In this document: one piece after another, positions 1-64,000 of the stretch
How positions within the stretch are numbered: the first letter of the stretch is position 1
Layout: every line of letters begins with the position of its first letter
DNA from: a virus
Reading direction: 5' to 3' (one strand)
Length of the DNA: 64,000 nt
IMG/VR virus record: IMGVR_UViG_3300045988_111187
Coordinates: 1-64,000 of that record
The notes under the pieces: model-generated
Told to the model about the DNA's origin: nothing
What the model saw: only the letters and a program-made list of their open reading frames with translations
Database searches by the model: none
Made by a program: the position numbers and the translations under genes

Positions 1-85
1 ATGGTTTGTGTAATGGGAGAGAGGTAAAAAAATGGTTTGTGTAATGGGAGAGAGGTAAAAAAATGGTTTGTGTAATGGGAGAGAG
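1..85. repeat. 31-bp tandem direct repeat, about 2.7 copies (atggtttgtgtaatgggagagaggtaaaaaa)
   Basis: exact copies begin at 1, 32 and 63; the third diverges after about 22 nt. Confidence 0.9.
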
Positions 86-115
86 GGGGTACCTACCACG
101 AACCTCCCGCCCCCG

Positions 116-167
116 AAACGCGTTTTCTCCCCCACGCCCCCTTCGCTGGAAAACCGGAAACGCGTTT
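116..167. repeat. two copies of the 10-bp palindrome AAACGCGTTT (116-125, 158-167) in a C-rich spacer
   Basis: read directly: ccgaaacgcgttttctcc ... ccggaaacgcgttttta, 42 bp apart. Confidence 0.8.
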
Positions 168-190
168 TTACCTCAAGCCTACAAACTCTC

Positions 191-337
191 TGATTATCAA
201 CCATTTATTTAAATTATTGATAATCAATGTATTATTATAATATATTGATTATAAGCCACTTAAATAAACATATATCCCACATATTAATGTACGCGTATAA
301 TACCGTTCTTGTGTATTTTGTAACTTGCTGATAATCA
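191..337. promoter_or_regulatory. cluster of palindromic 9-mers TGATWATCA (191-199, 218-226, 329-337; a degenerate copy near 247; a fifth at 2176-2184)
   Basis: tgattatca and tgataatca are reverse complements; 191-199 and 218-226 form an inverted repeat with a 16-nt AT spacer. Confidence 0.5.
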
Positions 338-571
338 GATAATAGAATCGAAATTAATACAAGTTAACAAAAAAAAGATAGCATATATATATGTAATACT
401 GAAAAAGGTTGTATATTTGCACCGTATTCAAGCGAGAATATTGGTGTTACATAATGAAGCTATATATATACTCCCGTTGGGTGTATTGTATGGCGATACC
501 TTTTGCCTCTTTGCGTTGTAAAGTGGTAATATATTAGGGTGATATTGTTTAACAAATAAATACATAATGTT

Positions 572-1111
572 ATGATTACAAAAAAAAACGTTAACAAGCT
601 GCAAAATTCCGTTATTAAAGAAAATGCATCAAATTTGGTAGGTGCGGTAAAGTTGTATAATGCTTTATTTGCAAATGGTTCTGATCTTAAAGCAATTTGT
701 AAGAAGTTGGAAATACCAGCCGAATATGCTGTAAAGGTTGCAGCACTCGCAAAGGACAAAAAACGGCTGGTTGCCGTGTGTAGCCAAATGCTGCCTAAAG
801 TAGATAATACCTTTGTTAAGTTTTCCCTATATTCTAAAGTATATAAGGATAACAAGGTGGACAAGGAAAAAGGAATTGAGGCAAAAACGGCTGACTGGTG
901 CGCTGATAATGTGGTTTATGGCGGGGAATATAAATCTTTCGGTTTTTCAACCGCTGAGACATTGGAAGCTAAAAAAAGCGCAAAGTGGCTTGTTAAAGAA
1001 ACAGACGAGTATAAAGCTACTTATGTAGCCATTAAGATCAAATCTTATTCAATTCGTACCGTTGCAAAGTGTGTGAGTGAATATTTGGCGCACGAAAGCA
1101 ACCAGCAGTAA
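572..1111 (+). CDS. hypothetical protein (179 aa)
   Basis: long intact ORF, first gene after the non-coding repeat region. Confidence 0.55.
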   Translation: MITKKNVNKLQNSVIKENASNLVGAVKLYNALFANGSDLKAICKKLEIPAEYAVKVAALAKDKKRLVAVCSQMLPKVDNTFVKFSLYSKVYKDNKVDKEKGIEAKTADWCADNVVYGGEYKSFGFSTAETLEAKKSAKWLVKETDEYKATYVAIKIKSYSIRTVAKCVSEYLAHESNQQ

Positions 1112-1579
1112 AAAAAGGTTAGGCGCGTACCGTTAAACGCGTCTGTATGCCGTTGTCAGTGGGTGCACGTCCCGCGTATGCTTTAGACTAAAGCTGACAA
1201 AACAGAGAGTTATTTTACATATTGGGGATAAATATACCGTTATCGAAGCCGTTGGTATTTTAAAGAATCGGTATTACTGCATGTACTGCATTGAATAAAT
1301 GTAGTTATGTTAGGTATGTTGGTACAGTTTGGAAAACATACCGTTGTACGTGGTTTGTCTCCATATCGAAACGTGTCTTACTTGTCCACACGCAAAATAG
1401 GATAGGGCTACGGAGAATCGTAGGGCGCAAACATGTAGCCTACCATGTAGGAACATGGAGCGTCAAAACGCAAGGACACAATCGCCTTTATTTGTGGCTA
1501 AGTTGTGTAGCAGACGGAAAATATAATAACAACATAGTACGGGCCCACACTCAAGAACTACGTACTAATTGCGGGCTGT

Positions 1580-1643
1580 TGGTTGTAGCATAAAATTCGT
1601 ATAGGATAGGAATGCGCGTTCGGTTCGATTCCGGAACAACCAC
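1580..1643 (+). ncRNA. tRNA-like minihelix: 7-bp acceptor-like stem (tggttgt/acaacca) plus T-arm (ttcgg-TTCGATT-ccgga); no anticodon arm
   Basis: GGTTCGATTCC T-loop consensus; exact 7-nt complement 50 nt upstream; only 30 nt between the stems, so not a canonical tRNA. Confidence 0.3.
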
Positions 1644-1666
1644 TGAATCAAAAATAATATAACAAC

Positions 1667-1873
1667 ATGGAAAGGAAATTTAAAAATCACTTGGTAGATG
1701 TACGCGGATTGTCCAGGAAAGAAGCCGCAAAGAAACGGAATGCAGCGTATCGTGAATTTATGTTGTATCGTGATATTCACGAAGCATATCATTCCGAAAT
1801 AGGAAAAGATAAATGCAAGCGTAAAACACATACATCACGAACATACGTGAAAGAAAACATAAACAGTATTTAA
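1667..1873 (+). CDS. small basic hypothetical protein (68 aa)
   Basis: ORF followed directly by an intrinsic terminator. Confidence 0.45.
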   Translation: MERKFKNHLVDVRGLSRKEAAKKRNAAYREFMLYRDIHEAYHSEIGKDKCKRKTHTSRTYVKENINSI

Positions 1874-1879
1874 ATAGGA

Positions 1880-1917
1880 ATAGGGTTGTTCTGAATATCG
1901 GAACAGCCCTATTTTCG
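1880..1917 (+). terminator. rho-independent terminator (12-bp stem atagggttgttc/gaacagccctat, then TTTTC)
   Basis: hairpin plus T-run read directly after the stop at 1873. Confidence 0.6.
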
Positions 1918-1982
1918 TATCCTACTCTTTCTATTTACGGGTAGGATATTCTGAGAGTGAACGGCGGATGCGGACAATATTG

Positions 1983-2070
1983 GTCTAAAACGAAACAAAA
2001 ATAGTGACATTCGGATATAACGCCGGTATTTTGTCTATATATAATCGTTCAAATTTGTCTAAAACGAAAC
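1983..2070. repeat. two 14-nt direct repeats gtctaaaacgaaac (1983-1996, 2057-2070)
   Basis: exact 14-mers 74 nt apart in non-coding DNA. Confidence 0.6.
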
Positions 2071-2226
2071 TAAAGGCGGTTTTCGGACCTAAAATAGGGT
2101 GTCGGATGCCGCCTTTTTCGTCTCTATGGAATTGAAATTAGGCTTATTGTATTTTTCTTAAAAATGAGGTATGCTTGATTATCAATTAGTTATATTTTAT
2201 AATACCCGTATTTTAGGACATACTTA

Positions 2227-2412
2227 TTGTATTTTTTTTATTTTATGTGGTGGTTTTTATTAGTCGCTGATCTATATTTTCTATCGGTTGGTATCCGTTC
2301 TATGTTAGAGTACGGACCGGATCAGTATAATGTTGTAATGGTCTTTTGCTTTTTGTTATTGGCTATTGTTATAGGTTTGAATATCTATTTTGATAGGAGT
2401 AGGAGGCGGTAG
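2227..2412 (+). CDS. small hydrophobic (two-TM-like) hypothetical protein (61 aa)
   Basis: ORF rich in F/L/W/V; lies in an otherwise non-coding region. Confidence 0.25.
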   Translation: MYFFYFMWWFLLVADLYFLSVGIRSMLEYGPDQYNVVMVFCFLLLAIVIGLNIYFDRSRRR

Positions 2413-2599
2413 GGCGTGGGCTGAAGGTTCTCTATTCTCTCTATGGAATGATATCCCATCCAAACAATCCACACTCCATGCCATAGTATAAGCCTGTAGC
2501 GTTCTACTTAAGCCGGTAGTAGGTGCGAGAGCGTAGGTTCTATGCGGAAAGTGAGAAAGATGGACGGGAGTTGGAGAGGGGGAGAGGGAGGGCACTTCC

Positions 2600-2706
2600 T
2601 TCCCACAAAATTCATAGGTTTTCCCACAAAATTCAACAGATCAGAGTTTTAAAACAGTATTCTGTAGGTTTTCCCACAAAATTCAACAGATCAGAGTTTT
2701 AAAACA
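2600..2706. repeat. 50-bp tandem repeat (x2) with a third copy of the ttcccacaaaattca core; each unit holds the palindrome GTTTTAAAAC
   Basis: taggttttcccacaaaattcaacagatcagagttttaaaaca at 2615-2656 and 2665-2706; core also at 2600. Confidence 0.85.
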
Positions 2707-2826
2707 ACAATATTAAGATCAATATCGTTTTTAAACATCATTCTATAGGTTTCTTCCAACAGATTAATGGTTGAAGCCTGCATTGTGTGAGTATTTTTTT
2801 TAAGTGAAATGTTTAACAATTAAAAT

Positions 2827-3099
2827 ATGGACAATATGAACGTATATGATTTTGCACCTGATTTAGATTTAAGTAAAGAAGTAGCAGGTTCCATTTTTGG
2901 GGTAAGAGGAATGGAAGGCAGTGATGGTATAGTGTATGCTAAGGTAGTTAGCTGTATAGACGTCAAGGATTACAGTTGTGAGAGATGTATTTTTTATGAT
3001 TGTTATAAGGATACATGTTCGTTATGGGGTAGTGATAGTTGTATAGATGGGGATTGGTTTTGTAGGTACGAACAGGCTGCCATAGAGGGGGGGGAGTAG
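2827..3099 (+). CDS. hypothetical Cys-rich protein (90 aa)
   Basis: intact ORF after the repeat region. Confidence 0.5.
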   Translation: MDNMNVYDFAPDLDLSKEVAGSIFGVRGMEGSDGIVYAKVVSCIDVKDYSCERCIFYDCYKDTCSLWGSDSCIDGDWFCRYEQAAIEGGE

Positions 3100-3205
3100 G
3101 CGGCGTCTTGGGCTAAGGCCTGCGGTTGTAGGTGAAACGTAGGTCGGAGCAGAGCCGGGACAGTTTATTGTGGAACGTAAAAATAAAAAGGAGGAGATAG
3201 CGATA

Positions 3206-3286
3206 TGAAAAAGGCATTTAAGATATTTTCTATTATGTTCGTCATAGAAATAGTGCTGATAGCTATTTTAGACGCTATGGCGTGAG
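3206..3286 (+). CDS. small hydrophobic peptide (26 aa, MKKAFKIFSIMFVIEIVLIAILDAMA), below the ORF-track cutoff
   Basis: strong SD aaaaggagga 8 nt before the ATG; single predicted TM helix. Confidence 0.3.
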
Positions 3287-3381
3287 AATGATTTTCTTCA
3301 TTAATTTTCTTATGCTTTAGACAGAATGCTCCCGTCTGCGAAGATCGGAGCATTTGCTTTATGGGATTCATGGTGCAGCAG

Positions 3382-3407
3382 GTCGGTTCGATTCCGGCGA
3401 TCTCACA
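3382..3407 (+). other. T-arm-like hairpin gtcgg-TTCGATT-ccggc followed by gatctcaca, about 30 nt before the start codon at 3431
   Basis: tRNA T-loop consensus; homologous to the elements at 1619-1643 and 4631-4656. Confidence 0.4.
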
Positions 3408-3430
3408 CAATATTAAAATAAGGAAAGAAC

Positions 3431-3835
3431 ATGTTAAAAGAAGAATTTGAAAAACTGCTTAAAAGAGAAGTAAGCGAAAATCAGTATAAAAACATAGAAA
3501 CGACATACGAGGCTTTGCCGGAGTATATAGATAAGATGTATTTTGTGAGTGCTATTTCAAATGATATTGGGAAAGCTATTAATGTCTTATCGTTTTTAGG
3601 ATCGTATATAAGTGAATCAAGGGATTTGATAGTGGCCGAAAGGCGAAAGGTGGAATCATGTGCTTATGATCTAATAAACAAAGCACATAATGAGGATGAT
3701 TTACAGGCAAGAGAGATTGCTGTGAGATTAATAGGAGAGAGGGAAGCAGTGGCATACACAATAAAAGAAGGGCTGCCATTGTGGGAACAAGATAAAAAGT
3801 TTATAATAGAATTAATGAAGGAGGAAATAAAATGA
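3431..3835 (+). CDS. hypothetical protein (134 aa)
   Basis: intact ORF; 4-nt overlap with the next gene. Confidence 0.55.
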   Translation: MLKEEFEKLLKREVSENQYKNIETTYEALPEYIDKMYFVSAISNDIGKAINVLSFLGSYISESRDLIVAERRKVESCAYDLINKAHNEDDLQAREIAVRLIGEREAVAYTIKEGLPLWEQDKKFIIELMKEEIK

Positions 3836-4179
3836 AAGATGGCATTACATTGCATCCAGAACATGGATTGAATCCGTCTATAGAAGTCTGCATGATATGT
3901 GGTGCAGAGATGGGCATTGCCTTATTAGGGAATAATATTAAAGGTCAGGCGCCGCATCATATATGTACGGGCGGAGTATGTGACGATTGCAAAAAGATAA
4001 TAGATGATGGTGGTTGTTTTATTATCGAGGTTGAAGATGGTTCAGATCAAAAGAATCCGTATCGTACAGGAAGATATTGTGCGATAAAGAAAGGGGTGGC
4101 AAAGAAAATGTTTGGGAAGGAGCATAGTATTGTGTACATGGAAAAGTCTGCATTCAGTCAAATGATACCACAAAAATGA
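3832..4179 (+). CDS. hypothetical Cys-rich, zinc-ribbon-like protein (115 aa)
   Basis: SD gaaggagg; CxxC pairs; overlaps its neighbours. Confidence 0.55.
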   Translation: MKDGITLHPEHGLNPSIEVCMICGAEMGIALLGNNIKGQAPHHICTGGVCDDCKKIIDDGGCFIIEVEDGSDQKNPYRTGRYCAIKKGVAKKMFGKEHSIVYMEKSAFSQMIPQK

Positions 4180-4502
4180 AGAAGGATATGTTTACAAAAG
4201 AAGAAAGATTATTTATATGGAAACAAGTATATGATATAATCGATAGGTCAGAGAATGGGCAATACATATGCATTGCATTAAAAAATGTAGTATTTTATTT
4301 TTTCAAAACACATAAAGAAATAGAATTTATGAGTTTAGACGAAATGGTGAGAATATATTTCCCGGAATTGAGGGCAAGGAGAAGTATGGCTACAGAACCA
4401 GAGGGAATATGGAGGATATATGGATGGTTTGGTTGTATTAGTTCAGAAACGAAGGAGGTGAGACTGAATATTGTAAAAGATATTATAAAAGAATTAGAAT
4501 AG
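4176..4502 (+). CDS. hypothetical protein (108 aa)
   Basis: ORF coupled to the upstream gene. Confidence 0.5.
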   Translation: MKKDMFTKEERLFIWKQVYDIIDRSENGQYICIALKNVVFYFFKTHKEIEFMSLDEMVRIYFPELRARRSMATEPEGIWRIYGWFGCISSETKEVRLNIVKDIIKELE

Positions 4503-4630
4503 TATTTTTGTTAACCTATTTTATTCATCAAATTAAGTTTTGGGTTTTGGCATGTCGGTTCGTGAGGATAGGCATGCCTATTTTTATGTCATAGAGGGAT
4601 GACGCGGCGTGCCGGCATGTATGTGCCGGT

Positions 4631-4656
4631 CCTGGTTCGATTCTGGGCATCTCACA
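4631..4656 (+). other. T-arm-like hairpin cctgg-TTCGATT-ctggg followed by catctcaca, about 30 nt before the start codon at 4677
   Basis: third copy of the motif family. Confidence 0.4.
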
Positions 4657-4676
4657 AACAATAAAACAAAAGAGTT

Positions 4677-4886
4677 ATGAGAATATACAAGAATGATATT
4701 ATAAAGGCGTCAGCGATAAGCACCAGCGACGACAGGGGATTATTACTGTGTTCAATAACAGATTCGGGATTCACGTCTATAGCTGGTGTAATATCGGCTA
4801 TTAAAGACAAGTTGCCAAACAAAGATCATAAGAAGATGGTTTTTGAAATTTTGAATGATACGAAAAAAAGAGTACGGAAGATATAA
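4677..4886 (+). CDS. hypothetical protein (69 aa)
   Basis: ORF. Confidence 0.45.
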   Translation: MRIYKNDIIKASAISTSDDRGLLLCSITDSGFTSIAGVISAIKDKLPNKDHKKMVFEILNDTKKRVRKI

Positions 4887-4907
4887 TAATTGCGGAGGAA
4901 AAGTATT

Positions 4908-5030
4908 ATGAGAAAAAATATAAAGAGCTTTTTATTGCCTTCAATACGTATTCTAAGACGTATTCATAATAACAATCATCCTAAACCAGTAAAAAGGAAT
5001 GAAAAAAAACAGGATAGAGAGGGAGTTTGA
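4908..5030 (+). CDS. small basic peptide (40 aa), below the ORF-track cutoff
   Basis: GGAGG SD 8 nt upstream of the ATG. Confidence 0.3.
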   Translation: MRKNIKSFLLPSIRILRRIHNNNHPKPVKRNEKKQDREGV

Positions 5031-5209
5031 TATTAATGGAAAGAAAATAATGGCTTATTCAAGAAAGGATGCCATTAAAAGATTAAAACATAAGAAGTAG
5101 AAAACGGATTTTTATGTTAATGTTAGTTTTTTCATTTTTATTGAAAGGAGCGCCGGCCTGTGAAGGTATGCGCTCTTTGTATTTGTATAATGCATAAAAC
5201 AATAATAAT

Positions 5210-5464
5210 ATGACAGAGAATAGTATAGACGTAAATATCGTACCTGTAAAGAATGGTATGAAACGTGTTGTGGTATCATATTACCATTATTCACGCAAGG
5301 AGAAAGATCGCATGAGTTCTCAAACGGATTACGTGTGGGAAACAGGGAATGAAGAGATGTTTAAATACTTTGAGGCCAGGAGGACAAAAGTATTTTATAG
5401 TCAGATTCGTGCCATGTGTAGATTCTATGGCAAGAAAAATGTACGTAAATACAAAAAGCTATGA
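5210..5464 (+). CDS. hypothetical protein (84 aa)
   Basis: ORF; 4-nt overlap with the next gene. Confidence 0.5.
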   Translation: MTENSIDVNIVPVKNGMKRVVVSYYHYSRKEKDRMSSQTDYVWETGNEEMFKYFEARRTKVFYSQIRAMCRFYGKKNVRKYKKL

Positions 5465-6270
5465 TATTAAAAACGACAACCAACGAGTTTTGTTTCATCA
5501 GCGTAAGTTTCTATGAAACAATAGCGGATCCTCGTCATTTCTTTGAACAGGATTATGAAGAGATGCCAGAATACGAGGAAGAAGCAGATTTTGATTTTGA
5601 TTCTTATTGCAATAAGTTTATTCCTTTTATACAGGAATGGGCGAATGAGGTAAGTGAACGCCTTTATGAATATGGCGTGAATAACATAAAGGTAACATCG
5701 GTCGGACATCCGAGAGAATACAATTATTATACTGATTGGATGAATGTGGAGGTAGAATTTTGTGATGAATGGAGGCAAAAGATGTTATCTAACATTGGTA
5801 AGATTGTTAATGATGATAAATGCAAGAAGTATGCGGAGGCTAATTATCGGTCGGTATCAGGATACATCTTTTTAGGACCTGAAGATTTAAAGGAATTTGA
5901 AAAGAAAATAATAGAAAGAAAGTCAGATTCGGGATATGATGTAACAATATTATTAAATATGTATCTAACTTTGGCTTTTGTAAAAGAATTTGGATTTAAA
6001 GCCGGAGAAGCGTGGAGTGAAATAACAGAATATGCTTACGGATGTTTATCGTATTCCGATTTTGCAACAACAGAGATGCTTATACCGGAAGGTTCGGAGC
6101 ATTTATTCAAAGACATTTACACGGCAAAGGCCGACGAATTATATCATCATGTCCTGGATAAATTCGGATGGGCGTGGCGTGATCCGAAATATAAATCAGA
6201 AACAGAATTATGCTCGATGTTAAAATGGGCAAAAGAAAAAGGCTTGACCATTGAAGAGTTAAGTATTTAA
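5461..6270 (+). CDS. hypothetical protein (269 aa)
   Basis: long ORF. Confidence 0.6.
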   Translation: MILKTTTNEFCFISVSFYETIADPRHFFEQDYEEMPEYEEEADFDFDSYCNKFIPFIQEWANEVSERLYEYGVNNIKVTSVGHPREYNYYTDWMNVEVEFCDEWRQKMLSNIGKIVNDDKCKKYAEANYRSVSGYIFLGPEDLKEFEKKIIERKSDSGYDVTILLNMYLTLAFVKEFGFKAGEAWSEITEYAYGCLSYSDFATTEMLIPEGSEHLFKDIYTAKADELYHHVLDKFGWAWRDPKYKSETELCSMLKWAKEKGLTIEELSI

Positions 6271-6297
6271 TTGTTAAACATAAGGCAGTAGTGGTGC

Positions 6298-6582
6298 GTG
6301 AGTATAGGTGCTGCCGTTAAAATATTTTATAAGATGAAAAAAGAAGAGATTCAAACTATTTTATACACAATCAAAGAAGGAGACAGTATTAAAATCAAAG
6401 TACAAGACAAAAGTGAAGAGATAAGATTGCGGGATCATGTAAGAAGAACGCAGAAATACGGATACAGGTTTTGTTTGTCTCATTTGCATGATGGAATTTT
6501 CTATTTGGAGAAGTTGGAAGAGGGAGATAAAGATAAATACTATAGAGTAATAAACAGAGGAAATGGAAAGACCGGAGTATAA
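6298..6582 (+). CDS. hypothetical protein (94 aa, GTG start)
   Basis: ORF. Confidence 0.4.
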   Translation: MSIGAAVKIFYKMKKEEIQTILYTIKEGDSIKIKVQDKSEEIRLRDHVRRTQKYGYRFCLSHLHDGIFYLEKLEEGDKDKYYRVINRGNGKTGV

Positions 6583-6806
6583 TAAGCTACGCAAAATGGC
6601 TAAGACTACTCCAGGTCTGATATTGGACGAGGCGCAAAACATGATGCGTGTATCGCTGTATGATAATGGAGAACTTAAGAAGATCGTAGTAGTAATGAAA
6701 TGCGATTCTTTTTTACAGTCAAAAAGTAACATAGAAAAGATAATGTTATTATCATCTTCTATAGAAGATAGAAAAAACAAAGAAAAAAATAAAACAAAAT
6801 CAGAAA

Positions 6807-7190
6807 ATGAACAGAATAACAAAAATAAGAGAAGAAATAGGAGGAAAACAGGTTGATTTGACCTTTTATGGGCGTTTTTGCAGCCTTATTGAAGGTGATA
6901 GAAAGATAATACTAAAGGCAATAAAAAACGGTCGTAAGGAAGGTGTAATCGGAGCCATTCAGCCTGGAAGACATGATAGAATTTGGACCACATGGGCTAT
7001 TGCTTTTGAGGATCTGAAGGTAGGGGATACGGTAGAGTTTAGTACATCCGGGAAATACAATCCAGGTTTTCATTCTACAGAAAAGTATGTAGGATGTGTA
7101 GAATGGATAAAAGGATCGGAATGTGCGATAAAAACCGGCAAAGGGATGGCAGTAGTATTAATTAAACACGTGGAAAGGGTAGTAAGATGA
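6807..7190 (+). CDS. hypothetical protein (127 aa)
   Basis: ORF. Confidence 0.5.
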   Translation: MNRITKIREEIGGKQVDLTFYGRFCSLIEGDRKIILKAIKNGRKEGVIGAIQPGRHDRIWTTWAIAFEDLKVGDTVEFSTSGKYNPGFHSTEKYVGCVEWIKGSECAIKTGKGMAVVLIKHVERVVR

Positions 7191-7468
7191 AATTGAGAGA
7201 ATTTGTAGAACTCTTTGATAAGAATGATGTAAAGGATTTGTTTAAGTCATTATCTTTATGTATGGAATACGTAAGGATAGATTTACATGTATTTAATGTA
7301 GGTGCTTATGTTACGTGCCTGTACAGTAATGATCTTGAACAGCTTTCAACGATGAAAGGGTGCGCTATATACGCGATAGTAGAAGTACCATGTTTATTTG
7401 AGGCATTTATGGAATATGCTTCACCGGAATTGAAAGCATATTATGATAAACTAACGAAAGAAGTGTGA
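7187..7468 (+). CDS. hypothetical protein (93 aa)
   Basis: ORF; 4-nt overlap. Confidence 0.5.
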   Translation: MKLREFVELFDKNDVKDLFKSLSLCMEYVRIDLHVFNVGAYVTCLYSNDLEQLSTMKGCAIYAIVEVPCLFEAFMEYASPELKAYYDKLTKEV

Positions 7469-7469
7469 C

Positions 7470-7952
7470 ATGAAAGAGGAAGTAGAACGGATAAAGAAGT
7501 TGGTAGGCATAGATCATAATAGATGGGAGCAACCTTGTACATGTGATAAATGCAAGAACATGTGTAAGATTCCTTGTATTGGTACGCCAAAAGACATAGA
7601 GGCTATCATAGATGCCGGATACGCTGATAGGTTAAAAGAAACAATGTGGATGGTAGGGTATCTTGCAGTGAAGGAAAAACCAATAGCGATGATCCAGCCG
7701 ACAGAGAAAGACGGGTGGTGCGCATTCCGCCGGCCAGACGGTCTCTGCGAGCTGCATGACCGTGGACTAAAGCCGACCGAAGGAGTTCTGGCTTCCTGTA
7801 AGATGATTGAAGAAGACAATGTTCCAACATACGAAACGTCTGTACTTAGAGCAGTGGCTAATGAGTGGGTTAAGGTGGAGAACTTTGGAGATATAATGAG
7901 GGTCGTTTTTAAATTTTTGCATGAAAATGAACGTAGAAAACAAATTAGATAA
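7470..7952 (+). CDS. hypothetical Cys-rich protein (160 aa)
   Basis: ORF; GC-rich core explains the shadow ORFs on the minus strand. Confidence 0.55.
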   Translation: MKEEVERIKKLVGIDHNRWEQPCTCDKCKNMCKIPCIGTPKDIEAIIDAGYADRLKETMWMVGYLAVKEKPIAMIQPTEKDGWCAFRRPDGLCELHDRGLKPTEGVLASCKMIEEDNVPTYETSVLRAVANEWVKVENFGDIMRVVFKFLHENERRKQIR

Positions 7953-8331
7953 AGTAGTTAAGATCCTAAAAGAAAAAGGATTTGTGGTATATAGAAAGGG
8001 CGGAAAGGAGCCGGGTGTATTTTACGCCAAAGAAGGTGACAGCCGGATAGGATTCGTTTATCCCAACAACGGATATATATATGATAGAATAAAAATGTGG
8101 TCTTTTTCAAGGATATATAAACCACATAAGAAAACCGGGTCTTCGTGTTTAATGAGCGTCAGCGACGAATTTACGATAGAGAATGCGATTAAGAACATAG
8201 AGGATAGACTGTGGGTAAATTATGTAAAAGACGGTAACAGAAAACGACCAGAAGAATACAATAATATAAGAGAATTTGTTGGTAGCTTCACTAAATTCTA
8301 CAACTCTGTAGAATTAGTTGAGGTTAAGTAG
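7921..8331 (+). CDS. hypothetical protein (136 aa)
   Basis: ORF. Confidence 0.5.
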   Translation: MKMNVENKLDKVVKILKEKGFVVYRKGGKEPGVFYAKEGDSRIGFVYPNNGYIYDRIKMWSFSRIYKPHKKTGSSCLMSVSDEFTIENAIKNIEDRLWVNYVKDGNRKRPEEYNNIREFVGSFTKFYNSVELVEVK

Positions 8332-8406
8332 TTTTCCATGTAAGTTAGTTACCGGTACTGGTCTGTGAAGATAGGTGTCGTTTTTTTTTAAGAAAGGAGG
8401 ATAAAG

Positions 8407-8658
8407 ATGGAGAAAAGAGACAAGGAAATGCCTTACGAGGTAATCATACAGGAGAGAAACAAAGTGGATTTATACGGTAACGTAGTATATTATATCTATT
8501 GGTTTGATAAATATGGGAACGATATTACAAACGAATGGAAATTCTGGAGCAAGGGTCCGAAAAAGAAATATGATAGAGTTAATCGTTATCTAACGGATGA
8601 TTGGCTGAAGAAATACTGTAAGAATGACAATTTAAAGATAAGGAGAATAAAGGAATGA
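8407..8658 (+). CDS. hypothetical protein (83 aa)
   Basis: SD aaaggagg; ORF. Confidence 0.5.
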   Translation: MEKRDKEMPYEVIIQERNKVDLYGNVVYYIYWFDKYGNDITNEWKFWSKGPKKKYDRVNRYLTDDWLKKYCKNDNLKIRRIKE

Positions 8659-9170
8659 AAACGATAAAAGTAGACAAAGTGGTTTTATATTACATGGATC
8701 GGGTAGACCCTGACGGGAACTTATACCGGTTCTATATGTATAAAGGAATGGCATCTGAAATAGAATACTTTTGCACGAAAGAGGCAGGTAATATAACCAT
8801 ACCAATCGGAGAAGGAAAGTATGTCAAGATCGTACCAAAAGAAATAGAGAGAATACCGGTAAGGGGATATAGGAAGCTTGCTGGAATATGGAATTGTGAA
8901 ACATGTAACGGAAAGGGATGGTACAGGCTTTTTAATTATTTCAAATACAAGCCGACCCTATGTTATTTTAAAAAAGCGGGACATGATGAAAATGGGAACA
9001 CAAGATACGAAATATCATTATTTAATGCCACTATGAATGTGACAAGGTATTTTAATCTGTGGAGAATGAAGCCAGGAAAGCATGCTATGATAACAAACGA
9101 GTGTGGCGCCTTGGATATTATAAAAGAAAAATTTGACAACATAAATATAGTGGAATATGGATCTAAATAA
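8655..9170 (+). CDS. hypothetical protein (171 aa)
   Basis: ORF; 4-nt overlap. Confidence 0.55.
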   Translation: MKTIKVDKVVLYYMDRVDPDGNLYRFYMYKGMASEIEYFCTKEAGNITIPIGEGKYVKIVPKEIERIPVRGYRKLAGIWNCETCNGKGWYRLFNYFKYKPTLCYFKKAGHDENGNTRYEISLFNATMNVTRYFNLWRMKPGKHAMITNECGALDIIKEKFDNINIVEYGSK

Positions 9171-9525
9171 ATTGTATAAAGAAATAGAAGAAGCAGAGGT
9201 CAGTCTGAATGCAAAAAGATTAAAGTACATCAAAGAAGCATTAACGGAGAACGGTGGAAGCGTAAAGCTAAAATTTAAAGAGTTTAAAGAATGGCAAGAA
9301 GCTAATAACGTGTTTGACTTTGATGATCAGTTTCCAGTGATAATAGAAATTGATGGAAATTCTATGTATTTAACGGAAGTGTATGTCAAAAAAAACGATT
9401 TTCGTGTAGTCATGCTGGATTATACTGATATGACTTTTTATGATTATAGCAATCCAGGGGAAAATGAACAGGTTGCTTATTTTATTAACTATTGCTTAAA
9501 TCAAGACAAAGATGGGAAAGAGTAG
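9157..9525 (+). CDS. hypothetical protein (122 aa)
   Basis: ORF. Confidence 0.5.
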   Translation: MDLNKLYKEIEEAEVSLNAKRLKYIKEALTENGGSVKLKFKEFKEWQEANNVFDFDDQFPVIIEIDGNSMYLTEVYVKKNDFRVVMLDYTDMTFYDYSNPGENEQVAYFINYCLNQDKDGKE

Positions 9526-9549
9526 AAAAGATTATGAGAAGTATCTAAA

Positions 9550-9750
9550 ATGAATGCTGACAAAAGTATGACTAAACATAATATTATTAATGCAGTAAAA
9601 TATGGGATTTGTGGATACCCATATCGTTTTTACATTGATTCATATTCGGGATATATTGTAGAATACCCAATAACACTAATAGAATGGGTTCAAGGTTTAA
9701 AGCCTGGAACAGTCATTAAAATAGGAAACGTATTCAGTTATCATTATTAA
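9550..9750 (+). CDS. hypothetical protein (66 aa)
   Basis: ORF. Confidence 0.4.
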   Translation: MNADKSMTKHNIINAVKYGICGYPYRFYIDSYSGYIVEYPITLIEWVQGLKPGTVIKIGNVFSYHY

Positions 9751-9761
9751 CAATATGCCTT

Positions 9762-10154
9762 ATGAAAACACAAGAAGAATATGCCCATGAGATTGACGAA
9801 ATTGTTCGCCGGGATGTGGAGAGTTGCCAGAGCGACTGGTTTAAGATTGATAGGGAAATATTTATGCTTCCTGAAAACAAGAACAAGATATTTATTTTGG
9901 GAACCAGAAAGACCGGATGCGATTTAATTATGCTGCATGGTACTAATTGTAATGAAATTACAATGGATAGAGTTTTTGGATGTCTTGGTAATGAGAAATT
10001 CTATGTTTGCCAACCAATATCTCTTTATAAAACACAACAAAATATCCAGGAAAGACCTGCCTTGTACGTTTTTAAAATAGCGACCGCATATTTCAGAGAG
10101 CAGGGTTTGGTCCCTGTATTTGAAGATTGTCATTGTAAACTAATGAAGTTATGA
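9762..10154 (+). CDS. hypothetical protein (130 aa)
   Basis: ORF. Confidence 0.5.
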   Translation: MKTQEEYAHEIDEIVRRDVESCQSDWFKIDREIFMLPENKNKIFILGTRKTGCDLIMLHGTNCNEITMDRVFGCLGNEKFYVCQPISLYKTQQNIQERPALYVFKIATAYFREQGLVPVFEDCHCKLMKL

Positions 10155-10387
10155 GTATAGAGATAATAATATATAGGCTTCCGGCTTATTGGGCTTGTGC
10201 TCTGATAAATGGTGATTATACTGGTTTATCGGATGAAGAAGAAAAGGAAATTAATAATTTCTTGAAACAAGCAGAAGGATATCCCGTAGATGTAGACTGG
10301 GAAACAGAAGGATTTTATCGGTGCAATGACGCTAATAATATAGCGGGAAATTGTGCCGATTTTATTTTTCACAAGTATAATGATTAA
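10151..10387 (+). CDS. hypothetical protein (78 aa)
   Basis: ORF; 4-nt overlap. Confidence 0.45.
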   Translation: MSIEIIIYRLPAYWACALINGDYTGLSDEEEKEINNFLKQAEGYPVDVDWETEGFYRCNDANNIAGNCADFIFHKYND

Positions 10388-10398
10388 ACTAAAATAAT

Positions 10399-11295
10399 AT
10401 GGAAACTGCAAACAAGCTAACTTATTTAAGTACAAAATTCTTTACAGAAAACGAAGAAGAATACAGAATAACGGCCAGGGTATCTTTAGATGATGATTGT
10501 CATAACAATATGTGTGACTGGAGCGTAACGGCTGATATTAGACAGAAAAATCAACAAGGAACGTATGTAGAGTATATGGGAGGTTGCTGCCACGATGAGG
10601 TTGCAAAACATTTTCCGGAATTGGCGAAATTTATACCATTGTGTTACAGTAATCATTATGGTGCTCCTATGTATCCGGCGGAAAATGGCATATATCACAT
10701 AAAGAATAGCGATAAGTCTGTGGCTATTGAATATTTACGTATATCAGACAAGGAATATTACAAATTATCTGAAGCGGTGGACGATAAGATGTATTTCAAG
10801 TATCTGCTTTTCAATCTGGGGATTGTGGATAGATGGAAACGTGAATCAGACGAGCTTCTTGTTGAACTTGAAAACCTGTGTGGCAAGAAATGGGTAAATC
10901 CGTATATACCGGAAAAGGAAAGGTTTACTTTGACATTAACAGACGAGGAACGTTCGCTTATTGAAGAGCGCATTAAAGCCGGGTATTATTCCGCAGAAAG
11001 TATCGAAAAATGTAGGGAAGAGGCTCATAAGGCAAAGATGTTGAAAAAGCGTGCTGAAATTTGTGAGCGATACAATAAGGAAATCAGACAAGCAGAAGCA
11101 GAAAAGAAGATAAAGCTCTGTGTGTTTGATTATGGGTTGCCTACTGATAATGTTATATACTACCCTCACTCAAACACTTTATCCTTCAACTGGAACAATT
11201 GTAAAAACAAAATTACACAAAAGGAGTTTGATGATTTTGTAAACAACGTAGACCGATCTCAGTTGCCGGAAGGCATCAAGTTTGAACTTAAATAA
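10399..11295 (+). CDS. hypothetical protein (298 aa)
   Basis: long ORF. Confidence 0.6.
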   Translation: METANKLTYLSTKFFTENEEEYRITARVSLDDDCHNNMCDWSVTADIRQKNQQGTYVEYMGGCCHDEVAKHFPELAKFIPLCYSNHYGAPMYPAENGIYHIKNSDKSVAIEYLRISDKEYYKLSEAVDDKMYFKYLLFNLGIVDRWKRESDELLVELENLCGKKWVNPYIPEKERFTLTLTDEERSLIEERIKAGYYSAESIEKCREEAHKAKMLKKRAEICERYNKEIRQAEAEKKIKLCVFDYGLPTDNVIYYPHSNTLSFNWNNCKNKITQKEFDDFVNNVDRSQLPEGIKFELK

Positions 11296-11596
11296 AATAC
11301 GGGATATGGAAAGATTGAATTTTGAAACATTGTTTCGTGTTGTAAGATGGGATTACAACCGTTGTTTTAAGGATGAATCACTGGACAAGGATTTGTTCAT
11401 AGAAAAATACGGGAAAGTTATGGGAGAACATTATTACAACAAGTTTGTCCATGAATTTGACGGGAATATCCTGAAGATGATTGGCTACTTCAGAGGTTCC
11501 GAAAAAGAAGGGCAAGTGTTCTGCGATATGATAACCGAACGTATTGAAAAATATGAACAAAGAGGATTATATAGTAGAGGTAAGTTAAACAATTAA
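11282..11596 (+). CDS. hypothetical protein (104 aa)
   Basis: ORF. Confidence 0.45.
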   Translation: MNLNKIRDMERLNFETLFRVVRWDYNRCFKDESLDKDLFIEKYGKVMGEHYYNKFVHEFDGNILKMIGYFRGSEKEGQVFCDMITERIEKYEQRGLYSRGKLNN

Positions 11597-11608
11597 AAAG
11601 ATACTTAT

Positions 11609-12670
11609 ATGAACAATTCAATGGTCGCTCACTTATGGGCAAACGAAAAACAAGAATCAGCGCATGGTAGTAACTTCTATTTTGAAGGAGAAAGTATTTA
11701 CTCCTATGGAAGTCATTTTGAGGTTGGAAGAATCGTGCGGAACAAGCGTGGAGAAAAGGCGTATTTGATTAATGATGGATATTATTCTTCTACTACAAGC
11801 AAGCATCAATATTATATTCGTGAAGCAATACCAACTGGCTCAAAGGTATTCAGTGTTGGATATAATATGTCAAATACTGGTAATATGGCATTTGTCACCA
11901 GTGGGTTGGAATCCATTAAAGATGCTATTGAAAAATACAAGAAAGCCAGAACTGAATTGCCTTATCAGAATGTTTGGGGAGCGTTTAAAAATCTGATGGG
12001 TTATATTGAGTTCTTCGATATGGGGACTCCCAAGAGTCTTCTTAAAAAGAGCGCAAACGAATGGCTTGGAACCAACCATGAATTATCAAGGAAATCAGAT
12101 AAGATTAAACGTGAACATGCCCGTGAATTGAAACGTATTTTCCAGATATTGTTGAATCATCAAGCACTGGAAGTCATTGGGACCGTAAATGTGATTGTAG
12201 ATGAAGTTTGTGGTGAAGGAACATGGGCTAAATATACGATCAGATGCCAAAGATGGACAGAAGGTTGTGAAAAGAGAGAGGCTATAGTCCTTGAAAAGGC
12301 AAGAAAAGAGGAAGAGGCCCGTAACAAAACATTGGAAGAACGGATACAAATGTGGAAGTATGGCGAGATTTCCCAGTTAAGTTATTATTGTCGGTTTGAG
12401 AATGATCAGCCGAACGTATGGTTGCGTATTAAGAATGGAAAAATCGAAACCAGTAAGGGTATCAAAGTAGAACTAACTGAAGCTGAAAGACTTTGGAGAT
12501 TGATTAAGGTCTTCCATAATGGCGGTCAGTTCCAGCACGATTTGGCATTGGATGTAACCGGTCACAGATGGGCGTTCAATCGTTATGAAAACGATATGCT
12601 GACTGCTGGATGTCATCGTATTGCGTATAGCGAGATGGAAAGTATTGCAAAACAACTGGGATGGGCGTAA
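11609..12670 (+). CDS. hypothetical protein (353 aa)
   Basis: long ORF. Confidence 0.6.
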   Translation: MNNSMVAHLWANEKQESAHGSNFYFEGESIYSYGSHFEVGRIVRNKRGEKAYLINDGYYSSTTSKHQYYIREAIPTGSKVFSVGYNMSNTGNMAFVTSGLESIKDAIEKYKKARTELPYQNVWGAFKNLMGYIEFFDMGTPKSLLKKSANEWLGTNHELSRKSDKIKREHARELKRIFQILLNHQALEVIGTVNVIVDEVCGEGTWAKYTIRCQRWTEGCEKREAIVLEKARKEEEARNKTLEERIQMWKYGEISQLSYYCRFENDQPNVWLRIKNGKIETSKGIKVELTEAERLWRLIKVFHNGGQFQHDLALDVTGHRWAFNRYENDMLTAGCHRIAYSEMESIAKQLGWA

Positions 12671-12710
12671 GTAACCCATCCTATTTTATAACAATTAAAA
12701 ACGAAAAGAT

Positions 12711-13451
12711 ATGAAAAATTCAATTGTTGTTCCGTTTGATTTAAATACGGCGAGAAAAATTAAAAGTGGAGAAATAGAAGGTTCGGTGTTAATTAATAAT
12801 ATTGAAATAGAATTTGTATATGAGTCGAAAGACTGTGCAGGTCCTTATAATTTACTTTTTGTAAGAAAAGATGAATATGGAATAAGCGCTATATATGCTA
12901 ACACAGAAGGTTGTGCTCTTGGCGATACCACTCTGGAATTGAGGGTAGAGGCTGGAGCGTATTTTAAGGAAGGAGATATATTAACAAGCGCTAAAGGATG
13001 TCAATTCATATATGATGGACTTATTACCGAAGGGGCAATGGGAAGTATATGCGGAATGACAACATATGGAGATATTGAGTTTGATCGTTGCACATTATGG
13101 ACTGATGTGTATGACAGAGATAAAAATCGGAATGTAAGAAAGGCTATAGAAGAAGAGAAGAAATTTTTAGCAGAAAAGATTATAAAAGCCGAAGACAGTA
13201 GAAAAATAAATATAATAAAAAGATATTTAAGTGAATATGAGTATCTATTAGATGAGATGCCGAAACACGACTTCAAACCATTTGAACGAGTGCTGGTGAG
13301 AAGAACTAACCAAGAGAGGTGGAAATTGCATTTATTCTCCAGAGGATCAGGAACATATGACGAATATGAATGTTTGGGAGGCGTAACATTTAGTCAGTGT
13401 ATCCCATACGAAGGGAACGAACATCTTTTAGGAACTAACAAAAATTTTTAG
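12711..13451 (+). CDS. hypothetical protein, paralog A (246 aa)
   Basis: shares N- and C-terminal motifs with the gene at 13803-14543 (PFDL.TA.KI..GE...; ..YECL.GV.F..CIP.EGNE.LLG). Confidence 0.6.
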   Translation: MKNSIVVPFDLNTARKIKSGEIEGSVLINNIEIEFVYESKDCAGPYNLLFVRKDEYGISAIYANTEGCALGDTTLELRVEAGAYFKEGDILTSAKGCQFIYDGLITEGAMGSICGMTTYGDIEFDRCTLWTDVYDRDKNRNVRKAIEEEKKFLAEKIIKAEDSRKINIIKRYLSEYEYLLDEMPKHDFKPFERVLVRRTNQERWKLHLFSRGSGTYDEYECLGGVTFSQCIPYEGNEHLLGTNKNF

Positions 13452-13736
13452 GAACTAAGGTGATTATACACCATTTTATATCAAAAATGAAAAATGATAT
13501 ACATTTGTACGAAGCATCATACTGGGTATCACCAATACCCTCTACCGGTTGCTCAAGAGTGAGATCGCCGGATTCTTTTACCGAACAAAACGTTTTTGAT
13601 TTTACCCATCTTACGTTTTCAAGATGGAACCTTATATCAAAGACCTCTTTTACCCAACCGTCTTGTCCGAAACAAGGGACTGAGTGATTCGATTGAGTGA
13701 AACAAAGTTAGAAAAGAAGAATATGAAATTAATCAT

Positions 13737-13764
13737 CATCCGTATGTTTTACAACATACGGATG
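13737..13764 (+). other. perfect 12-bp stem / 4-nt loop hairpin (catccgtatgtt-ttac-aacatacggatg) between the tandem paralogs
   Basis: read directly; no T-run follows. Confidence 0.6.
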
Positions 13765-13802
13765 TCGTAAAATAGTATATAATTACTAAAACAAATAAGA
13801 TT

Positions 13803-14543
13803 ATGGAACATAAAATGGTAACAATCCCGTTTGATTTAGAAACGGCAAAGAAAATAAGAAAAGGCGAAAGATTAGGTCAGATTGTGGCAGAGAAAGGACG
13901 AAATAGAGCAGAAATAGTATATGAAGATAATTTGTGTAATGAATATCCTTTATTGGTTGTAATTCATTCGATTCCTGTATTAGCGGATTGGTTTTCGTCC
14001 ACGGGGAAAGCGTTTAACGACGCAAATCGTCTTCTTCTTGAAGTTCCAGAATATGCCACATTCAAAGATGGAGATGTGCTAAGCAACGAAGAAGGAAATT
14101 ATATTTTTATCTTAAATACTAATGGGAAATATTTAACATCTTTGTATGCGAGTCTTGCAGCGGGAACAAGTCTTAATATATCGGATAATATTGCTGCAAG
14201 CGAAAACAATATAGAACGTTATAGACTTGCAACAGATTCGGAAAAACAGAGGATGATTAACGCATTAAAGGCAAGCAAGAATCCAAAGGCTAAGGAATAT
14301 CTGAAACGCTTCTTCGGAATTGAAGAAAAGCCGAAATATGATTTTAAGCCGTTTGACAAAGTGTTAGTAAAATATTATGAAGATGACAATTGGGAGGGCA
14401 ATTTATTCATAAGAACAATTACAGACGATCAGGATGGGGAGACTAAATATGAATGTTTGAATGGGGTGGTGTTTGTTCATTGTATTCCTTTTGAGGGTAA
14501 CGAGTGTCTTTTGGGAATTACTGAAAATCCAGAAAAAAAATGA
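13803..14543 (+). CDS. hypothetical protein, paralog B (246 aa)
   Basis: same length and end motifs as paralog A. Confidence 0.6.
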   Translation: MEHKMVTIPFDLETAKKIRKGERLGQIVAEKGRNRAEIVYEDNLCNEYPLLVVIHSIPVLADWFSSTGKAFNDANRLLLEVPEYATFKDGDVLSNEEGNYIFILNTNGKYLTSLYASLAAGTSLNISDNIAASENNIERYRLATDSEKQRMINALKASKNPKAKEYLKRFFGIEEKPKYDFKPFDKVLVKYYEDDNWEGNLFIRTITDDQDGETKYECLNGVVFVHCIPFEGNECLLGITENPEKK

Positions 14544-14683
14544 AAACGGTAAAATTATCCGATTTTTCTCCTTATGACAGGAACAAAGGAGGAATACAAG
14601 AATTTTCTGATTGGCATCACTCCGATATATAAGAGACATTTGTGGAGCGAAGAAGTAAATGTTATAAATGATAAACAATAAAT

Positions 14684-14959
14684 ATGAAAACAAGAACATA
14701 CGAAGGAATACGGCACGGAGACTGGGTAAGATGTGTCTTATGTGGAGCACAAATGCTTCTTCCATGTGGAGCTGATAAATGCCCGGAATGTAGCAGTGAA
14801 GGTACTTTAACGTGGGTAGATGAGAATAGGCAAGAAATGGATGCTAAACATCTGGATTGTCTTGTTCCAATACGCAAATTGGAGTTACAAGAATATCTGT
14901 CCCCAGATATTTTGAAAATAGAATATACATATGAAAATCGAATACATACAAAAATGTAA
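14684..14959 (+). CDS. zinc-ribbon hypothetical protein (91 aa)
   Basis: CxxC ... CxxC pairs. Confidence 0.5.
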   Translation: MKTRTYEGIRHGDWVRCVLCGAQMLLPCGADKCPECSSEGTLTWVDENRQEMDAKHLDCLVPIRKLELQEYLSPDILKIEYTYENRIHTKM

Positions 14960-15230
14960 ATGCAGAGCAGTCACTATCAATTTTAATAATGGTGCTTCGA
15001 ATAGCATGTTTTGGGAAACATTTGAAAGATTGGATTTGGATGCTGGTGATGCCACATGGCTTCACCAGTCCTGCTGCTGTGACCACTGTGTCAATCACTG
15101 GGGGATAGACCTGTGTGAGTGTGGATCAGGACAGAAGGTGGGAGAATGTGAATGTGGATCCCAAAAGGCACATGATACATTGGGAATTAAATATGATTCC
15201 TTTGGAGCAATTTTAAAAGCATTTAGATAA
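14931..15230 (+). CDS. Cys-rich hypothetical protein (99 aa)
   Basis: CECGSG ... ECECGS repeats. Confidence 0.45.
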   Translation: MKIEYIQKCKCRAVTINFNNGASNSMFWETFERLDLDAGDATWLHQSCCCDHCVNHWGIDLCECGSGQKVGECECGSQKAHDTLGIKYDSFGAILKAFR

Positions 15231-15233
15231 ATT

Positions 15234-15716
15234 ATGTACATATTGAGTAAATATACAGCCCTTTTAGGGCAAAAAAAGTTAAAAGAAGATTTTGTAAAAG
15301 AGTTATCATTGATACTTTCAAAATCTGATGGATACCAAATAGTTCCAGGTAAATTAACTTTTGTGTATTTTTCGGAGTTAAAAGATTGGTCGGTTAGAGA
15401 TATGGGTAATCAAGGGAAATTATCAGAAGAAGATGAAGCTTTGATAAACAAAGTAACCCATATGTTATTTGATATCAATTGTGATTTTGAATCTGTTATA
15501 AGAATGTTATACAGCTTTCGTAATGGTCCTAAATCGGGAATAAAAGTAGCGGATCCAGAAGATAACTACGAATGGACTAACAAGGATGGAAATGAAAAAT
15601 ATTCTACTAAGAATCTTCCGAAAGCACATTTTAGATGGAATTGGAGAAGATATACTTTATCAAAGGAATCTGTTGACAAAATAACAGAGTTTGTAGACAT
15701 TATATTAAAATCATAG
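15234..15716 (+). CDS. hypothetical protein (160 aa)
   Basis: ORF. Confidence 0.5.
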   Translation: MYILSKYTALLGQKKLKEDFVKELSLILSKSDGYQIVPGKLTFVYFSELKDWSVRDMGNQGKLSEEDEALINKVTHMLFDINCDFESVIRMLYSFRNGPKSGIKVADPEDNYEWTNKDGNEKYSTKNLPKAHFRWNWRRYTLSKESVDKITEFVDIILKS

Positions 15717-15719
15717 CTT

Positions 15720-16124
15720 ATGAGAAACGAATTTAGAGAAATAGAAAAGACATTGCAATTAATCAACGAACAGAGAAAAGCGGCTGAAGAGAAGTTAAAA
15801 TATATCGTAAACATGGCAATAGTAGATGCTTCGAAGGATTATCCTGTAAAGAGATTGGGACCAAATATTATATCAGTAAGGTTTTCAGATCTTATAGGGA
15901 ATCCCTGGAACCAGCAGTATTATGACTGGGTGGAGGCTTCGAAAGTAGTAATGAAATATTTGAGCGAACAGGATGCCGACAAATGGAAAGACAAATTGAT
16001 CGAATTGTTGGGAGGAGACACAGAATCGAGAAAACCGGTTATGTTTAAAAACGGGAAAGGAGGATGCTTTTATCAAATACCAGTAAACAGAAAATTCATT
16101 GTTAAAATCATAGAGAAATTATGA
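15720..16124 (+). CDS. hypothetical protein (134 aa)
   Basis: ORF. Confidence 0.5.
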   Translation: MRNEFREIEKTLQLINEQRKAAEEKLKYIVNMAIVDASKDYPVKRLGPNIISVRFSDLIGNPWNQQYYDWVEASKVVMKYLSEQDADKWKDKLIELLGGDTESRKPVMFKNGKGGCFYQIPVNRKFIVKIIEKL

Positions 16125-16375
16125 ACGAAGTAATTTTAAGCAACATGTTAGGATGTCAGACATATTGTATATCAGACAGTCCTTCGAATAGATACTGTCT
16201 TATTGGACCTATTGAGTGCAATGAGAAGTTAATAGAAATGTTTAAGAAGGGAATAATAGTAAAACTCAAACACGTGGAAAAACGGGTCCTGGATACATTT
16301 ACGAATAATGGAATTGACCTGAGTAATTACACTCACTGTATTATTGTGAAGCGGGATTTTTATCTCGCCTGGTAA
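16121..16375 (+). CDS. hypothetical protein (84 aa)
   Basis: ORF; 4-nt overlap. Confidence 0.45.
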   Translation: MNEVILSNMLGCQTYCISDSPSNRYCLIGPIECNEKLIEMFKKGIIVKLKHVEKRVLDTFTNNGIDLSNYTHCIIVKRDFYLAW

Positions 16376-16612
16376 CAGAAAAACATAAATGACATGAACA
16401 ATTTTGTAATAGATACTCCTGATAACTTCTGGCAAATAAGATGGCTTGACAAATACATGGAAGGTCATATAAGTATAAGGGATATGGTTACAATATGTGT
16501 AGGGAGACAAAGAAAAAGCTTCTGCAAGCTCTTAAGGGTGTGAATGTAGAAGAGGAAGACGTATCTTTGTATGCTGATGGAGGATGGGATTAATTGAAAA
16601 AAATAGAATATT

Positions 16613-17449
16613 ATGAGTGCAAGTAAAGAATACAAAATAATAAGAAACTTCATATTAAATGAGCTTCACATTACAAAAGAAGACATAATCAAAAACATAG
16701 AACCATTATTGGAAAAACTTGTAAAACAGTGTATGAATAATACATATGGGAATAACAATCAAATAGAATATTGGATCAGATGTATGGTGAATGACGAACT
16801 TAAACAAAAAGAAGGTTATGGTTTTGTAAGAAAAATATGTGGGGAGGTTATAAAAGATCATGTGTTGGATAATCTGGATATAATTGTAAGACCTAAAAAT
16901 GAAAGATGCACATGTGAAAATCGAGTACCATCAAGAGGAGATGGTTTGTATTTAATCTACAAAGACAGACGCTTAGAGTCGTTTACTGGAGAGAATAGCA
17001 AAGAGAATGTGCGGTATATCGGGTTAAAGTACAAAGACGTATCGTTTGCTATTTCGCTAACAGAGCATAATAAGGTGCAATTGCTTGATCGTGATAGCCT
17101 CGAAGAATTTGGACATGAAACATATTACGAACGTGAATGTGATGCGCTGTTTGATTTTGACGGACAGAAAAATACGGAATGCCTTGTAGTCAGAAATCCA
17201 AAGTTGAGAAATCTGCTGGAAGATGGCGAATACATCCCTTCGTTGGGACAACTCAGCCTAATGGCGCATTACAAAATAAACGATGCGCTTGAATACATAG
17301 GTGCAGAACCGTTAGTCTCCTCGGCGTGGTATTGGTCCAGTACTGAGTTCAGCCAGAACGGCGCGTGGTTCGTGTACTTCTCCAATGGCTACACGAGCAC
17401 CGGTAACAAGTACAACAGTATCAGGGTTCGGGCGGTGATTGATTTTTAA
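16613..17449 (+). CDS. hypothetical protein (278 aa) with a GC-rich 3' end
   Basis: long ORF. Confidence 0.55.
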   Translation: MSASKEYKIIRNFILNELHITKEDIIKNIEPLLEKLVKQCMNNTYGNNNQIEYWIRCMVNDELKQKEGYGFVRKICGEVIKDHVLDNLDIIVRPKNERCTCENRVPSRGDGLYLIYKDRRLESFTGENSKENVRYIGLKYKDVSFAISLTEHNKVQLLDRDSLEEFGHETYYERECDALFDFDGQKNTECLVVRNPKLRNLLEDGEYIPSLGQLSLMAHYKINDALEYIGAEPLVSSAWYWSSTEFSQNGAWFVYFSNGYTSTGNKYNSIRVRAVIDF

Positions 17450-17464
17450 AAAGGTATTACAGCT

Positions 17465-18262
17465 ATGATAACATCCATAAAAATAAAAGACAATACAAAG
17501 ACTCCTTTTAAATATGCTTCTGACATAGAAGCGTTTGAAAATGGCAGAGAATTTATTTTCAAGCCAGGAGTGAATGTAATTATAGGCAAAAATGGTAGTG
17601 GAAAATCAACTTTACTTAACATCATATCAATGTATGCGTTATGTGAGAAGTCCATGTGCTCTGAAATGCCGGATGAGGCGCTGGATTTTCCACCTATATT
17701 TGATGATGATGACAAGGTTCTTGATGGGATTGATATATCATCCGATTATATAGGGAAAGTATTCCGTTTATTGCCGTCAACGGAGACAAATCGAGATAGT
17801 GTATTAAAAAACATCAGCAATTTCGATTTGTATGCGAATAGTATTCAAAAATCTTATGGGGAAAAAGTGGTGTTATCACTGGAATCGCTTTTCAATTTAA
17901 TGTTCAACCAAAAGGATTATGCGTTTCCAATGCAAGATCTTGCAGAATACAAGAAAAAATCAAATGCGTTTTGGATTAAAAGAATTGACAACCTGTTGAA
18001 GTATTATAGAAGGAACTGCATAACATTAACAGAAAGCAGTTTTGAGTACACGGTTCTCATGGATGAGCCAGACAGGAACCTTGACATTGACAACATAATG
18101 CAGATTCACAATGTATTGTCATTTCATAAACCACAAACACAAATTATAGCCATAATACACAATCCGGCATTGATTTACAAATTAAGTAAATTAGATTGTG
18201 TGAATTTCATAGAGATGACAGAAGGGTATCTTAATAAAACTTGTACATTTGTGTCTAACTAA
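17465..18262 (+). CDS. ABC-type (AAA_21-like) ATPase, 265 aa, no other domains
   Basis: Walker A GKNGSGKST; Walker B/D-loop VLMDEPDRNLD; H-loop-like IIHNPAL. Confidence 0.6.
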   Translation: MITSIKIKDNTKTPFKYASDIEAFENGREFIFKPGVNVIIGKNGSGKSTLLNIISMYALCEKSMCSEMPDEALDFPPIFDDDDKVLDGIDISSDYIGKVFRLLPSTETNRDSVLKNISNFDLYANSIQKSYGEKVVLSLESLFNLMFNQKDYAFPMQDLAEYKKKSNAFWIKRIDNLLKYYRRNCITLTESSFEYTVLMDEPDRNLDIDNIMQIHNVLSFHKPQTQIIAIIHNPALIYKLSKLDCVNFIEMTEGYLNKTCTFVSN

Positions 18263-18273
18263 TTAAAGGTGAG

Positions 18274-18582
18274 ATGAACTGGAAGAAATTCAAAGAGGAA
18301 AAACCTCCAGAGGGAGAAGAAGTGTTGGCCTATCACCCAAGTTGGATAGATGAAGATTTCAACCCAAGAGGTATAAGAATAGGGTTTTGGAATGGAGGGG
18401 ACGATTTTAAATCGGCTCATTGGTGGGATTATCAAGATTGTTATATCACAATCTCTCATTGTGATTGTGATGATAATTCGCTTTTCAGTGATAGAATAAA
18501 AAACAGCATAGAGCCAGAGTTATGGATATCACTTGATGTTATTACAAATTACTTACCTAACATAAAACAAAATCACTTATAA
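18274..18582 (+). CDS. hypothetical W-rich protein (102 aa)
   Basis: ORF. Confidence 0.45.
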   Translation: MNWKKFKEEKPPEGEEVLAYHPSWIDEDFNPRGIRIGFWNGGDDFKSAHWWDYQDCYITISHCDCDDNSLFSDRIKNSIEPELWISLDVITNYLPNIKQNHL

Positions 18583-18584
18583 CA

Positions 18585-18968
18585 ATGAGCTATTTTATAT
18601 TAATGGGAAGAAGAATCCCAAAACAAGCCGTAACAGGCTTCAAGTTTCAAAATGAAACAGATAACATTCGTCCTTTCCTGTCAATCAGGATAAGAGGGAA
18701 GGAGGAAATTATACCCCTTAAAGATAAAAGAGAAATACTGTCCGTGAAAGCACATCTGTGCTCTGTCTTCTCCGGGTTTGTGAAAATAGGCGACTGGTAT
18801 CTCAAGATGTCGGAAGTTAAGGAATATAAGCCGGTGACTGCCGAAGACATGAACCCCTACATCTTGTTTAAGACATCTAAGTTCGGAAATATAAAAGTTC
18901 GTTTTCCGAAAGATGAAGATATGAATGCGGAATTGTTGGTGCTATATCAACTTTTTGACGTAGAATGA
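18585..18968 (+). CDS. hypothetical protein (127 aa)
   Basis: ORF. Confidence 0.45.
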   Translation: MSYFILMGRRIPKQAVTGFKFQNETDNIRPFLSIRIRGKEEIIPLKDKREILSVKAHLCSVFSGFVKIGDWYLKMSEVKEYKPVTAEDMNPYILFKTSKFGNIKVRFPKDEDMNAELLVLYQLFDVE

Positions 18969-19009
18969 ATTAGTAAGGTAATTATATACCTAAAATAATA
19001 TAAAGAGAT

Positions 19010-19273
19010 ATGAGCAAATACAGAACAAAAGCCGGAATAGAATGCACGGAAGAAGAATGCAAGCTAATTGATTCATTTAAGAGGCTTGCCAAAAAATGGA
19101 AGAAAGATGGGAAACGATTATGGATATATTCAGCAAGCGGAACATTACATGTAATGATGCATGGAGATACAAACTATAATCCCACACCGGAATTTACGCA
19201 ATATGGAGGCAGTAACATTGAAAATAGTATAACCATCATTGATGGAATACCAAATGATGGCGGAGATTGGTAA
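19010..19273 (+). CDS. hypothetical protein (87 aa)
   Basis: ORF. Confidence 0.45.
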   Translation: MSKYRTKAGIECTEEECKLIDSFKRLAKKWKKDGKRLWIYSASGTLHVMMHGDTNYNPTPEFTQYGGSNIENSITIIDGIPNDGGDW

Positions 19274-19300
19274 TAATATTCATTTTTAAAAGTTAGAGTT

Positions 19301-19537
19301 ATGAAAAAAGATTTAACAGACAAAGAAAAAGAGGAAAGAATGAATTACCTTACCATCCATAAATGTAAAAACGAGGATGAACGTAAAGAGTTAAAAGAAT
19401 TATGTGATTGGTATTTTAAGGATACTCCTACGTTAACTATGTCTTTTTCTTTAACAGAAGAAGATCTTTCGGGTAACAATGGAAGGGGACGTGGAGTTGT
19501 CGGCGGTAGTCGGAGCTGTGAAGCGTCAACACCTTAA
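19301..19537 (+). CDS. hypothetical protein (78 aa)
   Basis: ORF. Confidence 0.4.
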   Translation: MKKDLTDKEKEERMNYLTIHKCKNEDERKELKELCDWYFKDTPTLTMSFSLTEEDLSGNNGRGRGVVGGSRSCEASTP

Positions 19538-19556
19538 GAAGAAAATTTGAAAGGTT

Positions 19557-19760
19557 ATGACTGACAGAGAACTTCTTGAAGAAAACAATAAGATGTTAAA
19601 GGAAATTCTAAGTTTTGTGAGAAAAGTCGATTCTACTGAATACAGGGATCATCAAGACTTTATGGAATTTCTTAGAAATGTGGCGGCCGATATATGGGTG
19701 GAATATACGGAGCCTGAACAAAGAAGTAAGTTGTTTAATTTAATAAATAAAGAAAAATGA
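19557..19760 (+). CDS. hypothetical protein (67 aa)
   Basis: ORF. Confidence 0.4.
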   Translation: MTDRELLEENNKMLKEILSFVRKVDSTEYRDHQDFMEFLRNVAADIWVEYTEPEQRSKLFNLINKEK

Positions 19761-20422
19761 AAACAGTTTTTGATTTAAGCAGAGATGAGATTACGGCATT
19801 GACAGACGAAGACATAAGTCTGTATATAGACAAAGAGCTTGCTAATAAAGGTATTCCAATTGAAGCTAAAAACTGGAATATAAAGAACAAAAAAGAAATC
19901 TCGTACCCCAAAACAGGAGTTCCATTATTTGTATTAAAAGATATCGGCATCGGTTTTAGAACCATAGAAGGTGCAACTGAGGTGGCCAATTTGCTTGTCA
20001 AGTATAATGCATTTAAAACAGAATCGAGATATCTGGCAGGATCGTATGAACAGTTTTGGATCATGAAGGAGGGTGTTTGCCCGGCTGTTAAAGGAGAAAC
20101 AGGATATAGCGAGGAAGAGTTTAATAAGATAGATGAGAAAAATAAAAACCCTGAATTGACAAGTATAAATACCTTCAATGACACCGTGAAAAAAGCCAAT
20201 GAAATCAAAGATAGGGTATTGAAATACGTGTACAATATAAAACAAGAGCGTTCATATAACAACGACATGGTTGGCATCTTTGAGAGGTATAAGGATATAG
20301 CAGATGGCGACATGGAGGTGGCTATGAATTTCATTAAGGAGGCTTATCCGTTTAATGAAGAAACAGAGGTATTTATCAGGAAAAAGTTCAACATGTCCAT
20401 ACCAGTTGAGCCAGAAGAGTAA
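19757..20422 (+). CDS. hypothetical protein (221 aa)
   Basis: ORF; 4-nt overlap. Confidence 0.55.
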   Translation: MKTVFDLSRDEITALTDEDISLYIDKELANKGIPIEAKNWNIKNKKEISYPKTGVPLFVLKDIGIGFRTIEGATEVANLLVKYNAFKTESRYLAGSYEQFWIMKEGVCPAVKGETGYSEEEFNKIDEKNKNPELTSINTFNDTVKKANEIKDRVLKYVYNIKQERSYNNDMVGIFERYKDIADGDMEVAMNFIKEAYPFNEETEVFIRKKFNMSIPVEPEE

Positions 20423-20502
20423 AAAAAATAAGCTAAATTAAGTTATTTAAAATCTTTTTTATTATCAAAAGACATATCTTTGTCCAAAAAAAAACAAACA
20501 GG

Positions 20503-20760
20503 ATGGAAGAAAAAGAGATTAAAGAAGCCATGATTGAAGCCCTGACACATTTGGAGGGGTGTAAGTATTTCGTGGCTACGATAGTAAATGAAGAGGAAAG
20601 AAGATTTGATATGAGCCAACGAATGTCACAGCATCAATTGGCGTTAGTTATAAAAGGTATCTTATCTAATAATGAGATGATGATGATGATGGACGTTTTG
20701 CAGTGGTGTTCTGAAAGATTTAAAAACAGTATAGAGAAAGGAAAGAAATCAACTAATTAA
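20503..20760 (+). CDS. hypothetical protein (85 aa)
   Basis: ORF. Confidence 0.4.
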   Translation: MEEKEIKEAMIEALTHLEGCKYFVATIVNEEERRFDMSQRMSQHQLALVIKGILSNNEMMMMMDVLQWCSERFKNSIEKGKKSTN

Positions 20761-20771
20761 ATATTAATACA

Positions 20772-21242
20772 ATGAATCGCTGGTTTGAAATTACGGTAAA
20801 AGCCGAGATTGATAATATCGAGAACGGCAAAAAAAAGAAAGTAACTGAAAAGTATTTGGTAGATGCCTTGTCTTATACAGAGGCAGAATCAAGATCGTTG
20901 GAAATCTTTAAAGATTTGTACAATTCTTTCGAGGTTGTAAAAATTAACCCTATTAAAGTGTCGGAAATCTTCTTCAACGGAGAAGCTGAGTACTGGTATA
21001 AGTGTAAGGTTAATTACATTACACTGGATGAAAAGAAAGGTAAAGAAAAGAAAACGCCATGCTATATGTATGTCCAGGCCGGCAATCCGAAAGATGCTGA
21101 GGCTGTGTTAACTAAGGGCATGCAAGGTACGTTGGGCGACTGGAATTGTGAGTCTATTGCAGAAACGAAAATCATTGAAGTATTTAAATACGATCTGCAA
21201 AAAGGTGTAGAAAAATTGGGAGAAAAGAAAACTGATGAGTGA
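20772..21242 (+). CDS. hypothetical protein (156 aa)
   Basis: ORF. Confidence 0.5.
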   Translation: MNRWFEITVKAEIDNIENGKKKKVTEKYLVDALSYTEAESRSLEIFKDLYNSFEVVKINPIKVSEIFFNGEAEYWYKCKVNYITLDEKKGKEKKTPCYMYVQAGNPKDAEAVLTKGMQGTLGDWNCESIAETKIIEVFKYDLQKGVEKLGEKKTDE

Positions 21243-21465
21243 TGTTGTTTCCCGTGTAGCACTTGCGATAGCAATTGTATTATTGGTAGTAGCAGGTGCT
21301 ACTTTACTGATAGTGATTAAGACAGAAGAGGTACCAAGATGGTTAATGAACTTACCATATACGTTATCTTTAACGGCAGTATCTTTTTCAACTATATCAC
21401 TTGTATCGAAATATAAAAAGTGGAAAAGAAATTGTACATCTGCGAAAAATGCGGACGAAAAGTAA
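21235..21465 (+). CDS. small two-TM membrane protein (76 aa)
   Basis: two hydrophobic helices and a K-rich tail. Confidence 0.4.
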   Translation: MSDVVSRVALAIAIVLLVVAGATLLIVIKTEEVPRWLMNLPYTLSLTAVSFSTISLVSKYKKWKRNCTSAKNADEK

Positions 21466-21938
21466 TGATAAGAAGTCATGGCTTATGCCAGGCTTGCAGG
21501 AGCAAAGAGTTGACTCCGAAGAAAAAAGACAGAATTACATCCATTAAAAACAGCAGCAAGAAGAAAAAGTTAGAGAACCCGGATTTATCCGGGTTTTTTC
21601 GTCTTATGTTGGAGGAGTTGAGTACTATTCGAATGTCTATGACTGGTAAAGCTATTCATTTTCCTACAGTATGTAACATCTGTCACATACTTCCGAAAAG
21701 GATATATAAGTCGGTTGCTACTTGCAGGGATAATATAGTTTTCCTTCATGAATCGGAGCATACGGTATTCGACATGTATCTTGACCGGATGGAATTTGAT
21801 AAACTTGAAACAGAATTTCCTTTTGTGTGGAAGTATGCGGTAAAGAAGGTACTGGATATGGAAAGCAGAGGAATGATCAAGGAAAGAGGTAGGTTGATTA
21901 TTGAAATAATTGATAGGTATGATAGAAGAAAAGATTAA
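21420..21938 (+). CDS. zinc-ribbon hypothetical protein (172 aa)
   Basis: CEKCG ... CQAC at the N-terminus. Confidence 0.5.
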   Translation: MEKKLYICEKCGRKVMIRSHGLCQACRSKELTPKKKDRITSIKNSSKKKKLENPDLSGFFRLMLEELSTIRMSMTGKAIHFPTVCNICHILPKRIYKSVATCRDNIVFLHESEHTVFDMYLDRMEFDKLETEFPFVWKYAVKKVLDMESRGMIKERGRLIIEIIDRYDRRKD

Positions 21939-23238
21939 AATATTAATAGATTTAGGGTTTGTACCTATGGTGGAAGGAGAAGGAAATACGTTGTTTAGAA
22001 TGAACGATGTTGTGATGTCAGTATCAGATCCTAATCAAACACCGGAGCAATTAAAAAAGGAAGCTATGTCTTTAATAAAGAATAAAGACATAGCAGAAAG
22101 AGGCGGACAGGTTCCAGTAGTTGAAGAGCCGGCTTCTGAGCCAGAGCAGGCCCAGAAGGAGGAACCGGAAGCTCCGGCGGAGGAAGCCGCTCCTAACCCT
22201 GGAGAAGAAGACTCGAATCCGTTTACAGAAAACCAGGAAACGTTAGAGCCGTTTTATATCTGTGATGAGTTGAAGAAGATTGAGACACCCAAATTCGTAA
22301 GATTGACATTAGACGATAATCGTTTTTATGTAAGAAAGATGGATGATGGGACGGCTAAGATATATGCTTCGGTAACAACTTTAATCAAAGATGGGTATGT
22401 AGATGATAAGACAGCACTTCAGGAATGGAAGCAAGAGATGAAGATGCTTGGTCGCAATCCAGAAGAGGTAGCGCAGTATGAAGCCGATAAGGGAACGATC
22501 ATGCACTACTTATACGGATTGTACCTAACAGGTAGAGATATGGTCTTAAATCGAAGCTTTGTAGTTAAGACAGTGCAAGAAGGCAAGCTGAAGATATCTA
22601 AGAAAAATCTTGATCGGTTCTTTAATAGCATAGATGATCTTGACGATATGATTGTCAGGGTCATGAAGTTTGCCAAATTCTGTTCTGATTACAAGGTGAA
22701 ACCGATGATGATAGAAAGAATCCTTTCTTTAGAGGATTACCTTGTAGCAACACCTATTGATGCGATGGTTAAAATGACATTCAAATACAAAGAAGAAGGT
22801 TATTTTGGAGCCGTATATCAAAGGGCTACCGGACAGTTCAAAAAAGGTGATCCGAAGAAGGAAGTAAGAGAAGTGGAAAAAGAAGAAGTGGTCATTCTTG
22901 ACTTTAAATCGGGAGGAATATGGGAATCATATGCATTCCAATTGGAAGCTGAAAGAAGAATGGTTAAAGCATGGTATGGCATTGATGCACGTATTATGAA
23001 CTTTTCTCCAAAAAGCACGAGCAGTAAAGGATATACGCTGAAAGAATGGACAGAAGACAGTGTGGCACTTGAAAAGGCGGACTGTGTGTTCCAACAAGGT
23101 ATGTTGAATCACCTTAGAAAAGATAAGAAGTTCAAAGTGAGAAAAGGAGTGTTGAATATCAATAAGCCGTACAATGAAGAAGATCATACGGTTGTATATG
23201 ATATTGCAGAGGAAATGTCTAAAAGATTCGTAATATGA
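21910..23238 (+). CDS. hypothetical protein (442 aa) with an acidic P/E-rich linker; possible PD-(D/E)XK nuclease core
   Basis: ILDFKSG ... QLEAERR resembles the D-x-K / QxxxY motifs of the RecB family (weak). Confidence 0.4.
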   Translation: MIGMIEEKIKILIDLGFVPMVEGEGNTLFRMNDVVMSVSDPNQTPEQLKKEAMSLIKNKDIAERGGQVPVVEEPASEPEQAQKEEPEAPAEEAAPNPGEEDSNPFTENQETLEPFYICDELKKIETPKFVRLTLDDNRFYVRKMDDGTAKIYASVTTLIKDGYVDDKTALQEWKQEMKMLGRNPEEVAQYEADKGTIMHYLYGLYLTGRDMVLNRSFVVKTVQEGKLKISKKNLDRFFNSIDDLDDMIVRVMKFAKFCSDYKVKPMMIERILSLEDYLVATPIDAMVKMTFKYKEEGYFGAVYQRATGQFKKGDPKKEVREVEKEEVVILDFKSGGIWESYAFQLEAERRMVKAWYGIDARIMNFSPKSTSSKGYTLKEWTEDSVALEKADCVFQQGMLNHLRKDKKFKVRKGVLNINKPYNEEDHTVVYDIAEEMSKRFVI

Positions 23239-23468
23239 GCGATATTGTTATTCCTAAAGGAGATTATGTGGAAATCGTAAAACCGATACATATCAATCCT
23301 TTTGGTGATTATTTTATTAACATCAAAAGAGGGTCAAGATTAAGATTATCGAAAGATTTGAAAATAGGGGATAAGTATGCAATATGCATACTCACATCTT
23401 ATGAGAAATATGGCAAGAATGTTAATGTAATAATGCCTATACTGGTTAGAAACACAAGAAGAGTATGA
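23235..23468 (+). CDS. hypothetical protein (77 aa)
   Basis: ORF; 4-nt overlap. Confidence 0.4.
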   Translation: MSDIVIPKGDYVEIVKPIHINPFGDYFINIKRGSRLRLSKDLKIGDKYAICILTSYEKYGKNVNVIMPILVRNTRRV

Positions 23469-23815
23469 AAAGAAAAATTAGAAGAACCGGGGAGATAATA
23501 GACGTAATCACCTTCAGCGGCTCAACTATAAGGAGTGATTATGACAAAATACAGTTCTACGACAGCAACGGAAGTGTGATAAATGGGAGTTTAAATTATT
23601 ATCTCGATACCCTTCCTGTGGATGATGAAAACAAAGATGTAGACTGGGAGCAACGTAGATTCGATCTTGTTAAGGCTTATTCTATTGAGTTTATTAAAGC
23701 ACAAAATAGAAAAGGTGAAATAGATTGCGGAGTATATGTACCGGATGTGGTGTCATGGTCTATAACTATAGCAGATAGAATCATAGAAGCAATGAGAGGA
23801 ATTAAAAATGCTTGA
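23465..23815 (+). CDS. hypothetical protein (116 aa)
   Basis: ORF; 4-nt overlap. Confidence 0.45.
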   Translation: MKRKIRRTGEIIDVITFSGSTIRSDYDKIQFYDSNGSVINGSLNYYLDTLPVDDENKDVDWEQRRFDLVKAYSIEFIKAQNRKGEIDCGVYVPDVVSWSITIADRIIEAMRGIKNA

Positions 23816-24821
23816 TTTTAGAAAATACGAAAACGTACCTCGGTTTCAACTTGACCGCAGGCCTGGCAGGAGCCGACTGAAGCTAACCTGCCCGGCTTGC
23901 GGGAAAAGCCGGTGCCTTACCCCTTATATTGATGTGGCGACCGGTCAGGTCGTTGGCAATGAGTTTGGAAGATGCGATCATGAACGAACTTGCGGTTATG
24001 ATAAACGACCTACCGGCAAGGATGTAGGTGACAAAGATCTTTGGATTTCGGGAAATAAGTGCATAAGAGCTTATCGTCCTCCTGTAAATCCTGACGTTGT
24101 AAATTACATACCTTTTAGCGAGTTTGAGAGAACTGTAGTTCCAGACGATAGAAACACCGTATTTAGATTTTTATCGTCTCTATGGGGGAAAGAAAGGGTA
24201 TCTGATGTGTTCAGAAGGTATCATGTCGGAACAATGGACTTATGGGGATGGAAGGGGTGTTGTATATTCTGGCAGATAGATAAGGACTTTGTATGTAGAA
24301 CCGGCAAGATTATGGATTTTTACATAAAGACCGACAGCCAGGGGAATGAGATTGATGTAAAAAGAGTGAAGGAAAAAGACGGTGACAATGAGCGGCCTCA
24401 TGTTATGTTTTATCACTCGTTGCATGCAAGAGACTTCTTGTTTAGACAATGCCTGTTTGGAGAACATCTTCTAAGCCAGTATCCAGATAAGGTAGTTAAT
24501 TTGGTGGAGTCAGAAAAGACGGCTATTATATGCGCCGTGAATAAACCAGATGAGTTGTTTGTAGCTACCGGTGGGTTGCAGAACTTAAGACCGGAAGTGA
24601 TAGATGTTTTAAAAGATAGAAAGACTGTAGCTTTTCCGGACAAAGGACAAGCATTTGACACATGGAGTAAAAAGATAGATGGGATGATGATGAAGTCAAG
24701 GATAAAAGTATCGGACTATCTTCAGAGTGTTGAGAGTGTAGGGGACGGAGATGATGTGGCAGATTTGATAATTAATAACAAAGTAAAAGAGAAATATTAT
24801 GAGCCTGGACGTTTATATTAA
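23808..24821 (+). CDS. putative DNA primase-like protein (zinc-ribbon N-terminus plus TOPRIM-like region), 337 aa
   Basis: CPACG ... C ... C zinc-binding cluster; LVESEKTA acidic motif; lies upstream of a DnaB-family helicase. Confidence 0.35.
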   Translation: MLDFRKYENVPRFQLDRRPGRSRLKLTCPACGKSRCLTPYIDVATGQVVGNEFGRCDHERTCGYDKRPTGKDVGDKDLWISGNKCIRAYRPPVNPDVVNYIPFSEFERTVVPDDRNTVFRFLSSLWGKERVSDVFRRYHVGTMDLWGWKGCCIFWQIDKDFVCRTGKIMDFYIKTDSQGNEIDVKRVKEKDGDNERPHVMFYHSLHARDFLFRQCLFGEHLLSQYPDKVVNLVESEKTAIICAVNKPDELFVATGGLQNLRPEVIDVLKDRKTVAFPDKGQAFDTWSKKIDGMMMKSRIKVSDYLQSVESVGDGDDVADLIINNKVKEKYYEPGRLY

Positions 24822-25152
24822 GAGCAAGAAGAAAGAAGAGGATCGTAAATGGGTTGCAAACATCACCCACAACATGAACAAGATGGCACAAAGGATATTC
24901 GTATCAGAAAATAAAGAAACGCTGTACGATTATGTTTGGAGACCAGAAGAATTGTATAGAGAAATATATACCAATGAGATGAAGAATGTACTTACAAAAG
25001 GTATATGCATTATGATCTCCAAGAGAAAAAATCTTTTGAAATACGAGCCAGAAAATAGATGGGGGTCTTATGATTCATTTCTTAAGTTTCTTATCGAATA
25101 TAAAGAGGCGTGCGAAGATCATCCGGGTTATATAATTGAAGCAAGTAGATAA
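24799..25152 (+). CDS. hypothetical protein (117 aa)
   Basis: ORF. Confidence 0.45.
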   Translation: MSLDVYIKSKKKEEDRKWVANITHNMNKMAQRIFVSENKETLYDYVWRPEELYREIYTNEMKNVLTKGICIMISKRKNLLKYEPENRWGSYDSFLKFLIEYKEACEDHPGYIIEASR

Positions 25153-25411
25153 TATGGAAAATTACAAAAACACTTTAAATGAGGTAGTGGTGATCGAATC
25201 GTCACCAGAAACGTATTTTGTTTACGCTATTCGTAATGCTATTCGTATCTCTAAATGTGCGTATCCGACAGCCAAGAAAGTAATTTTCAAAAGAGAGGAC
25301 GTAGAGGTAGAGATCTCAGAAATGGAAACTGAAAGCAGTTTGTATGAAAAGTTTAAAGAAAAACAAAAGAATAGGGTATGGAACTTAATGAGCGCCAACA
25401 ACGGGTTTTAA
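25136..25411 (+). CDS. hypothetical protein (91 aa)
   Basis: ORF. Confidence 0.4.
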   Translation: MKQVDNMENYKNTLNEVVVIESSPETYFVYAIRNAIRISKCAYPTAKKVIFKREDVEVEISEMETESSLYEKFKEKQKNRVWNLMSANNGF

Positions 25412-25944
25412 GAGGCGAAATTTGTCCTTATTGCGGAAGGGAAACCGAGCTGGTCAATGCCGATAAAATATATAGCAGAAAAGGCTTAGGTATGGTTATG
25501 ATGTGTAAACCATGCAATGCTTATGTCGGTGTTCATGAATCAGGACCGAATAAGGGAAAAGCTAAAGGTCGGCTTGCGGGGCCATCACTGAGGTCTCTTA
25601 AGATAAGAGTCCATGCCGAACTTGACAGACTATGGTCTACGCCGGAGGAACGGAAAAGGATGTATAAAGATTTATCTGAATTTCTCGCTATACCGGAAGA
25701 GTACACACATATAGGTATGTTTGGCGAGAAGACGATGGGAAAAGTCTTTCAGTTCTGTCATGCAAACAAAGAACGATCAGGTTCGAGAATAGAATGGCAT
25801 AAGCCTGGAGATAAGTGCCCTAATAAGAACAATCAAATAGTGTCAGGAAGTAGCGCATGTAGAGGATGTCCTGAGTATCTTCATGATGAGAAAGACGGGT
25901 ATGTCTGGTGTGATCCTGATATGAGCTACGGCAGGTTGAAATAG
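25378..25944 (+). CDS. zinc-finger hypothetical protein (188 aa)
   Basis: several CxxC pairs. Confidence 0.5.
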   Translation: MELNERQQRVLRGEICPYCGRETELVNADKIYSRKGLGMVMMCKPCNAYVGVHESGPNKGKAKGRLAGPSLRSLKIRVHAELDRLWSTPEERKRMYKDLSEFLAIPEEYTHIGMFGEKTMGKVFQFCHANKERSGSRIEWHKPGDKCPNKNNQIVSGSSACRGCPEYLHDEKDGYVWCDPDMSYGRLK

Positions 25945-25952
25945 GGAGCGAA

Positions 25953-26276
25953 TTGCCTATCTTTGTGCTATTATTCATCAAAAAAAAATATAAGCACATG
26001 GGTAGATCGACAGAGTACTACAGGACTCATCCCGAAGCCAGGAAGAAAAAGGCTAAAAAGGACAAGGAGATAAATGCCAGACCGGAACAGAAAGCCAAAC
26101 GCCGGGAGCTTGGTCGTAAAAACTACGAAACGGACAAGAAGAAAGGCAAAAGCTGGAGGAAAGGCAAGGATTGTTCTCATACCAAGAATGGTCTTAGGTA
26201 TAAATCAGTAAAAGCTAATAGGGGATCCAAATCGGATACAAAAGGTGACAAAAATGCACGAGGAGATAGCAAATAG
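25953..26276 (+). CDS. very basic K/R-rich small protein (about 92-107 aa)
   Basis: ORF fills the 300-nt gap before the helicase gene; the extreme Lys content could be a frame artefact. Confidence 0.3.
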   Translation: MPIFVLLFIKKKYKHMGRSTEYYRTHPEARKKKAKKDKEINARPEQKAKRRELGRKNYETDKKKGKSWRKGKDCSHTKNGLRYKSVKANRGSKSDTKGDKNARGDSK

Positions 26277-27378
26277 GATAGATATAAGAAGGATATTCAA
26301 AACCTCTAAACAGGTTATGGAAGAGGCGTATGAGAATATCTTGAAATACAGGCGGGGAGAGCTTATCCCCGCTAAAACCGGATACGATTATATTGACGAG
26401 GCTTTGCTTGGAGGTATTTTTCCTCAGCACGCTATTGCCATAGGAGCCCGGCCATCTGTAGGTAAATCGTATGTGGCCCAAAAGATATTGGAAAATGTGA
26501 TGAATCCGATGATCAACCCGCAAGCAGAAGATTATTTTCTTGTTAATTGCGAGTTCGAAATGAATCCTCAAGATCTTCTTCTTCGCAGAATGAGCCAGGA
26601 TATGAAAAAGCGAGCTCCTGAAATATTAAGAAGGCAAGATTCTAATACAGTAGAAGAGATGAGGATGTTTGAAATCCTTCAAGGTGAAATCAGAAATAAT
26701 ATAATATACATCGATGCTCCGTGTACGGTAAAAGAGTTTGAGGCGGCTGTGTATCATATAGCTACCAAACATAAAGACAAACGTCTTATAATATTTAAAG
26801 TCGATCATATTGCTTTGATAAAAAGAATGGGGTTAGATCCTAAGTCGGCTATAGATGATTTGGTGGCGGTTATGAACGAAGCTAAATTAGTATATAAAAA
26901 CATATTTTTCCTCATCATATCCCAATTCAACAGAGAGATAGAAGGAAGGATAAAAAGCCCACAAGAGCAGCCTCCGCGTCTTTCTGATTTTTACCAATCT
27001 GATATGCTGGGTCAGTTATGTACGTTAATGATAGGTTTGCACAATCCTCGTAGGTACGGGCTGGATAAGTATATGATATTTGGGAAAGATTGGTATCAGA
27101 CTCTTGATAGGTTTAAAACTGAAAACAAAACATCATTCAGGACAGCCGGACTGGTGTTTCATCATATACTGAAGGTAAGGCAAGTTAGTATGGAAGAGCT
27201 TACTAATACAATCCACCCAGAGATCCTGCCGGGGCATGGATGGATGTACGGAGAGGGCGGGACGAAGTTCGTGAACCCCAACCAGCCGCCGACGCCGCCT
27301 AAGCTCTATACTGTGGAAGACGTTACGGACAATCAGGAACAAGAACAAGAGACAAAAGAAGAACAGTCATTGTATTAA
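26245..27378 (+). CDS. DnaB-family replicative helicase, RecA-like domain (377 aa)
   Basis: Walker A GARPSVGKS; SQFNREIE (DnaB H4 SQLNR motif); Walker-B-like LIIFKVDHIAL. Confidence 0.7.
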   Translation: MTKMHEEIANRIDIRRIFKTSKQVMEEAYENILKYRRGELIPAKTGYDYIDEALLGGIFPQHAIAIGARPSVGKSYVAQKILENVMNPMINPQAEDYFLVNCEFEMNPQDLLLRRMSQDMKKRAPEILRRQDSNTVEEMRMFEILQGEIRNNIIYIDAPCTVKEFEAAVYHIATKHKDKRLIIFKVDHIALIKRMGLDPKSAIDDLVAVMNEAKLVYKNIFFLIISQFNREIEGRIKSPQEQPPRLSDFYQSDMLGQLCTLMIGLHNPRRYGLDKYMIFGKDWYQTLDRFKTENKTSFRTAGLVFHHILKVRQVSMEELTNTIHPEILPGHGWMYGEGGTKFVNPNQPPTPPKLYTVEDVTDNQEQEQETKEEQSLY

Positions 27379-27393
27379 AAAAAAATAAGAACC

Positions 27394-27996
27394 ATGAGAC
27401 TGACAGTAGAAGAAAACGAATACCTGATAAGTAAGTTCCTTTTGGTTCTTACTGAGTTTGCAGGAGATGAAAGAGAGATGTTTTTAATCAACTCCATACA
27501 TGATAAGGCGGTGGCGGATATGAATTATCGTCTTCCGTCTCTAATAAGCAGAGAACGTAAAAGACGAGTCATTGAGCTCCTTAAAGAAGGAACCAGAATA
27601 ATCAAGGACTTTTCCGGCTATGCAGGTGATATGGGTATGATTAACGAATACGATCGTTTAAAGAAAGAAATAGGAACCGTCCAAGATCAGCTTGGTGACG
27701 TAGAAGGTCAACTTCGGGCAGCCGGCGAAGTAATCAAGAAAGAGCTTGATATGATTGCTGACCGAATCAAAGAAGATCTTCTCGACCGAGAGCTGGCTAA
27801 AAGTAATGCCGAGGCTGAAAGAAAAGCCAAAGTGGATCCAAGATACGAAGTGGCTTTAGGTGATTACAAGGAGATGCTGGAAGTGATTTTTACAACCAGA
27901 AACAAGTATTCTACGGTAGATTCTGTACATGACGATCTTCGACAGTCGGTATCTACCGGTAGAAATTCGATTATCAAAGAAGGATACAACAGTTAA
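27394..27996 (+). CDS. coiled-coil hypothetical protein (200 aa)
   Basis: ORF. Confidence 0.5.
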   Translation: MRLTVEENEYLISKFLLVLTEFAGDEREMFLINSIHDKAVADMNYRLPSLISRERKRRVIELLKEGTRIIKDFSGYAGDMGMINEYDRLKKEIGTVQDQLGDVEGQLRAAGEVIKKELDMIADRIKEDLLDRELAKSNAEAERKAKVDPRYEVALGDYKEMLEVIFTTRNKYSTVDSVHDDLRQSVSTGRNSIIKEGYNS

Positions 27997-28011
27997 AAAC
28001 AAGGAGGAAAT

Positions 28012-28218
28012 ATGGAAAAGAAGGAATTTAAAATAGGAGAAGTGTTTGATGCCGGACTTGTGAGATTAAAATGCGTGGAACCTACGGCACCAGATGCAGG
28101 ATGTGAAGGATGTATATTTAATTACTTTACATGCGGGGCAGTGGGTGTGGTTGCAGGTCCGTGTAATCACGCGGAGAGGGAGGATAACAAGGATGTTATT
28201 TTTATTAAAGCTGATTAG
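28012..28218 (+). CDS. small Cys-containing protein (68 aa)
   Basis: SD aaggagg; ORF. Confidence 0.45.
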   Translation: MEKKEFKIGEVFDAGLVRLKCVEPTAPDAGCEGCIFNYFTCGAVGVVAGPCNHAEREDNKDVIFIKAD

Positions 28219-28220
28219 GC

Positions 28221-28934
28221 ATGTACATCAATTTCAGACAACTTGCAGCATCAGACATGACTCCTAATGATCTCGCTAATCTTCTTGCCATAAGACAGAA
28301 GGATTCGGTTATGATCGAAGCCATGCCGGAAGAAGATGCTGGGAGGTATATAGAGCTTGGCCTGGTTGAGAAATTAAAATCAGGCGTGATGAGATTAACC
28401 AACAAAGGAACGTCTTTTGTGAATTATATAGAGACACCGGAAATGACGGACGAGGTTCTGGAAACGTTGAAGATTATGATAGGAATGTACGAATCATATT
28501 CAAAAGACATAGGTGTCAGCAGAAAAGAAGCGGAATCCAGATTGTGTTGGTTTATGGGTAACACCTCATTTAAGAAAGAGGTCATACTTCAGGTAACAGA
28601 ATCTTATATAGCAGAGTCAGGAGATTACACAATGAGCTTATGTAACTTCATATGGAAACCGCCTTCTCAGGCTTTTTCAGTCCATATGAACCTTAAAAAC
28701 TCAAAGCTCTTTGACTTAATAGCTGAAAAATTTAAGATCGCTACCGAGCCTTATTTGGAGTCTAAGAAGAATAAGGAAATGGATTGGTTGTTTGCCGTAT
28801 CTAAATTGCCTACGCCGCCGGCTAAAGGAAATCCGGATTATTTGTTTACCGGAAGTGCGGAAACAGACAAAGAGAGGTTGAAAAACATAAAAACGTATTT
28901 ATTTAACAAAATTAGAAAGCAATGGAAAAAGTAA
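28221..28934 (+). CDS. hypothetical protein (237 aa)
   Basis: ORF. Confidence 0.55.
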   Translation: MYINFRQLAASDMTPNDLANLLAIRQKDSVMIEAMPEEDAGRYIELGLVEKLKSGVMRLTNKGTSFVNYIETPEMTDEVLETLKIMIGMYESYSKDIGVSRKEAESRLCWFMGNTSFKKEVILQVTESYIAESGDYTMSLCNFIWKPPSQAFSVHMNLKNSKLFDLIAEKFKIATEPYLESKKNKEMDWLFAVSKLPTPPAKGNPDYLFTGSAETDKERLKNIKTYLFNKIRKQWKK

Positions 28935-29173
28935 GAATTAGAAAGATAATAGAGGATATAATTATTACTCAGTTTCTTAATTCGGAAATGGATATAGTTC
29001 ATGAAGAAGATGTGTCGTTTGAAGAACTTGGATTAGATTCTCTTGATAAAGTTGAGCTTGATGTGATGGTGGAACAAAAATTCAATATTGTTGTTAATGA
29101 TGACAATATTGAATCCATCAAAGATATGACTGATCTTGTTTACAAAATAAAAACAGAAGGACATGGGAAATGA
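28922..29173 (+). CDS. acyl carrier protein (83 aa)
   Basis: exact phosphopantetheine-site signature EELGLDSLDKVEL with Ser40; ACP-like size and acidity; 11-nt overlap with the next gene. Confidence 0.7.
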   Translation: MEKVRIRKIIEDIIITQFLNSEMDIVHEEDVSFEELGLDSLDKVELDVMVEQKFNIVVNDDNIESIKDMTDLVYKIKTEGHGK

Positions 29174-29657
29174 TATAATTTTATGCATGGCTTTAATAGC
29201 ATCATTTGCTTTTGTTATACAGTTTTTGTTGTCGATATTAGGATCTGATCTGGATACGGATATTGACATTGATAACGCTTCTGATTTAAGCATGTCTTTG
29301 TCGGATATCATATCATTCAAGGGCATAACACATTTTATTCTTGGATATAGCTGGACCACATACTTTTCGGGTTCCCATTTAGTAGGGGTCGTAATAGGGT
29401 CATTTTTCTTTATCGTTTTGTTTTACGTATATAAGTTACTTCTTAAGTTAAAACAAGAAATGGTGTACGAATGTCCGGAAGATTTAAATGGCAGAGAGGT
29501 GGAGATAGTATTTAGATCAGGTAAGAATCATTATATGGTAAATATTTCTAAAAATGGAAGACAGGAACAGATGAGAGTGAGGTGCTTGTCTGGAAAAAAT
29601 TACAAAAACGGTGACAAGGTGAATATAAAATACGAAGAAGGAGAATTAAGTATCTAA
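29163..29657 (+). CDS. NfeD-like membrane protein (YqiJ/YuaF type), 164 aa
   Basis: N-terminal TM helices plus a C-terminal beta-rich OB-like domain; lies immediately upstream of the flotillin gene, as in bacterial nfeD-flotillin operons. Confidence 0.5.
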   Translation: MGNDIILCMALIASFAFVIQFLLSILGSDLDTDIDIDNASDLSMSLSDIISFKGITHFILGYSWTTYFSGSHLVGVVIGSFFFIVLFYVYKLLLKLKQEMVYECPEDLNGREVEIVFRSGKNHYMVNISKNGRQEQMRVRCLSGKNYKNGDKVNIKYEEGELSI

Positions 29658-29688
29658 TTTTTTTATCAACAATTAAATTTTAAAAGTT

Positions 29689-31389
29689 ATGACAACAATC
29701 ATGTACGTGTCAGCTATTTTAGCTGTAGTGATTATTTTGACAATCATCGGAGTCTTATCAAGGTATCGTAGATGTAAGCCTAATCAAGTCTTGGTCGTTT
29801 ATGGTAAGACAGGTGGGGAAAAGAAATCGGCGAAATTATATCATGGTGGAGCGGCATTCGTCTTGCCTATTATTCAAAGCTATGATATTTTGTCTATGGA
29901 GCCTATGCAAATAGATTGTAGGCTCACCGGTGCTTTGTCGTCTCAAAATATCAGAGTGGATGTACCTACTACTATTACAGTAGCAATCAGCACAAATCCT
30001 GAAATTATGCAGAATGCAGCAGAAAGGCTTTTGGGGATGGATACTGAATCTACTGAAAATCTTATTACGGATATCGTTTATGGCCAAATGCGTTTGATCA
30101 TTGCTGAAATGACGATTGAAAAACTTAATTCTGACAGGGATGAGTTTTTGGATAAGGCAAGAAAAAACATTGATAACGAACTTAATAAGTTAGGCCTTTA
30201 CCTCCTAAATATCAACATCAGTGACATCAGAGACGAAGCCGGCTATATCATGAATCTTGGCAAAGAAGCTGAAAGTAAGGCCCTGAACGAAGCACAGGCT
30301 AATATCGAAGAACAGGAAAAGCTGGGTGCTATTAAGATTGCTGTACAGCAAAAGGAAAAAGAAACGGCTGTAGCTAATACCCAAAAAGAGCAAGAGATTC
30401 AAATTGCCTATACTGAAAAAGAAAAGGAAACGGTAGTAGCTGAAACAAAGAAAGAAAAAGAAGTAGCTTTGGCTTTAACCGATAAAGAAAAACAGATCGG
30501 TGTAGCTCAAGCCGATAGAGATAGGGCTGCGGTTATTGCAAAGACTTTGGCTGATAAGGAATCAGCGATCGCAAGATCTAAGGCAGAACTTGAGGTAAAC
30601 AAAGCTGAGGCTGAAAGAATGGAAGAAGTCGGAAAGAATAAGGCTGAGGCTGATAAACAAGCAGCTATAGCAATCCAAGATTCCGAAGCTCAGATCAAGA
30701 AAGCTGAAGCTGAGAAAAACGCATCTGTGGGTTATAACAATGCCCAGAAAGAGGTTGCTATATCAGAATCGGAATTACAGGTTATCAAAGCTCAATCAGA
30801 AAAGAAGGCTGGAGAAGAGAGAGTTAAGTCGGAAGCGGCTGTAAAAACGGCAAAAGAGCTTGCTGATAAAGAAGTGGAAGAGGCTAAGGCTGAGAAAGTT
30901 CAAGCTGCGCTTCGAGCTGAAAAGATTGTGCCGGCTGAAACCCAGAAGCAAGAAGCCATTCTGCAAGCTGATGCTGAAGCTGAGAAGATCAAACGCCGGG
31001 CTGATGCCGAAGCAGCAGCACATTTGGCAAAAGCAGAAGCGGAAGCAAAAGCTATTCAGATGAAGCTGGAGGCAGAAGCCGAAGGTAAGAAAAAGTCGTT
31101 GATGGCAGAAGCCGACGGATTTAAGGCTATGGTGGAAGCAGCAGAATCCAATCCTCAGATAGCCATCCAGTACAAGATGGTTAATCAGTGGAAAGAAATT
31201 GCTGGAGAACAGGTTAAGGCATTTGAGCACATTAACCTCGGAAATATCACGGTATTTGACGGCGGTCAGAACAGTACCGGTAATTTCCTTAACAATGTTG
31301 TTAAGACCGTCGCTCCGGCATTGGGAGTCATTGATCAGCTTCCGATTGCAGATACTTTAAAGAAGCTAAAAGGAGATGACAAAAAATAA
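29689..31389 (+). CDS. flotillin-like SPFH / band-7 protein (YqiK/FloA type), 566 aa
   Basis: N-terminal TM; SPFH block HGGAAFVLPIIQ ... GLYLLNINISDI; then about 300 aa of EA-rich coiled coil (AEAEK repeats). Confidence 0.8.
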   Translation: MTTIMYVSAILAVVIILTIIGVLSRYRRCKPNQVLVVYGKTGGEKKSAKLYHGGAAFVLPIIQSYDILSMEPMQIDCRLTGALSSQNIRVDVPTTITVAISTNPEIMQNAAERLLGMDTESTENLITDIVYGQMRLIIAEMTIEKLNSDRDEFLDKARKNIDNELNKLGLYLLNINISDIRDEAGYIMNLGKEAESKALNEAQANIEEQEKLGAIKIAVQQKEKETAVANTQKEQEIQIAYTEKEKETVVAETKKEKEVALALTDKEKQIGVAQADRDRAAVIAKTLADKESAIARSKAELEVNKAEAERMEEVGKNKAEADKQAAIAIQDSEAQIKKAEAEKNASVGYNNAQKEVAISESELQVIKAQSEKKAGEERVKSEAAVKTAKELADKEVEEAKAEKVQAALRAEKIVPAETQKQEAILQADAEAEKIKRRADAEAAAHLAKAEAEAKAIQMKLEAEAEGKKKSLMAEADGFKAMVEAAESNPQIAIQYKMVNQWKEIAGEQVKAFEHINLGNITVFDGGQNSTGNFLNNVVKTVAPALGVIDQLPIADTLKKLKGDDKK

Positions 31390-31397
31390 ATACAATG

Positions 31398-31418
31398 GCC
31401 CAAGGTTACACTTGGGCC
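31398..31418 (+). terminator. hairpin ggcccaag-gttaca-cttgggcc just after the flotillin stop
   Basis: perfect 8-bp stem; only a weak U-tract follows. Confidence 0.4.
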
Positions 31419-31558
31419 TAATTGAAGAAATAAAAGCAGCATTCATAGATTTCCTGCCGGCAGGAACAGTGCTTTACTAATTACGATATTTTTAACATGG
31501 ATTTTGGACAAGATTTAGAACCAGAAGAACTGACCAAGCATTATGATCGGTGTTATAA

Positions 31559-31861
31559 CCCCAAATAGTATTAAACCAATATAATTCTATTATAAAAGTT
31601 TAATACATCTCTTTCAGAGATCGGGTTATTAGCCTAAGCCTTGAAACAAAGGCTACGTTATTTGAGAATAGATAGTTACCAAGGAATGTTTATCCAAGTT
31701 TCTTGCTCTAAGGATGGTGATTAAACAGGAGTAGTGTATTTGACGAAACAGTGTTGCCATTATATAAAACCTCTTATAACATTGGCGATGGGTACTTACA
31801 GGAGAAATCCTGACTTATCCCTAACGGGATTTACATCTACCAAGGAGACCAAAAGGTCTCC
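31559..31861 (+). ncRNA. orphan omega-RNA-like structured RNA, paralog of the region 5' of iscB; no adjacent nuclease gene
   Basis: about 270 nt align with the reverse complement of 52767-53032, including fully compensatory stem changes (tacgga/tccgta vs caaggaa/tttcttg; gcaagc/gcttgc vs atggtg/tgccat); ends in the hairpin ggagacc-aaaa-ggtctcc (31844-31861). Confidence 0.6.
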
Positions 31862-31918
31862 GAGGGGATGTATTAAAACGGATAAATAACTTTAAATATA
31901 TTTAATAGAATATGAGAT

Positions 31919-32266
31919 ATGGAATTGATTTTGAAACAGAAGAAGAGGAGGATGAAGAGTATGACTGACGAGGAATTTGTATTGGATAATGAGAAAAGGG
32001 TTGTTGTAAGAAAAAGAATATCTTATTTAAGCAAAGGGGATAAAGTGTGGATTGTGTCTTCCGACGGGTATCTGCTACACACGGACGTGGTTAGAGCCGA
32101 CCGCGGCCGATCTTATGTGGATATAGACGGTATCCTGTATTGGAAACGAGGATTGGATGGCAAGCATCGTAATCGTAATAACTACATGCAGTTTGCCATG
32201 ACACCAGAAGACGGTAAGAAGTATGTCGTATATTACCCGGAAGGATTTAAAGACAATGACTTATGA
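31919..32266 (+). CDS. hypothetical protein (115 aa)
   Basis: ORF; 4-nt overlap. Confidence 0.5.
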   Translation: MELILKQKKRRMKSMTDEEFVLDNEKRVVVRKRISYLSKGDKVWIVSSDGYLLHTDVVRADRGRSYVDIDGILYWKRGLDGKHRNRNNYMQFAMTPEDGKKYVVYYPEGFKDNDL

Positions 32267-33282
32267 TGGTCCCGGAAACGCATTTGCTATATAAGGAGTT
32301 TAATGGTGTGAAACGTCTTGCCATATCTTATTCCCAGATAGATACGTTTCTTACTTGTCCAATGAAATGGTATAAAACTTACGTGGAGGGCAAAAGGTCT
32401 ACGGAAAAACAAGAAGCTACGTCTTATGGTACGGTTATTCATAAGACACTGGAATACTTCTTCAAGAACGGAAAACAGCCTTCTGGTAAAGACCTTGGAG
32501 AAGCTATAAGTTACTATGCTTACCAAGAAGACATACCTTGGCAATCGCCAGAGAATATGATGATAGCCATGAAGCAATCTGGAGAACTTCTTGCTTGGAT
32601 TGTGGATCTTTTTAAAAAAGACGGAAATAGGTTTATGATAGCTGATAGTGATCTTAATCCTTGTGAGAAACTTATAAGACATGGTGCTATAGTTGGAGTC
32701 GAAGAAGATTTTGTGCTGCCGTATCGTCTTCCTAAGCCAGTTGATATAAATGGGACCATTCATACTCATGTGTATATAGTGGGGTCGGTGGACCTTCATC
32801 TGGCTATAAAAAGCAAAGGAGTGATCCATCATTATGTCATAGATTGGAAATCGGGGAATAAGGTTTTTGATTCTAAGAAGTTGGAAACAAATTTACAGCA
32901 TCCTATATATTCGTTTTACATCTATAGAAGATATGGTGGGGTTCTACCAGATATGAACATCTATTTCTTTACCAGGACAAGGCAATACCAAAAGGTTAAA
33001 GTAGATGAAGAACGTAAAATAAAATCTATAGAGATGCTAAATGACACTTTATCTAAAATGTATGATTTTGAAGATAATAGCGTAAAAACATTTCAAGCAT
33101 ACATCCAGGGAGCAGAAGGAGCCAGGTATAGCAAGCGGCGTGCCACCCTAAGCCAGCCTGTTCCGCAAAACAAGCTACCCTGCCCGTCAGCACTGTGTTA
33201 CTATTGTGACTTTGGATTACATAACAAAAACGAATGCCCTTTCTCTTCGGATTGGGATCCGTCTAAAAAGATAAAACGATGA
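32263..33282 (+). CDS. Cas4/RecB-like PD-(D/E)XK exonuclease with an Fe-S Cys cluster, 339 aa
   Basis: N-terminal SYSQIDTFLTCPMKWYKTY motif; DWKSG core; C-terminal C-x5-C-x2-C-x9-C plus the N-terminal Cys. Confidence 0.55.
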   Translation: MMVPETHLLYKEFNGVKRLAISYSQIDTFLTCPMKWYKTYVEGKRSTEKQEATSYGTVIHKTLEYFFKNGKQPSGKDLGEAISYYAYQEDIPWQSPENMMIAMKQSGELLAWIVDLFKKDGNRFMIADSDLNPCEKLIRHGAIVGVEEDFVLPYRLPKPVDINGTIHTHVYIVGSVDLHLAIKSKGVIHHYVIDWKSGNKVFDSKKLETNLQHPIYSFYIYRRYGGVLPDMNIYFFTRTRQYQKVKVDEERKIKSIEMLNDTLSKMYDFEDNSVKTFQAYIQGAEGARYSKRRATLSQPVPQNKLPCPSALCYYCDFGLHNKNECPFSSDWDPSKKIKR

Positions 33283-33421
33283 AATACGATGATGTTCAAA
33301 AGTTAAGAACAAAATACCGGCAAGATCCGGAAGTTATAAACTTGACATACATGAGAGACGTTGCTGTACGATGCGGGAATTTCAAGAAAGCGTTTGAGCT
33401 TCAGGAGAAGCTGGAGGATAT

Positions 33422-33778
33422 ATGGTTCAACTATTTAAAAGGAGTGTAATGAAAGAAGATCTAATATGTGGAGTAGCGATCCTTTTGTATTTAGTTTTAT
33501 TATACTTACTCACGACAGCTTTCATAAAAACAGGTAGAGCAGTAGATCGTTATAAGATGAAGAAGAAAACTGACAAAATCAAAGTAGGTCAAAGATACGA
33601 ACATAAGAACTACTTTGAGGATCCATTTGAAAGAGGCAAGCATGTGATTAAGATATTAGACATAAAAGAAGGGTACGCTCTATATGAGTACGAAGAAAAA
33701 CTATATATACGTTCTTCTGTGAGTCTTGAAGATATTGTTAAAAGATATGTTTTAATTACTGATGTTAAACACAAGTAA
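33422..33778 (+). CDS. hypothetical membrane-anchored protein (118 aa)
   Basis: N-terminal TM helix. Confidence 0.45.
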   Translation: MVQLFKRSVMKEDLICGVAILLYLVLLYLLTTAFIKTGRAVDRYKMKKKTDKIKVGQRYEHKNYFEDPFERGKHVIKILDIKEGYALYEYEEKLYIRSSVSLEDIVKRYVLITDVKHK

Positions 33779-33781
33779 GTC

Positions 33782-34159
33782 ATGAAAAAAGAAGTTACAA
33801 TCAAGGAAGATATGGTTGCGTTTTATAAAAATGCAGGAAAGGAACTATGGATTTATAACGGACTTTTTAGAAACAAGGTATTGTCTATAAAAAAAGATAA
33901 AGCCATTATCATGTGTGAAACTGATGCTGAATATGCTGTACTGATAGAAGATAATCAGTTTATTGCCGTAGCAAAAAACATGGATTATGATTACTGCTGC
34001 GCATTCACATTAGGTAATGCCGAGGCTTATGGAGATCGTATGGGTATATCGTGCAGTGTATGCTTGCTTGAGGATAACGAAGATAAAGCAAGAGAGATGC
34101 TAAAGGAGGCAATAATAGAACTTTCAAAAAACAGTAAAATAGATTGCGATGGGCTTTGA
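33782..34159 (+). CDS. hypothetical protein (125 aa)
   Basis: ORF. Confidence 0.45.
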   Translation: MKKEVTIKEDMVAFYKNAGKELWIYNGLFRNKVLSIKKDKAIIMCETDAEYAVLIEDNQFIAVAKNMDYDYCCAFTLGNAEAYGDRMGISCSVCLLEDNEDKAREMLKEAIIELSKNSKIDCDGL

Positions 34160-36518
34160 ACTTAGACCTTACCAAAAAGAGGCAGTAGATGCCGGGCTTA
34201 AGTTTCTTACAGGAAGATCTAAGAAGCCTGGCATAATAGTAGCTCCATGCGGATGTGGAAAGAGCCTTCTGATATCCAAGATAGCACATGAAATAAATAG
34301 ACCGACGTTAGTGTTACAGCCCTCAAAAGAGATTCTGGAGCAGAATTATGCAAAGGCTGTATCATTCGGTTCTAAACCTACCATATATTCTGCCTCATGT
34401 GGCGTAAAGGAATTATCGGCTATGACTTATGCTACACTTAAAAGCATAAAGAAAGACGTAGCAAGGTTGAAAGATATAGGGATAGATACGATCCTGATAG
34501 ATGAATGTTTTACTGGAGATGTGGAGATATTAACCGAAAAAGGGTTTGTTCAATTTAATAAATTAGAACAAAATGTAAGGGTAGCTCAATATGATAAAGG
34601 ATTTATTGATTTTGTGATGCCTATCAGATATATCAACAAGCCGCACGATGGTGACATTTGTTTACTTCATATTAAACATGGAATAGATCTTCCAGTGACA
34701 AAGAATCATGATTTCTTGTTTTATGATAAGAAATACGGTAAATGGTATAAACAGAAAATATCTGAAGCTTCTTTTAAATCTGGGAAATGCATTCCGGTAT
34801 CAGGGATATCACGTGTAGATAGCGAAGGCGATTCCTTATCTGACATGGAGAGGTTGTTTATAGCAACACAAGCAGATGGAAGTATTCATAACAAAAACGA
34901 AAATGACACAATTATATCTTTCTCATTTTCAAAAGAAAGAAAAATAAAAAGGATTCATTATTTATGTAAGAATGCAAACGTTGAGATATGGGAAGTTAAA
35001 GGAAAAATAGAAAAAGAAGGAAATACGAAAAACAGAAGAAGGTTTATGGTAAGAATGCCAAAGTTTACAACAAAGGATATTCGAAATCATATATCATTCC
35101 CAATGTCTTACGAAAAAGCAAGATCGGTAATAGAAGAGTGTTCTTTATGGGACGGCAGTATTATAGGGAATACGATGCTTTATTATTCATCGACCGATAA
35201 AACGCAGGTGGATTTTTATAATTCTGTAGCCACAATAGCTGGCCACGGATGTTATGTTTCTATTGAAAAGGATGGCAGAAAAGAAACATATTCGGATGTT
35301 TATAGGCTTTTTATAACAAAAGACAAAAAACTAAGAGGCACTAACTCTATGTATAAACGATATGAAAAATACACCGGACAAGTTTATTGCGTAGAGGTTC
35401 CATCTGGATGTATAGTACTAAGATATAAAGGATATACATTTGTTTCTGGAAATTGTCATTCAGGATATTCTCCTGAAGAAGGTTCTGAGTTTATAGAGTT
35501 TATGAGCGAGTTTCCCGAGGCGAAGGTGCTTGGCTTCACCGCCACTCCCTGCCGCCTCCGAACCTACAGTTCCATGCTGGAAGGAAACTACAGCAAGCTC
35601 AATATGCTGACGAAAGACGAGCATAATTTCTTCAAGAAAATAGTTCATGTGACTCAAATACAAGAATTAACTTCTCAAGGGTTTTGGTGTCCACTTAAGT
35701 ACGAACGATGGTCGTTTGATGAATCGGCGCTGATGTTGAACAGCACCGGAGCTGAATACACCAACGAATCTATTAAAGAAAGTATTGTACGAAACGGCTT
35801 AAACAACTCTATCTACAAGCGCCTTCTTCAACTTATGAACGAACGTAAGGCCATTTTGGTTTGTATGGATTCTATCGAATCATGTAATAGAATATCAGAG
35901 TTCATGAATGCCAGGATGGGAGCCATAACCGGTGTCGTAACATCGCTAACAACCAAAAAGAAAAGAGAGCAAATCATATCAGATTTCAAAGAAGGTAAGT
36001 TGAAGGTGGTTTTTAATTATTCAACGCTTGCTACCGGATTTGATTTCCCTGAACTTGATTGCGTGATGTTTGGTCGCCCAACATTCTCATATTCAACATA
36101 TTACCAAATATTAGGCCGCGCCGTCCGCATCCATCCTGACAAGAAAGAGGCGCTGATAGTTGATTGCTGCGACAACATGAGGCGTTTCGGTCGGATAGAA
36201 GACTTGACAATCGAACAATTCCCTTCTAAGGGCTGGTGTATGTTTGCCGGCGATCAACTTCTGTCCAATATAAGGATGGGTGATATTATTACCAAAGACG
36301 AGATCCTTCGTCGGGCAGCCTCGCTTAAATCTGTGAATGGAGATGGTAGGAGAGAAGACGATCTTGACAGCATAATAATGTGGTTTGGTAAATATGAAGG
36401 GATTAGATTCAAGGACATACCGGTGTCGTATTTTAGGTTCTTGGCTGAGAATATGGCAGTAAAACCAGGAGATAGAAAAGAAAAGATTATCGAATATTAT
36501 AATAGAATAAAAGCATGA
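34149..36518 (+). CDS. SF2 DEAD/DEAH-box-type helicase interrupted by an intein (789 aa precursor; about 473 aa mature)
   Basis: motif I APCGCGKS; motif II LIDE-[intein]-CHSG; motif III FTATP; motif VI QILGRAVR. Confidence 0.75.
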   Translation: MGFELRPYQKEAVDAGLKFLTGRSKKPGIIVAPCGCGKSLLISKIAHEINRPTLVLQPSKEILEQNYAKAVSFGSKPTIYSASCGVKELSAMTYATLKSIKKDVARLKDIGIDTILIDECFTGDVEILTEKGFVQFNKLEQNVRVAQYDKGFIDFVMPIRYINKPHDGDICLLHIKHGIDLPVTKNHDFLFYDKKYGKWYKQKISEASFKSGKCIPVSGISRVDSEGDSLSDMERLFIATQADGSIHNKNENDTIISFSFSKERKIKRIHYLCKNANVEIWEVKGKIEKEGNTKNRRRFMVRMPKFTTKDIRNHISFPMSYEKARSVIEECSLWDGSIIGNTMLYYSSTDKTQVDFYNSVATIAGHGCYVSIEKDGRKETYSDVYRLFITKDKKLRGTNSMYKRYEKYTGQVYCVEVPSGCIVLRYKGYTFVSGNCHSGYSPEEGSEFIEFMSEFPEAKVLGFTATPCRLRTYSSMLEGNYSKLNMLTKDEHNFFKKIVHVTQIQELTSQGFWCPLKYERWSFDESALMLNSTGAEYTNESIKESIVRNGLNNSIYKRLLQLMNERKAILVCMDSIESCNRISEFMNARMGAITGVVTSLTTKKKREQIISDFKEGKLKVVFNYSTLATGFDFPELDCVMFGRPTFSYSTYYQILGRAVRIHPDKKEALIVDCCDNMRRFGRIEDLTIEQFPSKGWCMFAGDQLLSNIRMGDIITKDEILRRAASLKSVNGDGRREDDLDSIIMWFGKYEGIRFKDIPVSYFRFLAENMAVKPGDRKEKIIEYYNRIKA
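34506..35453 (+). other. intein (316 aa) with a LAGLIDADG-like homing-endonuclease region, inserted in helicase motif II
   Basis: block A CFTGDVEIL; block B TKNH; LFIATQADGS (LAGLIDADG-like); block F VYCVEVPSG; C-terminal ...SGN followed by the +1 Cys of the extein CHSG. Confidence 0.75.
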
Positions 36519-36871
36519 ACGACAAGAGAAGAAAAAAAATATTGGGTGTTATTAAAAACGTAGATAAGTATAAAACAGATTTTGAATACATCAAATCAAA
36601 GTTATCGGAGTTGAAGTATAACATAAATTTAGCCAAGGATGATGTTGATATGATTTTAGATGAAGAGACTGAGGCGAGAGATAATATACCGGAATCGCTA
36701 CAAGACTCAGAAAGATATTGGGAATCAGATCGAGCTGTAACTGATATGGAAGAGGTGGTTGATGACATGGAAGGTATTATAAATGATTTAGATGATGTGA
36801 TTTCAACCATAGATGGGAGTATTAAAACCATAAATGGTTCTATTAAAGTGAATTTGGAAGGAGTAATATGA
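36515..36871 (+). CDS. acidic hypothetical protein (118 aa)
   Basis: ORF; 4-nt overlap. Confidence 0.5.
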   Translation: MNDKRRKKILGVIKNVDKYKTDFEYIKSKLSELKYNINLAKDDVDMILDEETEARDNIPESLQDSERYWESDRAVTDMEEVVDDMEGIINDLDDVISTIDGSIKTINGSIKVNLEGVI

Positions 36872-37159
36872 ATGGAAACAAATGAATTAAGAGAGATACT
36901 TAAATTGTATGATCTTCAACATGATGTTGTTATCAATAAAAGTTCAAGAAGATATTCTATTATCTTAGATAATAACATAATAGGAACCAATCACGCTGAA
37001 GAGAGGGTGGTTGTATTCCGTCCTATACCAGAAGGGAAAAACACGTTCTGCATGGAACGAGATAGGTTCTATACGGAGTTTGAAGAGGCTTTTGATGATG
37101 ATAAGGCTATAGAAGCCGTAAGACAATATTTTGAAAACAACAAAAACAGAAAGTCATGA
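36872..37159 (+). CDS. hypothetical protein (95 aa)
   Basis: SD ggaagga; ORF. Confidence 0.45.
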   Translation: METNELREILKLYDLQHDVVINKSSRRYSIILDNNIIGTNHAEERVVVFRPIPEGKNTFCMERDRFYTEFEEAFDDDKAIEAVRQYFENNKNRKS

Positions 37160-37497
37160 AAGAAAACGAAATATTTAGGTTGAAGGGCAGAATCGCTATA
37201 TCCAATCTATCACGTGAGGACAAAGATATGATAAATAGCATCCTTGATGGTGTCAACAAAAAGGATGAAGAGGAAAAAGGATATATCTATACCGTGAGAG
37301 TAAAACTAAACAACGGAAAGGATTCATATGCTACTTTATTTTTTAAAAGAAAGACAGGTCCCACATTTGAAGATTTAAAGAAGGTTCTTAATGATATGGG
37401 GGTTAAAAGTGATGATTATAACAATAACGGCATAATTATCATTAACCGCATTGTTATGAGCGGAGAAGAATTTGATCTCTTTATAAAAGAAAAATGA
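37156..37497 (+). CDS. hypothetical protein (113 aa)
   Basis: ORF; 4-nt overlap. Confidence 0.45.
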   Translation: MKENEIFRLKGRIAISNLSREDKDMINSILDGVNKKDEEEKGYIYTVRVKLNNGKDSYATLFFKRKTGPTFEDLKKVLNDMGVKSDDYNNNGIIIINRIVMSGEEFDLFIKEK

Positions 37498-37541
37498 TGG
37501 ACTATATTATTATATCAAATAATTAAAACGACGATAAAACA

Positions 37542-38285
37542 ATGGAAAAGATGGATGATATTATTATACCAAAGGGGGAAAGCGTGGTTATTAACAAAGA
37601 TGTTCATGCTTATAAAACATTAGTAGCCCAAAAAGGACTTAAGGTTGTGTGTGAAAAAGATATCAAAAAGGGAGATAAGGAGGCTACGCTGTCGTATGAA
37701 GGTCGTATGGAAATCGATATACCAATTGAATATATACTGAAGAGTAATAATATCATTTTCAAAGAGGGGGAATTGCTTTTTGTTAAAAAGGATTATTCTT
37801 TTAAAGATGACATTGTTCCTGGAGGAGCTATAGTTGAGTTGGCGGAAGATGTCTACAATGTAGATGTTATGGCTGTCATATATTATGAAGGGGGAAAGAC
37901 TTGTATGCCCTTAGAATTATTAGAACCTGTTAGTTCAGAAAAAGGCAATAGTGAAAAAGAAGGGAAATCAGTGAAAAATGACATCATTGATGATAAACTA
38001 CGATGGGATTTGCTTCCGATGGAAGAAATTGAGGACATTGTAAAAGTCTATCATGCCGGAGCCAAAAAATATGGTTCTAATAATTGGCAGAATCTTGACA
38101 ACGGCTTTGAACGGTACCGCGCTGCAATGTTTAGACACCTGATAGAATACATGAAAGGAGAAAGAGTGGATTCTGATACAGGATGTTTTCATCTTGCACA
38201 ATGCGCATGGAACTGTATAGCTATGCTGTGGTATGATAAGCACGGAAAAGGATTAACGTCTTTAAACAAGGAGGAAAAGAAATGA
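37542..38285 (+). CDS. hypothetical protein (247 aa); C-terminal half resembles phage dNTP pyrophosphohydrolase-like domains
   Basis: LRWDLLPMEEIEDIVKVYHAGAKKYGSNNW motif. Confidence 0.3.
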   Translation: MEKMDDIIIPKGESVVINKDVHAYKTLVAQKGLKVVCEKDIKKGDKEATLSYEGRMEIDIPIEYILKSNNIIFKEGELLFVKKDYSFKDDIVPGGAIVELAEDVYNVDVMAVIYYEGGKTCMPLELLEPVSSEKGNSEKEGKSVKNDIIDDKLRWDLLPMEEIEDIVKVYHAGAKKYGSNNWQNLDNGFERYRAAMFRHLIEYMKGERVDSDTGCFHLAQCAWNCIAMLWYDKHGKGLTSLNKEEKK

Positions 38286-38590
38286 CAAGAGAGCAACTAA
38301 ATTATTTATGGGAAAAAGAGCTTCGTGCTATAAAAAATCATAAAGACAATATTGATAGAATCAAAAAAGAATATTTTGATTCCAATTATGGGTTAAAGGA
38401 AGGAGATAAGATCCGTATTTTACATGAAGCAGGAGATGAAATGACAGGCTTCTTTAAAAAAGCTAAAGTCTACGAAGACAGAGATCTGTACTTGACAATC
38501 CAAAATCAGAACGAAAAAGGTGGCAAAGGTAGAGGAACATGGGACATCTATCTATCATCAAAATCAATTAAAATAGAAAAATGTGTATAA
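38282..38590 (+). CDS. hypothetical protein (102 aa)
   Basis: SD aaggagg; ORF. Confidence 0.45.
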   Translation: MTREQLNYLWEKELRAIKNHKDNIDRIKKEYFDSNYGLKEGDKIRILHEAGDEMTGFFKKAKVYEDRDLYLTIQNQNEKGGKGRGTWDIYLSSKSIKIEKCV

Positions 38591-39760
38591 TACTATGAGA
38601 GTGTTAAGTTTATTTGACGGAATGTCATGTGGTCAAATAGCGTTAAAAGAAATAGGGATCACACCTGAAGTATATTATGCATCAGAAATAGATAAGTTTG
38701 CTATTAAACAAACGCAATTAAATTTCCCTAATACGGTACAAGTAGGAGATGTGAGGGATTTAAATGTAGAAGATCTTGGACGCATAGATCTTATTTTAGC
38801 CGGCAGCCCATGTACGGATATGTCTTTTTCTGGAAAAAGAAAAGGGTTGTCTACCGTAGAAGGAATAGAAGTTAAATCACTTAATGAGTATCTTGAATTA
38901 AAAAAAAACAAGGATTTGAGTTTGCCGGTCAGTCTTACTTGTTCTGGGAGTTTATTCGTATTTTGAATGATGTAAGAAAAACTAATCCTGATGTGTTGTT
39001 TCTTCTTGAGAACGTTAAGATGGGAAAGAAATGGGAGCCGGTATTCGATGATGCTATAGGGTGTAAGGGCAATCATATTAATTCAGCACTTGTTTCAGCT
39101 CAAGTCAGGAAACGTATTTATTGGACTAATATTCAAGACGGCATTATTCCTCAACCTGAAGACGAAGGTTTGACCATAAGTGATATAGCTGAATATGAAG
39201 TAGATGAAAAATATTACTTATCTGAAAAAGTTTTAAACAATTTAGCTTTTCACTTGAAAAGAAATCACGACAAGGGAAATTGTTATGGAGCTAATATTAA
39301 AACAAAAGATGAGAAATCCAATACTGTTACTGTAAAGGGTAAATACACGTACGATCTTATTTGTGTAGCAATGAGAGGCAGGAATCCAGAAAAACCTACA
39401 TGTAGAGAATCTGGTCTTAAAACAGTTCAGATGATTGAATTTAAGAACGATGGAAAATCCAATTGTCTCACAACAGTTCAAAAAGATAATCTTATTTTCC
39501 AAATACCAAGAGTATTTCATGAAGATAAGGATCCAACATTATCTTGTAATTCATATGATAGAAACAATTTTATCATACAGAGAGCATTACAGGGTGATTT
39601 CAGAATAAGAAGATTAACCCCTACAGAGTGCTCCAGGTTACAGACTGTACCAGATTGGTATAAATGGGAATGCAGCGAAACCCAACAGTACAAGATGTTG
39701 GGAAACGGGTGGACTATTAAAGTGATTGAACATATACTTAAAAGAATAAAAGAATCATGA
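38583..39760 (+). pseudogene. DNA (cytosine-5)-methyltransferase split into two ORFs (38583-38966 and 38939-39760) at an A9 homopolymer (38900-38908)
   Basis: motif I LSLFDGMSCG; PC motif GSPCTDMSFSG; ENV motif LLENV in the second ORF; an A10 would give one continuous 392-aa ORF (... LELKKKQGFEFAGQSYLFWEFIRIL ...). Confidence 0.7.
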
Positions 39761-40287
39761 TTAGAGCAAGATTTTATATTGAAAAATCCGACTGCGGTAA
39801 CGACTACCGTCCAGTCAAATGGCCTATAAAATATCCATATTGGTGTAGTGGTGAATCCGATGATTCATTCATACTTGTAGCGTATGCCGAAGACGAAGAC
39901 ATCATAAAAGAGCTGTGGCCGGAAGCATACGATATTAATGTCTTAGAAAAAGATACTGAGGTTAAATTCACATCAAGATTTCCTAAGCCGGGATGGTATG
40001 AATTGTATGAAAAGGAATTAGAAGAATATGGTACATTTGTGTGGGTTACAGACAAATGTCTGCAAGATGGTAAAATAAGAAAAGTAAAAGCTAAAATAGA
40101 AGATTATGATGGTATTTTATTAGCCGATACCCCTGACCGGTACACTCCTTATACGATAGGATATCAAGCTTTTAAAAGCAAAGAAGAAGCTTTGAAATGT
40201 GCAGAGGAACAGAGAACTGACTTAATTAAGTCTCTTAAGTTACAAATACATGAACTTGAAAATCTAAAATTTGAATGCGATGATTAA
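39757..40287 (+). CDS. hypothetical protein (176 aa)
   Basis: ORF; 4-nt overlap. Confidence 0.5.
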   Translation: MIRARFYIEKSDCGNDYRPVKWPIKYPYWCSGESDDSFILVAYAEDEDIIKELWPEAYDINVLEKDTEVKFTSRFPKPGWYELYEKELEEYGTFVWVTDKCLQDGKIRKVKAKIEDYDGILLADTPDRYTPYTIGYQAFKSKEEALKCAEEQRTDLIKSLKLQIHELENLKFECDD

Positions 40288-40993
40288 TTATGCAGCAAAA
40301 GCTAAAAGAGCTTATTTGATAAACAATTTCGATAAGATTCTTAACAGTCTTAACACACTTCATTCAACGGTTGAGACTATGACGTTGTTTGTAAATGACC
40401 AGGCTTATAATTACATTATTAAACTGAAGGAGGTAATTAAAGGCAGTCCTATGTATAAGCACAACATCAAGCACTTTTTAAATGATATGGATAAGGAGAT
40501 AAAGAGGTATAATGCTTCTATCTATTACATAAATAAAGAGCGTAGTGAGGTTATAGCTGATATAACACAAGTTATGGAAGACTGCCTCATGCCATACATA
40601 GACAACCTGGCTGGCGCTATAAGAGCAGCCGTGTGGTCGAAGGGTGTGTCTGAGGAGCGGACGGAAGCGGCGGTCCTGGCCCTTATCGTGTCTTCCTTGG
40701 CTCTGACATCCGGAAGACTTATTTCAGGTGGATATCAGATTATGAAAGAAATGGGTGGAGGTCAAGGAGGTAATCCATTTACGTTTATGAGCATTGATAA
40801 GATAAGATACTTATCTACATTATTATCTGATGCTATTACCAGTGGAGAGATTGCTCTTGAAGAAAAAGAAGCCGATGAAATAACTAAGGCGATGGATGTT
40901 TTTATTGAGAAGATGTCCGATTCAGATATTGTCGACAAAGTAATTAGCATACTCGAAGAAGCAGAATCTAAAAACAAGGAGGAACGATCATGA
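40271..40993 (+). CDS. hypothetical protein (240 aa)
   Basis: ORF. Confidence 0.5.
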   Translation: MNAMINYAAKAKRAYLINNFDKILNSLNTLHSTVETMTLFVNDQAYNYIIKLKEVIKGSPMYKHNIKHFLNDMDKEIKRYNASIYYINKERSEVIADITQVMEDCLMPYIDNLAGAIRAAVWSKGVSEERTEAAVLALIVSSLALTSGRLISGGYQIMKEMGGGQGGNPFTFMSIDKIRYLSTLLSDAITSGEIALEEKEADEITKAMDVFIEKMSDSDIVDKVISILEEAESKNKEERS

Positions 40994-41181
40994 ATTACTT
41001 AGATGGGTACGTAGAAGAGGTTCTTTCCGAGCCGTATTATGATGATTACGGATCGGGAATTTTCAGGTGGTGGGTGAAAGTGTCTTACAATTGTTATGGC
41101 ATGGGAGCCGTTACTACCTTAATGTTTGATACAAAAGAAGAAGCGGAAGCGGTAAAACCAGGTTATAAATTTTTGTGTTAA
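40990..41181 (+). CDS. hypothetical protein (63 aa)
   Basis: SD aaggagg; 4-nt overlap. Confidence 0.4.
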   Translation: MNYLDGYVEEVLSEPYYDDYGSGIFRWWVKVSYNCYGMGAVTTLMFDTKEEAEAVKPGYKFLC

Positions 41182-41193
41182 TGATATTGGGAT

Positions 41194-41430
41194 GTGATTA
41201 TGAAGTACTTTATTTTATTGATAATGTTGTTATTATCATCATGTGATATTGACAATGTTAATACTGGATGGGTTATATGTAATTTAGAACCTTTGAATGA
41301 TGGGCGTGTGTTATACAAAGGAGAAGATAATGGCATTACATGTGTTAGTAGTACCAAATACATCAAATTCATTGGACGCCAAGGGGGATACAATCTTGGA
41401 GATTATGTTAAAATCGTAAAAATAGAATAA
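41194..41430 (+). CDS. small lipoprotein (78 aa)
   Basis: signal peptide MIMKYFILLIMLLLSS-C with a lipobox Cys. Confidence 0.5.
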   Translation: MIMKYFILLIMLLLSSCDIDNVNTGWVICNLEPLNDGRVLYKGEDNGITCVSSTKYIKFIGRQGGYNLGDYVKIVKIE

Positions 41431-41431
41431 G

Positions 41432-41911
41432 ATGGAAAAGAATTTAAAACTCGTATGTCCTAAATGTGGCGAATATCACAATCCCAACTCTATACATTCG
41501 ATGGATGTATCGGATTTTGTAGAAGGGGATATTAGGACCATTATGGAAGAACGTGGGTGGTGCTTTCAGTGTGCATGCTGGCAGAATATATACAACGTAC
41601 ACAAAGACGATCCAGGGTGGATTAGAATAGATGGCGTAAGCTGGATTCTTAAACCTATGGTGGAAAACGTGCCAAGAGGATGGAATGGTCTTGGATGTGG
41701 CGGAAAAAAGATGTATATCAATATCGAAGGGAAAGGCATTGTTGCATCAAATAACTGCTGGTGTCAAGGTAATGTTCCGGACGTGTTTAAGGATCTTATA
41801 CCGGATAATGCTACGTTGGCTACCAAAGAAGAGTTTGACAAAGCTTCTATGGTAGGATATATTATGAATGGCGTTGGTCTAGTTTTTACGGATAGGGTAC
41901 ATTTTTTATAA
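41432..41911 (+). CDS. zinc-ribbon hypothetical protein (159 aa)
   Basis: CPKCG ... CFQCAC. Confidence 0.5.
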   Translation: MEKNLKLVCPKCGEYHNPNSIHSMDVSDFVEGDIRTIMEERGWCFQCACWQNIYNVHKDDPGWIRIDGVSWILKPMVENVPRGWNGLGCGGKKMYINIEGKGIVASNNCWCQGNVPDVFKDLIPDNATLATKEEFDKASMVGYIMNGVGLVFTDRVHFL

Positions 41912-41961
41912 ATCAATTAAGGTAATTATATACCTTAATCAATTACTTAAAAAAAACAGTT

Positions 41962-42174
41962 ATGAAAACATTAGAAGAATATAAAGAAATGTTTAATCTA
42001 AGAGATGAAGAGATAAAGGAATTTGAATCTTTTTTGCAAGACAAAAACCAAAGTATATACTACTCCAAATTTACCAAAATAGTAAAATGTAAAAATGGAG
42101 ATATTGCTGGATATGGTTTGGTTCCGCCTGAAAAAAAAGATGATTTTATGAAAAATTTTGAGAATAATTTTTGA
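41962..42174 (+). CDS. hypothetical protein (70 aa)
   Basis: ORF; last gene of the + block. Confidence 0.4.
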   Translation: MKTLEEYKEMFNLRDEEIKEFESFLQDKNQSIYYSKFTKIVKCKNGDIAGYGLVPPEKKDDFMKNFENNF

Positions 42175-42287
42175 TTTGGATATATATATATCACACTCTG
42201 TGACCTTATCGAAAAATTCAACTCCTCTTTTGATTTCAATATTTTTAGTTTCTTTTATGAGTAAAAAATAAATTATGGCAGTTATAT

Positions 42288-42334
42288 ACAATTCTACATA
42301 TAGACGATAGTATAGAGTCTATATGTAGAATTGT
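42288..42334. terminator. bidirectional terminator: perfect 18-bp inverted repeat (acaattctacatatagac ... gtctatatgtagaattgt) with an 11-nt loop
   Basis: lies between convergent gene blocks; T-runs on both sides. Confidence 0.7.
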
Positions 42335-42335
42335 T

Positions 42336-42779
42336 TTAATTGTCAAACGTAACTGTCTCCGATGTTACCACATATTCACCTATACTTCCATGTGTTTTAG
42401 AATATAATTCAAGTTTTATATGAGCGGAATAGGTGGCATAGAAAGTGCCTTGACCCAAACTGGTTATACCAGGTCTAACTATTGATGTTAGGGTTAAATA
42501 TTGAAAAGATGTAGGAGAAGGCTCTGGTTTAATATTAGTTTCAACAAGTTCGCAACTCCATGATGTATCTGAGCCGGTTTCGTAGATCTTATCTACAGGA
42601 TCTCCTATTATCGTATCTGGGTACTCATGTTGCTCACTGGTGTAATTCATTACAATAGGATTATCATTGTTTACATTGTATTTTTTACCAGGAGCAGTAT
42701 ATGATATTTCACGATATGTTACATATTTCTTTTCTTGTTCTCTCACTGTAAACTGGTCCGGCAAATAAAGACGTATCAA
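42336..42779 (-). CDS. hypothetical protein (147 aa)
   Basis: ORF. Confidence 0.5.
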   Translation of the reverse strand: MIRLYLPDQFTVREQEKKYVTYREISYTAPGKKYNVNNDNPIVMNYTSEQHEYPDTIIGDPVDKIYETGSDTSWSCELVETNIKPEPSPTSFQYLTLTSIVRPGITSLGQGTFYATYSAHIKLELYSKTHGSIGEYVVTSETVTFDN

Positions 42780-43382
42780 AAAACCTAAAGAAGGAGATTC
42801 TACTCTACCTATAATAAGTTTAATGTCATCCTTCTCTACAAGCTCTTTCGTAGATTCTGTTTGTTCGCTGATAGTCTCTTTTGTATTAGATGGGACTCCT
42901 CCTTGGATACTTATAGAACCCAGACGTTGTTTTGTGGAAAGAAAGGTAAATACACCACTTTGTGGAACAGTACCGACTATTTCATCATCTATGATTACCC
43001 CCCCCCTATACAGTTGCTAACTATTTGATATTCATATATTTTTAATGATGTTTCAAATCTTCTTCTCATATTCCTTTTAAGTAAGTATCAGGTGCAACAA
43101 AATCACTTATTGTCTTTATTATATGTATAGTATCTATAAAATATGGTGTAAAGTTGTATATAATCACCTTATTTTTTTGCAAGATAGCATTTTTTTTCAT
43201 AACAAAAGAAACCAGTTCTCTATCATCGCTGACTGAGAACTGGTAAGAAAACAATTTCAGAAAAAATTTAACCTACATAACCTTTAAAGTAAGAACAAAA
43301 AAAACGTATAGTCTACTCTTTGACAATGCTAAGATAGCATATTAGAGCCATATTGTAGTAATATAAGCCCAATATTCTTCGT

Positions 43383-46300
43383 CTACTTGTAGCTCACATC
43401 ATCGTCTCCTTCTGAATCAGGAGTGGCACCGATGAAAAACATCATTGACTTGTTGTTCGTCTGCTGCCACCAGTTATAGGCACGTGCTACGTCTTCCGGC
43501 GTCTTAATGTTATACCATTGTTTGATAAACGTCTGTTTAGCGAGTTGTCTAAATAACTTAGACTCACCTTTATATGTACCAGATGTTACTTTATCAAGTG
43601 AGTAGTTCCTGAGATCGGTGAGATCCTTCAGTTTCCGTCCCATGACAAATGGGTCATTAATGATATCCACCACATTAAGCTCCATAATAAACGGCATCTG
43701 TGAAGCTATTTCATTTATGGTTCTAAATCCTACATAAGATCCGAATTGAGTAAGCCAGCTTTCCTCGTTTTCATCATCATCACGCCATCCGGCAAGAAGC
43801 ATAGACACGGCCTGCATGATGAGGAACGTGCCGGTATAAACACTGAGGCGTTTAAGATTAGTCTTTTCCACCTCACCCATCTTATCTTTATTTTCGTTCC
43901 AGGCATCTATGATATTTTTCATACCAGGCTCGGAAGCTAAGCTAAATGTTTTAGCTATCATATTCTTTAACGTAATTGACAGCCCTTCCTCTTCTTGCAT
44001 TGTCTGGAAATTGAATCCCCTTCTTTTCCACAGACGTTGAGCCGCCAGCACCAGCCATCCTCGGTGGGCAGTCATGAACCTGGCTATCCAGTTGCGGGAT
44101 GCGGCGGTCCGGTTTTCTTCATTCAAAGATCCGTTACATATCTGAGACAGGCTACGAACCTGATTTCGGGTTATAGCCATCTGAGTTTCAACCTCCTCAA
44201 CAGTAACACCCGATCCTGGTTTCACAACCACCTTGCCGTCTACGACATCTACCATACTCCATAAAGTACGATCTTTTAATGCATCCCATTCTCTTTTTAT
44301 GGTGCTCTGTTCTTTACCACGTTCTTTTTCCATCTTGAAATCCTGGAACGTGTAGAACCGACCTTTGTAATAACGAACGTTATCCATAGTAGCGATCATA
44401 ACCTGCGGATCAAGAGGGTAGTTCATGATTTCCATAAAAGCATACATCGGTGAACGCATTAAGGTCCGGGCCACCCTATTATATCCGGCACCATACATAC
44501 GATTTCGGATATTGAATATCCCCATTCTCTCACCTATGACATATAATTTGCTTTTTCTATCTATGTCTCCGGTTTCTGCTATACAAGATGGCGCAAGACG
44601 TGAAAACTCAGCCGATGCATATTTAAGGGAATCTTTGCTTATATATTGTCCTACGGCAGATTCCATGATGAGGTTAATATGACCTGTCAGAGCGCCGGTA
44701 GCTGCCACAAACGGGGACAGCGCTAAGTTCATGACCGACATAAACCTTTCAACGGCCATCATAATTCTTGTAAGATCTATCGTGTATCCACCGATGTTAA
44801 CCGTAAGTTTCTTGGTGTTCATCCTAATGCCATAATAATGGTCATTAAAGAAGTCTCTAAACATCTGGTATGCTTGAGTTGCCTCAGCTTTCTTACCGCC
44901 TTCAAATTGCTTATTCAGTAACATCTGCTCCAGTCCTTGGGCAAGCTCTATAGACTTCTGCTTTTCGTTGTATAACGATGATTGCATCATAAGCATCGAA
45001 TAAGAATAACCAAAATCATGAGATACGTCATCTTGGTTCTCTAATTCATATATGTAGTATTTAGGTATAGACCTAATCCTATCTTCTGGATCATATACTT
45101 CCCCTTGTCTGGTTTTACCGTATAGAGAATCGTCTACTCTGTCCAGACAGAGATCTGATACAAAATTACGAACCGTATTTTTGAAGTTGATACCCAATCC
45201 CTCCATACGTTCTATATCTTGTTTGGATATCTGTGGAATAGCATACAAATTGGGGCTCTGCTCTTTGTATAAGGAAAGGGATTGTCTTTTTATTTCCTTA
45301 AGTTTTTGAATCATATTCCATTGCTCTACGTTTTTAGTAGCAATCTCATTACCATCAGCATCATATCTAATGCCGAAGTCATTGAAATACGATTCATCAC
45401 GATACAGGCTCTTCTTGGGCATACGATAACCATACCCATGATCTTTTACATAATCTGGGTTACGACCGCTATTTTCAGCTTCAGATTCAGCCACCCACGC
45501 TCTTGCAGGGTCGAAAGACAGGTACGATATATTCATACCATAATCTTGTGTGGATGTCCCGTTCTGTATGTCTTTAACCATCTGTGCCACGTCTATCTCA
45601 CCTCGACCTATTTTACCAAGCATAGCCGCATATCCGGTAGGAGCCATGCGTTTGTAATATGAAAAGACTTGACTTCTGGCAAATTCATTAACAATAGCAT
45701 TAGCCTCTTCTATACCTGATTCTCTTGTGTTATTTAAAAACAAGCTGGCCATCTTAGTATTGACAGCATTCCTAAAATCTCTACCGTCTAATTCTTTGCT
45801 TATTCCAAGCTTTTCTGACAAGTAGTTGGTTTCAGATACAGTAAACAAATATCGGTTATCAGCAGCCTTAAATAGTTTATCCCTTAAGGCTTGAATCCTT
45901 TTTGCTTTCTTTGCCGTAGTATGACGTTGCACAAACTTCCATTCCACTTCCTTGGAGTCAGCAAGAGCATTTAAATAAGATTGATTGACTTCGTTTTCAG
46001 CCTTACTGCTTTTAGTAAGGTATTTATCAATATCTTCAAGACCCACCATCTTAGCATAATCTATTAAAATAGCGTAATCGGTTTCAATAGCTTCAGATGC
46101 AGCCCTAAAAGCATCTCTTTCAGATGAGGTAAATGTCGCTTCATTGATTTCTCCGATGTCAGCCACATCGCGGTTATTCCCAATTATTTCCTTGATGATA
46201 GCCCTGTTTTTTTCTATATCTTTCACAATAGCTTCTACGTCTGTCGCATCTCTATCACTTGTCGTAGAATTAATGATATCATGCGCCATTTTAAGATACG

Positions 46301-49300
46301 AAGCCTTGTTGTTTGATTCGGTGCGTGCCGACTGATCTGACTCTATATCATTCCAAAACTGATCATTAAAAGCCAGGTGTCCTCCTAACATAAGCGTTCT
46401 CAGTGCAGCCTCCCCTCCAGACTCACGCTGAATCGTTCTCAATCTTTCCAAAAATGATTCTGATACGGCATTAGTAACATTATTTGATTCTTTTCTCCAT
46501 ACTTCATTTATAGCTTGTATTTCTTTGGCCATCTTGAGTTGATCACCGGTTTTATCGACTCTTCTGGTTCCTACATATATGTATTCTGAAGCTGCTTCCT
46601 TACGTTGTTTACGAAGCAGTCCTTCTTCTTCATAATTACTGCTCTTGAAGTAAGCAACTTCATCAAAATTACCATTGCTATCAATAAAAGGTTGCCTCAA
46701 TATCCGTTTTTGCCGGGAAAGAGCATTAAGATATTCTTTAGTTGTTTGAGAAACCGGATACCCCAATTCTTCTTCAGCCTTTTTGTATATGGATTCCATT
46801 CTTGTGGCATAACTTTCACTAAATTCCAGTTCTGAATTTTCAGCATCCCACTTCTCCATCTGTTCTGTATAAATCCTTTCCTGCTCGATGGTAAAGATGT
46901 CGGTATTAACCCTATCAGAAGAAGGTTTGAATTTAGCGTTCTCAGTAACCGTATTTCCGTCCTTGTCAACTACTTCTCTTTTAAACACATAATTACGGTT
47001 ATTGTCAACCACATCATTGATTTCTTCTTCTGATATCTCTATGTTCATGGCAGTTGCAAACGCTCGCATCTGCGCCAGCTTCTTATTACGATCGTATTTA
47101 GCCATATCAAGAGCACTACGAAGATAATTAGAAGTCTTGCCGTCTACTTTCTGAAGCAGTTTTTCAAATTCAGATTTATTGAAACCATGTTTTTTCGCAT
47201 ATGCCAGGAAGTCGGATATGGCTGGCTGGGCATTCACCATCGCATTATAATTGTCTTTGGCAATCATAGCTCCAAGAGCGTTATTAAACGGGCTGGAAGA
47301 ATGTTCTAATATACCGAACCACCTACTTATCCAGGACACATCGTGTTGAACTTTATCAAAGAACTCTTTTACTTTCTTTACCTTATCTGCCGGCACATGA
47401 AGTTCGTTCATTAACTTGTCAAGCAACGTACTTTCATCAAGATCTTGTACTGATTTAATATCAGACTGAATACCATTGATGTCGGCAATGACGGTATTGA
47501 TCCTATTTGTATAATCTTGCTTTTCACGTTCGTCAAATTCGGTACTTCTGTTACGGATATATCCTCGAAGATCGTTCATGATCGGAAGAACCTGATTGTT
47601 GATAATATCTACGTTCTTTCGATCATTGGTATTGAAATGAAGTTTACCGTCTTTGGTATCACCATGAAGGATAGTATTTACTACATTGCTTAAGTATCTG
47701 ACCTGAGCTTCGGCTGTGGAGATCATGCTATTCATGGCAGCCGCCATCTCATTTTTGTCTATTTCGGTCTCTACCTTATTTATCTTATCTTCTATGGTCT
47801 TAAGCTGAGCAAGGGTCATAGATGTAGTTACAGCCCTATCAGAGCTTATCTGACGTAAGTCTCTCAATGTTTTTCTCAATGCCCGGATCTTAGACTCAAG
47901 AAACTTGTTCTTGTTCATAGAGGAAAGAGAGTATAATGTAAAATCATTATCCTTTAAAAGAGAAGTATCAAATCCTTTATCTATGTCGGTAATAGCAAGA
48001 TCACGAATGTTTTTAATAACGTTATTCAAATCTTGTCTTTGGGTAGATAAAGCTGATTTAAGCCAGTTTACGATTCCAGAGAGAAGCTGCCGGACGCGTC
48101 CCAGGAAGGAGGTGGGCTCTATGGGCGCCGTTCTGTCCTGCATCTCCCTGGCAAGGATCTTTCCAAGAATTTCTTTCCTAACTACATTGTCAAGTTCAGT
48201 TCCTTCATATACCTTACCGTATGTATTATAATACTGATTTGCATACTGATTCCATTCTTCAGTGCCTTCTACGTCTTGCAAAACAGATTCAACAGCATTC
48301 TGATCTCTGTACGCCTCTACAAGGAAGTGGGCTGTTTCTTCTACTAAGTCAGACAAAGTAGCATCTTCACCGACTGCTATTACGTTATTGGCAATATCCG
48401 CCAATGCTTTAGCAGAAGGTTCGTGTCCGTATTTAGTTTGGTACTTCTCTATATAATCGGTCATGCCAACGACACTAACGCCCAGCGTTTTCAGTATCTC
48501 AACAATAGAATTTCGTTGATTACGTTCCTCTTGGCTATAATCCGATACTATCTTAGCTTTAGTATCAGCATAAAGATCATTGTCTTCTAATATAAATGAA
48601 ACTACAAGCGCATCAAAGTGATCGTATTTAGCATCCAATTCATTGTATCTTCCAGACTTAAGATCGCTCTTTATCTGCTCCTTGCTAACTCTTTCTGTTC
48701 CTCCAGTGGCGAGTCTCATAGTCACCTTACTATTATCCAATGAATTTATGGTTATCATGCCTTGATCATTCATGGAAACATCAGAACTGAAATGATTACG
48801 AAGTTCGGTATAAGCTAAGGCTGAATTGAAAAGTCTAATTTGTCCTGCATGTCCTTCTCCTGTAAGATAATAGCTTCTTGTTTCCGGATCGAATATCTTG
48901 GATCCTGACAAAAGACCTTTCTTTATAAGGTAGTTTATTATCCCACCTTTTGTTAATAAAGAAGTGGAAGCAGAGGCGGTCATAACAGGTATAAAAGATT
49001 TGGGGTTGTTAAGGACATACTTTCCAGCCTTGTAAGTAATGTCTGCCACGCCATCCCAGGCAGATTCTTGAACGGTGCCAGATAAGAATCCTATTCTGAT
49101 ATCATTCCCGCCAGAGCGAAGAGCTTCTCCGTAATCTTCAAATAATTGATTACGATCATTCATGAAAAACAAACGAGGTTCTCCAGTCTGATACGTTACA
49201 CCCACAGGATTAGAATCTGTTTCTGGTAGCTCTTCTGGACTAAATATCTTAAGACCGTCTTTTATAACCATATAATTAACATCATTATCCTGTACCATAG

Positions 49301-49799
49301 ATACGGGAGTGAAGTCCGAAGATATAGCATCTTGTAGATACTGCCCTGAGTCTATTCCTGGTTCTTCCGGCACGGAGATACTTGACGGAACCATAGCATC
49401 CACCAACATAATATTATCACCCAGATCTTGGCTATAGAATCCAAAGCCTGATTCTTGAATCCCATAAGGTGCATCTGATTTCGACACAAGAATAGGGTTG
49501 CTCATCTTAGAAGCCTTATCCAGCACCCTTTCTCTATAGGTCTCTGGAATAAGGCCGATGTTAGATTTTACCTTATTGTAAGCCTGTTTGTTGATAGGCA
49601 CATTCCTTCTCCAGTCACCAAAAGCCTTTAAGAACTTATTAGAAAATACGGTTTTAAAAACAGTAGTAGCCCGTTCCCTATTTTCCATAAGAGGAATAGA
49701 TGCTATCTTATCGAATAACATAGACCTGTCCCCTGATCTGGTAGAGACAGAAACAACTTTCTTTTTATTATCTCTTTTAATAATACACGTTGATACCAT
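43383..49799 (-). CDS. very large hypothetical protein (2138 aa); possibly a virion-associated or injected protein
   Basis: single uninterrupted 6.4-kb ORF; no catalytic motif recognised. Confidence 0.7.
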   Translation of the reverse strand: MVSTCIIKRDNKKKVVSVSTRSGDRSMLFDKIASIPLMENRERATTVFKTVFSNKFLKAFGDWRRNVPINKQAYNKVKSNIGLIPETYRERVLDKASKMSNPILVSKSDAPYGIQESGFGFYSQDLGDNIMLVDAMVPSSISVPEEPGIDSGQYLQDAISSDFTPVSMVQDNDVNYMVIKDGLKIFSPEELPETDSNPVGVTYQTGEPRLFFMNDRNQLFEDYGEALRSGGNDIRIGFLSGTVQESAWDGVADITYKAGKYVLNNPKSFIPVMTASASTSLLTKGGIINYLIKKGLLSGSKIFDPETRSYYLTGEGHAGQIRLFNSALAYTELRNHFSSDVSMNDQGMITINSLDNSKVTMRLATGGTERVSKEQIKSDLKSGRYNELDAKYDHFDALVVSFILEDNDLYADTKAKIVSDYSQEERNQRNSIVEILKTLGVSVVGMTDYIEKYQTKYGHEPSAKALADIANNVIAVGEDATLSDLVEETAHFLVEAYRDQNAVESVLQDVEGTEEWNQYANQYYNTYGKVYEGTELDNVVRKEILGKILAREMQDRTAPIEPTSFLGRVRQLLSGIVNWLKSALSTQRQDLNNVIKNIRDLAITDIDKGFDTSLLKDNDFTLYSLSSMNKNKFLESKIRALRKTLRDLRQISSDRAVTTSMTLAQLKTIEDKINKVETEIDKNEMAAAMNSMISTAEAQVRYLSNVVNTILHGDTKDGKLHFNTNDRKNVDIINNQVLPIMNDLRGYIRNRSTEFDEREKQDYTNRINTVIADINGIQSDIKSVQDLDESTLLDKLMNELHVPADKVKKVKEFFDKVQHDVSWISRWFGILEHSSSPFNNALGAMIAKDNYNAMVNAQPAISDFLAYAKKHGFNKSEFEKLLQKVDGKTSNYLRSALDMAKYDRNKKLAQMRAFATAMNIEISEEEINDVVDNNRNYVFKREVVDKDGNTVTENAKFKPSSDRVNTDIFTIEQERIYTEQMEKWDAENSELEFSESYATRMESIYKKAEEELGYPVSQTTKEYLNALSRQKRILRQPFIDSNGNFDEVAYFKSSNYEEEGLLRKQRKEAASEYIYVGTRRVDKTGDQLKMAKEIQAINEVWRKESNNVTNAVSESFLERLRTIQRESGGEAALRTLMLGGHLAFNDQFWNDIESDQSARTESNNKASYLKMAHDIINSTTSDRDATDVEAIVKDIEKNRAIIKEIIGNNRDVADIGEINEATFTSSERDAFRAASEAIETDYAILIDYAKMVGLEDIDKYLTKSSKAENEVNQSYLNALADSKEVEWKFVQRHTTAKKAKRIQALRDKLFKAADNRYLFTVSETNYLSEKLGISKELDGRDFRNAVNTKMASLFLNNTRESGIEEANAIVNEFARSQVFSYYKRMAPTGYAAMLGKIGRGEIDVAQMVKDIQNGTSTQDYGMNISYLSFDPARAWVAESEAENSGRNPDYVKDHGYGYRMPKKSLYRDESYFNDFGIRYDADGNEIATKNVEQWNMIQKLKEIKRQSLSLYKEQSPNLYAIPQISKQDIERMEGLGINFKNTVRNFVSDLCLDRVDDSLYGKTRQGEVYDPEDRIRSIPKYYIYELENQDDVSHDFGYSYSMLMMQSSLYNEKQKSIELAQGLEQMLLNKQFEGGKKAEATQAYQMFRDFFNDHYYGIRMNTKKLTVNIGGYTIDLTRIMMAVERFMSVMNLALSPFVAATGALTGHINLIMESAVGQYISKDSLKYASAEFSRLAPSCIAETGDIDRKSKLYVIGERMGIFNIRNRMYGAGYNRVARTLMRSPMYAFMEIMNYPLDPQVMIATMDNVRYYKGRFYTFQDFKMEKERGKEQSTIKREWDALKDRTLWSMVDVVDGKVVVKPGSGVTVEEVETQMAITRNQVRSLSQICNGSLNEENRTAASRNWIARFMTAHRGWLVLAAQRLWKRRGFNFQTMQEEEGLSITLKNMIAKTFSLASEPGMKNIIDAWNENKDKMGEVEKTNLKRLSVYTGTFLIMQAVSMLLAGWRDDDENEESWLTQFGSYVGFRTINEIASQMPFIMELNVVDIINDPFVMGRKLKDLTDLRNYSLDKVTSGTYKGESKLFRQLAKQTFIKQWYNIKTPEDVARAYNWWQQTNNKSMMFFIGATPDSEGDDDVSYK

Positions 49800-49857
49800 G
49801 ATAAAACATTTTTGTTATGAGACAAAGGTAGCCAAAAATCAAGCATATCATAAAAAA

Positions 49858-49891
49858 TTAAGCCATCTAACTTCTCAGTCTGATGGCTTAA
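49858..49891 (-). terminator. hairpin (10-bp stem ttaagccatc/gatggcttaa) followed by a U-run on the minus strand
   Basis: lies between the 49941 gene and the start of the giant gene. Confidence 0.5.
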
Positions 49892-49940
49892 AAATAATAT
49901 GAAAAAAAATTATAATCTGACGCAAATCGTCAAGTTACGC

Positions 49941-50294
49941 TTATGCATTGTATTTGTACCCATTTCTATGAATAAACCTTCCCGATTCAAAACGTTCAAT
50001 ATCTTCAGGGCAAATAGGGCCCGAATCTTCTCTCCTGGCTTCAAACCAAAGCCCTGGCTTGCGAAGTCGGCAAGTTATGATATAATTGAAGCAATTGTGT
50101 GTAAAATGGAAAACAGATCCTACAGGGAAATATCTATCAGCTTGAAATACGATTCTTTTTCGTTTGGTATCAAATGTGATATCTCCTACTACCTTAGCCA
50201 CGTAATAGCTTATGCTATTTAACGTTTCATCTGTTTGTGGTATCCAATAATAACCTCTTGCCATAGCGCAAATATATAAAAAAAAGTCGGACAA
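49941..50294 (-). CDS. hypothetical protein (117 aa)
   Basis: ORF. Confidence 0.5.
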   Translation of the reverse strand: MSDFFLYICAMARGYYWIPQTDETLNSISYYVAKVVGDITFDTKRKRIVFQADRYFPVGSVFHFTHNCFNYIITCRLRKPGLWFEARREDSGPICPEDIERFESGRFIHRNGYKYNA

Positions 50295-50317
50295 GATACA
50301 TGTCCGACCTTTTTTTA
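50278..50317. terminator. bidirectional terminator (A-run, gtcggaca ... tgtccgac, T-run)
   Basis: perfect 8-bp stem flanked by A7 and T7. Confidence 0.65.
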
Positions 50318-50497
50318 CTTTGATTCGTTTTCAAACCGCTTTATAAGAGAAGCAATATCATCACCACAAATAAACATCATTCTACGTTCTTCTTTTGGTT
50401 TATGAGACGTTGGGATGGTTTTGTTTATTTTAATCTGATTCGCCAGACCTCTGCCTAAACGAATATCAGCTTTTTTACCTTTAATGTTGAACTTCAT
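50315..50497 (-). CDS. small basic protein (60 aa)
   Basis: ORF. Confidence 0.35.
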   Translation of the reverse strand: MKFNIKGKKADIRLGRGLANQIKINKTIPTSHKPKEERRMMFICGDDIASLIKRFENESK

Positions 50498-50810
50498 AGA
50501 TTATTTGTTTAAACAGACCAATTCCGTCTATTATAATATGACCGCTTCGCATACGACTATTATTAAGATTGTAAAGGAAATTAAAACCACTTTCTTTTTC
50601 TTGTCTTTCAAAAGAACTGATATCCTTTCCTCTACGAGCTCTTCCAAAAGCCTTCTTAAACAACTTTCCTCTGAAGGTCTTGACAAGGTTCTTGGTAGCT
50701 TTATTACCGGCTCTTATCGTTACTTTCCTTGCCTGGTTTTCTGAGACAAAACTGCTTCGGAAAATATACGATGCTGCTGCTTGTATATCTTGTTTAGTAA
50801 TCATATGCAT
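50481..50810 (-). CDS. basic hypothetical protein (109 aa)
   Basis: ORF. Confidence 0.4.
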   Translation of the reverse strand: MHMITKQDIQAAASYIFRSSFVSENQARKVTIRAGNKATKNLVKTFRGKLFKKAFGRARRGKDISSFERQEKESGFNFLYNLNNSRMRSGHIIIDGIGLFKQIIYEVQH

Positions 50811-51157
50811 ATGCCAAACATTTCTTTCAGAATACTGATCTTTATTCCGTATATCAATTTCATCTCATCTCTATCATATACGTCAAAAAAGGATTTACTG
50901 GGGTCCTTTGGATTTGCGTTCAATTGAATTATGCAATTACCAGTATAAACCTTAAGCCTATAATTATCGGAGTATATATCCTGCATGGTCTCAAATGTCT
51001 CAATTAAATTTTCAACAAGAACTCTGTTAAATGAAAAAGATTCTTTGCCATCACCTTTAAATGTGATATGATCTAAATTCTTGTTGTCAAATTCGTACTC
51101 TAACTGATTGCCGTCCATCATATCATAAAAGATTGACTTTTTGATTCTAAATCCCAT
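50801..51157 (-). CDS. hypothetical protein (118 aa)
   Basis: ORF. Confidence 0.45.
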   Translation of the reverse strand: MGFRIKKSIFYDMMDGNQLEYEFDNKNLDHITFKGDGKESFSFNRVLVENLIETFETMQDIYSDNYRLKVYTGNCIIQLNANPKDPSKSFFDVYDRDEMKLIYGIKISILKEMFGICI

Positions 51158-51173
51158 ATTATTTTGTTTTTAG

Positions 51174-51479
51174 TTAATATAAATCTTCCGAATACAATTG
51201 TTCTCTAATGGCATTCCTATCTACTACCATTTCTTGATTATTGTTTCTAACAAGTTCAGATGCTTCCTCTCTTGTTAGAAACCGGTTCTTGCTTGTCAAA
51301 AATCCTTGAATACTACGGTTTTTATGAGCAATACCATAAGCTGCAAACTGAGAAATGATAGAACAATGTCTCAATCCACAGAACACGGCGCCGGATGGTA
51401 TATTGGTGGGCTGATGAGGACGCTTCTTGCCGTCCTGCACCCAGATGGCCGCGCATATTACTATTTCTTTATTATACAT
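51174..51479 (-). CDS. hypothetical protein (101 aa)
   Basis: ORF; starts 37 nt after the iscB stop. Confidence 0.45.
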   Translation of the reverse strand: MYNKEIVICAAIWVQDGKKRPHQPTNIPSGAVFCGLRHCSIISQFAAYGIAHKNRSIQGFLTSKNRFLTREEASELVRNNNQEMVVDRNAIREQLYSEDLY

Positions 51480-51516
51480 GATACGTTTTTCTATTAAATT
51501 TATTAAATCCGTTCAT

Positions 51517-52737
51517 TTACTTTAATATAATCGGATGCCTCTTCCCTCTAACGAGTTTAAACTTTTTGCGTGAAACATCTTTTGAATTTTCTCCGTTGAA
51601 ATCCCTGATATTGAAACTCCCTGATTTTCTCCTTCCATAAACAAAGAATATTTTATTGTTATACAACACTTTATCAAACAACCTAAAACCGAAAACCTCA
51701 AAAGGAGCTTGATTGTTTTTCTTCTTCCCCCCTTTTAAAATTTTCATTTTATGTATTTGTCTATTATGTCTACGAATTAAACGTTTTAAATATTGACGTT
51801 CGATTCGTTTCGCATTAATATTCTTAGAAATGACAAACGCGTCGGATGTATGGGATTTTTCAATCCCATATTTAATCCGATTATGTTTCGTAATGTAACC
51901 AAACGTCATAAAAACTCTGTCGTATCTGGATTTTAACTCTTCATACAACCTCCATTTCATAATTCCCATTACGGCTGCGTCGCGAAGCGACTTGCCTCTT
52001 CTGATCTTTAAATCTATATTACCTTTATGGTATTCTTTGTGACATGTTTCACATAAAGTTATAAGATTAGAAGGGGAATCCCCTCCGGTTTTTCGAGACT
52101 CAATATGATGAACATTCAGTATAGAATCTTTTGACTTGCCTTTACAATACTGGCATTTATGTCCATCTCTTGCTAAAACATACTCCCTTGTGTTCCAAAA
52201 CTCAAGTTGATCACCTTCCTGGTATTCTTTACCTGATATCTCAGGATTCTTAATCTTTTGAGTATCGAATTGAGCTACTTCAATAACAATACGAGATATT
52301 GGTAATATAGAGCAAACATTTTCAACAACACGAATATGGGCGTCTACTTTGTATTTCACCGAAGGTGCTATCCATCCTGGACGCTTGCTTTTTACTCTGT
52401 TATCGAAACGAGGTTTTCTATACCTCAACCTATTCCGTCTTGTTCTTCGTAGCTCCCTTCTGGTAGACAAAAGATCTACAATGTCATTTCTGAGGATTAC
52501 TTCACTACTGTAAAGTTCTTTGCTTTTCGTTGTAGCTGATAGACCAACGTGTTTGGTTCCAGCATCAACGCCTAATACAATTTCTTGTTTGTAACTATCG
52601 GATATGTACGTCAATCGGATGGTAAACGGACATAGGTTTACAACGACTGCTTTGTTTGATTTGAGCAGTCTCCTAACCTTTCCATGTCTTGTTGTTGGCA
52701 TCAGAGGTTTACCATCTATGTCTTGTACATACACCAT
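51517..52737 (-). CDS. iscB: IscB RNA-guided nuclease (IS200/IS605 OMEGA system), 406 aa
   Basis: PLMP domain (DGKPLMPTTRHGKVRRLL); RuvC-I LGVDAGTKHVGLSA; Arg-rich bridge helix; RuvC-II IVIEVAQFD; HNH CQYC ... HHIESRKTGGDSPSNLITLCETCH; RuvC-III HTSDAFV. Confidence 0.9.
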   Translation of the reverse strand: MVYVQDIDGKPLMPTTRHGKVRRLLKSNKAVVVNLCPFTIRLTYISDSYKQEIVLGVDAGTKHVGLSATTKSKELYSSEVILRNDIVDLLSTRRELRRTRRNRLRYRKPRFDNRVKSKRPGWIAPSVKYKVDAHIRVVENVCSILPISRIVIEVAQFDTQKIKNPEISGKEYQEGDQLEFWNTREYVLARDGHKCQYCKGKSKDSILNVHHIESRKTGGDSPSNLITLCETCHKEYHKGNIDLKIRRGKSLRDAAVMGIMKWRLYEELKSRYDRVFMTFGYITKHNRIKYGIEKSHTSDAFVISKNINAKRIERQYLKRLIRRHNRQIHKMKILKGGKKKNNQAPFEVFGFRLFDKVLYNNKIFFVYGRRKSGSFNIRDFNGENSKDVSRKKFKLVRGKRHPIILK

Positions 52738-52740
52738 ATC

Positions 52741-53032
52741 TACAAACGTTTTTAATGTTTATTCAACATAAGTCAGGAATATTTCATCCTGTTAGTACCC
52801 ATCGCCAATGTTATAAGAGGTTTTTCGCAAGCAACACTGAAACCCGAATACAATCTCTGTTTAATCGCTTGCCTTAGAGCTACGGACTTGGACAAACATC
52901 CGTAGGTAACTATCTATTCTCAAATAACGTAGCCTTCGTTTCAAGGCTTAGGCTAATATCCGGACCATTTCTGGTACATTAAAACCTTATAATGGAATTA
53001 TATTGTTTTAATGTTATTTCGGATATTGAAAG
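52741..53032 (-). ncRNA. putative omega-RNA of IscB (5' of iscB, same strand)
   Basis: lies where IscB omega-RNAs are encoded; homologous to 31559-31861, with covarying stems. Confidence 0.65.
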
Positions 53033-53276
53033 TATGGTATCCATCAGAAACCTCTCCCATGTCTCCAGGTTCTGCTTTAGGTTCAGGATGATTCGGATAG
53101 CAGTAGTCCACTGATGCTTCTAACACTGACTTTACGTGTTCTATTATCCTCGCAACATCATCATGTTTAAAAAAATGCTTAAATCTTTCAACGAATTTAA
53201 TATCTTCGTTGATTGCTGATTCGAACTCTTCTTTTGTCATTGCTCTAACTACATCTTTAAAATCTTTTAATTCCAT
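52998..53276 (-). CDS. hypothetical protein (92 aa)
   Basis: ORF; its last about 11 codons lie inside the region conserved with the orphan RNA. Confidence 0.45.
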   Translation of the reverse strand: MELKDFKDVVRAMTKEEFESAINEDIKFVERFKHFFKHDDVARIIEHVKSVLEASVDYCYPNHPEPKAEPGDMGEVSDGYHTFNIRNNIKTI

Positions 53277-53299
53277 AATTTGTTTTAAATTAGTTGTTA

Positions 53300-53932
53300 T
53301 TATGCTTTCTTTATCTTACAATACAAATCCCACAAAAACTCAGCAGAAAAACCACCCCATGCATTATTCTGCCAAATATCTACTTTGTTAATAAACCAAG
53401 ACCATGTAGGACCATCATATGAAGAATCAGATGATGATCCCAATCCGATTTTCTCCATTTCATTCGCCACATCAGAATAAGGATCTAAATCGACTCCCCT
53501 AATCATGTTAATAATATCATCCTTGTCTAACGTAAATTGAAACCGCTCCTCGTTAGTAGGCGGATCTTGATTCAATTTACCAGTCGCAAGCCATTCTCCA
53601 TCATGATACAATTCGGCAAGTTTCTTTACCTTATTTTTAAGAAAAGAATACTCTTGTATGACTTCCATAAAGTCAGCTTCGTTAGCTTTACCCTCTATGA
53701 AGATAACGGTTTTGCTTCCAGGTCTATGATCGTCTAAGCTTGCCGGGATTCCCAATATCGTCCATCCTTTAAACTCAGCTATCTTAAAACGCATGACATC
53801 AAACACCTTATAGAAATCATCACAATCTACAGATTCTATTACCTTAACATCCTCTTCCGTAAATTTACCTCGTATTGGAATAACGTGATGACCAGGGCAG
53901 CCATTGGTTCCGAAATATGCGATTCTAACCAT
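53300..53932 (-). CDS. hypothetical protein (210 aa)
   Basis: ORF. Confidence 0.55.
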   Translation of the reverse strand: MVRIAYFGTNGCPGHHVIPIRGKFTEEDVKVIESVDCDDFYKVFDVMRFKIAEFKGWTILGIPASLDDHRPGSKTVIFIEGKANEADFMEVIQEYSFLKNKVKKLAELYHDGEWLATGKLNQDPPTNEERFQFTLDKDDIINMIRGVDLDPYSDVANEMEKIGLGSSSDSSYDGPTWSWFINKVDIWQNNAWGGFSAEFLWDLYCKIKKA

Positions 53933-53933
53933 A

Positions 53934-54137
53934 TTATCTATAATATTTTAATTGTTCTGAAATCCTATATTTACTTATATCATCACACAAGTTACACCCT
54001 CCTGTGCATCCATAAATCGAACAATACGAGTCTCTTTCTGCCTTCGATCTGGATTGGAAATCTCTTACGGCTTTAATCCAGGTAGGAGAAACTATCTTAC
54101 CAGAGAAAGAAGGTACGTTTAAAAGTAGTGTTTTCAT
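53934..54137 (-). CDS. Cys-rich small protein (67 aa)
   Basis: ORF; 4-nt overlap chain. Confidence 0.45.
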   Translation of the reverse strand: MKTLLLNVPSFSGKIVSPTWIKAVRDFQSRSKAERDSYCSIYGCTGGCNLCDDISKYRISEQLKYYR

Positions 54138-54352
54138 GATTTCGCTGAAACATTCATATAATACGGTACATCTACCACATCTCTTCTATGAAGTTCCTTC
54201 TCAAAATAAGAAACCATATAGGTATTTTTACCTTCGTGATCAGGCCTGGGATCAAAGCATTCAAAAACGAATCTTGTTCTACCTTCAAGATGACCAAACA
54301 TGAAAACAAACTCACCACCGTATCTTTTGTTAGCCAATTCTTCTACTGTCAT
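54134..54352 (-). CDS. hypothetical protein (72 aa)
   Basis: ORF; 4-nt overlap chain. Confidence 0.45.
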   Translation of the reverse strand: MTVEELANKRYGGEFVFMFGHLEGRTRFVFECFDPRPDHEGKNTYMVSYFEKELHRRDVVDVPYYMNVSAKS

Positions 54353-54576
54353 AACCTGTCTCCTCCCAATCCCGAATTGATGCTAACGTACTTAACACGG
54401 ACATCGTTTCCACGTCCAAGCTGACCCCAGCCGGGCGATGGCGTTCCCTTTGCCGGAGCAGCGACAGCCCTAAGCCGAGGCCAGTCCTGATTTTGTCTTA
54501 TGGCCTCCGCCTCTTTGTAATATTGGTTACACAGCTCTTGATCTTCGTACCCAATGTAATCTTCTTTATTTTCCAT
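54349..54576 (-). CDS. hypothetical protein (75 aa) with a GC-rich core; could instead be the RNA tail of the tnpB element
   Basis: ATGA overlap with the next gene argues for coding; the GC-rich island directly 3' of tnpB argues for an RNA. Confidence 0.3.
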   Translation of the reverse strand: MENKEDYIGYEDQELCNQYYKEAEAIRQNQDWPRLRAVAAPAKGTPSPGWGQLGRGNDVRVKYVSINSGLGGDRL

Positions 54577-54611
54577 AGTTGGAAATTTTATAGTAAAACA
54601 TAATAATTACT

Positions 54612-55753
54612 ACTCCATTATAGACGCTTCATTGAGATTCGTAACCTCATTTCTCTGCATCCGATTATAGAGGATATCAACTCCTACCCTCTGTATGTTT
54701 ATTGCAGCATTCAAATCTCTATCTATTTCAATGCTGCAATTTTCACACTTGAAAACTCTATCTGATAAAGTTAAGTCTTCTTTCTTCCATCCGCATTTGG
54801 AACACGTCTTTGATGATGGAAAAGAACCTGTCTATTACGACAAGTTCTTTTCCATACCAATTACATTTGTATTCCAACATGCTTCTAAACATTGAGAAAC
54901 TTGTATCGGATATAGCTTTAGCCAATTTGTGATTCGATAACATTCCAGAAACATTTAAATCCTCTATGCAAATAACATCATAATTATTTACAAGTGAAGT
55001 GGTAACATTATGAAGAAAGTTGTTTCTCCTATTAGCAATCTTGTTATACAATCTTGCTATTTTTATTTTATTCTTTCTATGCCTGTTACTTCCTTTACTC
55101 TTTCTACTTAAATGTCTTTGTATTTTAGCTATTTCAGATTGTTTCTCTCTGAAAAACTTGATATTATCAATCACAATTCCGTCAGACAATGTAGCAAAAG
55201 ATTTCAATCCTAAATCTATACCAACCGTTTTACCAGTCTTTCCCTTGTGATGCATGACCGTATCTACGAGAATAGAAACAAAGTACTGATTGCAACAATT
55301 TTTAGATATCGTACATGACAGCATCTTTGAATTATTAGGTATATTCCTATCAATAGACATCTTAACCCATCCTATTTTCTCTAATCTTATCTTATTATCT
55401 TTTAATGAGAATTTTTGATTAGGTAATCTATAAGATTGGTTTCCAGATTTCTTTTTAAAAGAAGGTCTGCCTATTTTCTTCTTTCTTGTTTTAGAGAAAA
55501 ACTGGTTGGTAATTTCTTGAAAATCCCTTATCTTTTGTTGTATAGCAGCGGCAGAGATTTCATTCAACCACGGCTTGTCAATTATTAAATCAGATTTAAT
55601 AATGATTTTAGGTTTAGGATTACTATCCTTATCATAAGAATTGAAAAATTCGACATTAGCATTCCAAATTACACGAATACATCCAAAAGTCTTAGAAAGC
55701 AACCCCTTCTGAGACTTATTAGGATATATTCTGTATTTGAAAGCTTTATGCAT
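54612..55753 (-). pseudogene. tnpB: TnpB (IS200/IS605 OrfB) with a 1-nt frameshift before the zinc finger
   Basis: N-terminal FKYRIYPNKSQ; RuvC-I GIDLGLKSFA; RuvC-II ICIEDLNV; after a +1 shift at the run at 54830-54833 the frame reads [13 protein letters not shown] ... CENC ... [10 protein letters not shown] (zinc finger and RuvC-III) to a stop at 54612. Confidence 0.8.
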
Positions 55754-55851
55754 CGTTTAATTATTTAAAAGCAAATATAGTTACAATTCTATGATTATAC
55801 AATATTCATAAATTAATTAGATTTAAAATAATACAATGTATATTAAAATAA

Positions 55852-55881
55852 AAACCCGATACGTTAAAGCATATCGGGTTT
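55852..55881 (-). terminator. hairpin aaacccgata-cgttaaagca-tatcgggttt with a U-run on the minus strand
   Basis: 10-bp stem; T-rich on the minus strand. Confidence 0.55.
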
Positions 55882-55902
55882 GGCATCAAGCATAAAACAT
55901 AG

Positions 55903-56115
55903 TCAGATCTTAGGTAAAGATTCAAGATACTTTTTAATGTCTTTATATTTAGGATCTTTATCTATTCTGTTTTTCAGTTCATGCAATGCCGAGTCCATAA
56001 CTGTATTCGGTACGCCAATCAATTCTCCTATTAAATACAAGGGGGTTTTATTCGATTTAGATTCGTATGCCATATTCATATCCAAAAAAAAAGTTATGTA
56101 AAACAAACCGGCCAC
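55903..56115 (-). CDS. hypothetical protein (70 aa)
   Basis: ORF followed by a terminator. Confidence 0.4.
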   Translation of the reverse strand: MAGLFYITFFLDMNMAYESKSNKTPLYLIGELIGVPNTVMDSALHELKNRIDKDPKYKDIKKYLESLPKI

Positions 56116-56246
56116 GGGTATTCTATCGCCCGCCGACCGGTATCATATTTTTTATTCTTTTTATTCCCTTTCGGGAAAAACGGGAATGCGGGAATCATAT
56201 TTTTTACTATGGCTCCCGCACCGCCGGAAGGACTCGGGTCTGGATC

Positions 56247-56540
56247 TCAGGTCAGATCCTTCCAGTTTATTTTTTCGCCGAGGTAATCTTGCACGGCAAG
56301 CCATCTTATAAAGGCTACTCCTTCGGGGGCATCCGGATCATTCAAATACATTAACGTAGCTTTCACCAGCTCGTTCTCACATTTGAAGATCTTCGGGAAG
56401 CCATCCGAATAGTACATTGCAAAGACATATTGGACATCGCCCCATGTCGCTTTATCCGGCTTCTTCGCTCCGCACTTTTCAAAAATATCTTTTATCTCCG
56501 ACTGCTTCCAGATCCTTTTAGATCCATCGACGTTAACCAT
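56247..56540 (-). CDS. hypothetical protein (97 aa)
   Basis: ORF. Confidence 0.45.
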   Translation of the reverse strand: MVNVDGSKRIWKQSEIKDIFEKCGAKKPDKATWGDVQYVFAMYYSDGFPKIFKCENELVKATLMYLNDPDAPEGVAFIRWLAVQDYLGEKINWKDLT

Positions 56541-56633
56541 TTTCTTAACCGCTTCGTCAGCAAGTTCATTAGAGAAATGATAGCCGTAAGTGTCTACATA
56601 TTTCTGATAAGCTGGATCCTCTGCGTCTGCTCC

Positions 56634-57005
56634 TCAATAAGAACGACCACGACCTCTTCCCCTACCTCTACGCATCTGGGGACCATCACCGTAGTATCTG
56701 TCGTCTCCATAATAATCGGTCGGGTAAGATTCGTAACCCATCCTCCGGTATTCCCGGTCCTCCATTTCATGACGGCGTTCGCGTTCTTCGAGTCTTCTTT
56801 CTCTTTCTTCCAACTCGTTTTCACGTTCTTCCATCTCTTTCATTTTTTCATGCATACCATAATGGTCATAAGGAGGAAGGAATCCATGTCCGTAACCCAT
56901 GTACGTCCCATCAGAACGACGACTACGACCTCTGCCTCGTCTATCTTCTATCTCGTCATATCCAGGATATTCTCTTTGTCCTGAATTTAAATCATATACT
57001 ATCAT
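56634..57005 (-). CDS. low-complexity protein (123 aa): RG/RGG repeats at both ends and an E/R-rich helix in the middle
   Basis: RGRGRSRRSDG ... EERERRLEERERR ... RRGRGRGRGRSY. Confidence 0.45.
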   Translation of the reverse strand: MIVYDLNSGQREYPGYDEIEDRRGRGRSRRSDGTYMGYGHGFLPPYDHYGMHEKMKEMEERENELEERERRLEERERRHEMEDREYRRMGYESYPTDYYGDDRYYGDGPQMRRGRGRGRGRSY

Positions 57006-57012
57006 ATTATAC

Positions 57013-57501
57013 TTATTTCAAACGTTCTACAATCAACTTCTTTAAATCTTCAAATGAATCAGTAAGATCATTGACCTTATTTTCTATACCAGCTATTTTA
57101 CGATCTTGCTCTCTTGTCTGTTTAAATGCTGGGTTAACTTCTTCCAATATGGATTCACAAGCTTCGATCTTTGCACGATGAGTATCTACGCTATCTATTA
57201 TTTCCTGACTGGTGTTTTTTATAGCATTCAATTCATTCATAATAGGATCTATGCTTGTAGACAATGTTATTCCCATTGCTTTAGCCACATTCTGGGATTC
57301 GGGAACTGTATAGGTCTTGGTTTCTCCTGTAAGCTCCACTGTAAGATCCACCACGCGCGTCTGCATGGTCTGGTATTGTCCAGGCTGCGGAGGAAGGTAT
57401 CTTGGTTCCGATACGGCTACCACTCTTCCCAATTCGTATTTAGGTACTGTATTAGTATCAAGGGTATGTACCTGAAACCCTTTCTTTAAATCTGAAAACA
57501 T
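57013..57501 (-). CDS. hypothetical protein (162 aa)
   Basis: ORF. Confidence 0.5.
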   Translation of the reverse strand: MFSDLKKGFQVHTLDTNTVPKYELGRVVAVSEPRYLPPQPGQYQTMQTRVVDLTVELTGETKTYTVPESQNVAKAMGITLSTSIDPIMNELNAIKNTSQEIIDSVDTHRAKIEACESILEEVNPAFKQTREQDRKIAGIENKVNDLTDSFEDLKKLIVERLK

Positions 57502-57572
57502 GACCGAAATATTTATCTGTTAGAAAAATAGGGTGATAGTCCCTATGACCAGGTTTATCACCCTACTAAAAA

Positions 57573-57986
57573 TCATTTGCTTACCTTAGTTTCAGACGCC
57601 TGGGCTGCCGCTACTGGAACACAGCAATCCATTAATCTTAACACGCCACGAACTTTATTGAAGTACAGAAGGCGTTCTGTGCCATTTACCATAGCATCAC
57701 CCGTGACAGCTACGTTAATAGGGTTCACGACATTCACTCCCGTAACCGGGCAACAGGTGTCGGCTCCTACTGTTGAAACTGTGCTGTTTGCCGGGACCGC
57801 AATCTGTACCGGTAGAGCACTTCCGGCTGTGGGGACTACTTGCCTTATCTTAAGAAGGATAAGACCCTCACACGGAAGGGCGATCCAAGCCCGTGGGTTA
57901 ATACCGAAGATTGTATTTGTCGTACTGACAATAACATTCTTCGTAACCATCTCATACAACGATCCTATTTTAGAAACACAAGCCAT
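57573..57986 (-). CDS. hypothetical protein (137 aa)
   Basis: ORF. Confidence 0.45.
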   Translation of the reverse strand: MACVSKIGSLYEMVTKNVIVSTTNTIFGINPRAWIALPCEGLILLKIRQVVPTAGSALPVQIAVPANSTVSTVGADTCCPVTGVNVVNPINVAVTGDAMVNGTERLLYFNKVRGVLRLMDCCVPVAAAQASETKVSK

Positions 57987-58009
57987 ATTAGCCTCCTCTC
58001 TTAATAAAA

Positions 58010-59074
58010 TCAGACAGCAGCGTTGTTATTGCAACATCCGTTGTTACATCCACATCCGTTATTGCAGCAACCTCCTCCGAATACCTGTCCCCAAGTATAG
58101 GACTGATAAGGAGAACAAGAGGGATAAGCAGGAACCGGACAAGGACGTAATTGACCAACGATATTCTGGGTCTGTTGCTGAGATAATGCCGAAGCTGTCA
58201 AAGCCGCTTTTTCTTCACGAAGTTGAGCAATAGTGTTCTGCATCTCCCTCATTTCCAACTGACAGAATTTGTCGTTGATCATAACGGTTTGAGCGTCAAG
58301 TTTCGCAGACAAGATATTGAATTGGCTTGTAGCTTGCTCACGATTGTTAGCCAGACCTTGGTTGAGACCGTTCTGCAAGATATTGGTTTGTTCCAACGTG
58401 CGAAGCTGGTTATCAAAACCTTGCTGAGTAATCATTCCCTGAGTCTGGCAAGTGCTTTGATTGATCAACGAACTCAGATTGCAGCAGCAAGAGCTGATTT
58501 GATTTCCGATTTCACAACCTTGTTGTTGAACTGCGTTGATAACAGCCTGAGAAGTCATACCTACCTGACCAGCTACTTTATCAATAGCACCCTGTACGTT
58601 GCAGATAGCGTTCTGAAGTTGAGTAGTAGAGCAGTTCAAAGCAGAAGCGATCTGATCTATAGCGCTACGATTACCTTGAATTGCCTGCATCAAAAGTTCA
58701 CGACCGTAATCGTTATTCAACTGAGCGGGTAAACCATTGGCGCAACAATCACCACCATTTCCAAAACCGTTACCGAAGCCGCGTCCACCCCACAGCCAGA
58801 ACAAAACAATTATCCAGAGCCACCAACCGTTAGCCCCACCGAAACCGTCCTGGTTGTTACGACCGTTCATCAAAGCCGCCACCAGATTCGGATCCATTTT
58901 ATTACCACCTATTAAATTAGCAAACATGCCGGGAATCATTGAAAGAAGACCGTTAGCGGCTGCACCACCACCGTTAGCCCCGGCTCCATCTAAAAGGACG
59001 ATTTTATCACCACCCATAATTTTATAGTATTTAATTGTTAAACATACGTGCATGAAGCACGTAACAAAGATCAT
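58010..59074 (-). CDS. Gly/Asn/Gln/Cys-rich membrane-anchored protein (up to 354 aa) with a C-terminal CCNNGCGCNNGCCNNN tail
   Basis: hydrophobic WWLWIIVLFWLW segment; Q-rich coiled-coil middle; the real start is probably an internal Met. Confidence 0.5.
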   Translation of the reverse strand: MIFVTCFMHVCLTIKYYKIMGGDKIVLLDGAGANGGGAAANGLLSMIPGMFANLIGGNKMDPNLVAALMNGRNNQDGFGGANGWWLWIIVLFWLWGGRGFGNGFGNGGDCCANGLPAQLNNDYGRELLMQAIQGNRSAIDQIASALNCSTTQLQNAICNVQGAIDKVAGQVGMTSQAVINAVQQQGCEIGNQISSCCCNLSSLINQSTCQTQGMITQQGFDNQLRTLEQTNILQNGLNQGLANNREQATSQFNILSAKLDAQTVMINDKFCQLEMREMQNTIAQLREEKAALTASALSQQQTQNIVGQLRPCPVPAYPSCSPYQSYTWGQVFGGGCCNNGCGCNNGCCNNNAAV

Positions 59075-59342
59075 GATTGCAGGGTGGAATACAGGTGTGT
59101 TTATTTCCTATAGAAGAGAAGTATTTTCAGCAAAAACGGAAGTATAATACACAATAATTAATTTTCCCCATTTAAGGTGAAAAACTGATAATCAGAAACT
59201 TACGCTTTTCCCATTTTGGGTAAAGCGCTGTAAATCAAACCAGGGCCCGCATCACTGCGAGCCCTGATCTCTAAACTAATACCATGAAAAAACTTAAATC
59301 TAAAAACTAAAGAATACACAAATGTATGAAAATGTACGCTTT

Positions 59343-59540
59343 TCACAAAGAATCTGTATCCTGTTCTTTTGTGTGATTCAAGACATGGGATATAGTTCTG
59401 ATACTTAATCCGGTTTGATTTCGTATCAGATTATAAATATAGGATTTTGAAACTACAGTTCTTAATTGACCTAAATCATTCATAATGTTTTTATACATAA
59501 GATGAATGCTGTTATTACGTTTGATGGTACTGATTCTCAT
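59343..59540 (-). CDS. small putative HTH DNA-binding protein (65 aa)
   Basis: TGLSIRTISHVLNH resembles a helix-turn-helix; lies in a 690-nt intergenic region. Confidence 0.3.
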   Translation of the reverse strand: MRISTIKRNNSIHLMYKNIMNDLGQLRTVVSKSYIYNLIRNQTGLSIRTISHVLNHTKEQDTDSL

Positions 59541-59764
59541 TTCCTACCGTTATTAGTTACGTTCTGTTCTTACCTTCCCTATTTTCTATAATCCCTTCCT
59601 GAAACTAATATTGCAAACTTAATAAAAATAATTCATAAACAACGAAAATCTAACTTTTCTTGTATGTTATTGATATACGTGCATATATAAGAAAAGTGAG
59701 ACTTTCACAAGCCTCACTTCCCAAATTATAACTATGAAAAAACTATATTATATATATACAAAAA

Positions 59765-62023
59765 TTATTTGCATTCTAATTTGTTAAGATCATCCAATTC
59801 AGACTTGCTTATGGTCATATCTTGCGTCAAGCCAGATCTGTTTTGGTATGGAGCGTAATCGGTTTCTACTGTCTTAGCCTTCTGGGTAGAATCGTATTTC
59901 ACCTCCGATTCGGTCCCTGTCAGATTTTGGTAGATAGAGCCGGAACTACTTTCGCTTACTTTAGACCATATCTTATTACCTACTCTTATAAAATTATCAT
60001 AAATACCTTCGGCTGTTATAACACCATCTTGCTCTACGATATTAGGGCCCGATTTTTCTTTTAACAGATACGGGTGCCTGGTGTAAAAATAGTGTTCAAA
60101 ATCATTCTCGGCATACGAAGGGTCATACCTATCCAAATAAAACAATTTTGATAAAAAAGGGTCGGTGCTGGTCATGCTATAATCAAACAACATCAACCTG
60201 TCTTTTCCAGATAAAGATAATTCTATTGATTTCAAAATATCAGGATCATCAGAAATAAGACCCAAAGATGGACCAGATTTGAAGTCAAGATACTTATAGG
60301 CATTATCATATAATTTTGTTTTATGGAGTTTGTTGTCAAGGTAATATTGGTATAAATCGAATAAGGATAATGGGTTTTCGCTATCTTGTTTTTTGTTCAT
60401 GTACCGACTAAATTCCCGATCCACATCCGCGTAAGAAACATCAAGTACCGCCGGGTGCCCAAACGCCATCCTGGTCATTATCATGTCCTCCGTGTTCTGA
60501 GGATCCATGAACGATCTGACGTATTTTTTAATGGAATCCATGAGCGTATTATCATCTACGTTCCGTACTTTCTCTTTATCCAAAACGCCGTTCTTAAAAC
60601 AAGATTCAGGATATATTTTAGCAGGAAAGTGAGTTAGGTTGTGCTTGGCTAACACTGTTGATATTTGATACATCTCGTTAAGATCATCTTTGCTGATCCT
60701 TTGATATAGATTATCTCCTACCTTAAGCAATGAGTGTTTCTCAAATGCTTCTACTGGGTCTATATTGGATTCAGAATAAACGATATTCAAATTATCCATA
60801 TACTCCGGTAATAATCCAAAATAATAATCTGTGCTATCACCAAGAACATCATCAATAGAAGATGCCAACGTAGGAGCATAATTTACATCATTGAGCCTGG
60901 CCACATAAATATCAAGATCCATCATCAAATTATCTATCTTATTCAAAGATTCTTCTGTGCCATCATAAGTTTCTGACGCCCCTATTATATCTATGCCAAA
61001 CCACGTACAAGCCTCTTCTATATCCCATATCATGCTTCTTAAATCGGATTCAGTGTCAGCGTTAGCCCTATGTAAATAAGCTGATATACGATCTCTTAGG
61101 AACTCTATTTTGCCGGGATTGTAATAAGACAGATCTTGTAGCTTAGACAAGGATCTTCTCTTGCCTTCTACCACATCATCCCCTTCTATGTTTATTACCG
61201 GAATCTTATTCGTAGATGAAAACTCATCAAACATAGATTCGGCAAATTTTTTATCAGAAATAAATTTCTCGACCAGCTCAGGATACAGGTTCCTCAACGA
61301 TTCAAAAGCAGATGAAAATTCAGAAAAGTTTTTTATGCCGCCTACTGTTTTGCACATAGCCCAATAAAGCTCAGAAGGATTATATGGTACTTTTTTACCA
61401 AATTGGTTAAACACTCCCTCCTTGTAAACAATAGGACCATACTGATAGTCAACAGACATAAAATAATTATCTTTTTCCCTATCATGTTCGTTATTGGAAT
61501 AATCCAATAACTTCCTCATGGATGTCGAAACTTCATTAAGAACAGAAGGATCAGATAAGATTCTACTTATCTCTGTTTCATTATACAAGCCTGATCTTCT
61601 TAAATTCTGCTCATTCAGTATCAAACTACCATCTACATAAAAATAATGAAGAATGATGTTGGATAATGATGGTGCCGTATAAACACCATAGGTAGATAAA
61701 AGAAAATCCCTTACATCCTTAACATCCTGAGCCGTTAGAGGATTGGCAAAATAAGTTTGACGCTTCATATACGACAGTACGTCTTCTAAAAGAGGTTCAC
61801 CATTGGAATCGGTATTAAACATCTCCCCTGGAGCCGGGTTATTCCAATGACCGTAATACGACAAAAAACCAGGAGTGTAAGCCTTAGCCCATACCTGAAG
61901 AGCCCGCTCACTGTTTCCTAATAATTTTAAGGCACTTTCGTAAAGAACGGAAGACTCCCCGTTAGGAGCCTCAACCCGTTCTATTTTATTTTCCTTCTTT
62001 TCTATCTGACATTTGACACCCAT
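59765..62023 (-). CDS. hypothetical protein (752 aa)
   Basis: long ORF. Confidence 0.65.
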   Translation of the reverse strand: MGVKCQIEKKENKIERVEAPNGESSVLYESALKLLGNSERALQVWAKAYTPGFLSYYGHWNNPAPGEMFNTDSNGEPLLEDVLSYMKRQTYFANPLTAQDVKDVRDFLLSTYGVYTAPSLSNIILHYFYVDGSLILNEQNLRRSGLYNETEISRILSDPSVLNEVSTSMRKLLDYSNNEHDREKDNYFMSVDYQYGPIVYKEGVFNQFGKKVPYNPSELYWAMCKTVGGIKNFSEFSSAFESLRNLYPELVEKFISDKKFAESMFDEFSSTNKIPVINIEGDDVVEGKRRSLSKLQDLSYYNPGKIEFLRDRISAYLHRANADTESDLRSMIWDIEEACTWFGIDIIGASETYDGTEESLNKIDNLMMDLDIYVARLNDVNYAPTLASSIDDVLGDSTDYYFGLLPEYMDNLNIVYSESNIDPVEAFEKHSLLKVGDNLYQRISKDDLNEMYQISTVLAKHNLTHFPAKIYPESCFKNGVLDKEKVRNVDDNTLMDSIKKYVRSFMDPQNTEDMIMTRMAFGHPAVLDVSYADVDREFSRYMNKKQDSENPLSLFDLYQYYLDNKLHKTKLYDNAYKYLDFKSGPSLGLISDDPDILKSIELSLSGKDRLMLFDYSMTSTDPFLSKLFYLDRYDPSYAENDFEHYFYTRHPYLLKEKSGPNIVEQDGVITAEGIYDNFIRVGNKIWSKVSESSSGSIYQNLTGTESEVKYDSTQKAKTVETDYAPYQNRSGLTQDMTISKSELDDLNKLECK

Positions 62024-62089
62024 GTTATGAAAAATATTAAATTCAATAAAATCTATTACATTTCTTTATAAGTTTCGGAATGTACCTTC

Positions 62090-63322
62090 TTAACAAAATA
62101 CATTCGTAATCCTTACCGGGTTAAACAATAACCCTCTATCGATTATCCTACGAATTGATTCACAAGAATCACCGACTACTTTTCTCATAATGTTTAATGC
62201 TCCATTTACATCGGCATTAATGAGCTTTCCTGTAGAGGATTGAAATAATCCTCGTTTTCTCCTTTTTCCTAAATAGTTTTCATGTTTTCCTATCTTCTCA
62301 AATGCAAGAGAATCACATTTTGAAGTATATGATTCTTCATTGATAACTATTTCAATACCAGCTAATTCACATTTGTATTCTAAGTAACTAACTAATCTCG
62401 CAAAAGGGATTTGGGTAAACTTTTGGTTATTCTTTTTACCTATATTTACATTTTGTTTCCATCCCTTGTTATAGCCTACAACTAATTTTGTTATCTTGGA
62501 ATCGATAAGTAAATCAACTATCTTTCTACTGATTTTATGAAAGACATCTTCTATGTACTGTTCTCTATCATAATATAATTTCTTTATTCGTTTCGTTATC
62601 CCTTTTATCTTTTGTAAATCTTTGATACTATTTAATTTAGCTAATGTCTTATTGAATAGCTTATTGTATGATTTAACAAATTTACCACTAAATAGAACAG
62701 TAAAATCCTCACTGATAAGAGTTGCAAGATTATCAATCCCTAAATCGATTGAAGCAACTTTCTCTTCCATACCTTTAGACACTTCAATATCTTTTACCTC
62801 ATAAATGATTTCTATTTTATATCCACATGATGATGGTTTTATTCTAATCTGTTTGAAATCTTTTATCAAATCAGAATACTTCTCATATTGAGGAATGGGT
62901 ATTGAAATATCTTTTGATAGGATTATTTTCCCATCTTTTATTTTGCAACTCTGGCTCGTGTAATACAAATTGAACTCAGAACCTCTCTTTTTGTAATTTG
63001 GAAGACCAGGTTTTTCCTTATACTTAGTTGGATGTTTTTTGTAATCTTGGACCGTTTTGTAATAACTTTTAATGTTTTTATCAATAATACGAAGAACTTG
63101 TTGAGAACATTGCGCTTTTAATAATTTGTAATTGATATTCCCATCCAAGTTCTTAGTATTCTTCATGATAGTATCAAGTTCAAAATAAGATAACCACTTA
63201 TCTTCTTTAGAAAGTGTTTCTCTGAAAATATATAACGCCTGATTGTACAAGTTATTGCTAATCTTGCACAAAGATGATATATTTTCATTCTGACCTATGT
63301 TGAACTTATATACTAATATCAT
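62090..63322 (-). CDS. divergent TnpB-like RuvC nuclease (410 aa) with a degenerate zinc finger
   Basis: RuvC-I ASIDLGIDNLATL; EESYTSKC; RuvC-III INADVNGALNIMRK; only one Cys where TnpB has CxxC ... CxxC. Confidence 0.65.
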   Translation of the reverse strand: MILVYKFNIGQNENISSLCKISNNLYNQALYIFRETLSKEDKWLSYFELDTIMKNTKNLDGNINYKLLKAQCSQQVLRIIDKNIKSYYKTVQDYKKHPTKYKEKPGLPNYKKRGSEFNLYYTSQSCKIKDGKIILSKDISIPIPQYEKYSDLIKDFKQIRIKPSSCGYKIEIIYEVKDIEVSKGMEEKVASIDLGIDNLATLISEDFTVLFSGKFVKSYNKLFNKTLAKLNSIKDLQKIKGITKRIKKLYYDREQYIEDVFHKISRKIVDLLIDSKITKLVVGYNKGWKQNVNIGKKNNQKFTQIPFARLVSYLEYKCELAGIEIVINEESYTSKCDSLAFEKIGKHENYLGKRRKRGLFQSSTGKLINADVNGALNIMRKVVGDSCESIRRIIDRGLLFNPVRITNVFC

Positions 63323-63454
63323 GATTTTTAATACATTAAATGCTGTTTACAAATCATACATCTAAGATACGAATTACATTTGTATTACAGAATAGAATCT
63401 ATTATTTTTAATGTTATTTTGCACCATAGTGATAAATATTTTAGGCAAAGTTAA

Positions 63455-63994
63455 TTATAAAACCGACTTATACAATGACGGATCCCAAACTCCTTCTATA
63501 TAAATCTCTGAAAAACTCAAACCACCATCACGAAGAGTAGTGACTTCCAAGCTGGGAATGTTGAAAACAGTGTAAACATCACCAAACTCACGGCTCAACT
63601 TAATAGCATTTCCGCTGTTATCAGCTTCATAATAACAATAACAATAATTTTCATTAATGCTTGGATCATATTCGTACCAATATGTTAGATCTTGTATATG
63701 GTCTTCTATATTACCAATTTTATTTTCACCTAATATAAAAATGCCACTATTGCTATGATGATAAACCATAGATTCATAACCACCATAATTCCAATTACTA
63801 TTAAACATTATGTAACTAACATCGGAATCATGATCTTTTAATACAGGTCCTATATGTATATGAATTTTATTAAACTGACATACATAAGGTCTTTTTCCTC
63901 CAAGCCTTTTTATATCTTCATTAGATAACTTATTATAACATCCTCCCACGAAATTATCCGTAGCATTAAAGAATCTCCTTCTCATACTCAACAC
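63455..63994 (-). CDS. hypothetical protein (179 aa), start near the window edge
   Basis: ORF. Confidence 0.45.
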   Translation of the reverse strand: MLSMRRRFFNATDNFVGGCYNKLSNEDIKRLGGKRPYVCQFNKIHIHIGPVLKDHDSDVSYIMFNSNWNYGGYESMVYHHSNSGIFILGENKIGNIEDHIQDLTYWYEYDPSINENYCYCYYEADNSGNAIKLSREFGDVYTVFNIPSLEVTTLRDGGLSFSEIYIEGVWDPSLYKSVL

Positions 63995-64000
63995 TCTTTG

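Follow-up and report, generated by a model that had tools for sequence, protein, structure and literature searches.

A probably host-derived flotillin/NfeD-like gene pair beside a fast-evolving acyl carrier protein-like gene in a human-gut crAss-like phage

Results

The window, a 64,000-nucleotide stretch of viral DNA (IMG/VR record IMGVR_UViG_3300045988_111187), contains three closely spaced open reading frames (ORFs) on the + strand, at the coordinates first described. They encode an 83-residue acyl carrier protein (ACP)-like protein (28922..29173; pI 4.4) with a GLDS(40)LD phosphopantetheine-attachment motif, a short NfeD-like membrane protein of 164 residues (29163..29657) with three predicted transmembrane (TM) helices and a C-terminal OB-fold domain (henceforth the TM protein), and a 566-residue flotillin (29689..31389) with Band_7 and Flot domains. 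The first two ORFs overlap by 11 nt (29163-29173) and a 31-nt gap (29658-29688) precedes the flotillin. Upstream lies an ORF absent from the preliminary description, g237 (28221..28934, + strand), which belongs to the replication-gene block and encodes a conserved 237-residue protein with a winged-helix, all-alpha fold; its 3' end overlaps the start of the ACP-like ORF by 13 nt. Downstream, a GC-rich hairpin (31397..31418, + strand; GGCCCAAGG-TTACAC-TTGGGCC) starts 8 nt past the flotillin stop codon and has a folding energy of -17.4 kcal/mol (z = -4.4 relative to shuffled sequences). With no T-run on the + strand, it does not qualify as a canonical intrinsic terminator; it likely marks the 3' end of the transcription unit or stabilises it. 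A sigma-70 promoter scan gave no excess over shuffles, with a consensus that is unsuited to the promoters of Bacteroidales or crAss-like phages. The three tightly packed genes are probably co-transcribed.

The region is 93.9% identical to GenBank OR575929.1, the 151-kb 'phage csAssE-Sib' from the human gut, whose annotation includes terminase, portal, capsid and crAss-style 'muzzle/ring' proteins. This match, together with the virion genes annotated in csAssE-Sib, confirms that the genes are phage-borne, as initially proposed, and the source is a common human-gut crAss-like phage of a Bacteroidales (Bacteroides-type) host. At least 162 IMG/VR contigs carry the flotillin/NfeD-like pair (tblastn, E<=1e-3), the best 80 of these being 96-99% identical.

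The flotillin is the most readily classified of the three products. It matches Band_7 (PF01145) with 90 bits against a cut-off of 23.6 (residues 30-211) and Flot (PF15975) with 38.4 bits against a cut-off of 27 (residues 450-559), and its nearest solved structures are human flotillin-2 and flotillin-1 (9bq2 and 9l3g; E 7e-24). An N-terminal hydrophobic anchor is followed by the SPFH/Band_7 domain, a long helical region rich in E, A and K (200-450) and the Flot domain. These matches bear out the original reading of a flotillin with an SPFH domain and an EA-rich region. The protein is not an orthologue of Bacillus subtilis FloT, because it reaches only 146.5 bits with the NCBIfam FloT model (NF058507), whose equivalog cut-off is 700 bits. 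Such a gene is indeed rare on phages, flotillins being present in 9 of 50,697 deposited records, and our literature search found no dedicated study on flotillin in crAss-like phages, on csAssE-Sib or on phage-encoded flotillin.

The middle ORF had been labelled NfeD/YqiJ-like. It has no Pfam match at E<=0.1 and no usable match in NCBIfam, PHROGs or PADLOC; without confirmation by profile search, the label needed structural and contextual evidence. The Pfam NfeD profile (PF01957) is matched by only 2 of the 77 members of its family (best 6e-5). A PDB profile search returned nothing with a 5-sequence alignment and only YuaF (E = 0.34) with the 77-sequence alignment, and a direct hhalign comparison with YuaF gave a probability of 54%. 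Hydrophobic helices are predicted at residues 2-25, 52-69 and 72-101 by a model and by reading of the sequence, the protein has a conserved acidic DxDxDxD loop and an SFKGxxHF motif, and a five-stranded OB-fold beta-barrel occupies the C terminus (about residues 108-164). Moreover, an NfeD-type membrane protein adjoins the SPFH-family gene in the window, in the related phages L088 and L258, at the locus L086, and at 79 of 80 bacterial loci. The label, essentially right, stands on the OB fold, the predicted TM region and the SPFH adjacency; the window protein itself does not match the Pfam NfeD profile.

For the ACP-like protein, the phosphopantetheine-attachment signature that first drew attention to it holds up: EELGLDSLDKVEL occupies residues 34-46, and PP-binding (PF00550) is matched with 28.5 bits against a Pfam cut-off of 20.8. 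PHROGs gave phrog_5934, 'acyl carrier protein' (1.2e-10), and in the PDB 75 ACP sequences match at E<=0.01 (best E about 1e-6). GLDS40LD aligns to GADSLD of canonical ACPs, placing the serine in the D-S-L motif at the N terminus of helix II, and Ser40 and GLDS are invariant in 42 unique alleles (146 loci). Orthology to AcpP is not indicated, the best score being 37.4 bits against NCBIfam equivalog cut-offs of 66-106, none of which is reached (36 bits where 70 are required, for example). A cognate phosphopantetheinyl transferase (PPTase) or acyl-ACP synthetase, which the preliminary description had suggested looking for, was found neither in the window nor in the rest of the csAssE-Sib genome: PPTase, AMP-binding, KAS and acyltransferase families are missing from the 82 other window ORFs and from 39 hypothetical proteins in the rest of csAssE-Sib, and the csAssE-Sib annotation likewise lists neither a PPTase nor any acyl enzyme. 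We considered g237 as a hidden PPTase and rejected it, given its winged-helix all-alpha fold and its presence in relatives that have no ACP at all. Since none of these enzymes was found, the ACP-like protein could be modified only by a host PPTase; host AcpS may carry out the phosphopantetheinylation.

We then compared the locus among related phages. Scans of viral contigs returned only near-identical relatives (96-100%), because this phage is so abundant, and were uninformative for deep co-conservation; graded g237 homologs served as the anchor for comparison across lineages. g237 is the upstream edge of a variable cargo slot in the replication-gene block, which extends to the g115 and PD-(D/E)XK nuclease genes. 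All three genes occur in the window, in csAssE-Sib and in L258 and L088 (g237 76% identical to that of the window); the ACPs of L088 and L258 are strongly diverged, while the three-gene arrangement is retained. Between the window-like and the L088/L258-like lineage, the flotillins differ by about 17% and the TM proteins by 39% at the protein level. L252 and L253 (g237 60%) have an ACP-like gene with Asp in place of the attachment Ser, a methylase gene and two radical SAM genes, and neither TM protein nor flotillin. None of the three genes is present in L259 (g237 63%), L260 (57%), L254 (52%), L261 (44%), L255 (37%) or L257 (36%). The locus L086 carries the TM-flotillin pair without an ACP. In natural populations, deletion variants from two independent ENA assemblies keep g237 and the ACP gene and have lost most of the TM and flotillin genes; such recurrent deletions could mean that the phage pays a cost for the pair or benefits from it only under some conditions.

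The three genes are therefore found together in only two phage lineages and are all missing from six related ones, the ACP occurs without the pair in L252/L253, and the pair occurs without the ACP in L086 and at 79 bacterial loci. The initial proposal that the three genes work together as one operon, or even a 'fusion' with the ACP, fails, because related phages do not conserve the three together, an outcome that the preliminary description had itself named as refuting.

Selection separates the genes as well. Over the 80 near-identical IMG/VR loci, median amino acid identity is 83% for the ACP and 97-100% for DnaB, g200, g237, the TM protein, the flotillin and the PDDEXK protein. Over the same loci, dN/dS is 0.50 for the ACP, 0.04 for the TM protein and 0.02 for the flotillin, with a dS of 0.23-0.32 for the pair; overall, the ACP ranges from 0.37 to 0.50 as against 0.02-0.10 for its neighbours. 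Flotillin and TM protein are under strong purifying selection, and the ACP evolves much faster.

Homologs of the flotillin are encoded on the chromosomes of Bacteroides, Parabacteroides and Phocaeicola. All but one of 80 Bacteroidales loci (79) have a homolog of the TM protein (32-41% identical to the phage protein, about 36%) and, within about 15-30 nt downstream of it, a flotillin whose median identity over the full length is 65%. The surroundings of this bacterial pair differ from locus to locus, and homologs of the ACP, g237 and PDDEXK genes are all missing from the +-5 kb around it at the 80 loci. The bacterial TM partner is unannotated in these operons. The chromosomal pairs of Phocaeicola vulgatus ATCC 8482, Bacteroides xylanisolvens XB1A and Parabacteroides goldsteinii share gene order, sizes (about 165 and about 550 aa), the short gap and domain layout with the phage pair, whereas the phage copy sits in a replication-gene block, is preceded by an ACP-like gene and encodes a flotillin that a crude tree separates from the bacterial clade sampled. 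In this neighbor-joining (NJ) tree, which carries no support values, the phage flotillins form one clade beside a Bacteroides/Phocaeicola/Parabacteroides/Prevotella clade. From the breadth of distribution and the crude tree we infer that the pair passed from host to phage. Any such capture was not recent, because the phage copies are 35% (flotillin) and more than 60% (TM protein) diverged from any sampled host copy.

Discussion

We think it probable that the locus comprises two independent cargo modules placed side by side, one of them the host-derived pair; this assessment concerns its architecture and evolution. The NfeD-like and flotillin genes would make up a self-contained operon, acquired in a single event from the chromosome of a Bacteroidales host. 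The ACP-like gene would be an older, independently distributed and fast-evolving resident of the variable slot, translationally coupled to g237 and not to the flotillin pair, with a role separate from that of the pair.

What the ACP-like protein does could be explained in a different manner, namely that it is no working carrier but a small, acidic factor that binds protein. As a mimic or decoy of host ACP, it would titrate or redirect a host protein that binds ACP, and its fast evolution would track that target. Its dN/dS is about ten-fold above that of its neighbours, and its polymorphic sites are enriched in residues 40-66 (11/27 versus 7/56; Fisher p = 0.009), which correspond to helices II-III, the partner-binding face of ACPs. 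The sister-lineage homolog still scores as PP-binding with Asp for the attachment Ser, acyl enzymes are absent from the window and the csAssE-Sib genome as searched, the score falls far under the AcpP equivalog cut-offs, and phage ACP homologs of unknown function have been reported (PMC5463345). However, Ser40 and GLDS are strictly kept in the window's lineage, dN/dS is below 1 in every ACP segment, and synonymous diversity is also high in the variable segment, such that old alleles, recombination or merely relaxed constraint explain the variability equally well. Positive selection (dN/dS > 1) on helix II in particular was not found (dN/dS 0.41, with dS raised too). On balance, we regard a mimic as a serious but rather doubtful alternative.

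For the pair, we tentatively propose a role as a supplement to the host's membrane scaffold. The two genes would be transcribed together with early/middle replication genes. The flotillin, anchored by its N-terminal hydrophobic segment, would use its long helical region and its Flot domain to oligomerise, building an SPFH cage or dome on the inner membrane at its cytoplasmic face. The NfeD-like partner, embedded in the membrane, would attach to the SPFH ring by its OB domain in the manner of known SPFH-NfeD complexes. Such pairs assemble into cages, and a role for NfeD in promoting SPFH oligomerisation has been proposed (PMC13086221). The phage copy would then supplement or take over the host flotillin scaffold, so that membrane organisation and membrane-protein stability are kept during infection, an accessory and not an essential benefit. 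We infer this physiological role, and hold it with considerably less confidence than the architecture of the locus.

The pair could instead be a counter-defence or exclusion device, which we consider unlikely. One possibility is co-assembly with the host flotillin cage (identity about 65%), which would be poisoned or re-purposed; others are that the pair lends the membrane stability against abortive-infection effectors that disrupt it, or that it blocks DNA entry of competing phages. The variable slot, where a sister lineage has a methylase gene and radical SAM genes, is a typical site for host-interaction genes, and the pair is accessory and recurrently deleted. Also in favour, the T5-like Vibrio phage KIT04 independently gained a small multi-TM protein and a flotillin, and a role in adsorption or DNA entry has been speculated on for a phage SPFH gene (PMC13239085). 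Against this, the very strong purifying selection and low diversity (dN/dS 0.02) are unlike typical arms-race genes, no PADLOC model matched (a library of defence, not counter-defence, systems), and the literature searched yielded no experimental link between flotillin and phage defence.

More improbable still is a reading in which the ACP-like protein, re-purposed as a fast-evolving mimic, uses the variable face of helices II-III to bind an enzyme or sensor of the host that depends on ACP. It would act free of a prosthetic group in the sister lineage (Ser->Asp), and here it could cooperate with the captured flotillin/NfeD cage to reprogram host membrane-lipid homeostasis during infection.

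The reading that all three genes form one operon, with the holo- or acyl-ACP supplying a membrane microdomain built by the phage with an acyl group or a cofactor, we consider very unlikely. The genes do overlap or abut (by the 11-nt overlap and the 31-nt gap), their order is retained in two lineages despite the strongly diverged ACPs of L088 and L258, and the attachment Ser and GLDS are invariant in the 42 alleles. PPTases recognise acidic residues of ACP helix II, and these are retained as read from the sequence. Yet no ACP lies near the pair at the 80 bacterial loci, the ACP-like gene of L252/L253, with its Ser->Asp change, occurs without the pair, and the deletion variants keep the ACP and lose the flotillin. 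In addition, the searches of the window and csAssE-Sib turned up neither a PPTase nor an acyl-ACP synthetase, acyltransferase or KAS, and the selection regimes lie about ten-fold apart. Because of the tight packing, the probable co-transcription and the joint retention in two lineages, a lineage-specific functional link between ACP and pair may nevertheless exist.

Finally, it is scarcely credible that the pair is passenger DNA without a function that was recently acquired from a host, a view largely refuted by the selection data: recurrent deletions in natural populations and its absence from most related lineages would fit, but dN/dS is 0.02-0.04 with a dS of 0.23-0.32 over 80 loci, the pair has stayed intact in two lineages across protein differences of about 17% (flotillin) and 39% (TM protein), and its distance from any sampled host copy (35% and >60%) speaks against a recent capture.

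The two-module locus resembles several known systems in part. SPFH-NfeD operons include yuaF-floT (NfeD2-FloT) of B. subtilis and yqiJ-yqiK and ybbJ-qmcA of Escherichia coli; compared with these, the phage TM protein is unrecognised by the Pfam NfeD/YqiJ models and has the family-specific DxDxDxD loop and SFKGxxHF motif, and the phage flotillin, being under the FloT equivalog cut-off, is no orthologue of the B. subtilis protein. The flotillin of Vibrio phage KIT04 and the SPFH lipoprotein of Schitoviridae phage GIB1 (PMC13239085) are likewise encoded in lytic phage genomes, and in KIT04, as in the window, a small multi-TM ORF lies directly upstream of the flotillin. However, the KIT04 flotillin is only 28% identical to that of the window and stems from a separate acquisition, from another host phylum, its partner has no OB domain, and neither KIT04 nor GIB1 has an ACP neighbour. 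Stand-alone phage ACPs (PHROG 5934; ORF32 of Erythrobacter phage vB_EliS-R6L) are small PP-binding proteins like that of the window, in phages that also have no fatty-acid or polyketide enzymes, and such a homolog has been listed as an auxiliary metabolic gene (PMC5463345). The window ACP differs in being translationally coupled to a winged-helix gene and hypervariable within the phage species, and in that a sister lineage lost the attachment serine.

Flotillin/NfeD scaffolds are widespread in bacteria, and their physiological role is still debated. We probably see here a host-derived accessory membrane-scaffold module of a known kind that is rare in phages, a judgement that bears mainly on its architecture and evolution. 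For genome scanning, the locus illustrates that genes packed tightly into the cargo slot of a phage need not share a function. Our analysis also assigns to the NfeD-like class a large Bacteroidales membrane-protein family (433 cluster representatives), of which Pfam covers almost none. That a highly abundant human-gut phage keeps a probably captured pair under strong purifying selection suggests that the scaffold matters during infection, and the deletion variants that coexist with intact genomes in the wild constitute a natural experiment.

Gene identities and source phage

The preliminary description proposed a phage-borne operon of acyl carrier protein (ACP), NfeD-like and flotillin genes at 28922-31389. 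The gene calls proved essentially right and the observation itself is confirmed: an ACP-like ORF of 83 aa (28922..29173, + strand), an ORF of 164 aa for a transmembrane (TM) NfeD-like protein (29163..29657, +) and a flotillin ORF of 566 aa (29689..31389, +) lie exactly where claimed, with an 11-nt overlap between the first two, a 31-nt gap between the last two, and the claimed attachment signature, EELGLDSLDKVEL, present in the ACP-like ORF. A gene absent from that description, the 237-aa winged-helix ORF g237 (28221..28934, +), overlaps the ACP-like ORF by 13 nt. GC skew places the three genes within a single + strand gene block of 42 kb that includes genes for a DnaB-like helicase and a PD-(D/E)XK nuclease (PDDEXK).

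The locus shares 93.9% identity with 'phage csAssE-Sib' from the human gut (GenBank OR575929.1, 151 kb), for which terminase, portal, capsid, and crAss-style muzzle and ring proteins are also annotated. Since the same three genes are labelled 'acyl carrier protein', 'transmembrane protein' and 'flotillin family protein' in this record, they are already public at annotation level; a literature search found no published paper on them. The source phage is very common: flotillin relatives are encoded on 162 IMG/VR contigs (tblastn E<=1e-3), the best 80 being 96-99% identical.

The flotillin assignment is borne out by Pfam matches to Band_7 (90 bits) and Flot (38.4 bits) and by human flotillin-1 and flotillin-2 as the best solved relatives; the best NCBIfam model is FloT, with a score well under the equivalog cut-off. 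The TM protein found no match in Pfam, PHROG or PADLOC. Searching 1.84 billion proteins with a profile of its homologs retrieved 433 cluster representatives, most of them 160-180 aa long, and Pfam NfeD touched only 2 of 77 sampled family members. The family profile matched the NfeD domain of YuaF weakly (HMM E 0.34; hhalign probability 54%). In an AlphaFold model of the TM protein (pLDDT 75), three hydrophobic helices and a disordered, acidic DxDxDxD loop are combined with a beta domain at the C-terminus, itself modelled at pLDDT 82-89. The fold model, the weak YuaF match and the gene context make 'short NfeD-like' a well-supported designation for the predicted protein; in this form the NfeD claim stands, while a match to the defining Pfam profile is missing. 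The family, almost wholly without Pfam assignment, has conserved F-x-x-Q-F-x-L-S, DxDxDxD and SFKGxxHF motifs (alignments A4 and A5).

The TM-flotillin pair is of host type

NfeD-SPFH operons are standard in bacteria. We scanned one genome per species and retained the best 80 of 88 TM relatives, nearly all from Bacteroides, Phocaeicola, Parabacteroides, Prevotella and other Bacteroidales. A flotillin homolog directly follows the TM homolog in 79 of these 80 loci, the exception being a 1.2-kb contig, and in Bacteroidales the flotillin appears to be paired as standard with a member of this TM family (genome loci L170-L249). Within +-5 kb, none of the 80 loci has homologs of the phage ACP, g237, the neighbouring ORF g115 or the PDDEXK nuclease. 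The flanking genes vary by genus and are often on the opposite strand, so in bacteria the operon consists of these two genes. By BLASTP, phage and bacterial flotillins share a median of 65% identity over about 557 residues, and the TM proteins 32-41%. In a crude NJ tree that lacks support values, the two phage lineages group together next to the main Bacteroidales clade, a placement consistent with a single capture from a host.

Among deposited phages, such genes are scarce. A flotillin-like match occurs in 9 of 50,697 records, and only csAssE-Sib and the T5-like Vibrio phage KIT04 reach at least 80% query coverage. The KIT04 flotillin (locus L250, 3680-5350), 28% identical to ours, was independently acquired; an 82-aa multi-TM ORF likewise lies just upstream of it, but this small ORF lacks an OB domain and there is no ACP. 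Of an SPFH gene in another phage it was written that 'the reason ... remains unclear' (PMC13239085).

The ACP-like gene and the pair are independent cargo

Because close viral contigs were uninformative, we chose g237 as an anchor, its homologs grading from 98% to 36% identity. All three genes are present in the window and csAssE-Sib and in lineages L258 and L088 (g237 76% identical to the window's), and all three are absent from L259 (63%), L260 (57%), L254 (52%), L261 (44%), L255 (37%) and L257 (36%). In L259, g237 is followed immediately by the g115 homolog and then PDDEXK; in L254, PDDEXK adjoins g237. L252/L253 (60%) have the ACP-like gene, overlapping g237, without TM or flotillin genes; a C5 DNA methylase, the g115 homolog, a 53-aa ORF, two radical SAM genes and PDDEXK follow. 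Their ACP-like product carries Asp for the attachment Ser (GFDDLD) and still passes PP-binding (33.9 bits). The space after g237 is thus a variable cargo slot, which in L252 (5675-8946 of a 154-kb contig from a related phage) may hold a DNA-modification or other chemistry module. The unclassified contig L086 encodes the pair (TM protein 36% identical, flotillin 38%) but no ACP; the gene upstream is transcribed divergently. The ACP-like gene and the pair are therefore distributed independently, and the pairs in the 80 bacterial loci come without ACP, so the proposed three-gene operon, or ACP fusion, is not supported.

The pair is also dispensable. In several database proteins, the TM N-terminus is joined in frame to the flotillin C-terminus, with junctions differing between samples; such fusions include P0028, P0031 and P0047, and one variant belongs to an L088-like lineage. 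One variant recurs in two independent ENA assemblies, L262 and L263 (32 kb and 76 kb), in which the ACP and the genes on either side are intact and synteny is otherwise normal: g237, ACP, a 196-aa remnant (4001-4591), g115 and PDDEXK. These natural deletions indicate that the pair is recurrently lost while the ACP is retained. Where present, the pair is under strong purifying selection: across 80 near-identical loci, DnaB, the neighbouring g200, g237, TM, flotillin and PDDEXK proteins have median identities of 97-100% to the window, and dN/dS against it is 0.04 (TM), 0.02 (flotillin) and 0.05 (g237).

By contrast, the ACP has a median identity of 83% and a dN/dS of 0.50 in these loci. It scores 28.5 bits against Pfam PP-binding (cut-off 20.8), matches PHROG 5934 'acyl carrier protein' (1.2e-10) and many solved ACPs (E about 1e-6), and its GLDS40LD aligns with the canonical GADSLD. 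As its scores stay well short of the AcpP equivalog cut-offs of NCBIfam, it is an ACP-family member and not a housekeeping AcpP orthologue. GLDS is invariant among 42 distinct proteins from 146 loci, and polymorphic sites are over-represented in helices II-III (residues 40-66; 11/27 vs 7/56, p = 0.009); in this segment, however, dN/dS amounts to 0.41 and dS is raised too, so positive selection is not demonstrated. A search for a cognate phosphopantetheinyl transferase or acyl enzyme came back empty: Pfam scans for PPTase, AMP-binding, ketosynthase and acyltransferase families found none in the 82 other window ORFs or in 39 hypothetical csAssE-Sib proteins from outside the window, and none is annotated anywhere in csAssE-Sib. 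As a functional alternative, the protein could be an ACP mimic. Stand-alone phage ACP homologs are known, their function unclear (PMC5463345). Two small + strand ORFs without a family match, at 28012-28218 (68 aa) and 33782-34159 (125 aa), are also hypervariable within the phage species (median aa identity 62% and 66%; larger conserved genes 97-100%).

HEARO RNAs, an IscB-like element and a possible intein-like insertion

HEARO RNA is the omega-RNA associated with IscB. An orphan copy (RF02033, 95.7 bits; 31555-31799, +) lies in the flotillin-g115 gap with no adjoining IscB ORF. This insertion is polymorphic, present in 14 of 80 close IMG/VR loci (gap about 500 nt); the gap is about 150-200 nt in 65 of the 80. 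The orphan is 79% identical to a copy at 52768-53022. A complete IscB-like element (51517-53001, -) comprises a 406-aa ORF with RRXRR (207 bits) and HNH domains and, directly upstream, a HEARO RNA (105 bits); two further window ORFs have TnpB-type domains (OrfB_IS605 and Cas12f1-like_TNB). The helicase ORF at 34149-36518 (+) encodes 789 aa, vs 473 aa in csAssE-Sib and L262, with about 435 residues lacking a Pfam match between ResIII (3-120) and Helicase_C (557-661). Since an intein with a LAGLIDADG domain occupies the corresponding position in the distantly related L255, the extra segment may be an intein-like insertion.

A possible role in infection

SPFH-NfeD cage complexes are known, namely QmcA-YbbJ and FloA-NfeD (summarised in PMC13086221). 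By analogy, the phage flotillin, made together with the replication genes, would form with its NfeD-like partner a membrane-anchored oligomeric cage on the cytoplasmic face, and might supplement or take over the host scaffold, keeping the membrane working during infection. Alternatively, the pair could be a counter-defence or exclusion device. The locus amounts to an accessory NfeD-like/flotillin module, derived from a host, which an abundant gut phage carries next to an unrelated, fast-evolving ACP-like gene; the module is of a known type and already annotated in GenBank, yet uncommon and worth a note.

Follow-up and report, generated by a model that had tools for sequence, protein, structure and literature searches.

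The closest described systems to the locus analyzed here are IscB with its omega-RNA, transposon derivatives that retain only a guide RNA, the ISC transposons, and the free-standing homing endonuclease genes of phages. ISC transposons encode IscB, and several ISC families have a published target of N/ATGA (Kapitonov, Makarova and Koonin 2016, PMC4810608). Meers et al. (10.1101/2023.03.14.532601) describe palindrome-associated transposable elements (PATEs) as encoding omega-RNAs that act in trans, equate the omega-RNA end of IscB elements with the transposon RE, have TnpA and IscB recognizing one TAM, and report an orientation bias consistent with read-through transcription. Stand-alone omega-RNAs in host chromosomes are attributed to Altae-Tran et al. 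2021, as cited in PMC11610941. Stand-alone omega-RNAs, PATE omega-RNAs acting in trans, and the N/ATGA target are already published.

The locus lies in a stretch of 64,000 nucleotides (positions 1 to 64,000 of IMG/VR record IMGVR_UViG_3300045988_111187; here, the window), which is part of a large phage genome; its nearest relative in GenBank is csAssE-Sib, a phage of 151 kb from the human gut (OR575929). The locus shares with the HEARO/IscB omega-RNAs (RF02033; PDB 7UTN and 7XHT) a full-model match, covarying helices, and a guide that sits at the transposon boundary, 5′ of helix P1, but no iscB follows it, and its 5′ module (P1 plus a second small hairpin) is unlike that of all IscB-linked copies examined. 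As with PATEs and stand-alone omega-RNAs, it is a protein-less derivative of the IS200/IS605 superfamily that has kept the guide RNA and must depend on a nuclease and a transposase from elsewhere. For PATEs, the nuclease named as working in trans is TnpB, whereas the scaffold here is of the IscB type; the published stand-alone omega-RNAs are described as residing in host chromosomes, whereas the carrier here is a gut phage lineage of ∼150 kb with occupied/empty polymorphism. Insertion without duplication immediately 5′ of ATG(A/G) and a Y1 transposase predicted to act in trans are features in common with the IscB-encoding ISC transposons (PMC4810608), from which the element differs as a putative 364-bp deletion derivative with a relaxed fourth target base. 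Its likeness to free-standing phage homing endonuclease genes (intronless homing or marker exclusion) lies in a predicted cut of the insertion-free allele followed by copying through recombination, although here the specificity would come from a flank-derived RNA guide and the nuclease is not carried. New in this study are the IscB-type scaffold in a gene-less element, the gut-phage carrier, the population polymorphism at the insertion site, and what look like nested flank deletions.

A 364-bp insertion relative to phage csAssE-Sib

Comparison of the window with csAssE-Sib identified an insertion of 364 bp at positions 31555 to 31918 (plus strand). The site is contiguous in csAssE-Sib (...CATTATGATCAGTGTTATGGAATTGATT...) and is split in the window as ...GTGTT / ATGGAATTG..., so that the window carries a clean insertion without target duplication. 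The left flank of the element reads ...GGTGTT. The right flank, ATGGAATTG, provides the first ATG of a 115-aa ORF (31919 to 32266, plus strand), and this ATG (31919 to 31921, plus strand) is the target/TAM triplet adjoining the element. A flotillin gene, the 115-aa ORF, and a PD-(D/E)XK nuclease gene occur in identical order in csAssE-Sib, without the orphan omega-RNA; the 115-aa ORF, which precedes the nuclease gene, had no Pfam match. The element and the upstream flotillin operon have the same orientation. A 3-nt ambiguity at the junction (TAT) gave alternative boundaries of 31557 to 31920, which were replaced by 31555 to 31918 after analysis of the junctions of family copies. The termini are 5′-ATAACCCC...GAGAT-3′, and base 1 of the element is base 1 of helix P1 and base 1 of the HEARO model.

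The initial annotation had placed a free-standing RNA gene at 31559 to 31861. It rightly recorded that no nuclease gene (iscB) is adjacent and that a 115-aa ORF comes next, but the true edges are 31555 and 31918, and the RNA is part of a discrete 364-bp unit, very probably a non-autonomous transposon, with both ends and an exact empty site in csAssE-Sib.

Guide, scaffold, and tail can be distinguished at the locus. The predicted 16-nt guide, CATTATGATCGGTGTT (31539 to 31554, plus strand), is phage flank directly 5′ of the element. The omega-RNA scaffold (31555 to 31818, plus strand) begins with P1 (ATAACCC/GGGTTAT) at 31555 and continues with the HEARO core and a terminal hairpin, AGGA-GAAA-TCCT. 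The remaining 100 nt (31819 to 31918, plus strand) form a tail that represents the other transposon end, with an imperfect hairpin and the terminus TTTAATAGAATATGAGAT. No protein-coding gene is present; the sole ORF, of 51 aa (31734 to 31889), overlaps the structured RNA. In the minimum free energy (MFE) fold, hairpins lie near both ends of the element, at 31568 to 31606 and 31833 to 31871, and are mutually unlike. The second is long and imperfect, with a core of GGAGACC-AAAA-GGTCTCC at 31844 to 31861; this is the 3′ hairpin previously assigned to the RNA itself, which is present as described but belongs to the other end of the element.

The tail was as conserved as the scaffold, approximately, among 38 unique mini copies (defined below). 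At its terminus, TTTAATAGAATATGAGAT, the tail is similar to IscB-element far ends (TTTAATAGAAAAACGTATC/ATG and TTTAAATGAGGATATAGAT/ATG), a resemblance confined to the terminal motif. Local alignment of the tail with the iscB 3′ end and far end gave a z score of ∼3.4, with an observed score of 48 and shuffles reaching 51, and BLASTN-short returned no match to the tail in 80 IscB loci. Homology of the tail to this region was therefore set aside as suggestive only. The tail may nevertheless include a few terminal bases left from a former iscB, in which case the element would be an internal-deletion derivative that has since multiplied.

Two further differences from csAssE-Sib were seen in the surrounding phage backbone. 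A 16-bp palindrome at 31451 to 31466 (TTCCTGCCGGCAGGAA), perfect in the window, had been noted upstream of the RNA; the palindrome exists but is phage backbone, 89 nt outside the element, and was rejected as an element part, being present in imperfect form in the empty-site relative csAssE-Sib. There, 10 extra bases just after it (at window position 31468) shift the frame of a small annotated ORF. A helicase ORF of 789 aa (34149 to 36518, plus strand) has ∼430 aa between its ResIII and Helicase_C domains, and the csAssE-Sib homologue is 473 aa. The inserted segment starts DEC/FTGDVEIL and ends ...VSGNC/HSGY, and it resembles an intein placed within the DExH box; no intein match came from Pfam.

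The insertion carries an IscB-type omega-RNA scaffold

BLASTN aligned positions 31560 to 31818 (plus strand; the orphan, copy A) with 53022 to 52768 (minus strand; copy B, 5′ of the window's iscB) at 78.9% identity over 266 columns, in agreement with the similarity first noticed, and a MAFFT alignment was also made. The homology between the copies stops at 31818. Both copies matched the full Rfam model RF02033 (HEARO, the IscB omega-RNA; positions 1 to 211): copy A at 31555 to 31799 (plus strand) with 95.7 bits (E value, 2.6e−18) and copy B at 52791 to 53001 (minus strand) with 105.2 bits (E value, 1.3e−20), each above the gathering score of 83.

The cmscan alignment showed two helices with compensatory changes, CCAAGGAAUG/AGUUUCUUG versus CCUACGGAUG/AGUCCGUAG and GGAUGGUG/UGCCAUU versus GGCAAGCG/UGCUUGC. 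Such changes recurred among 21 diverse omega-RNAs from related phage contigs, for which RNAalifold predicted 47 pairs, 11 of them changed on both sides. In these pairs, 99.2% of cells were paired, compared with ∼40% when the partners were slid, and two-sided changes affected 58 cells, whereas shuffles gave 19.3 ± 4.1. The omega-RNA-like character and compensated helices that the initial annotation had proposed from two copies were thus upheld by the covariance model and by the wider family. P1 itself covaries among subtypes (ATAACCC/GGGTTAT, ATATCCG/CGGATAT, ATAATCG/CGATTAT, and ATAATCT/GGATTAT).

Seventeen diverse IscB-linked omega-RNAs share 137 invariant columns, of which copy A has kept 135, including all of those in the core (120/120), and at 141 of 148 variable columns its residue recurs in IscB-linked copies. 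Helix changes co-segregated perfectly within the set of 38 unique mini sequences, with CG/CG replaced by TA/GC in 11/11 and three pairs of another helix changing together in 18/18. The only helix-breaking variant at the RNAalifold pairs was one G-A pair, found in two copies.

Some helices occur as discrete alleles, such as AGCCTT/AAGGCT versus AGTGTT/AACACT and CCAAGGAA versus CCTACGGA. These alleles are shuffled between mini copies (L038, L062, and L066) and IscB-linked copies (L092 and L098), a pattern that indicates frequent recombination or gene conversion among copies. Given this mosaic sharing, recombination with functional copies contributes to the conservation pattern. No IscB-linked omega-RNA with the P1 and 5′ hairpins of the mini element was present among 160 IscB loci, and the compatibility of this 5′ module with the window's IscB is therefore unproven.

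The IscB element of the window

One IscB gene, apparently intact, is encoded in the window, 21 kb from the orphan and on the opposite strand. The full element (51480 to 53026, minus strand; 1547 bp) comprises the omega-RNA, iscB, and a short far end that adjoins the ATG of a 101-aa ORF (51174 to 51479). The iscB gene (51517 to 52737, minus strand) encodes 406 aa with matches to Pfam RRXRR (E value, 3.2e−61) and HNH (E value, 4.9e−11), and alignment with the PDB IscB chains 7UTN and 7XHT (OgeuIscB) gave E values of about 1e−42 to 5e−42, with the LGVDAG, HH, and SDAF motifs aligned. It is the presumed partner of both RNAs. Copy B (scaffold at 52768 to 53026, minus strand; P1 ATATCCG/CGGATAT) lies directly upstream of iscB and is co-oriented with it, whereas copy A has no adjacent iscB or HNH ORF. 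The first helix of copy B (ATATCCG...CGGATAT) starts at 53026, upstream of the cmscan start, and the predicted guide, GGATACCATACTTTCA (53027 to 53042, minus strand), lies in the flank of the element. Family comparison placed this guide-side boundary where the flank ...ACTTTCA continues, in uninterrupted sequences, as ATGAATTGTATC; the guide joined to ATGAATTGTA was intact in at least 119 IMG/VR stretches. The far end was placed by reference to other loci and to csAssE-Sib. The latter was rejected as an empty site for this element, since a different 91-aa gene occupies that position.

A 92-aa ORF upstream of the IscB element crosses the junction (52998 to 53026, minus strand), and its last 9 codons and stop are omega-RNA scaffold; ending inside the scaffold, it is a truncated fusion. 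The intact counterpart in other contigs continues ...FNELYHDGE.... A second gene of the OMEGA type, a TnpB-like ORF of 331 aa (OrfB_IS605 and HTH; 54758 to 55753, minus strand), lies 1.7 kb from the IscB element. Its zinc-ribbon TNB domain is cut short, and it is probably a truncated or pseudogenized TnpB. No TnpA lies beside it, and no TnpA-like ORF was found in the window by motif scan or by a tblastn search based on an IS608 TnpA sequence. A Y1 TnpA search gave one weak match, in locus L008.

The mini element belongs to a mobile phage family with an N/ATG target

An exact 26-mer from the scaffold was used to collect the family, yielding 72 loci from IMG/VR phage contigs. Fifty-two copies matched the full 364 bp at 89 to 99% identity with no adjacent iscB (here, mini elements; 38 unique sequences). 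At ∼18 other loci the omega-RNA is followed by iscB; these are 76 to 86% identical to copy A, with the match ending at the scaffold end. One locus (L056) carries two minis and one IscB element. The far ends of the mini copies lie in about 8 different contexts and their guide sides in about 16, which implies that the copies moved after iscB was lost.

At 7 of the 8 sites occupied by minis, corresponding to 8 of 9 distinct 8-mer flanks, the far end adjoins an ATG. By eye, an ORF reads on from this ATG at most of these, and the ATGGATAAC site runs into a terminator-like hairpin, not an ORF. Every IscB-element far end examined adjoins the ATG of a downstream ORF, and guide-side flanks, where uninterrupted in other contigs, continue with ATG. 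The fourth target base is relaxed, being A or G in the family and T at some IscB-element sites. Judged from these junctions, the N/ATG target of the mini family equals the published ISC target N/ATGA (PMC4810608). It is also in keeping with an omega-RNA end that serves as RE and with one TAM for both TnpA and IscB (10.1101/2023.03.14.532601).

These features indicate with high confidence that the sequence at 31555 to 31918 is a non-autonomous transposon of the ISC group within the IS200/IS605 superfamily that has lost iscB and kept the omega-RNA scaffold. A lone, decaying second IS copy is ruled out by the exact ends and the full-length occurrence at several sites. The earlier statement that the RNA is not a decaying IS end holds in so far as the helices covary and at least 52 full-length copies occupy about 8 sites, yet the element does look like a deletion derivative of an IscB element.

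The flank at the far end of an element tends to be constant while the guide-side flank differs between contigs (window positions 52998 to 53276 and 53027 to 53042). This was seen for IscB elements (L003, L014, L016, L030, L032, L064, and L071) and for minis (L013, L027, L031, L039, and L058). The contigs lack varying amounts of upstream phage DNA, parts of genes included, and nearly all junctions fall exactly at an ATG of the intact sequence. These arrangements look like nested deletions beside the guide end, each of which would generate a new guide. They could stem from recombination between two direct-repeat copies after a local hop or from aberrant TnpA cleavage. At one mini site (L006, L010, L011, L033, L050, L062, L067, L070, and L074), the downstream ORF opens with ATG and an A-run (ATGAAAAAAAA...) of about 8 to 11 A. 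The run varies in length, so that the reading frame after the start codon differs between contigs.

A search of 185,579 representative genomes of bacteria and archaea did not recover a 20-mer from the mini element, one chance 18-nt match being the only hit. The element looks confined to phages, a result that says nothing about host IscB.

Guide sequence and polymorphism of the insertion site

The guide of OgeuIscB is 16 nt, and the same length was assumed by analogy for the orphan. In IMG/VR, 30 occupied and 109 empty alleles of the window's insertion site were identified, the empty allele being defined as the guide 16-mer followed without interruption by ATGGAATTGAT (109 IMG/VR stretches). 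The base at 31549 is G in the window, A in 109 of 109 empty alleles, and among the occupied alleles G in 15 and A in 15. Pairing of the window's guide with any of the empty sites would thus include a single rG·dT wobble in the TAM-proximal half, at a distance of six nucleotides from the TAM. This wobble may weaken cleavage of empty sites and counts against a trans function. On the RNA strand, an empty site reads as guide followed by ATG(R), whereas an occupied site reads as guide followed by ATAA. Target and self could therefore be told apart by the third base of the motif.

IscB in related phages

IscB relatives are common in this phage clade, with 352 and 306 stretches matching two subtypes. 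Based on 80 of the 352 and 80 of the 306 IscB matches, at least 27 of 66 mini-bearing contigs have IscB on the same contig; for the other 39 of 66, none was found among the matches listed, and many of the contigs are partial. At least four omega-RNA/IscB subtypes coexist in the clade. On some contigs there are two or three IscB elements belonging to different subtypes, with a spacing of ∼4 kb in one instance (IMG/VR 3300045988_110790 [L114/L117], _120989, _147128, _121141, and _116941). Among GenBank phage records, IscB homologues were present in only 31 of 50,697.

Parabacteroides phage PF672P2 (OP172820), a cultured phage of Parabacteroides faecis, carries an orphan HEARO (130 bits; L076, 2930 to 3188) that is even shorter than the mini element. 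It ends ...AAGTTAAATT/ATGAATT, directly before the start codon of a DUF3127 gene, and its existing annotation is that of a hypothetical CDS encoded by the opposite strand. No IscB homologue was found in PF672P2 by tblastn.

Proposed mechanism and alternative explanations

The reading that we favor, to which we assign a probability of roughly 0.65, is that the mini element is a PATE-like ISC derivative whose RNA borrows IscB (51517 to 52737) in trans, cuts empty sites, and homes. The HEARO match, the covariation, the exact empty site, the mobility of the family, the kept scaffold, the target, the presence of IscB in the window and on at least 27 of 66 mini-bearing contigs, and the published precedents all count for action in trans. 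On the other side stand the guide wobble, the 39 of 66 mini-bearing contigs with no IscB among the matches listed, phage PF672P2, the distinct 5′ module, and the negative TnpA search of the window. Taken separately, a trans-homing function of the orphan RNA is judged slightly better than an even chance. The initial annotation had offered a second, trans-acting guide for IscB as one candidate reading, and this would be the most plausible function.

Read-through transcription from the upstream operon would produce an RNA that starts with 16 nt of flank (CAUUAUGAUCGGUGUU) and continues into the scaffold, as would fit the orientation bias described by Meers et al. (10.1101/2023.03.14.532601). The orphan RNA would bind IscB from the 52-kb element or from another co-resident IscB, and the complex would cut insertion-free phage genomes at CATTATGATC(A/G)GTGTT followed by ATGG, the predicted substrate being CATTATGATCAGTGTT or ...GGTGTT and then ATGGAA. 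The genomes cut could be those of co-infecting relatives or a sister copy after excision. The occupied locus would be spared because there the guide precedes ATAA, not ATG, and recombinational repair from the occupied genome would copy the element in (homing or retention). Hops to new ATG sites would presumably rely on a Y1 TnpA transposase supplied in trans.

Two alternatives are each considered improbable, and to the same degree. The mini element could be an inert hitch-hiker, that is, a dead internal-deletion derivative whose conservation stems from recent spread and gene conversion with IscB-linked copies and whose RNA is now idle. The similarity of its tail to IscB-element far ends is what a deletion derivative would have, the shuffling of helix alleles between mini and IscB-linked copies shows recombination, for many mini-bearing contigs no IscB was found among the matches listed, and the guide has a mismatch with all empty sites known. 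Part of the high identity among copies could indeed be due to recent spread and gene conversion and not to selection. An idle RNA is harder to reconcile with the retention of 135 of 137 invariant positions at about 21 to 23% divergence from the window's IscB-linked copy, with movement to about 8 sites after the loss of iscB, or with the 38 unique copies, which show no build-up of helix-breaking variants apart from the G-A pair in two of them.

The second alternative retains an active RNA and changes the partner: a guide-only parasite would work mainly with an IscB of the host or of a co-infecting phage, and the link to the iscB gene 21 kb away would be incidental. The 39 of 66 mini contigs for which the matches listed include no IscB on the same contig, the orphan HEARO of PF672P2 in a genome without IscB, and the coexistence of several IscB/omega-RNA subtypes in the clade are all consistent with a foreign partner. 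However, absence is not implied by 80 of 352 and 80 of 306 matches on partial contigs, and the window encodes an IscB of its own. The failure to find the mini 20-mer in the 185,579 bacterial and archaeal genomes likewise suggests a phage-confined element while being silent on host IscB.

That the insertion was co-opted as a cis-acting 5′ leader, promoter, or insulator of the downstream gene is highly improbable: 7 of 8 sites adjoin an ATG, most with an ORF reading on, and a σ70-like match lies in the tail (31873 to 31902, 17 nt upstream of the ATG), but the position is fully accounted for by the use of ATG as transposition target and TAM throughout the family, so that no cis-regulatory role is needed, the downstream genes are unrelated, csAssE-Sib has the same gene order without the element, and the conserved part is an IscB-type scaffold, not the tail alone.

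The trans-acting reading can be extended, tentatively and at odds that fall well short of even, to the whole family. Minis would then be guide-only OMEGA parasites with a flank-programmed guide that hijack the IscB of co-resident elements. One phage nuclease would be served by several unlinked guides that cut and convert rival genomes at start codons, and nested deletions at the guide end would supply new guides.

Implications

The ends and the N/ATG target of a compact (406-aa) IscB family are now defined, and omega-RNA mini-transposons can account for ORF-free insertions of ∼260 to 370 bp that immediately precede phage start codons. With 30 occupied and 109 empty alleles, the latter matching the guide and followed by an ATG TAM, RNA-guided homing between phages is directly testable. 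The step usually placed between the OMEGA systems of transposons and CRISPR is the unlinking of nuclease and guide. If the orphan RNA acts with IscB in trans, this phage lineage would be a natural case in which nuclease and guide are unlinked and separately mobile. Should the more tentative proposal for the family also be true, guide-only minis would represent a natural intermediate, employed in phage-phage competition, between OMEGA systems of one transposon and one guide and multi-guide, trans-acting, CRISPR-like arrangements.

Follow-up and report, generated by a model that had tools for sequence, protein, structure and literature searches.

The locus described here raises the question of what an intact gene for an RNA-guided nuclease is doing among the genes of a phage: does the nuclease serve the phage, does it serve the mobile element that encodes it, or is it the remainder of an old insertion? 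The iscB gene in question lies in a viral DNA stretch of 64 kb (IMGVR_UViG_3300045988_111187, positions 1-64000; hereafter the window), with its stop 37 nt from the next gene, just as the first-pass annotation of the sequence had given it. For comparison, we gathered from IMG/VR scans about 230 loci of the same ~150-kb gut phage family, including 80 loci anchored on the 101-aa gene downstream of iscB, 64 with the omega RNA core and 80 anchored on the gene that follows an orphan copy of the element. The nearest deposited genome is that of the human-gut phage csAssE-Sib (OR575929.1, 151 kb), the flanks of which are about 90% identical; our literature search found no paper describing this phage. 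The features of the iscB locus are as follows:

51477..51479, minus strand: ATG directly after the element, putative target-adjacent motif (TAM) and TnpA target (CAT in the opposite strand), doubling as start codon for the 101-aa gene; from the right flanks
51480..51516, minus strand: 3' terminal segment (TnpA-strand left end), ending in AATAGAAAAACGTATC; right junction identical in all occupied loci
51517..52737, minus strand: iscB coding sequence, 406 aa, intact; from Pfam, PDB and PHROG matches and dN/dS
52750..53026 (3' limit approximate), minus strand: omega RNA (HEARO) scaffold, the TnpA-strand right end of the element; from Rfam and P1 pairing
53027..53042, minus strand: putative guide of the iscB-linked omega RNA, 16 nt, GGATACCATACTTTCA; directly 5' of the conserved element boundary in 24 copies
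52998..53276, minus strand: 92-aa ORF, the first ~84 codons of a 252-aa WDGH and Tad2-like gene, reading on into the omega RNA; from blastn against OR575929.1 and the full-length gene in L062

The IscB protein

The first-pass annotation had described the 406-aa ORF as a complete IscB with all hallmark domains and had proposed a profile search, which indeed returned the full Pfam RRXRR model (3e-61, positions 1-174 of 174) and HNH (5e-11). Solved IscB chains from PDB, of the OgeuIscB type, align with residues 2-333 of the protein at 3e-43, and it matches phrog_119, the PHROG family in which IscB-like proteins are already grouped, at 1.5e-64. The domain arrangement comprises an N-terminal PLMP domain, with the motif visible in the translation as DGKPLMPT, a split RuvC with an arginine-rich bridge helix and an inserted HNH. 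The segments GVDAG, IEVAQ, NVHHIE, SNLITLCETCH and SHTSDAF pair with matching segments of the solved chains; GVDAG, IEVAQ, HHIE...N...H and SHTSDAF hold what we take to be the catalytic residues of RuvC-I, RuvC-II, HNH and RuvC-III, respectively. By alignment, both the RuvC (D, E, H/D) and the HNH (H, N, H) catalytic residues are present, and the putative catalytic residues within the aligned motifs show no variation in 23 intact iscB copies. The ORF at 51517-52737(-) is, as judged from these matches, a full-length and catalytically intact IscB.

Omega RNA and guide

An omega RNA is located upstream of iscB on the same strand, where Rfam HEARO (RF02033) matches positions 52791-53001(-) over the full model length with 105 bits (gathering score 83). 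A structured RNA at 52741-53032, shared with the orphan copy, had been noticed previously; the sharing stands, with HEARO recognized at both sites, and the outer limit has to be moved, the scaffold starting at 53026 and not at 53032. The Rfam 5' boundary at 53001 was likewise rejected. In 24 aligned iscB-linked copies with differing upstream DNA, the conserved sequence begins exactly at ATATCCGAAATAACATT, which corresponds to 53026 in the window, and covariation in stem P1 gives the same position. There, ATATCCG (53026-53020) pairs with CGGATAT just 5' of TAGCC, and the orphan RNA has ATAACCC/GGGTTAT at the equivalent place, a compensatory change; since these segments form P1, the 5' end is misaligned in the Rfam match. 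Seven base pairs show changes on both sides in a 22-sequence alignment of linked and orphan RNAs. The omega RNA is a genuine HEARO RNA and shows compensatory changes.

Omega RNAs upstream of iscB are delimited by the right end of the transposon (Meers 2023, PMC10055086). In our set, the 16 nt located 5' of each scaffold vary with the flank. The guide of the window copy (53042-53027) is the left flank of the element and derives from codons ~79-84 of the WDGH/Tad2-like gene. We found this 16-mer followed by ATG, with 0-1 mismatch, in 54/80 relatives. Within the window it occurs once, at its own site, where it is followed by ATATCC instead of ATG, and a search of the window for a self-target (guide plus ATG) found none.

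Element boundaries and target motif

The iscB element spans 51480-53026(-). Its right end reads AATAGAAAAACGTATC followed by ATG in all occupied loci, and the empty loci read AAATTTATAGTC followed by ATG. The ATG opens every right flank, i.e., that of the iscB element, those of 7 distinct orphan flanks and that of a copy in an unrelated genome. On the other side, scaffold-anchored left flanks are continued by ATG in intact relatives for 13/13 iscB-linked junction types and for all 5 orphan junction types with an intact counterpart among the gathered loci, against a background in that DNA of 2.75% ATG per position and a probability of 0.27 for G after AT. Only the ATG is conserved in the target; as fourth base, A, G, T and C all occur. 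Because the same rule governs left junctions (18 types) and right flanks (9), we infer that ATG is both the target motif and the TAM, so that the flank comparison suggested at first pass did yield a candidate target-adjacent motif. ISC elements are known to insert at N/ATGA without duplication (PMC4810608), and the TAM of GstIscB is TTCAT, which reads ATGAA in the iscB sense (PMC10055086).

Insertion at a short motif, with no duplication and with empty sites, is what we observe here, as in ISC and IS200/IS605 elements, most clearly at the orphan copy. The iscB copy is exact on the right and bears, on the left, a 773-bp deletion relative to other phages. Stems of the ATCCG...CGGAT type, candidates for the imperfect subterminal hairpins that TnpA recognises in ISC and IS200/IS605 elements, are seen near both element ends by eye. 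As the earlier annotation had it, the window has no TnpA: tblastn with IS200/IS608 probes and with TnpA from a phage relative gave nothing better than E about 1 in the 64 kb. Since a Y1 (HUH) TnpA is encoded neither in the element nor in the window, the element represents a non-autonomous form; tnpA is found nearby at only ~1.5% of iscB genes, i.e., ~98.5% are without it (PMC10055086). On these grounds we classify 51480-53026 as a non-autonomous ISC (IscB-encoding IS200/IS605-family) transposon resident in a ~150-kb human-gut phage family.

Two relatives (L252 and L092) do carry a Y1_Tnp gene (1e-38 in L252) together with tnpB, at positions unoccupied in the window (25761/25764 for L252 and near 56210 for L092). 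These tnpA-tnpB IS605 elements were considered as the source of the cognate transposase and set aside, their ends bearing no obvious match to the ISC ends. A tnpB gene nearby in the window is frameshifted.

The orphan mini-element

The second copy of the omega RNA belongs to a short element with two features:

31539..31554, plus strand: putative orphan guide segment, CATTATGATCGGTGTT; adjoins the scaffold start (31555) on its 5' side
31555..31918, plus strand: orphan mini-element, 364 bp, no iscB, consisting of omega scaffold, GGAGACC-AAAA-GGTCTCC hairpin and terminal segment; from Rfam and empty sites

Rfam HEARO matches 31555-31799(+) with 96 bits (gathering score 83), the terminal segment resembles the 3' end of the iscB element, and the ATG directly behind the orphan, at 31919, is the start of a 115-aa ORF. 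In relatives, the empty site reads CATTATGATCAGTGTT joined to ATGGAATTG, to which, at all empty sites seen, the window orphan guide shows one mismatch. Occupied loci have CAGTGTT, the element and then ATGGAATTG, versus CAGTGTT joined directly to ATGGAATTG in empty ones (~60/80 loci), a precise insertion without duplication; empty sites were also found for orphan types O4 and O7. The first-pass annotation had held that a precise empty site would mark the iscB insertion as recent and simply selfish. Such a site exists for the orphan and not for the iscB copy, in place of which the relatives have 773 extra bases.

The orphan-type RNA is never followed by iscB (40 copies) and occupies at least 6 sites, with right flanks that all begin with ATG. 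In some genomes, two or three omega RNAs are found whose guides differ; L125 has two orphan copies 2.1 kb apart, and orphans are also present in some phages without iscB at the usual site (e.g., contig 102995, where L031 is empty and L102 and L138 are orphans). The orphan is, by its sequence features, a gene-less derivative of the same element family as the iscB copy.

Deletions beside the element

Relatives of the window phage possess a 252-aa gene with WDGH (2e-36) and Tad2-like (1e-11) Pfam domains, followed by a 91-aa gene. The window lacks 773 bp of this region (csAssE-Sib reference), from codon ~85 of the 252-aa gene to the end of the 91-aa gene, and the omega RNA is joined exactly where TTTCA/ATGAAT stood in relatives. 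The overlap between the RNA and the end of the 92-aa ORF, pointed out at first pass, is real and is accounted for by this deletion, because the ORF is the truncated 5' part of the 252-aa gene reading into the RNA. It appears that most of the WDGH/Tad2-like gene was lost in the window variant, the guide of which would now be directed at this gene in relatives. The window, in turn, carries perfect targets with ATG for 3 other junction types, at 54276, 53836 and 53620.

Across the relatives, the omega end at the iscB site abuts at least 13 different upstream sequences distributed over ~2.3 kb of accessory genes, with the right junction fixed. Five junctions that cut into the element (L021, L032, L049, L057 and L061) served as an internal control; three of them (L032, L057, L061) are clearly not beside an ATG, and L021 and L049 are ambiguous, with ATG 0-2 nt past the blast breakpoint. 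Two simple origins of this diversity were rejected. Random deletion or AT microhomology disagrees with a third base that is G in 18/18 junctions, which microhomology does not explain because the element itself begins with ATA, and with the element-cutting junctions, 3/5 of which lack ATG and 2 are ambiguous. Independent insertion at each ATG is contradicted by a right junction that is identical everywhere. The pattern looks like one of TAM-anchored flank deletions that re-program the guide. At the iscB site, the relatives' loci showed no intermediate in which two copies enclose a segment, the ancestral junction (the full 773-bp segment beside the omega RNA) was absent from the 80 loci, and the derived-junction guides of L003, L008/L010/L014 and L013 no longer abut ATG anywhere. 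Our literature search found no paper on TAM-anchored guide-switching deletions.

Such deletions could arise in several ways. The element might re-insert locally beside an upstream ATG and the two copies then recombine; the orphan pair of L125 may be mentioned beside this route. They might also stem from a strand transfer by TnpA with the right end as anchor, or be rare events that spread only if the new guide abuts a TAM, given that only TAM-adjacent guides would drive.

Age, constraint and distribution

We detected iscB at the same site in 36/80 of the nearest relatives, the remaining 44 being without it, and in about 10 of the 36 a frameshift or truncation has broken the gene. The 23 intact same-site copies display a dN/dS of 0.11 at a dS of 0.25, and the neighbouring gene a dN/dS of 0.07 at a dS of 0.34; iscB is under purifying selection. 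Because 23 constrained copies at this divergence exist alongside ~10 broken ones and most relatives without iscB, the gene is to be seen, on sequence grounds, as an old, functional but dispensable resident, which agrees with the earlier view that no fresh insertion is involved. One relative (L057) retains an intact iscB with its own omega RNA deleted; its contig also harbours an orphan copy (L113).

For the element, the near flank and the far flank, pairwise distances correlate at about 0.23, and phages with and without iscB are intermixed on the backbone, so that backbone distances do not separate vertical descent with recombination from homing. As for bacterial genome contigs, the closest match is an 83%-identical element with unrelated flanks on a 20-kb contig labelled Vibrio olivae (L226), followed by a 70%-identical protein on a phage-like Phocaeicola MAG contig. 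A bacterial host copy with TnpA was considered and dismissed, neither of these two contigs encoding TnpA.

Homing, phage weapon or relic

On its own, the locus is a textbook case of a non-autonomous IscB element, for which no new biology is needed. With the relatives included, we consider it best read as a selfish homing element, to which we assign a probability of roughly 80%: an intact non-autonomous ISC and its mini derivative, predicted to cleave and home within a gut phage family. Selfish spread between co-infecting phages is the most likely course because the guides match the same sites of sister phages in their unoccupied form. Transcripts reading through from the upstream genes would yield an omega RNA that begins with ~16 nt of left flank. 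IscB with this RNA would cut the 16-mer followed by ATG, either in the unoccupied allele of a co-infecting sister phage or in a TnpA excision product, and repair of the break from the occupied genome would copy the element in. Its own locus would be spared, the guide sequence there being followed by ATATCC and not ATG, and the mini-element would use the same IscB in trans. New ATG sites would require a Y1 TnpA in trans, and relatives do carry autonomous tnpA-tnpB IS605 elements. Homing into co-infecting phages has been put forward as a theoretical possibility (2026 review, PMC13565253).

The first-pass annotation had favoured a nuclease maintained for use against competitors or the host. In its developed form, this would mean that IscB and two omega RNAs are kept by selection for the phage, for competition or superinfection exclusion directed at rival phages or host DNA. 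The strong purifying selection and long stay at one site would suit such a role, as would the two or three omega RNAs with differing guides per genome, the survival of intact iscB in L057 after loss of its own omega RNA, with orphan L113 on the same contig, and the integrity of iscB in a window where a nearby tnpB is frameshifted. Yet, purifying selection is equally expected of a homing element. The idea of a competitor as target finds a counterpart in the guides, which match sister-phage genes with a TAM in most relatives (54/80 for the window guide), but they are the local flank as in any mobile ISC, and none addresses a conserved or essential gene of a rival or host DNA; the host as target has to be abandoned, the guides matching sister-phage alleles only. 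We saw no sign of a takeover as a phage weapon. Domestication of the kind known for TldR or CRISPR-Cas9, with a guide uncoupled from the flank, ends lost and fixed presence, is not what the locus displays, because the guide differs from flank to flank, the two transposon ends are retained along with the ATG target rule and presence is polymorphic with decayed copies: iscB is absent from 44/80 nearest relatives and broken in about 10/36 carriers, and orphans persist in phages without iscB at the site (contig 102995). We therefore hold a role as a phage weapon to be unlikely.

Still less probable, to the point that we give it little weight, is an inactive relic, i.e., an old, vertically inherited insertion without present nuclease activity, whose RNA copies and junction diversity would be owed to the usual deletions and recombination of a hypervariable accessory region. 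The window without TnpA, the degraded copies in many relatives and the highly mosaic region could all be read in this way. Against it speak a dN/dS of 0.11 with invariant catalytic motifs at a dS of 0.25 and compensatory changes in the omega RNA stems of both linked and orphan copies; moreover, ordinary deletions would not place 13/13 scaffold-anchored junctions exactly before ATG.

Within the reading as a selfish homing element, a bolder version can be offered tentatively, and we would sooner bet against it than for it: the IscB element might be an RNA-guided gene drive with deletion as its means of re-arming, a new guide arising with every TAM-anchored loss of DNA upstream. If so, the new guide would cut every sister phage still containing the deleted DNA, upstream-junction variants would convert downstream-junction variants, orphan mini-elements would add guides in trans, and accessory genes beside the element, such as the WDGH/Tad2-like gene with its putative role in anti-defence, would gradually disappear from the population. 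This would amount to natural evidence for non-restorative, phage-to-phage OMEGA homing and to a route of guide acquisition without Cas1/Cas2. In any case, the family constitutes a natural data set in which alleles with, without and with a decayed element number in the dozens, with a clean 3-nt candidate TAM, mini-elements that would borrow IscB and at least 13 guides at one site. These variants make OMEGA homing between co-infecting phages and guide turnover by local rearrangement, so far mostly theoretical or plasmid-based, accessible to experiment. The element apparently can also remove neighbouring phage genes, including the Tad2-like gene.

Comparison with known systems

Like the ISC transposons described by Kapitonov et al. 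(2016; PMC4810608), the window element is about 1.5 kb in size, encodes IscB alone with no TnpA in cis, lies immediately upstream of ATG(A) with no target-site duplication and exists in multiple copies with short gene-less derivatives, Y1 mobilisation in trans being assumed. In contrast to them, it resides in a phage genome family and not in a bacterial chromosome, and its family conserves ATG only rather than the N/ATGA of ISC elements.

With the GstIscB and OgeuIscB OMEGA systems (PMC10055086; 7UTN, 7XHT), the window IscB shares, by alignment, domain order and catalytic motifs. As for GstIscB (PMC10055086), the guide would be the flank, the proposed TAM, ATG..., is the reverse complement of TTCAT, and the model is one of nuclease-driven homing that keeps or spreads the transposon. 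The window protein is shorter, however, with 406 aa versus 495-496 aa in OgeuIscB-type chains, its activity being predicted, and P1 of its omega RNA has a larger insertion, unlike GstIscB/OgeuIscB, and is misaligned by the Rfam model. Whereas GstIscB acts on the sister chromosome after TnpA excision, the likely target here would be the homologous site in a co-infecting phage, which makes the homing non-restorative.

The gene-less copies recall PATE/MITE-like IS605 derivatives and stand-alone omega RNAs: the orphan keeps both ends and the RNA, has no protein gene, occurs at several sites and would depend on proteins made elsewhere. It differs from PATE/MITE-like derivatives in that each mini-element appears to be a complete guide RNA gene with a flank-derived guide and compensated stems.

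In its mode of action, the window element probably works like the free-standing homing endonucleases of T-even phages (SegF, SegB, Mob) responsible for localized marker exclusion. In both cases a nuclease gene situated between conserved phage genes probably leads to cutting of the allele of a co-infecting relative and is copied together with adjacent markers. No homology links IscB with SegF, SegB or Mob beyond the HNH fold. Unlike in those enzymes, recognition would rely on a guide RNA and a 3-nt motif instead of the protein, and self would be told from non-self by the presence of the element rather than by sequence polymorphism.

Gene Truncated by the IscB Element

We found that the IscB element of the window truncates a gene which relatives of this phage possess in full:

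52998-53276 (-), gene truncated by the IscB element; full copy at L062:4935-5700

Its product in these relatives is 252 aa long and combines a WDGH domain (2e-36) with a Thoeris anti-defense 2-like (Tad2-like) domain (1e-11). The window has lost this putative anti-defence gene.

IS605-Type Elements in the Window and in Related Phages

Apart from the IscB element, IS605-type elements occur in the window and in related loci:

54578-55797 (-), TnpB-only element, separate from the IscB element and recognized by the OrfB_IS605 match of a 331-aa ORF
L252:2358-4009, autonomous IS605 element with tnpA and tnpB; insertion point corresponds to window 25761/25764
L092:2450-2586, autonomous IS605 element, near window 56210

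The 331-aa ORF (54758-55753, -) is a shortened tnpB. Comparison with L022, where tnpB is intact (a 381-codon open frame, about 380 aa counted from ATG), revealed a 1-nt insertion in the window, past which the remaining TNB/zinc-finger region continues in a different frame. L022 is also the sole locus among the 80 relatives, anchored on the 101-aa gene downstream of iscB, to carry the TnpB-only element at this site; the nearest deposited genome, csAssE-Sib (OR575929.1), is devoid of it and has 22 bp at the corresponding place.

The autonomous element encodes a Y1_Tnp transposase (tnpA, 1e-38) and a divergent TnpB of 379 aa, and occupies at least two sites in relatives, which are empty in the window. 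Its presence implies that a Y1 transposase is in circulation among phages of this family. No obvious resemblance was seen between the ends of the IscB element and those of the relatives' tnpA-tnpB element.

Omega RNA Variants, Guides and Insertion Sites

Stem modules are shuffled between the orphan omega RNAs of gene-less mini-elements and the linked RNAs adjoining iscB, which suggests gene conversion among the copies. One variant of the 5' domain begins with ATAATTGTGAATAAT..., pairing with CGATTAT, while another has the perfect palindrome GGCTAATATCCGGACCAT/ATGGTCCGGATATTAGCC in place of this domain. These 5'-domain variants were noted in L015, L025, L027 and L035 (about 4440-4530), and in L016, L060, L097 and L106.

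The guide/scaffold boundary, too, bears secondary changes in L003, L008/L010/L014, L013 and L005 (junction at about 4450-4460). They comprise 4-nt losses (CTGT, TTGT), one 14-nt loss and, in two junction types, G-to-T at position -1. The altered guides of L003, L008/L010/L014 and L013 adjoin ATG in none of the 80 relatives; that of L005 still does so in two. Candidate explanations for these changes are slippage, scars of self-cutting and disarmed guides.

One orphan insertion type, O2, has its empty site in the window:

21902-21917 (+), empty O2 site, reading GAAATAATTGATAGGT up to the junction and ATGATAG after it

Compared with the guide of the relatives' O2 copies (GAAATAATTGACAGAT), this site has two mismatches, both near ATG.

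A member of the IscB-element family was also detected in a contig of 20 kb, where the flanking sequence is unrelated to the window:

L226:4700-6260, element in NZ_JBHMEP010000019.1, labelled Vibrio olivae (83% nucleotide identity and a HEARO match)

Here too it directly precedes ATG, and its final ~15 nt (AACGCAAAAAAAGGAA) are similar to the left flank (AACGCAAAAAGGAA). The Vibrio label may reflect contamination or a different phage.

In L057 (4650-4760), the omega RNA scaffold before iscB is deleted, with a deletion junction that does not adjoin ATG, and iscB nevertheless remains an intact 406-aa ORF. The 151-kb contig concerned, IMGVR_UViG_3300029422_000001, also carries an orphan mini-element (L113) at another position. 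This arrangement looks like a natural example of IscB with a trans RNA alone.

Follow-up and report, generated by a model that had tools for sequence, protein, structure and literature searches.

A probable tnpA-less IS607-family element with a RuvC-II-rearranged TnpB, inserted at a start codon in a crAss-like gut phage

The locus is situated on the minus strand of a 64-kb stretch of viral DNA (the window) and consists of an intact tnpB gene, the two ends of the element that carries it, and an adjoining phage gene of 752 codons. The following features were assigned:

63428..63454, minus strand: spacer that originally separated the two genes, lying upstream of the insertion; plus-strand sequence AGTGATAAATATTTTAGGCAAAGTTAA; aligns with the crAssE-Sib spacer
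62024..63427, minus strand: complete element, left end (LE) - tnpB - right end (RE), 1404 bp; probable tnpA-less member of the IS607 family, from empty-site comparison and blastn with the element
63323..63427, minus strand: LE, 105 nt; begins ATGGTGCAAAATAACATTAAAAATAAT
62090..63322, minus strand: tnpB, 410 aa; intact, full-length open reading frame
62024..62190, minus strand: predicted omegaRNA/reRNA scaffold; last ~100 nt of tnpB plus RE; several hairpins, one of them across the stop codon
62024..62089, minus strand: RE, 66 nt; finishes ...AATTTAATATTTTTCATAAC; AT is next in every copy
62002..62023, minus strand: predicted guide template plus AT core, ATGGGTGTCAAATGTCAGATAG; assigned as in IS607 TnpB (PMC10711439); equals nt 1-22 of the 752-aa coding sequence
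59765..62023, minus strand: 752-aa phage gene of unknown function; its ATG (62021-62023) is the insertion point; intact

The borders of the element were evident from a comparison with uninterrupted alleles. The preliminary description had named clear insertion sequence ends, together with an empty site in relatives, as the observation that would speak against its own regulatory interpretation, and both were found. An exact empty site was present in crAssE-Sib (L001, '...gacacccat|agtgataaatatttt'), 60 viral contigs contained the exact 22-mer of the empty junction, and 33 contained a variant of the flank. At least 9 of the 60 contigs with the empty junction contained the element at another position. 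The DNA of the 752-aa gene is 92.7% identical to its crAssE-Sib counterpart, and the GC content is 0.28 in 62024..63427 versus 0.37 across the remaining window. The edge of the element is ambiguous by the nucleotides that are common to both sides (CCAT/ATGG). The nuclease gene had been described as abutting the 752-aa gene with its 3' end. This is true of the element, the end of which (62024) lies directly at the ATG, but not of the tnpB coding region, because its stop codon (62090-62092) is followed by 66 nt of element (62024-62089) before the ATG is reached.

When the element was used as a blastn query against 76 viral loci, the same ends were recovered with differing flanks. About 20 distinct flank pairs, i.e. 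insertion sites, were obtained, and in all 20 the conserved ends were identical and AT was present at both junctions. In the window, this crossover dinucleotide lies at 62022-62023, with a second copy at 63426-63427. The start of the left end and the right flank overlapped by 2-4 nt, and no further target-site duplication was seen at the ~20 sites. The first ~30 nt of LE resemble the LE of full-length relatives that contain both tnpA and tnpB, and the family consensus of LE is AT(G/A)(G/A)TG(C/T)AAAATAA(C/T)AT. At 9 of the 20 sites, the element was inserted exactly on a start codon. The genes adjoining it differed among the sites, and a conserved partner gene was not found. Thus, the position next to the 752-aa gene is in keeping with how the family inserts, namely on start codons, and the claim that the arrangement is that of a regulator placed next to the gene it controls is not supported. 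The viral scan seeded with the 55%-identity relative P0122, which yielded full-length relatives of 33-38% identity and two short partial matches of 63%, was left out of the end analysis.

A tnpA gene was absent from the whole 64-kb window, and therefore the copy at 62024..63427 would not be able to move alone. However, in five related loci (L033, L041, L047, L055, and L056) a gene for an IS607 transposase (NF033518, 174 bits, cut-off 110) was found directly upstream of tnpB and overlapping with it. Every full-length relative that was found encoded a serine recombinase scoring as an IS607 equivalog, and none of them had a Y1 TnpA. Taken together, the region 62024..63427 is very probably a tnpA-less, tnpB-only, non-autonomous derivative of an IS607-family insertion sequence of epsilon crAss-like gut phages. 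In common with the IS607 family (e.g. ISXfa1, PMC10711439), it has conserved ends, relatives in which tnpA (NF033518) overlaps tnpB, one dinucleotide shared by both junctions without target duplication, and an RNA, predicted in our case, at the 3' end of tnpB and RE with a guide derived from the flank. In contrast to that family, the core is AT and not the GG described for ISXfa1, the present copy lacks tnpA, the lineage was found in phage contigs only, and the bias towards start codons is strong. Among 185,579 species genomes of bacteria and archaea, a scan whose sensitivity is limited by peptide-pattern seeding gave no relative of more than 45% identity; the relatives that it did recover had at most 43% identity (Asgard archaea, Methanothermococcus, Clostridia), and no copy on a host chromosome emerged. 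Therefore, the lineage appears to be phage-resident. Epsilon crAss-like gut phages are thus shown to harbor an active and apparently phage-restricted IS607/TnpB lineage, for which both filled and empty alleles are clearly recognisable.

The assignment of the 410-aa protein to the TnpB family is based on profile searches and on structure prediction. It matched the NCBIfam model guided_TnpB (NF040570) over residues 10-381 with 162.7 bits (cut-off 100; E-value 1.6e-47), and the Pfam models OrfB_IS605 (PF01385) with 73.2 bits (cut-off 30.5) and Cas12f1-like_TNB (PF07282) with 48.8 bits (cut-off 26.3). The AF2 model (pLDDT 93.4, pTM 0.88) has the TnpB/Cas12f fold with the domains WED-REC-RuvC. The best Foldseek matches to this model were AsCas12f, ISFba1 TnpB, and ISDra2 TnpB, each with a probability of 1.00; Fanzor2 was also matched, and the TM score with ISDra2 TnpB was 0.71 when normalised to the target. 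With ISDra2 TnpB (PDB 8H1J/8EXA) and Cas12f the protein shares the overall fold (Foldseek E-values 1e-14 to 4e-17), the size of about 410 aa, and the domain order. It differs from them in that the identity is only 15-17% and in that they possess a zinc finger and the canonical D-E-D triad, the Glu of which is on beta-4; ISDra2 is, in addition, associated with a Y1 transposase.

All motifs that had been quoted for the protein are present in the 410-aa reading frame, and RuvC-I and RuvC-III are kept. The RuvC-I motif SIDLGIDNLATL contains D193 (62744-62746), and the RuvC-III motif INADVNGALNI contains D371 (62210-62212). In agreement with the preliminary description, VVGYNKGWKQN, with G283 at 62474-62476, has no acidic residue, glutamates are located beside the YTSK motif (INEESYTSKC; E329/E330 at 62333-62338, E330 at 62333-62335), and C336 (62315-62317) is the one Cys between YTSK and INAD. 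In a profile alignment to AsCas12f, G283 is placed on the RuvC-II Glu and E329/E330 just before YTSQ of AsCas12f. A single-sequence phmmer search against the PDB gave weak partial matches only, and the RuvC-II position could be aligned only with a family profile. Thus, D193 and D371 are present, but the canonical RuvC D-E-D with the 'IEDL' Glu on beta-4 is not. E329 and E330 are 46-47 residues away from G283, they follow directly after a strand predicted for residues 324-328 in the AF2 model, and they precede C336 by 7 and 6 residues, respectively.

Conservation was counted in 59 relatives with 35-55% identity. D193, G283, and D371 were invariant in all 59, and E330 was present in 58. A CxxC..CxxC zinc finger was found in none of the 59, nor did any of them have a second Cys pair; C336 was present in 38. 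The RuvC-I motif reads D193-L194-G195, and position 194 is L, I, F, M, or T over the clade, but never P, so that the motif is DLG and not the DPG of the Fanzor-like subclade. The clade with these unusual residues comprised 1198 cluster representatives at an E-value of 1e-30 or lower. Judged from the alignments, the odd active site is a clade-wide trait of the published RuvC-II-rearranged (RIIr; Altae-Tran et al. 2023, PMC10691335) or Ealt type (TnpBs and Fanzors; Yoon et al. 2023, PMC10711439), in which E330 would serve as the alternative Glu, as had been suggested when a variant with a relocated catalytic glutamate was proposed. The common features are the Gly in place of the canonical Glu, a conserved alternative Glu after beta-5, ~45 residues downstream of the canonical position, that is 6-7 residues before the first zinc-finger Cys position, and a RuvC-III of the NADxN type. 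In contrast, the definition of Ealt (PMC10711439) includes CxxC..CxxC, but this clade as a whole lacks the C4 zinc finger. The protein is a compact, zinc-finger-less, putative alternative-Glu TnpB, and the many natural target flanks of the element allow a TAM to be read.

The 3' region of tnpB has the properties expected of a structured RNA. The minimum free energy of the scaffold region has a z-score of -3.75. The synonymous divergence drops from about 0.35 to 0.086 in the last 35 codons of tnpB (codons 376-410). Among close copies, 4 pairs showed compensatory changes, a count that was reached in 51 of 500 shuffles; when relatives with 60-69% identity were added, compensatory changes were observed in 10 of 37 pairs of the 3' RNA. 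A long-range helix closing the whole 3' region in the RNAalifold output was removed as probably spurious before the pairs were counted. The low synonymous divergence together with the compensatory changes suggests that the RNA is under selection. An Rfam search of 58000-64000 at a permissive E-value gave chance-level miRNA and snoRNA matches only, and nothing at the 3' end of tnpB. The possibility of an IStron or a group I intron was rejected; the element lies between genes and not within one, and no intron RNA family was matched (Rfam).

The predicted guide template (62002..62023) is unique in the window. A match between the guide-proximal sequence and the 5' region of the 752-aa gene, for which a check had been proposed, is present; it follows from the fact that the guide of a TnpB is always transcribed from the DNA flanking RE. 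TAM and guide length can be proposed from the flanks. The spacer 63428..63454 finishes with ...TATCACT on the strand of the element, and this is likely the TAM side of the target. The base before the AT core was T in 17 of the 20 target flanks and C in every aligned RE, which would fit a discrimination between self and target that is based on the TAM.

These data are compatible with the following history. A serine-recombinase TnpA would have mobilised an ancestral copy, which then recombined at an AT that happened to be that of the ATG of the 752-aa gene. The start codon would have been remade at RE, so that the gene was kept intact and the A/T-rich RE may now serve as its leader. The element would encode a TnpB of the RuvC-II-rearranged type, with Gly instead of the canonical beta-4 Glu, Glu330 after beta-5, and the clade-wide loss of the zinc finger, and this TnpB would bind a structured RNA formed by the 3' end of tnpB and RE, with a guide taken from the initial ~20 nt of the 752-aa gene. 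Cleavage by the complex would be directed at the empty allele (ATGGGTGTCAAATG... preceded by a T-rich TAM), which could be present in a genome from which the element has been lost or in a co-infecting phage that never contained it, and recombinational repair would copy the element into the cut allele, resulting in homing or retention. The occupied site would be spared because RE (...AAC) replaces the TAM. Nuclease activity and homing are inferred here from sequence comparisons. In this respect, the element resembles the free-standing homing endonuclease genes of T4-like phages (intronless homing, PMC13565253), which are also selfish nuclease genes located between conserved phage genes, polymorphic, and expected to spread via cleavage of empty alleles during co-infection. 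Unlike these, its recognition would be RNA-guided and reset at each insertion, and its ends are of the recombinase type. The filled and empty alleles offer a natural system in which RNA-guided homing between co-infecting phages can be studied.

The preliminary description had considered a nuclease-attenuated, TldR-like protein, i.e. a domesticated, nuclease-dead RNA-guided DNA binder that the phage would keep as a repressor or modulator of the 752-aa gene beside it. TldRs (bioRxiv 10.1101/2023.11.30.569447) are also phage-borne TnpB homologues beside another gene, and several features point in this direction, namely the missing canonical RuvC-II Glu and zinc finger, the location of tnpB immediately upstream of the co-oriented 752-aa gene with no terminator-like site in between, and the nearest single-sequence PDB match of the C-terminal half, which was a weak one (E-value 0.02-0.03) to a nuclease-dead Cas12f. 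The terminator result stems from a scan for sigma-70 promoters and terminators, the sites of which were no commoner than in shuffled sequences and the models of which do not include Bacteroidota-type promoters. However, TldRs lack catalytic residues or the C-terminus, are immobile, and target the promoters of specific genes. Here, the protein is full length, D193, E330, and D371 are conserved over the clade, the ends are conserved and the same element is found beside ~20 unrelated genes, exact empty sites exist in crAssE-Sib and in the 60 viral contigs, an IS607 transposase is encoded in relatives, and in most relatives of this phage the 752-aa gene is not accompanied by the element, the presence of which is polymorphic. 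In addition, the guide equals the flank by construction, and it is sense relative to the mRNA. We therefore give almost no credence to a TldR-like function, and a tempting false lead is removed: the dead-looking TnpB beside a gene most probably belongs to a mobile element of an ordinary kind, and its alternative active site is a known one. A cis effect on the neighbor could also be imagined within the IS607 framework, namely that a phage-restricted lineage has adapted to start-codon insertion and that, besides homing, the TnpB-RNA complex at the AUG modulates translation of the adjacent gene. The AT core is usually followed by G, like the ATG-R of the element's own LE, and an A/T-rich RE could replace a leader without killing the gene; because the guide starts at the AUG of the downstream gene, a complex forming on read-through transcripts could occlude the start codon. 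We regard this combined proposal as rather unlikely, but the start-codon bias itself would add a new detail to the target choice of IS607 elements, provided that it reflects a genuine preference.

It could also be argued that the element is an inert relic, an immobile and decaying remnant that has lost TnpB catalysis and persists by hitch-hiking only. The absence of the canonical Glu and of the zinc finger, the absence of tnpA from the window, the deleted left ends of some related copies, and the decay of another TnpB gene in this genome would all agree with this. In contrast, the tnpB reading frame (62090..63322) is intact and shares 99-100% identity with the copies on other contigs, the two ends are undamaged and do not differ from the ends of copies at other sites, and the overall pN/pS of tnpB is 0.16, revealing purifying selection. 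Moreover, the unusual residues are invariant over the clade, and the 3' RNA shows synonymous-site constraint and compensatory changes. A relic is thus quite improbable. The names given to the protein by Pfam and JGI ('IS605 OrfB'), and the frequency of tnpB-only, IS1341-like elements (PMC10691335), could suggest an element of the IS200/IS605 type, which would have been moved by a Y1 transposase via single-strand 'peel-and-paste' transposition. Yet the recombinases of the full-length relatives argue for IS607, and one relative (P0109) is fused to a Resolvase domain. Furthermore, in an IS605-type element a target motif would be expected at the left end alone, but AT was found on both junctions at all sites, as is expected for a serine-recombinase crossover (PMC10711439). 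We consider an IS605-type origin to be very improbable.

Lastly, two observations concern decay. The left ends of the copies in L032, L040, and L071 are truncated, indicating that decay also happens in this family. A second TnpB gene within the same window is frameshifted.

The 410-aa protein matched the RNA-guided TnpB family NF040570 with 162.7 bits, far over the curated cut-off; PF01385 and PF07282 were also matched well over their curated cut-offs, and PHROG 506 ('transposase') was a further match. The ORF, the element that contains it, and the adjoining phage gene lie as follows:

62090..63322, minus strand: tnpB, ORF of 410 aa
62024..63427, minus strand: element of 1404 bp, consisting of left end, tnpB and right end
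59765..62023, minus strand: 752-aa gene, with its ATG at 62021-62023

Every motif quoted in the preliminary description was found when the coordinates were checked: the RuvC-I motif SIDLGIDNLATL, which carries D193; VVGYNKGWKQN, which lacks an acidic residue and includes G283; INEESYTSKC, which holds E329, E330 and C336; and INADVNGALNI, which holds D371. The zinc finger is degenerate as stated there, with a single Cys at the usual place of the CxxC...CxxC finger, so that the description of the protein is accurate.

At E<=0.001, a full-library search yielded 5258 cluster representatives, of which 1198 had E<=1e-30. Residues were counted in an alignment of the query with 58 full-length representatives of 35-55% identity.

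Conservation of active-site and zinc-finger positions (n=59)
D193, RuvC-I Asp: 59/59
G283, canonical RuvC-II Glu position: 59/59
E330, alternative Glu: 58/59
E329, neighbouring Glu: 45/59
T333 and S334, YTSK motif: invariant
D371, RuvC-III Asp: 59/59
C336, first zinc-finger Cys position: 38/59

None of the 59 aligned TnpBs contained two Cys pairs. In a profile alignment, the RuvC-II Glu of AsCas12f ('MEDL') fell on G283 and its 'PQYTSQ' on EESYTSK. An AlphaFold2 model generated from the TnpB alignment was confident (pLDDT 93.4, pTM 0.88) and contained strands at 189-194, 279-283 and 324-328, the last being the fifth strand, so that E329 and E330 come directly after it. The top structural matches of the model were Cas12f, the TnpBs of ISFba1 and ISDra2, and the Fanzor2 of mimivirus. 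E330 is expected to lie near both Asp residues in three dimensions. The aligned sequences show the unusual residues to be conserved across the family and not a sign of decay.

Large TnpB clades with Gly in place of the RuvC-II Glu have been described by Altae-Tran et al. (PMC10691335), with the prediction that the RuvC site is completed by an alternative Glu of the beta-5 region; the zinc finger is gone from some large branches, and certain rearranged branches are virus-specific. The active-site arrangement of the 410-aa TnpB matches these rearranged TnpBs. Yoon et al. (PMC10711439) defined 'Ealt' as a Glu about six residues ahead of the first finger Cys, and E330 and E329 are located 6 and 7 residues before C336. 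RuvC-I reads DLG here, not DPG as in the Fanzor-like subclade. The proposal of a relocated glutamate was thus right, with G283 and E330 conserved, and the arrangement belongs to an already described class.

A megablast search against phage records returned one relative, phage crAssE-Sib (OR575929), which was 92.7% identical across window positions 59000-62038, the match ending at the start of the 752-aa gene. In crAssE-Sib, tnpB is absent, and a short spacer and then another gene lie directly ahead of the 752-aa homologue. The uninterrupted junction of crAssE-Sib reads ...GACACCCAT|AGTGATAAATATTTTGG..., whereas the left and right junctions in the window read ...GACACCCAT(62023)|GTTATGAAAAATATT... 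and ...TTTTGCACCAT(63427)|AGTGATAAATATTTTAGG..., respectively. This comparison identifies 62024-63427 (1404 bp) as an insert, with a boundary that is ambiguous only by the nucleotides CCAT/ATGG. Its GC content is 0.28, compared with 0.37 for the rest of the window. The exact 22-mer of the empty junction was present in 60 viral contigs, and a variant differing in its upstream flank in 33 more; by comparison of contig names, at least 9 of these empty-site contigs have the element elsewhere in the same genome.

Scanning of viral contigs revealed 76 loci with TnpBs that were 79-100% identical, nearly all on contigs of 80-160 kb. When the window element was aligned to them, identical ends recurred in many differing flanks. 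The left-end consensus is AT(G/A)(G/A)TG(C/T)AAAATAA(C/T)AT...; the right end reads ...AATTTAATATTTTTCATAAC, and AT comes next. The count of different flank pairs was about 20. Each of them has AT at both junctions, and the left-end start overlaps the right flank by 2-4 nt. At five loci (L033, L041, L047, L055 and L056), an ORF of 201-206 aa lies directly upstream of tnpB with a 17-nt overlap. It encodes a serine recombinase (PF00239) and scored 174 bits against the IS607-family transposase equivalog NF033518 (cut-off 110); the database homologue P0109 carries an annotated fused Resolvase domain. The left ends of these full-length copies begin with sequence resembling that of the short element. 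Transposition by the IS607 serine recombinase yields a dinucleotide common to both junctions (PMC10711439), as was observed here, but the core is GG in IS607 and AT in the phage element. No tnpA was found anywhere in the 64-kb window, so the window copy is a non-autonomous derivative with tnpB only, that is, a TnpB element of the IS607 family that lacks tnpA and whose insertion site is a start codon.

At three loci (L032, L040 and L071, at about 2900-2930), the left end lacks its first 16-26 nt, and AGATTC, from inside the left end, directly follows the upstream flank ...GTTGAAAATAAT. A deletion between AAAATAAT repeats appears to be responsible and would immobilise the element. At L009 (about 4299), the right-end tip is duplicated over 12 nt (ATTTTTCATAAC) between the right end and its ATGGGTGTC target.

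The preliminary description had also suggested a TldR-like regulator placed just upstream of the gene that it controls. However, this reading failed on every defining feature tested, and abutment is not specific to the 752-aa gene. The empty site was reconstructed for 20 distinct insertions. At 9 sites, the ATG at the junction is the earliest one past an in-frame stop of a co-oriented ORF (58 to >300 codons), and in 6 further cases a gene starts 3-37 nt downstream of the junction; the co-oriented upstream gene mostly ends 1-75 nt ahead of it. As a rough null, AT dinucleotides were counted in the non-overlapping intergenic spacers, including start codons, of the annotated crAssE-Sib locus, and 14 of 148 (9.5%) belonged to start codons. 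The excess at start codons (9/20, P ~4e-5) is indicative only, as the sites are not fully independent. G followed the AT core in 13 of the 20 targets, compared with 26% of gene-strand ATN triplets (P ~3e-4, likewise indicative only), and the element's own left end starts with ATG or ATA. No terminator-like site was found between the element and the downstream 752-aa gene. We infer that the recombinase favours AT when a G follows and the surroundings are A/T-rich, and that in a gene-dense phage selection would retain only insertions that spare both neighbours. An element that lands on a start-codon AT would restore the ATG at its right end, so that the downstream gene would retain an A/T-rich leader.

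The base just before the AT core was T in 17 of the 20 target flanks, whereas at right ends it was C in all aligned copies, including relatives of 60-69% identity (AAC, GGC, AAC). This difference fits discrimination through a TAM covering the base before the core, by which the empty site would be cleavable and the occupied site protected, and it also fits IS607, in which fixed flanking nucleotides belong to the scaffold/TAM and not to the guide (PMC10711439). Most likely, the function would be to cut the empty allele under RNA guidance, with retention or homing of the element as the outcome (for a review, see PMC13565253).

The element is under selection, as pN/pS of tnpB was 0.16 among 29 distinct 410-codon alleles. 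Synonymous divergence was 0.34-0.44 in codons 1-250, 0.20-0.26 in codons 251-375 and only 0.086 in codons 376-410, a drop that is expected if a functional RNA is also encoded by the gene's 3' end. The fold of the 267 nt ending at the right end beat 200/200 shuffles (z = -3.75). For 31 close copies, RNAalifold predicted local hairpins in which four pairs were compensatory; their covariation scored above 500/500 shuffles and all slid controls, but the pair count was equalled in 51/500 shuffles, so that close-copy covariation alone is weak. After addition of three relatives of 60-69% protein identity (L091-L093), both-sided changes were seen in 10/37 pairs, including a GGGUU/AACCC hairpin and a hairpin spanning the stop codon, which occupy the same positions with different sequences across the relatives. 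No Rfam family matched the 3' RNA. Altogether, the evidence for a predicted omegaRNA/reRNA scaffold at about 62024-62190 is good but not conclusive. The guide would be read from the flank starting at the ATG of the 752-aa gene, and its predicted template ATGGGTGTCAAATGTCAGATAG occurs once in the window.

The window is part of an epsilon crAss-like phage. Two dissimilar TnpB-family genes have been reported in crAssE-Sib; some but not all members of the proposed genus Epsilonunovirus have them (PMC11054128). TnpBs 32-43% identical to the 410-aa protein occur in Bacteroides, Prevotella (Lak), Staphylococcus, Bacillus G, Helicobacter and Nodularia phages. In 185,579 prokaryotes (one genome per species), the best matches were 33-43% identical (Asgard archaea, Methanothermococcus, Clostridia), leaving aside one 30-residue fragment. 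By this search, which was pattern-seeded and not exhaustive, the close lineage appears to reside in phages. Only the start-codon bias and the phage-restricted, polymorphic distribution go beyond the literature found.

Several further features of these loci were observed. Because the insertion sits on a start codon, a short ORF (63376-63427, minus strand) running from the left end's own ATG (MVQNNIKNNRFYSVIQM, then a stop) lies behind the displaced original leader, which drives it. In other copies, a stop follows after 1-9 codons; early termination is thus conserved, the peptide not. GC skew stays strongly positive as far as about 42 kb and turns negative beyond, which indicates two divergently transcribed gene blocks, and the element and the 752-aa gene are located in the minus-strand block. 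A second, unrelated TnpB gene of canonical type (54400-55753, minus strand; GIDLGLKSF, VICIEDLNVSGM) is 27% identical to the 410-aa TnpB. Its ORF (54758..55753) stops after 'VVIDRFF', and the zinc finger (CSKCG...CENC) and RuvC-III run on just downstream in another frame. There is thus one frameshift, within a T-run (CTTTTCC); either the gene is a pseudogene or the homopolymer was misread during sequencing.

The gene upstream of the element (63455-63994, minus strand, 179 aa) is not homologous to its crAssE-Sib counterpart (12077-12655, 192 aa), the two sharing only an MRRR N-terminus and the leader; a mosaic boundary therefore lies right beside the insertion site. In some related phages, at L114 (2100-2800, corresponding to window positions of about 62000-63460) and also at L118, L126, L130, L134 and L144, two alternative small genes, of the window-like 179-aa type and the crAssE-Sib-like 195-aa type, stand in tandem upstream of the 752-aa gene, with a 28-nt duplicate of its 5' end (ATGGGTGTCAAATGTCAGATAGAAAAAA) between them. 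The spot is a cassette-exchange hotspot whose boundary coincides with the predicted TnpB target. At L042 (25-2064), a large ORF adjoining an element copy apparently encodes a replication protein with an HNH-like segment (CKICKK...HHVDGNRRNN...CASCHKKIH) inside it. The segment may represent an intein or a homing endonuclease that has inserted there, and would then be another selfish element in these phages.
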